Shown here: one piece after another, positions 1 through 20,787 of the stretch
How positions within the stretch are numbered: position 1 is the stretch's first letter
Layout: each line of letters starts with the position of its first letter
Source: Ginkgo biloba
Lineage: Eukaryota > Plantae > Ginkgophyta
Length of the DNA: 20,787 nucleotides
Reading direction: 5' to 3'
NCBI GenBank assembly: GCA_024626585.2
Contig: JANKJI020000002.1
Location: forward strand, 226,087,184-226,107,970
Notes under the pieces: model-generated
What the model saw: the letters and a program-made list of their open reading frames with translations, nothing else
What the model was told of the DNA's origin: nothing
Databases searched by the model: none
Position numbers and translations under genes: made by a program

Positions 1-976
1 ATGGTATTACAAATGGAACATAGAGAAAATATACTACACTTAAAAATTGATTTCTGTATGCACTTGAAATGGAAGATAGAAGAGCATGTGGACAAAATCC
101 CCATTGAAAAACATATGTTCACATGTAAAACCTTTCAATTCAATAAATAATATTTTTTGTTTAGTCATCTAAGACCACCCTAATACCAACACATACAAAA
201 GAAAAATATAAACATTCCCNNNNNNNNNNNNNNNNNNNNNNNNNNNNNNNNNNNNNNNNNNNNNNNNNNNCAATGGAAGCACAAATTAAAAAAAAAATCA
301 TTTAGAATACTAGAGATCCATTTACATTAAGGGTACAAATTTAGAATAAGAGAGGGCCTCATGAATTTAATCAAGATCTGAAAAGAAATGCACTTAACAT
401 CACACCACCAGGAAAAATATTGAACGAAAAAATTTCTTTACAGTTCCATTTCACTTTTAGGATGTAGTCCCATGTCTTCATATAAAAATTCCCATATACG
501 TGAAAAAATTCTCTAAAAAATTTGAATATTGGGTCTAAAAACTGTCCTCTATCTCATAGAAAAAACTCAACAAAGCTAAAAAATCTCCCCTTCTCCTCTT
601 CCTCCCAATATTATTTTCACATGCACACAATGGAAAAACATACAAACCTGTGGAAAATTCCTTTCTCCTTCCCAACCTTCCCTCCCCAAAAGGTCACTCT
701 CACACTTATGAAAAGGAGGCTCAAACATGTGGTAGAAGGTGCAACCAAGGGAGGGATACANNNNNNNNNNNNNNNNNNNNNNNNNNNNNNNNNNNNNNNN
801 NNNNNNNNNNNNNNNNNNNNNNNNNNNNNNNNNNNNAATTATATGTACTAAGGGAATTATAGTCAACCATTAACATGAATAATCAAAAGGAAAAACACCT
901 CCATGTGGAGGCTGCATCATCTACCACCCAAATTGTTCAAGGGGGATGGCCCCCATGCAACACTAACTATACCAAA

Positions 977-1400
977 AATCCTATTTCTCCCTCTCTCATT
1001 CTATTTGTATTGCCTATGCCATTCTAAAAATTTTGTAAATTCAATGGGTATATAGGTTCTGATCTCACTTCTCATGTTGATGCATTTACTATCACTTTTG
1101 AAAATTGTATGTATTAAGATGAGATAGTCTTGAGATGTTTCAATATGTCAATAGTGGGTGAGTCCCTCAGGTAGTTTTATTGACTTCCTAAAGGGTCTCT
1201 AGGAACCTTCCAATAATTAGTAGATTTTTTCATGTAATACTTTGATATGGCTAATCCTTTTAATACTGGCCTCAAGGTTTTGTTATCTTTTAAAAAAATA
1301 TTAGAGAAGTCAAATTTTAATTTTGTAAGGAGATTTAGGATGTTAGTACATGCTTATAAGATTCCCTTTATAGGTATAAAATTGTATGATGNNNNNNNNN
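977..1400 (+). mobile_element. Degenerate Ty3/Gypsy gag (Retrotrans_gag) remnant
   Basis: Manual translation PMPF*KFCKFNGYIGSDLTSHVDAF...IVLRCFNMSIVGESLR*FY*LPKGSLGTFQ*LVDFFM*YF...FVRRFRML fits the gag pattern PKFxKxxG..DP..H...F / LFxxSLxGxALxWFxxLPxGSIxxF; several in-frame stops. Ends are approximate. Confidence 0.75.
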
Positions 1401-3289
1401 NTATTTATGAATGCCTTATGATCACAAGTGCATCTAGAGTTTCTTAAAGCTAGACCAACCTCTTCTGAGGATGTCATAGATAAATTCCTTATTTATGAGG
1501 CATTTGAAATTCAAGCCATAATTAATACCTCTAAGCCTAGAGGAAGCTTGATTTCTAAAGGGAAACATGTTGTAAATGATGGGATTATAGATTCCATGAC
1601 TACATTTGAATTTTTAGATAGAATTATAGATTCCATCNNNNNNNNNNNNNNNNNNNNNNNNNNNNNNNNNNNNNNNNNNNNNNNNNNNNNNNNNNNNNNN
1701 NNNNNNNNNNNNNNNNNNNNNNNNNNNNNNNNNNNNNAATTATACTACTAATCCATGATAGATAATTGTTATTTCCATAGAGTATTATTTTCAACATTAT
1801 CATTTTTTATATGCTTATATCTATAAATAGTATACAATAAATTAAAACTAAAGCATAACAAACTATTAAATATAACACATAGAGAAATATGAAATATTCA
1901 TTAATAAGATGCATTCATAAATTAAAATATGAACTTGTCTTATATATAAACATGTATGGATGTTAATAACAACATACTGAATTGAAGAGAATGAAATTAT
2001 CATCTAATGTGAATTATAAAGTACAACAATGCATAGCAAACACACGATGCATAGAAAACTTTAAAATACAACAAAAACCCCAAAAAAACTATTTGAAATA
2101 TTAATGAATAAAAATATGAATTTTTGTTTTCAATTAAAGATTTATTCTTACAGACACAATGCCAAGTGAATTATAAAGCGTAGGATTATCATTTAGTTAG
2201 TATTAGAGAAAAATAAATGGCAATGCATAGCAAACTATAATATATAGAACTAGAAACACTAAAGAAAATGGACAAAGTATAGAAATAAAAATCCAAACAC
2301 AAAGCACAACATAATGTATAGAGAAAGATCCAAATAAAATTTTAAAAGAATACTTAGTGTTACTTTCATTTACACACTCACTCTTACACTTTGAAAATTT
2401 AAAATGACAACAAACCAACCATAAATTATCTTACAACTAAATGAATTGAAAAAAAAACATTGAGTAAAATTTGAACCTACATTCATAAATCATAAATACC
2501 TCTTAGGGGTAAATAGGCATACACTACCTACACATGCAGGCACATATAGCGTAAGATAAATATTGAATCTTTTAAATGAATACTAACTAACAACATTCTT
2601 ACATTAAACAAATGAAGACAATTACCTCCTCCCATTCATACAAATTAAATTATAATGGGAAAAAACCACCACTATAAAAATAGTAATAAGACGTAATGAT
2701 AGTAGCCCTTGATTACCATCTAAAATATATGAAAGAATAGATAGAATTGATTAATATACTTAATATTTACCAACTAATACTAAGAAAATGCTTTACGTAC
2801 GGTAGGAAATATTAGGTATGATCGCTATAACTTAAATTTTTCTTATCATTATTAAAAAACATGTTTATATTATTTCTTTAATTAAATGAATAATGAATGG
2901 TAACATATATTGACCATATTTTACATCCCAAAGAAATGTGCACATACCTTCCATTAAATACTTGCTACTAATAATATCACAATAGTAAAACCTTAACATT
3001 CGACTAATATTAAATTAAATGTTGAATATCTTAAACATCATTATAAATAGATAACTTTTTCTTAAGTCTAGTATTTTCACTAGTGGTTAATATCAAATAT
3101 TATTAATAAGAAAATATATTAGTATGCATACATGTGTCCCATTATTAGTTAGAGTGCCTTNNNNNNNNNNNNNNNNNNNNNNNNNNNNNNNNNNNNNNNN
3201 NNNNNNNNNNNNNNNNNNNNNNNNNNNNNNNNNNNNNNNNNNNNNNNNNNNNNNNNNNNNGGCCTTCCGCGTGACATCCTCTGCATTAG

Positions 3290-3301
3290 TGGTATCAGAG
3301 C
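3290..3301 (+). mobile_element. LTR-retrotransposon primer-binding site (initiator tRNA-Met)
   Basis: Exact TGGTATCAGAGC, the canonical plant PBS, preceded by an LTR-end-like segment running out of the N gap at 3260. Confidence 0.8.
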
Positions 3302-3334
3302 GGGCCTTCTGCCTTCCCCTCTGCGTCAGAAGAG

Positions 3335-3803
3335 CATACCATACCAACAGTAGGACACATTGGAATACATAAGACATATAAAAAAAAATAAGAAGTCATT
3401 TTTTTGGGTAGGAATGATGAAATAAATATAGAGGTCTATATCATAGTGCAATACTTGCCAAAGGAAGAAGGGAGAAACACTCAGATGCCTAGTCTCCTAT
3501 TACCCCTAAATATCCCATAAGGAAAATGACAAGAGATATCCATAGATTTTATAATAGGTATTTCAAACTCAAAAGGAAAAAATGTTATTTTCATAGTGGT
3601 CCACTGACTCACCAAATACACCCACTTTGAAACCATAAAAAAAAACATATATACCCCTAAATTAGTTGAAGTTTTTATGAAGAACATTTACTAACTACAT
3701 GGAATACCAAGAAAAATTATATGCGACCACGATCCCAAGTTCAGCAATTACTTCTAGTAGGAGTTATTTAGGTTAGTAGGACTAAATTCAATATTGATTC
3801 TTC
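3335..3803 (+). mobile_element. Degenerate Ty3/Gypsy integrase (HHCC zinc-binding plus rve core) remnant
   Basis: HTIPTVGHIGIHKTY...FFWVGM...CNTCQRKKGE...LLLPLNIP...EISIDFIIG...KNVIFIVVH*LTKYTHF...LHGIPRKIICDHDPKFS..F**ELFRLVG, with frameshifts and stops. Confidence 0.9.
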
Positions 3804-3839
3804 TCCAATATTATGTGACTTAACCTATTCAATCACTCT

Positions 3840-4501
3840 CTAAGAAGATTTATGTTCAAATGTCCCAAACTTAGAGGAATCAAGGCTATTGAAAAATATT
3901 TCAAGAGAAATAATACCTTTTAGAATATTAATTTTCTTTAGTTGGATGACCCTTTCCTCTATAAAGTCAGTAGTGTTTTCTTTAAAAATGTCTCCTATCT
4001 TGGATTCATCACCATATTTGTGAGAGTCATCCTTAACCAGATCTTCCATAAGACTTGTCATGGGATTATGGATCTAGGAACTAATTTCCCCTTTAGGTAT
4101 TGATTCTCTTGTACTAGGTCATTTTATTTGTCTTTCATAAGGCCATAAATGAAAGCTTCTACTACATGTGTACTAAGGAATTCTTCTTGTCTCCATAGAA
4201 ACCTTAATATTTAGTCATCATCCTCAAACACCTACTAGTGCTCGATATTATCCAGGGTTGAATCTCTAGTGACTATTTTAATTAGAGAGTCTTGGAGTGA
4301 ACTTCTTATTCCTGGCTTAAATAGGAATGTATAAACTTTTATGGAATTAGATAGTTGGTTCTTATCCCTAGGTTTATGATTTATAAAGAAGGCTTAAAAA
4401 TTCTCTAAGATTTTCCATACTCAAGTCCTATAAATCCTAAATCTTAGATGATTAGTTACACACCATTTTTTCACCTAATTGATCACCAACTTAAAGTGAT
4501 C
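3840..4501 (-). mobile_element. Degenerate Tat-type Ty3/Gypsy pol segment: archaeal-like RNase H (aRH) and following linker
   Basis: Minus frame from 4501: KLVIN*VKKWCVTNHLRFRIYRT*VWKILENF*AFFINHKPRDKNQLSNS (RNase HI-like C-terminal half), then VTRDSTLDNIEH**VFEDDD*ILRFL. Further on is IQLKKINILKGIISLEIFF (ORF 3840-4061). These linker motifs are recalled from conifer Gypsy pol proteins. Confidence 0.75.
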
Positions 4502-4634
4502 TAGTTCAGGTTTGATTCAGGACTATAAAAGGAGTCCTAACCCATCATAATTTTTCATAACATAAATTTTTGTCTTTTGTTATTTTAAAAGATGCCTTTC
4601 ATAAGTTTTTATGACGTCTTCACATAAGGTAGCA

Positions 4635-5245
4635 GATTATGCTAAGTGGCAAGATCTTATGACACCCTTGTTCCGACATAGTGTAACCAAAACAAACAAG
4701 AGTTTTAAGAAAAGGTTGCAAGGATAGAATCTCAAAGATCGAGCCACATGTTCAAATCTCGTGAGCCCGTAGACCCACATAATGTCACAATCATAAAAAG
4801 GGAACCTCAAAAGGGTCATAAGGATAGAACACATGAGATTATTCCATGTGTCCAAATCTTGTAGACCTAGATCCCGCACAATGTAACAAATACAAAAGGG
4901 AACTTCAAGAAAGGTCGTGAGGTTCAAAGCCAAGAGATCATGCCACGTGTTCAAATCAAGCAAGTTTGCAACATAACATAGTGCAAGGAAGTATGAAAAA
5001 TTTGGTGAGACCATAATACATGAGATCACACCACATGTTTAAATCTTGTGAGTTCACAGTTAACTTGGCACATATAAAAGGAAGGTAGCCTCATAAATAC
5101 TTTGGGGGTTCAAGTCTTTAGGATCACCCCATGTGGTAGGATATCATGCCCTCTTATCTCTGTAGATATTGAGAACCTCATAGTAGACCTAGTGAGTAAT
5201 GTGATTCTAAAGTGCACTAGATGATTCCACGTGTTTTAATCATGT
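4635..5245. repeat. Degenerate tandem array A, about 7 units of ~100 bp, core GATCATGCCACGTGTTCAAATC-like
   Basis: Cores start at 4635, 4737, 4837, 4936, 5024, 5122 and 5220 (spacings 102, 100, 99, 88, 98, 98). Flanking words such as aaaagggaac and aaggatagaa also recur. Confidence 0.75.
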
Positions 5246-5877
5246 GCCCCCACAGATCCACTGAAGAAGAGGATAAATGTGGAAAATGATGATGAAATCA
5301 GAATTTATGGTATTTTTTACATGGTAAGTATTCATGACATTTTCTCCTTGTGATAGTTGAAGTTGTTGGGGAGACTCCTAGCTTTCTAAATTATAGGAAG
5401 AGTGACTACAAAAGGAATAATTTTAGTGTTTGGGGGTTCAATTGGTCAGGTCCAATTTGCTGAGTAAATTCTAGTGTAACTTTCAATTCATTCCTCTGGT
5501 TTGAGTTCTTAGTGGAACATTCATAGAAGAGGGACATTGTATGCTGGGGGAGATGCTTATGATTTCAACAAGAAGATCTCTTATGAGTCTCTTTTCTTTA
5601 TACTAGGTAGCATCTTATAATTTATCCAGGTATTCATCTATAATACCTATTTTGTACCAAGAAGTTATTTTATAATATTGTATGTAAGAGGATTACTATT
5701 ATACACTCTGATTTCCAATCTCTTATGATACAACAAGCTCTATAATTCATGAATTGTGAATCCACTATCTTAATTTCAATTTCAAGCCATTTTATTTTTA
5801 AATTATGACCACCACTTGGGAATGTGTGGTTTCAAGTATCCTTATTTTTGTAAGTTAGTTAAAGTTGTTATAATCTT
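5135..5877 (-). repeat. Dispersed repeat copy 1 (probably LTR-derived), inverted homolog of 10681-11453
   Basis: The reverse complement shares colinear words with copy 2: cataatttaaaa, aattatagagctt, gagattggaaat, aatcctcttacata, ccaattgaacccc, ccttttgtagt, tcatgaatacttac, tagtgcactt, ttctcaat, atcctacc. Confidence 0.85.
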
Positions 5878-8800
5878 ACTTGTTGCACTAGAGGCATAAT
5901 TCTTGATGCAGGGCAGAATTTAGGAGCTTGATTTATAAGCTGCAAAGCAATCATAAGATCATGTATGTGTGTCATCTCAAAATGTTACATTAAGAGTCCA
6001 AGAACTCGAATGCACACTAAAGTCCTTTAATACATTTACTCTTTGGCACAATAAATGTTCAATAGAGAATACTTAAATGTGATTTGTGTATTTTCAAGTA
6101 TAAATATTTTGCAAATGCAATGTTTTAGTTTTTCTTCTTGTCATATTATTGTATACAACTCATATTCTAACATGGTGATGTCTTTTAACAGTTCTTGGAG
6201 GAATATTGTGAAAGGATCAAGGCAACCACCAAGGAAAACAAGGTAATCTTGGTTCCCACATAAATCATTAATTGTAGATTTGAATGGTCTGTTGTTTAGT
6301 CCTTTGTGAGATGTTAGGAAATGAGTGATAATGTCTTGAAAATATTACATTTGTATTTAATTTTCCTAGGCAAATTTTTGAATTGATAGCTGTGGTTTTC
6401 ATCTCAATAATCATTGTTGAATAACTTTTGTCATATGACAGATTAAGGTACTTTGTAATGATAAATTATGATCTAGTTGACTAATGGAAAAAATTCTTTT
6501 GAATTGCGGCAACATCACCATGTCTACAAATCCTACAATTTTTAATGTTTGNNNNNNNNNNNNNNNNNNNNNNNNNNNNNNNNNNNNNNNNNNNNNNNNN
6601 NNNNNNNNNNNNNNNNNNNNNNNNNNNNNNNNNNNNNNNNNNNNNNNNNNNATTATTTAATCTATGATATATGAGTTGTATGAGTGGAACTATAAATAAA
6701 TAATTGTAGATAATAGGTAGAAGGTATGGCTTTTTAGAATACTTTATAAGGTTTAAAATAGTGATGGAGTAAAGTGTCAAAATATCCACTCTTCCTCAAT
6801 GGATAAAACCACCACCAAGTTACTCACATGTTTCTTTTGAATATTATGATGTGTATCATGGTAATGCTATTATTGTTCTTAAGATAAAGAGAGATTATTA
6901 AGAAAAGTAGATCACAATAATGGTCAATAGTCATACCAAGTTTGAGTCANNNNNNNNNNNNNNNNNNNNNNNNNNNNNNNNNNNNTAATGAAGGCAAGAT
7001 GGGATTGAAACCATAGAAAGATGAAAAGGTGAAATATGAGTTAAAGCTTTTACAAAAGTATTATAAGGAAATAATACATAGGGGAAAAAAATTTCCTAAT
7101 TATAATGTTGGGAATTAACACATATGGAAATCATATGCTTAATTGTTCCATTGAGTCATTCAATAAACCCATATATAGAAGGAAAGAAAGTAATAAAATT
7201 ATTGGTAAATACCTAAAGAAAAAGTAATATCAACCATAACTTGAGAGGGAAATATTACATCATAATTGTAATAAATTTGGTAAGGATAGGAATGGTGACA
7301 AATGGATTTTGGTAAGAACCTTACAACTTCATTAGATTGTAATAAAGGAATAATGTTAACGTTAGACTATTAAGTAAGATATTATATAAATTAGTTTTGT
7401 GAGTGGAGATAGGAAAAGGGCAAATAATATCATATGTAACCATATTTAAAAGTGTAGATACAAGTATGAGTTTGACATTTCCTGTAGAAAATATCTTAGC
7501 AAATTTGAATGATTGACAAGGAGGTCACTAATAAACAAAGTGAGAAAGATCATGATGAGGATTAGAGAGGAAAAAAAAATGGAAATAGAGTTTCTAAAAA
7601 CCTTGTTGAAACCTAAATGACCATTCAAAGGATGAACTGGGAAGCTTATATATGCTTTCAAAATTATTTTTTGAGTTGGCTAGATTCAAGTCTAAAATAT
7701 ATGCCTTGAGTTTATTAATCGTCCATATTCTAGAATGGCTAGGAGTATATGCATTGGCCATGGATTAAATCTCTTAGTTATTAAGAGAATTCACCAAATC
7801 TTGAGTGATATGCCCATATAGGCTAATACCCAACATAATTAGAGTGCCTCATTTAGCTTTGTATTCCTTTTTCCTATATCATTAAGTGATGAAATTAACT
7901 TTGTGGTTTCCAAGCTACTAGCACTTGTTGACACCTCATTTTGGCACCTCAATCTGAGCTCATTAATAAAAAACTAGATAGTGAAAATGCCAAATCCAAC
8001 AACCCACCAAATCATGAGGATCTTCAAAATCTAAGTGAGTATTCATGATGTACCTTATTAATCAATGTGTAGGATTTAATAAAGTTACATTGATACTATA
8101 AATCTCCCATAAACACCTTTCATATAAACATATTTGAAGAGGGGAGTGTATAACTTATACCATTCAAACCATGGCTTTCATAGTAGTTCCTTCATATCTG
8201 ATAGATTTCTAAGCATCTACTTGATATTTTTCCATTATCATTTCTCCAGTACTCATAGGTTCCATCAAGGAGTAAATTTTCATCTTAGAACNNNNNNNNN
8301 NNNNNNNNNNNNNNNNNNNNNNNNNNNNNNNNNNNNNNNNNNNNNNNNNNNNNNNNNNNNNNNNNNNNNNNNNNNNNNNNNNNNNNNNNNNTCATCAGAA
8401 CCTATTAGAAGACATTTTCCATCTAAACTGAAAGTTTATGTCATGAAGGTTAATGTATTAATGAAAAATCACTTTCCTTCTCTGTTTAACATTTTAATAT
8501 TAGTTTTTTCTTGACAAAAATACAAATCATTAGTTAGATCACACAAAGAAACAAAAGGTAAGAGAAAATATACATTGTGGGCAACTAAAGACGAACGATT
8601 TTATCTCTCTCGAAGAAGCCACATGCAAAACCGCATAAAAAGAGAACACTAATATAGACAAATGAGATCGAATGATTTTGTATTATTATTTTGGGCCCAA
8701 AGAAGGTGGATTAGACTTAGTAGAGTTGCATTGTAACAAGTATGATAGAGATACCCAATTACTTGGGAGTGGCTCTCTAAATTATAATTGGGTGGAAAAA

Positions 8801-9190
8801 TAAGACATACAATTGCACAGTGGATATATGTGATTGAGAAATAATGTTGAGGAGTAGTTTGACATGAATTTGTGTACATAGGCATGGTCTATGAATGTGC
8901 ACAGTCATAAATATATCTCATGTTGAAGTAGTAATGCATAGGTAATGTGAAGCCACGAGTCTTACTTTCGATCAAAATAGAGCTACAACCAAAGCCATTG
9001 ATAGTGAATAACCATGGAGGTCTTGGTGATGAAGGAAAAATTCATAGGAGTGATATCCAAAATATTATGTGGATGTTGAATAGAACCTCAAACATGATAT
9101 TTTTCTTTGTAGGTTCATTTCAGTGCAAGATCTTGATGAAAGATACATACAATATTATACTTGTATGTGAATGATAATATGAAGTGCAAG

Positions 9191-9688
9191 TGTTAGGGAA
9201 TAAATTGCATTCTCCATTATGGTCGCCAAAATATTTTATTGGCAAGTACCAATTCCCTGATATGATACCTATTAAGAACACATTCAAAGGACTATTGGGT
9301 TATTTATGCAAAATATTCTTAATGTAAGAAGATGCATAAATAAATCATGAGAAACTAATAATAGTAGAAAGAGAACACATGATGAGAAGAAAATACCACT
9401 AAAAAATATCATCAAGAAGAATAATATTATATGCATGTAAGATATTCTCTATTTTTTCATGATGATCTTCAATAATGGAAATCTCGTTTCCTCCTCACGG
9501 AGAAATTAAATGAGGAAGGTGATAAAAGTTGTCAAATAATGAAAGATCCCACCTTTGTATCATTGTTTAAAAGGGGTATATATAGGATAACAATGGATAT
9601 AGAGGATAACCATAAGGTAATCATGATATTCCATAAGTTCATTGAGGGACATGCATGTGGTCATGATGTAAATAGTGATGCATAGGTT
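9191..9688 (-). mobile_element. Putative LTR fragment
   Basis: The TGTTAGGGAA terminus at 9191 reads ...CCCTAACA on the minus strand. A minus-strand TATA element (cctatatatacccc) lies near 9573-9586. A possible partner end, ttccctcaa, is near 10362-10370 beyond the gap. No PBS or target-site duplication was confirmed. Confidence 0.35.
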
Positions 9689-10680
9689 NNNNNNNNNNNN
9701 NNNNNNNNNNNNNNNNNNNNNNNNNNNNNNNNNNNNNNNNNNNNNNNNNNNNNNNNNNNNNNNNNNNNNNNNNNNNNNNNNNNNNNNNNNNNNNNNNNNN
9801 NNNNNNNNNNNNNNNNNNNNNNNNNNNNNNNNNNNNNNNNNNNNNNNNNNNNNNNNNNNNNNNNNNNNNNNNNNNNNNNNNNNNNNNNNNNNNNNNNNNN
9901 NNNNNNNNNNNNNNNNNNNNNNNNNNNNNNNNNNNNNNNNNNNNNNNNNNNNNNNNNNNNNNNNNNNNNNNNNNNNNNNNNNNNNNNNNNNNNNNNNNNN
10001 NNNNNNNNNNNNNNNNNNNNNNNNNNNNNNNNNNNNNNNNNNNNNNNNNNNNNNNNNNNNNNNNNNNNNNNNNNNNNNNNNNNNNNNNNNNNNNNNNNNN
10101 NNNNNNNNNNNNNNNNNNNNNNNNNNNNNNNNNNNNNNNNNNNNNNNNNNNNNNNNNNNNNNNNNNNNNNNNNNNNNNNNNNNNNNNNNNNNNNNNNNNN
10201 NNNNNNNNNNNNNNNNNNNNNNNNNNNNNNNNNNNNNNNNNNNNNNNNNNNNNNNNNNNNNNNNNNNNNNNNNNNNNNNNNNNNNNNNNNTTATTCATAA
10301 TAAAGAAAGAAAGGATGCCAGCACTCCATATAATCCTATAGGAATGGGTGCATAAACTATGTTCCCTCAAGATAATGATACTCTACCAACCAGTGAAGAG
10401 GATCAATATGAAGATAAGACTAGGAGGAAAGGTCACCTATAGACTATGTACTTTTATGGTGCAAAGTTAAGATTTGGGGCCAGTGCATGGGTGGATCTTC
10501 ATGCCCTTGACACAATAGTTTATATGTCCATATATAGATTAGATTTTTAGTGTACAAATAATATAATTGAGTATGAATCTATAATACTCAAATTATTAAA
10601 GGTAATAAAAATGAAGGTGGATCTTCTTCAGGTTATAAGGGAGTTTGTGATATACAACCCAAGAAGTTTACAATGGAAGA

Positions 10681-11453
10681 AAGATACTAAAATATTAACT
10701 AGCTCAGATGAATATAAGCTATCTCAATTTACACATTATCAAGTGGTGATCATAATTTAAAAGGAAATAAATAAATTTTTGAAATTAAAAATTGATATAG
10801 TGGAGTCACAGTCCATAAATTATAGAGCTTATTGTCTCATAAAGAGATTGGAAATTAGAGTGAAAAATAAGAATCCTCTTACATATGATATTATAAATGA
10901 GTGTTTGGTACATGATAAAAGTCACAGGATACTACCTGGAGAATTTGCAAGCTGATGCCTAGGATGAGAAAAAATGACTCACAAGAGAATTATTGGTTAA
11001 AGTTATCATCACCCTCTTGGTAATAAATGTATTTCTTCCTATATAGTTCTTACCTTTAGAGTAATACCGCACCAATAAATCAAACTAGAGGAATGATTAT
11101 ACTGCCAAATTAAACTAGCAAATTGAACTTGGCCAATTGAACCCCAAAATACGAGAATTTCTACCTTTTGTAGTTGCTCTTCCGAGAATTTGGAAAGCTA
11201 AGAGTCTGCCCAACAATTTCAACTGTCATGATGGAAAAATTTCATGAATACTTACATCATGATGAACTCCTGTAGAGTCTGGGCTTACCTCCCTTGGCCA
11301 TATTGGCTTAGTTACTGGCTCCTTCTTTGTATTTATGAGTGAACGTGATTTAAAAATGTGGAATCATATAGTGCACTTGGCACTCATATTGCTTGCTAGG
11401 TATACTCTAAGATTCTCAATGTCTATGAGGATAAGGTGGCACATGATCCTACC
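10681..11453 (+). repeat. Dispersed repeat copy 2, homolog of 5135-5877 in the opposite orientation; runs into the N gap at 11455
   Basis: Same colinear words as copy 1, with many transitions and small indels. Confidence 0.85.
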
Positions 11454-12727
11454 TNNNNNNNNNNNNNNNNNNNNNNNNNNNNNNNNNNNNNNNNNNNNNN
11501 NNNNNNNNNNNNNNNNNNNNNNNNNNNNNNNNNNNNNNNNNNNNNNNNNNNNNNTCGACTTCTCGATCTCAGTAATTCCCCTTTTGTCTTCAAAGTTAAA
11601 TTGTTATCCTATTTTTTTGTCATGTATCTTTCACTTGGCATTGAGCCATACCCCCCTAAAATCATACAAAACTATGTAATAAGTTTAAATAGTACTTCTT
11701 TATATTTTTCATATTTATTATTTTACCATAAGGCAACTATCCCTCATAAGTTGGAGGGTCTTTTGACCCCTTANNNNNNNNNNNNNNNNNNNNNNNNNNN
11801 NNNNNNNNNNNNNNTCTGAGTTGCAATAGTCAATCCTTATCCACTACAAGCCAATCAAGTGCTATAATATGACATCAACAACAATCTTACCATGGTAAAC
11901 ACATGTTATCCCAAAAAAAGGATTCCATAGTGAAAGGATACCCTTACCCTTTTGGATGTTGACTCTAAGAAGCATCTAAGGAATATAACATGAGGAGCAT
12001 GGTCTTTTTTAATAAAGTAAAGGATATTGTTAAAGAGAATGAAGATAAGAAGTAGTGGAAAAATTATAAAACACTTGAATTATATGTTATATTATAGGAT
12101 TATATGATTGAGCTTGCTTTAATATTTTTTTATAGGAAGTTAGAATGGAAAATGTAACCATAGCAGATTAGACAACTAAAAAAACTTGATACAAAGAATT
12201 GACTTAAACATAAGAATAAATAGGATGGTAATGGACTTCAAAATCATATTCGTAAAGATCAAGAACCTAATAGGAAATTTAAAAATTTATATCCTTCTTA
12301 GAAAAAGGTAGATTATAGTACCATAAATTGTTTCATGAATAATCCAAAAGCCATATAAATAGGCATGGATTTCAAACCATATCAAGGAAATCTTTCTTAG
12401 TGGAAATGGAATTTATCTCTAGGGAATATACATAGTGACTTATATAGGTAATATGATGAAGAATAGAATTAATAAATTTTCAAAAGAAGATACCACCTAA
12501 GTTGGTGTCTAAAAAATGTATGGGAAGAAAAAAAGGATGTGTAAAAGTAAAATCACCTAAGAAGTCATGGCATGTTTTATTTAGTTAAATATTGTGGAAT
12601 AAAAAAGGAACCAAATATCTTGAGAAANNNNNNNNNNNNNNNNNNNNNNNNNNNNNNNNNNNNNNNNNNNNNNNNNNNNNNNNNNNNNNNNNNNNNNNNN
12701 NNNNNNNNNNNNNNNNNNNNNNNNNNN

Positions 12728-13230
12728 GTTTAGGAATTAGGAATATTAAGGACCAAGAAATATAATTAGCATCAAAATGGTTATTAAATGCAATGACAGG
12801 TAATCAGTCATGGAAAATACTAATCAAGAATAACATTTAATGGATGTCCTAAGAAAAATAAAAAGTTGAAAGGTCTAGGTCTTATTGAACTTGTAATCAA
12901 AGATTTTATAGTCTAGGTTGAGGGATCAACTATATTCAAATCACTTTGGAGAGCATGGGAAATTATGGAATCCAAGATTTCCTATAATATTTATCCATAT
13001 TTTTGTTTATTAGACAATAAACTATGGTGGGTAAATAATAAAGAAAAAAAAAAAACTAGCATAAAAAAGAGGATGCTGAGCTCTCTATTGGTATAATATG
13101 GGGATGAGATCCTTAAGTTGGGTAATAAATTCCAATTTATCCACATGGGATACTTGGAAGGAGTTACAATAGGAATTTAAAATGAAAGATTCGTACAAGA
13201 AAGTATATACAATGTTGATCACACTTCTAA
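12728..13230 (+). mobile_element. Degenerate LINE (L1-type) ORF2 fragment, region C-terminal to the RT domain
   Basis: LGIRNIKDQEI*LASKWLLNAMTGNQSWKILIKNNI ... GSTIFKSLWRAWE ... KLWW ... fits the plant L1 pattern GGLGI...LAxKW...W; stops and frameshifts are present. Confidence 0.8.
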
Positions 13231-13429
13231 ACTCTCTTTTTCTTAGCATGCCTACAATGGTTAATACATATGATGCATGGTCCTTTTTATTTTGGGAAGC
13301 TGAAAAACCTTTGTTTACCTTTACTTAAAAAACCATGTATAATATGCCTATTGGTCATATTGATTTTGTATAAAAATAAAATAAATACAACGCCTTTCGC
13401 TTTCCCTGCTTGAACAATAATTACAAGGT

Positions 13430-13631
13430 CGATGCACCTGCAAGTCAAAGTCTCGGGGACGGTTGTTCTCGTCACTTATTCCCAGATATGCCACTTGCAT
13501 TAGTAAACTCTTTTGCCCTATGAGAAAATGTATTTACTGTGCTTTTCTGATCTATTTATTGGCAACCACGACTCGTCTTTGGAAACCTACAATTGCAAAT
13601 CCATACGAATTCATTGCATCGTGCAGCAGCA
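13430..13631 (+). promoter_or_regulatory. Probable proximal promoter and 5' UTR of the 2OGD gene
   Basis: TATA-like TATTTAT at 13553-13559; W-box (TTGACT on the minus strand) at 13443-13448; E-boxes CACCTG at 13435-13440 and CACTTG at 13492-13497; CpGs are retained from about 13390. Motifs this short also arise by chance. Confidence 0.45.
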
Positions 13632-13901
13632 ATGGCGTCTACTCTAGTCCACGTAACAGCAGCTTCTGCTCATCAGAAAGCGGATGAATACCCTGCTCAT
13701 TACAAAGGAGTGCAAGATCTGGTGGATGAAGGCATTGACAGCCTCCCTCAGATTTATGTCAGACCTCCAGATGACCGCCCTGTTGATGACTCTCTTGAAG
13801 ACCAACTCCCCTTGATAGACGTCTCTCTCCTCAATGGTGAACGCCGATCTGCTGTTGTGCAGGCCATAGGCCACGCATGCCAAGAATGGGGCTTCTTCCT
13901 C
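13632..13901 (+). CDS. 2OGD exon 1 (aa 1-90, MASTLV...WGFFL)
   Basis: ATG at 13632; donor CTC|GTAATT at 13901/13902; a T-rich intron follows. Confidence 0.92.
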
Positions 13902-15037
13902 GTAATTCTTACTTCCCTCACTTCATTATTACTTGGCCTTTCCTTTCCTTTCTTTCTTTTTTTTTTTTTTTAAATAAATTAATTAGTATTCTAATTTTTT
14001 TTTCTTCTAACTGAAAACAGGTGAAGAACCATGGCGTTTCGACGGCCACCATGGAAGCAGAGATGCGAGTGGGTCGCGAGTTCTTCCATCTTCCCTCGGA
14101 AGAGAAAATGCGTTACTTCTCACTCAAGTCTGAGTCTCCGTTGCGCTATGGCACCAGCTTTAACGCCAAAGAAGACGATGTCTTCATCTGGAGAGATTAC
14201 CTCCGCTATTCATTCCATGATTTGCAAGAAATTGCGCCATTTTGGCCTGACAAGCCCAAAGATTTCAGGTACGTCTTACGGTATTTAAAAATAAAGGGAA
14301 ATATAATTGTAATTTATGTTTGTAATTTATAATGGTAATTTATAATTACAGGGAGGTTAACGAGGAATTCTGTAAGCAAATAAAGGAGCTTGGGAGCAAA
14401 CTTCTGGGGGCAATATCAGAGAGCTTGGGACTTGGTAGCGACTACATAGACAAGGCGTTTGGTGAATACTATCAGTACGCTGGATACAATTTCTACCCTC
14501 CCTGTCCGAGTCCGGATCTAACTCTTGGAACTCCAAGCCACACCGACATATCAGGTGTTACCATTTTAATGCAGAACGAGGTGCCAGGCCTCCAAGTGTT
14601 GCACAACGATCGTTGGGTTACGGTGCAATCCATACCTAATACACTTGTAATAAATCTTGGAGACATGCTGCAGGTAAACTCAACTCATCATCTTATGTTA
14701 ATTTCCTGAAATAATTATGTGATAATCTTAGATCTAACCAATGATCTGTTTCTCGTAATATGTATTTGTTTTTGCTGTGTGAGAGCAGGTTCTAACGAAC
14801 GGCAAGTACAAAAGCGCAGAGCATCGGGCAGTTGTGAATGGGAACCAGGAGCGCATATCAGTGCCAACCGCTTACGGTCCATCGATGGAGAGTTTTATTG
14901 CTCCTGCCCCGGAGCTCCTCGACTCTTCTCATCCTGCCATTTACAAGGGCTGTTTATTTGGAGATTACGTGGCAGCTGTTCGTAAGGGTTTTTCCAAACG
15001 GAAGGGCCTTCTCGATTCCCTCAAAATAAGCAATTGA
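13632..15037 (+). CDS. Fe(II)/2-oxoglutarate-dependent dioxygenase (DOXC class; DMR6/DLO-like to DOXC37-like), 4 exons, join(13632..13901,14021..14268,14352..14673,14789..15037), 1089 nt, 362 aa
   Basis: Four ORF-track fragments splice into one open frame through GT-AG introns 13902-14020, 14269-14351 and 14674-14788 (phases 0, 2, 0). DIOX_N motifs: LPLIDVS, ACQEWGFFLVKNHGV, REFFHLPSEEK. Other motifs: WRDYLR, NFYPPCP, HTD (H236 at 14539, D238 at 14545), distal H292 (14822), RxS (R302 at 14852, S304 at 14858). ATG lies in a good plant context (gcaATGGC). No internal stops. Confidence 0.96.
14021..14268 (+). CDS. 2OGD exon 2 (248 nt, VKNHGV...KPKDF-R)
   Basis: Acceptor aaacag|GTG preceded by a T tract; donor AG|GTACGT; completes the GFFxVxNHG motif. 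Confidence 0.95.
14352..14673 (+). CDS. 2OGD exon 3 (322 nt, contains NFYPPCP and HTD)
   Basis: Acceptor tacag|G; donor CAG|GTAAAC; the frame fits the phase-2 end of exon 2. Confidence 0.95.
14789..15037 (+). CDS. 2OGD exon 4 (VLTNGKYKSAEHRAVVN...RIS...KISN*)
   Basis: Acceptor gcag|GTT restores the family motif GDxLQVxxNGxYKSxxHRAVVN; TGA at 15035-15037. Confidence 0.95.
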   Translation, partial: VLTNGKYKSAEHRAVVNGNQERISVPTAYGPSMESFIAPAPELLDSSHPAIYKGCLFGDYVAAVRKGFSKRKGLLDSLKISN

Positions 15038-15870
15038 TGATGAAGCAATCTGAAATCACTATAATAGTAGTTTGAAAGCGTGCTGAATAAGTCTCAGGAT
15101 AAATACATTACTCTTTTATGAGACATTTTGAACTTTCCGTGTGAGCTTTTTCGCAAGCACAGACATTCGGTTGTTCTTATCTATATTATGTGGTTTCGGA
15201 GTAAATTTATGAGTATTTGTATTTAATTTGTGATAGAAATATGGCAAATTGTTTCGTTTTATTTATCAAAAAAAAATGTCCATTTTTATTTTCTATGTAA
15301 AATTAGTTCGATGAATAGAGGAGGTGGAAAGAAGAAATTAAAGATACTGGTGATGTTGTTGATAGAACTGCATGGCATATGTTTTGTCATACGTTACCAC
15401 CAAAGACCTGTTTATTAGCGTCGTTTATATTTCACATTCCATGATTTTGAAAACGATAATCAATAAGAGGAATGTTCAGTCCCAGTGGGAACCATGCTTG
15501 CTAGAGCGCTGTGTACAAATGGCAACATATACACACGCAATATTGATATTAATTATCACCTTCTGGNNNNNNNNNNTGCTGCTGTCGGAATGTGTTGGTA
15601 TGGATTCTCCATTATGTAATAACAAGGGGTTGTTTATCGACTATTTTAGTGCTTACCATTGCTTTATTCATGGCAAATAATTGCCCCTTTCATATGAACA
15701 AAGCTCTTCATAATAAATGACTACAATAATTCCTAGGTGTCATAGGCCATGCTATCGCAATTACAATATTGAAGATCTTATGTCACTTTAAGCGACCGAA
15801 TGAATGGAAAGAGAAGGTTATGGAAGGTCTATTCAACAATTTTTTTGGGGGGATTATCTTTGGCAAATAA

Positions 15871-16010
15871 ATTCTCTCTCTCTTCTTGTTTCCATCACAA
15901 ATTCCATCTCTCATCTTTGTCCCCTCTGTGTCTTATCTTTTGTCTTCTCTCTTCTTGTTTCCTTCTCTCTTATCTTTGATCTTGTTATTGTCTTATTCCC
16001 ATCATCCATC
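15871..16010 (+). repeat. Pyrimidine-rich (CT) low-complexity tract
   Basis: Mostly C and T, with ctctcttcttgtttcc present twice; this accounts for the hydrophobic ORF 15804-16028. Confidence 0.7.
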
Positions 16011-17215
16011 ATTATAAAGTTCAATTAGAGAAGAAAAACATTCAAAACTCAATTTTTATTTAAAATTCAAATGTGAAAATCTTATGCAAGCTAGAATTTT
16101 TTTTAAGCATTTACTTGTCACAAATGGCATTTATTATTTAATATTATTTACTTTTGAAATGAGATAATGATGGTTAATCAAACATGCCTATTCTTTAAGT
16201 ATATAGTATAGATAAAAAAACACGTTAACTAAGAATGTCACACATGCATGCATACTTATATACATATATTAATAATAATTAATAATAACCACNNNNNNNN
16301 NNNNNNNNNNNNNNNNNNNNNNNNNNNNNNNNNNNNNNNNNNNNNNNNNNNNNNNNNNNNNNNNNNNNNNNNNNNNNNNNNNNNNNNNNNNNCATAGCCA
16401 TATGTGCTATGCACCACTCCACTGTACATCATGTGCATAAGTGAGTCTAGGCCCATTGCATAGTAATTTCTACTAATGTAAAGCATGATTTATGCATGCA
16501 CCTACTCCATTATGCTATCCTTTCCCATGACCACTCTAAAAAAATATCCATGTCATGGGAACACTAATTTTCCTATTCCATTGATAAAGCCAATAAAAAG
16601 AATGCACAAATTTAAACTAACCTACACATCCATATGACCATACCCAATGCTCATTGTAATGGACTCCTCTCTCCTATAAGTATCGATGGCACATATGGAA
16701 GCAATGTTGCATAAATAAACTATCATACTTGTTATCATCACTAACATAGAAATACATATCTTTAATGATATATTGATCATTAAGGGTGCTCTAAACTCTA
16801 TCAATCTCCAACATCATATGCCTATATGTGACATGTACTAAGATGGAAACTGTTGACTCTAATGTTTTCATACTTGTCTATGTTGAGCCACACCATGAGT
16901 GGACTATAATTTTTGAATTGGGTATATGGAAAAACAGAAGCCAGGTCTCCCATTTTGGTTTGTAATAGGTTGCCACAGAGGTAAAAATGGATTCGGGGGG
17001 GACTCTTTAAGTTTTCCTTTAAATATTGAAGTTTTCTGTAGCATTTCATCATGATCACAAGGATTATTAGAGGCCACAGTGGTCAAAAAATTTGTAGGGG
17101 GTTCCATACATATTGTCATGCATAGGGGGCATCATGGGTTCCTTTTCCCGTGCCCTACAAAAAGAACTAAGTGTAAAATTGACTAAGTATGGCCGCGAGG
17201 GGATCCCCCCCTCGT

Positions 17216-18103
17216 GATGGAACCATGTGGCACCATCATAATACCCCTATGGCCCACCCAAAATAAATTCAAAAAGTGAAATGTTCAAAGGGGCCATAGG
17301 GGGATCATCCCCCATAATGGTGCCATGTTGTGCCATCGTGGGGCCCCCGTGCCCTATCCCATTCTAAAGTGNNNNNNNNNNNNNNNNNNNNNNNNNNNNN
17401 NNNNNNNNNNNNNNNNNNNNNNNNNNNNNNNNNNNNNNNNNNNNNNNNNNNNNNNNNNNNNNNNNNNNNNNNNNNNNNNNNNNNNNNNNNNNNNNNNNNN
17501 NNNNNNGTGGCATGTGCTCTAATTAACGAAGGAGGGGAGGCCCCTCCCCCTCATGAGGGAGCAAATCCCTCAGATCCCACCATGTGGCAAGATGTTGGGT
17601 CCCCACCTCTCATGAGGGAAAGGGCCTTCCCAAATGAACATTTAAACTATGGGGTGTCATTTCCCTTGATGGTGCCACGTGGCATCATCGTGGCATCCCT
17701 ATAATCCAATCCCCAAGTGGAAGGAGAAAGGGAAGCCTCTCCCCCCATGGGAAGTGAGTCCCTAAGATCTTACCACATGGAGAGATCTCATGGCCTTTCC
17801 CCTCGTAGGTGGGAGGGACCTCCTAGATAAAAATAAAGGGGGTATGAGGGCTCATCCCCCGTGATGATGCCATGTGGTATTATCACAAGTTCCTCGTGCC
17901 CCACACCCATAACAAATAGTTTTTGGGGCCCCGCATTCCCATTTTAATTTTTTTTTAAAAGGGGACACGATGGCTCTATGTGGTGCCATCGCATGGCCCT
18001 CATAGCCTACAATTATAAATAAAGGGGAATTGGGGCCTCGCGGCCCCAATTCAAAAGAATTTTTTTCTAAAAGGGGAACACAATGGTGCCATGTGACACC
18101 ATT
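17216..18103. repeat. GC-rich array B of ~100-bp-spaced 22-bp palindromes (GATGGTGCCACGTGGCACCATC and GATCTTGCCACGTGGCAAGATC consensus types)
   Basis: Cores at 17216, 17316, then the gap 17372-17506, then 17573, 17668, 17766, 17863, 17969 and 18082. The spacers contain additional inverted repeats. Confidence 0.8.
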
Positions 18104-20787
18104 GCACAACCCCTCCCCATGACCCCCCTATACACAATAGAGAACAAATAGAAGGATCCCACTGACTCGACCTTGTGAAGGACTGGTATTCCATCTCNNN
18201 NNNNNNNNNNNNNNNNNNNNNNNNNNNNNNNNNNNNNNNNNNNNNNNNNNNNNNNNNNNNNNNNNNNNNNNNNNNNNNNNNNNNNNNNNNNNNNNNNCAG
18301 CGTATTATAAATTTTTAATTAAGGATAAATTTCTTCCAAAAACTAATATTAATTAGAGATTCATCAATGTTAATATGATTTTGTGGTCTTCCTCAAGCAT
18401 CCAATAATTGAATAACGCCTTTTACCAACTTTTGAAGCCATATTTGGATGTATCTAGTTCACTCTTTTCTATATTATTGTTCAATGATCTATGAAATTAT
18501 AAAATATCATGTAATAATATTTATTATACAAACCAAAAATATCTAATCTTGTACCATCAAGGTCCCTAACATTTCCACCAACATTATCAAGAGGCTACCA
18601 TAAAAATACAATCCCCTTATCATCAAGGATGTAAGTATTTATAGAATAAATGTATATTCTAATAATCAAGTATAAAATTTACAGTATCACCTAATTTATA
18701 TGTAAAAAGGTAAATTTAGCTCAAAAGTTAAAATATTTCTCCTAAATTTGACTTCAAGTTGGGGTTTTCTTAAAATTAACAAAAAATGACTTTGGATAAA
18801 AAAATGGATCATAAAGTTTCTTCATTTCACTCCTTTTATGTAATTCAGGTAACCTATTTCTAGAGAAATTAAATTCCATAGAAGTCCCATTATATAATAT
18901 ACAATCACCAAAATAAATCTAATTTTTTATAGGTTATGATATAGACCCTAATAGGAGGAAATTTAATGGCGGTTGGAGGTGAGTCAAGTTATATTTGAAT
19001 AAATATTAAATAACCTAATAATATTGGGATATCATTTCAACTTGATTTAGTTTAACTAAGCATCAGGATTCTACTTTTATGACAATACAAAGAAACTCTA
19101 AGATAAATTAGTATTTTTATTCTTTGAATACAAGGCAAATCCAATTTATTTGTGTATAAAAACTCTAGATTACTTGTATTTATGTTAAAAATTAATTAAT
19201 GTGATAGTTTATGTAGATTTGTTTCTCGTTTATTTGTATTTTCTTATTTTTGAATCCCTTAATATTTCTTATTTTGCATTCAAATGTTATATGAAATCAT
19301 AGTTTACCCTATGAAAGAAGACATATANNNNNNNNNNNNNNNNNNNNNNNNNNNNNNNNNNNNNNNNNNNNNNNNNNNNNNNNNNNNNNNNNNNNNNNNN
19401 NNNNNNNNNNNNNNNNNNNNNNNNNNNNNNNNNNNNNNNNNNNNNNNNATAGTATAGATTAAAGAGTTTCTTTCTAATACATTAATACTATTAGATAATA
19501 GTTAAAGCATATATCTTATTAGTTTCATAGTATATTTTCCTAAGTGTGGAAAAAATATATAATTAGCATATTGATGGGCCACCAGATATTTAAGTTTAGA
19601 GTAAGTTTAGTTTTTTGTTAAATCAAATTGCATGTTCTTGAATCATTTTTGTTAGTATGATGGTTATATGGAGTGTTGATGGAGATGTCACAAATTTTAG
19701 TTGCTTTGAAACATCATATTTTTTACTTTAAAAAGGGATTTTAATAATAAAACATTGGTTCTTTAGTATGTGATCTATGGATTTCATAACTAAGTGTAAT
19801 TTATATTTTATAAATCATTTTAAAAATAATAAAATCATAATATGACATGTATATTATAACAAGTCTTAGTGGGGCAAGTAGAAATTGATGGAAGTTATCT
19901 CATAACATGCTACTTTGACCTTAGACACCATATTAGGGTGAGAATGAACAAAATTTTAGAAAAACAACCTTTAAGAGGTTATTGAACCAAAACTAAAGAT
20001 AAAANNNNNNNNNNNNNNNNNNNNNNNNNNNNNNNNNNNNNNNNNNNNNNNNNNNNNNNNNNNNNNTTTTAATCATTTAAGTAAAAAAAAAAAATAAAAT
20101 CAATAACAACAAGTACACATATAACTTTTTATTCTAAGTATGCATTGAAATATTATAAGATGATAATCATTTGTCATAGTTGTATATTACTATGTATATG
20201 TCTACACACACACATATGTACATAGTATTATTTTGTTAAAAATTTAGCAAAAAAATTTCATATTATCTTCATCGAATTAATAATAGTTAGTATTGAATTA
20301 AACATAATTAGTCTTGAGATAATAGTAATTTATTATGATTCAAATACTTATATTATTATTTTTTATTTGTATTAATAACTATTTTATTATTAGCATTTAT
20401 AGTATATTTATTTTCGATTGGTTTATATTTAAGCTATATGGATGAATTACTTAAAGGCTTATTTTTAATATAATTACTGTGTGCATTTCCTCTTATATAT
20501 TAAAGTAAGAATCCCATACATTTGTCAACTTGACTTCCATATAAACCTCTTTGATAGTATACCTTCGTGTTTACTTTGATTACCTATATGATTTTTCATC
20601 CACGCCAATGTCATATTTGATTAACTCTAAGGTGGAGGAGCCATATTAATCCATAATCTCCATGATGGTGGACCTTTATTGATCCATAATATATATGATG
20701 GTATTCAAACATGGGCCACTATAGAGGTAATAAAAAAATAAATAATTCCACCATTATAGAAATAATTGGTCAATATGTAGGTCTAAT

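Follow-up and report, generated by a model that had tools for sequence, protein, structure and literature searches.

Gb_00285 of Ginkgo biloba encodes a predicted DOXC-class dioxygenase of a little-studied lineage outside the DMR6/DLO clade

Each plant genome carries hundreds of DOXC genes, most of which are labelled by weak similarity alone. For related 2-ODDs of conifers, authors have used the name 'GA2ox'. The described systems closest to the gene reported here are DMR6/DLO1/DLO2, the rice and maize HIS1/HSL1 enzymes and the flavonoid enzymes ANS and FLS. In OsHSL1, the residues F140, L204, F298 and I335 have been described as 'critical herbicide-binding', and in H6H the substitution L289F switched epoxidation to hydroxylation. 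AtFLS1 binds dihydroquercetin through H132, F134, K202, F293 and E295, and ANS has Y, F, K, F and E at these sites. In Taxus, the 2-ODDs T1betaH-184, T1betaH-686 and T9ox tailor diterpenoids (PMC12240809).

Here we analysed a 20.8-kb stretch of Ginkgo biloba DNA (hereafter the window). The locus in it is the publicly annotated Gb_00285, a transcribed gene of four exons that stands alone in the window and encodes a predicted soluble DOXC-class Fe(II)/2-oxoglutarate-dependent dioxygenase. The window protein was identical to the Ginkgo model Gb_00285 at 361 of 362 residues, and the sole mismatch, V242I, came from G>A at 14557, which the RNA runs carried too. A Taxus origin is excluded by this near-identity. 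The original prediction, made from the sequence, had named the product as a possible taxane-pathway 2-ODD if the host were Taxus; since the host is not a member of the Taxaceae and no Taxus protein fell in the clade of the gene, the taxane part is refuted. Its background statement, that 2-ODDs act in Taxus taxane tailoring, was correct.

Gene structure, transcription and predicted fold

The reading frame runs on the + strand from the ATG at 13632-13634 to the TGA at 15035-15037, in four exons with 1089 nt that encode 362 aa with zero internal stops. Raw poly-A RNA-seq reads of run X24 spanned introns 2 and 3, and contigs of X15 and X16, two runs presumed to be RNA, spanned all three introns. 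The UTR ends are minimum extents set by the reach of the contigs, from 13571 to about 15322. The features are as follows.

13571..13631, + strand: 5' UTR, minimum extent (contigs of X15 and X16 start at 13571/13572 and continue into exon 1)
13632..13901, + strand: exon 1 coding part, residues 1-90, with the variable N-terminus and the start of DIOX_N (ATG at 13632; Pfam DIOX_N E=1e-07; donor GT at 13902)
13902..14020, + strand: intron 1, 119 nt, GT..AG, contains a T-run (joint 13901->14021 in X15 and X16 contigs)
14021..14268, + strand: exon 2, residues 91-172 and two bases of codon 173 (Pfam DIOX_N E=2.3e-13)
14204-14206, + strand: R152 codon, within WRDYLRY of exon 2 (W147-Y153); R152 aligns with OsHSL1 F140
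14269..14351, + strand: intron 2, 83 nt, GT..AG (7 raw RNA reads of X24 and contigs of X15 and X16)
14352..14673, + strand: exon 3, last base of codon 173 and residues 174-280 (Pfam 2OG-FeII_Oxy E=1.6e-19)
14488-14496, + strand: N219/Y221 in exon 3
14539-14550, + strand: H236-T-D238-I239 in exon 3
14557, + strand: polymorphic V242 in exon 3
14674..14788, + strand: intron 3, 115 nt, GT..AG (6 raw RNA reads of X24 and contigs of X15 and X16)
14789..15037, + strand: exon 4 coding part, residues 281-362 and stop (Pfam 2OG-FeII_Oxy E=1.3e-05)
14822-14824, + strand: H292 in exon 4
14852-14854, + strand: R302 in exon 4
14858-14860, + strand: S304 in exon 4
14870-14872, + strand: A308 (gct) in exon 4
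15038..15322, + strand: 3' UTR, as far as transcript contigs go (X15 contigs to 15246, X16 to 15322)

The intact 2OGD gene of 362 aa that had been proposed at 13632-15037 was confirmed by the open reading frame, the GT..AG introns and the spliced transcripts. The residues it had numbered (N219, Y221, H236, D238, H292, R302, S304 and A308) were all in place, and the strings RISVPTAY, HTDI, GTPSH, QYAGYNFY and WRDYLRY were each found in the translated exons.

Pfam searches with the four exon peptides placed DIOX_N on exons 1-2 and 2OG-FeII_Oxy on exons 3-4, above the curated cut-offs. The iron triad H236/D238/H292, the 2OG-binding residues R302/S304, and N219/Y221 were intact. In a 63-sequence alignment, H236, D238, H292 and R302 were invariant and S304 was nearly invariant. 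The complete catalytic set was borne out by this residue check, and the gene is also transcribed; the enzyme is predicted to be active. The AlphaFold2 model (pLDDT 90, pTM 0.89) matched ZmHSL1A, ANS, JOX2, T6ODM and H6H in Foldseek comparison with TM 0.83-0.86, and it adopts the double-stranded beta-helix, or jelly-roll, that is canonical for plant 2OGDs. By its domains, motif set and modelled fold, the predicted product is a DOXC-class Fe/2OG dioxygenase.

Scans of the 20.8-kb window, about 1.9 kb of which is N, found no other ORF with a Pfam match, nothing in Rfam and no further fragment of a 2OGD; neither a terpene synthase nor a P450 nor any other gene was detected. The gene is therefore solitary in the window, which gives no hint of clustered metabolic genes, and a biosynthetic gene cluster there was rejected.

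Placement relative to the DMR6/DLO clade

Database searches were run with the four exon peptides and with Gb_00285, one residue different, as a full-length proxy, and the joined 362-aa protein was used for local BLAST, alignment and trees. Among 5.8 billion proteins, the nearest were Ginkgo paralogs, Picea sitchensis A9P021 (60% identity) and transcriptome proteins (54-61%), and none outside these three groups exceeded 50% identity. The next matches, at 49% or less, were mostly named DMR6-like oxygenase (44-49%). The ESM Atlas yielded nothing more specific than clusters labelled 'Fe2OG dioxygenase'. The Ginkgo paralogs Gb_04746, Gb_27607, Gb_04356 and Gb_04355 were 93%, 92%, 67% and 64% identical to the window protein, respectively, and the first two shared one 90% identity cluster with Gb_00285.

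In a maximum-likelihood tree of 60 rows, the gene fell in a clade of 14 rows (support 100/99; the focal clade) with six Ginkgo genes including that of the window, Picea sitchensis A9P021 and about seven transcriptome proteins. Contigs behind these transcriptome proteins belong to SRA runs that include SRR9647861 and SRR8274964. A Selaginella pair was sister to this clade (98/94). The seed-plant DLO/DMR6 clade was separate, with 30 rows and support 100/99; it was defined by names in public records and, for DMR6, by the motifs of that enzyme, and the Arabidopsis DMR6/DLO sequences were not among the rows. It contained angiosperm DLO-named proteins, a Magnolia protein with motifs of the DMR6 type, four Ginkgo genes (Gb_17241, Gb_17232, Gb_32170 and Gb_32875), and members from Taxus, Cryptomeria, Pinus and Araucaria. 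Both Taxus proteins retrieved, KI387_004460 and KI387_014369, lay inside it. A Sesamum protein named 'DMR6' was rejected as a reference; its motif RISIAVGHGP is unlike that of DMR6, it fell outside the DLO clade, and it is presumably misnamed. The tree was read as unrooted splits, its root being uncertain, and the initial outgroup P0145/P0068 belonged to a neighbouring non-Phe group in a 278-row tree.

No angiosperm was found in the focal clade in the 278-row FastTree, no Taxus or Cryptomeria protein was found in it by protein search or in the 60-row tree, and no characterised member was found. Because the two clades were separate, each at 100/99, and the focal clade held no angiosperm, the tree supports the view that the gene is not a DMR6/DLO ortholog and that its lineage is related to the DMR6/DLO clade yet lies outside it. 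As judged from sequence, the lineage is a little-studied one of Ginkgo and Picea with Selaginella as sister, in which no angiosperm, Taxus or Cryptomeria member was detected.

Old and recent states of the substrate pocket

In an ungapped alignment, Ala308 (R+6) corresponded to OsHSL1 F298, H6H L289 and ANS F304, the last of which is equivalent to F293 of AtFLS1, where dihydroquercetin is bound. The attention that the original prediction had paid to this site was well founded, as the aligned residues steer substrate or outcome in OsHSL1, H6H and ANS. Among focal-clade members the column held 13 Ala and 1 Gly, and the Selaginella proteins also had Ala; Phe occupied it in all 43 DLO-like proteins (27/27 from gymnosperms and 16/16 from angiosperms). 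In neighbouring DOXC groups, R+6 was Gly in the Sesamum type, Ala in a Cryptomeria 'flavanone 3-dioxygenase 2', and Pro both in Picea A9NQA3 and in a cluster containing Pinus tabuliformis 'GA2ox1'. Since Ala308 is common to the clade and its Selaginella sister, and neighbouring DOXC groups have Gly, Ala or Pro, the comparison indicates that non-Phe at R+6 goes far back in this region of the DOXC tree and is no recent remodelling. Ala308 does not stand as a novelty of this gene.

The four OsHSL1 positions F140/L204/F298/I335 mapped to R152/Y215/A308/R345. Between the DLO/DMR6 proteins and the focal clade, H was replaced by Y/I/L at 215, F by A at 308, and W by R/Q at 345, which bore out the claim that pocket positions differ from DMR6/DLO, here against a DLO-like set fetched for the comparison. 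V344/R345 of the Ginkgo protein stood against F in 26/27 and W in 24/27 gymnosperm DLO-like proteins, with L/Q in the rest of the focal clade. Arg152, the Arg of WRDxLR, was retained: every focal-clade member has it, as do nearly all DLO-like proteins. Only three columns strictly separated the focal from the DLO/DMR6 proteins, namely 220 (F/Y), 259 (D/G) and 308 (A/F).

These positions bear on whether the enzyme might hydroxylate salicylate or a close benzoate, as a gymnosperm and lycophyte lineage doing the DMR6/DLO job in salicylic acid catabolism. Its nearest named relatives are indeed DMR6-like oxygenases, both clades keep R152 at the OsHSL1 F140 pocket site, and the gene is stress-induced. 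The gene nevertheless lies outside the DLO/DMR6 clade, within which Ginkgo has four genes of its own, and three of the four HSL1-defined pocket positions (215, 308 and 345) differ, so that we regard a salicylate hydroxylase as unlikely.

A second set of changes was confined to Ginkgo. HTDI, GTPSH and QYAGY occurred only in Gb_00285, Gb_04746 and Gb_27607; the other clade members had HSDP, GL..H and Met216. The motif differences listed in the original prediction are thus of two kinds: these three are lineage-specific, and Ala308 is no fresh change. At sites where at least 9 of the 11 remaining clade members agree, the three paralogs had 24 fixed changes in common, 12 of them in exon 2 and 8 in exon 3. 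P157D, Y179F, M216A, P239I and P266S hit positions that were nearly universal across the whole alignment, and the branch leading to the three paralogs was long (0.27 in the ML tree).

Such changes may reflect retuning after duplication or relaxed constraint. The long branch and the loss of near-universal residues (P157D, Y179F and P266S) could alternatively mean that the gene, as a redundant copy, is drifting and that its specific function is weak or absent. Against such drift, neither the reading frame, the splice sites nor any catalytic residue is damaged, spliced transcripts are present, the paralogs share their changes yet are nearly identical over residues 72-362, and the model is confident across the core; drift of this kind seems to us a faint prospect. 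Retuning is favoured because the frames are intact, the gene is transcribed and the model is confident (pLDDT 90).

The lineage-specific pocket changes of the three paralogs, together with a small R+6 residue that may enlarge the space next to the iron and the diterpenoid-tailoring 2-ODDs of Taxus (PMC12240809), would also suit a terpenoid-tailoring oxidase, for example in terpene trilactone metabolism, as a Ginkgo analogue of the taxane idea. The original prediction had argued that a roomier pocket fits a bulky diterpenoid; choosing a diterpenoid on the strength of the smaller residue was backed by no result. The 20.8-kb window lacks a terpene synthase, P450 or other gene beside Gb_00285, and Ala at R+6 is common to Picea and Selaginella, which make no ginkgolides. 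A terpenoid role is accordingly very improbable.

Proposed function and comparison with known systems

Gb_00285 has been labelled FLS in a salt-stress study of Ginkgo seedlings, in which it was induced at 100 mM NaCl by RNA-seq and qPCR, together with PAL and two further FLS-labelled genes (PMC7570044). The primers of that study matched the window at 13720-13742 and 13838-13859. The evidence for salt induction comes from this single paper, which mislabels the gene. At the five dihydroquercetin-binding sites of AtFLS1, the Ginkgo protein had Y150, R152, G217, A308 and G310; the FLS label was rejected because substitutions affect all three of the flavonol-binding residues that are strongly conserved. 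The same replacements weigh against any flavonol synthase or other flavonoid 2-ODD (FLS/ANS/F3H/FNS I), a function that the label and the co-induction with PAL and FLS-labelled genes would suggest and that might draw on the flavone synthase side activity reported for DMR6-type enzymes (PMC8839085). In a PDB sequence search, ANS ranked under HSL1, F6'H1 and JOX2. Neither the CYP90J paper nor a review of Ginkgo flavonoids described a characterised Ginkgo flavone synthase or 2-ODD kin to this gene. The clade is present in Picea and was not found in Cryptomeria or Taxus, and it does not track the plants generally known to make biflavones. There is little chance, in our view, that the enzyme acts on flavonoids.

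The best explanation, which we hold with high confidence, is that Gb_00285 encodes a predicted DOXC dioxygenase of a non-DMR6/DLO lineage, with a small polar or acidic substrate, neither salicylate nor flavonoid, as our guess. Following the established chemistry of the family, decarboxylation of 2OG would yield an Fe(IV)=O species that abstracts hydrogen from a small molecule, leading to hydroxylation or possibly to desaturation or ring chemistry. The enzyme may serve as a stress-responsive oxidase of such a metabolite. A polar or acidic substrate is suggested because the pocket Arg152 is retained, and the small R+6 residue would leave space beside the iron. The three close Ginkgo paralogs would have been retuned further.

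More speculatively, an old DOXC lineage, lost by flowering plants and perhaps by cupressophytes, may have had its own substrate and reaction, and the Ginkgo triplet Gb_00285/Gb_04746/Gb_27607 may have been retuned by about two dozen changes to a Ginkgo-specific reaction. We consider this scenario doubtful as it stands. If it were true, the Ile beside the iron-binding Asp and the Ala in place of a near-universal Met would point to that reaction, and the candidate substrates would include precursors of terpene trilactones, alkyl-salicylates (ginkgolic acid) and other signature metabolites.

The gene was already annotated and its enzyme is of an ordinary DOXC kind. With the species fixed, the published FLS label corrected and the gene placed in an uncharacterised lineage outside DMR6/DLO, Gb_00285 could reasonably be included when Ginkgo enzymes of specialised metabolism are screened, though it is not surprising in itself, and R152, Y215, A216, I239, A308 and R345 can be named as first mutagenesis targets.

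Compared with known systems, the Ginkgo protein shares DIOX_N and 2OG-FeII_Oxy, 44-49% identity and the WRDxLR Arg with DMR6/DLO1/DLO2 (DOXC38, Kawai et al. 2014 as cited in PMC8839085). DMR6/DLO proteins have Phe at R+6, Tyr220 and a C-terminal F-W, whereas the Ginkgo protein has A308, F220 and V344/R345 and belongs to a separate clade. Ginkgo also keeps its own DLO-clade genes.

The rice and maize HIS1/HSL1 enzymes (PDB 8X7D, 8X6Q, 8X7C and 9GI5), 2OGDs that hydroxylate beta-triketone herbicides, gave the best solved-structure match both in sequence (E about 2e-68, 36-38% identity) and in fold (TM 0.85-0.86 to the Ginkgo model). Their pocket positions mapped 1:1, but they form another DOXC lineage, with F140/L204/F298/I335 where the Ginkgo enzyme has R/Y/A/R. 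ANS/FLS (PDB 1GP4-1GP6 and 2BRT; TM 0.83-0.84, about 31% identity) share the iron and 2OG residues and a Tyr at the ANS Y142 site, while the flavonoid-binding F144, K213, F304 and E306 of ANS are R, G, A and G in the Ginkgo protein. Members of the same lineage are Picea sitchensis A9P021 (P0192) and the Selaginella moellendorffii '2-oxoacid-dependent dioxygenase' (P0075/P0154), with 60% and 47% identity, Ala at R+6 and Phe220. Both retain HSDP, Met216, Pro157 and Pro266, whereas the three Ginkgo paralogs differ at every one of these.

Transcription of at least one close paralog

We examined reads of RNA run X21 at the 3' end of the focal gene, where their identity to window 14860-15090 was only 95-99%. 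None of these reads matched the window beyond 15028, and 36 of them had one alternative 3' sequence in common. The variant bases of the reads (14989 T>C, 14995 C>G and 15011 C>T) were consistent with the closest Ginkgo paralogs, Gb_04746 and Gb_27607, which differ from the focal protein at residues 355 and 361-362. Therefore, at least one close paralog of the focal gene is also transcribed. Some loose X21 read ends resembled library primer.

Two further variant sites were found in exon 3, both in the poly-A RNA-seq run X24 and in run X16, presumed to be RNA:
14510, G>A, S226N
14557, G>A, V242I
Asn226 is the state in Gb_27607, and Ile242 is that in both Gb_27607 and Gb_00285, the public model of the focal gene. 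These variants could be alleles or could result from paralog cross-mapping.

Uneven divergence of the three Ginkgo copies

The focal protein differed from Gb_04746 at 25 positions, 22 of which lie within residues 1-71 (window 13632-13850); identity over residues 72-362 was ~99%. The ancestral motif EYPAHYKGV has been retained in the window's copy, and Gb_04746 and Gb_27607 carry ENPVRCIGV in its place. Two explanations are considered: gene conversion has homogenised exons 2-4, or the other copies have evolved rapidly in exon 1.

Intron-spanning contigs and the downstream G+C-rich stretch

Contigs of run X15 were continuous across intron 2 (14241-14378, depth 6) and intron 3 (14646-14814, depth 18), and could represent unspliced RNA or DNA carryover in the library. 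Downstream of the gene, G+C content reached 0.40-0.42 at 16500-18200 vs 0.21-0.30 in the flanks. This stretch holds ORFs of 70-125 aa, the longest of which (17330-17704) is broken by N; a Pfam search of three N-free ORFs gave no significant match. It may be a decayed repeat.

Names of related proteins in public records

P0103 (NCBI MEJ4834266.1), a plant-type DOXC protein on a 1.2-kb contig, is filed under Enterococcus faecium and shares a 90% cluster with a Zanthoxylum armatum 'flavanone 3-dioxygenase'; it is probably plant contamination of a bacterial assembly. Conifer 2-ODDs of the focal and neighbouring lineages were named 'GA2ox1' and 'GA2ox11' by their authors; the entries concerned are the P0317 cluster (Pinus tabuliformis AHW42451.1) and AHW42461.1, cited in PMC8839085. 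These conifer names look unreliable; the solved GA2ox3 was only a distant match, at 120 bits vs 234 for HSL1, the herbicide-hydroxylating 2OGD of rice and maize.
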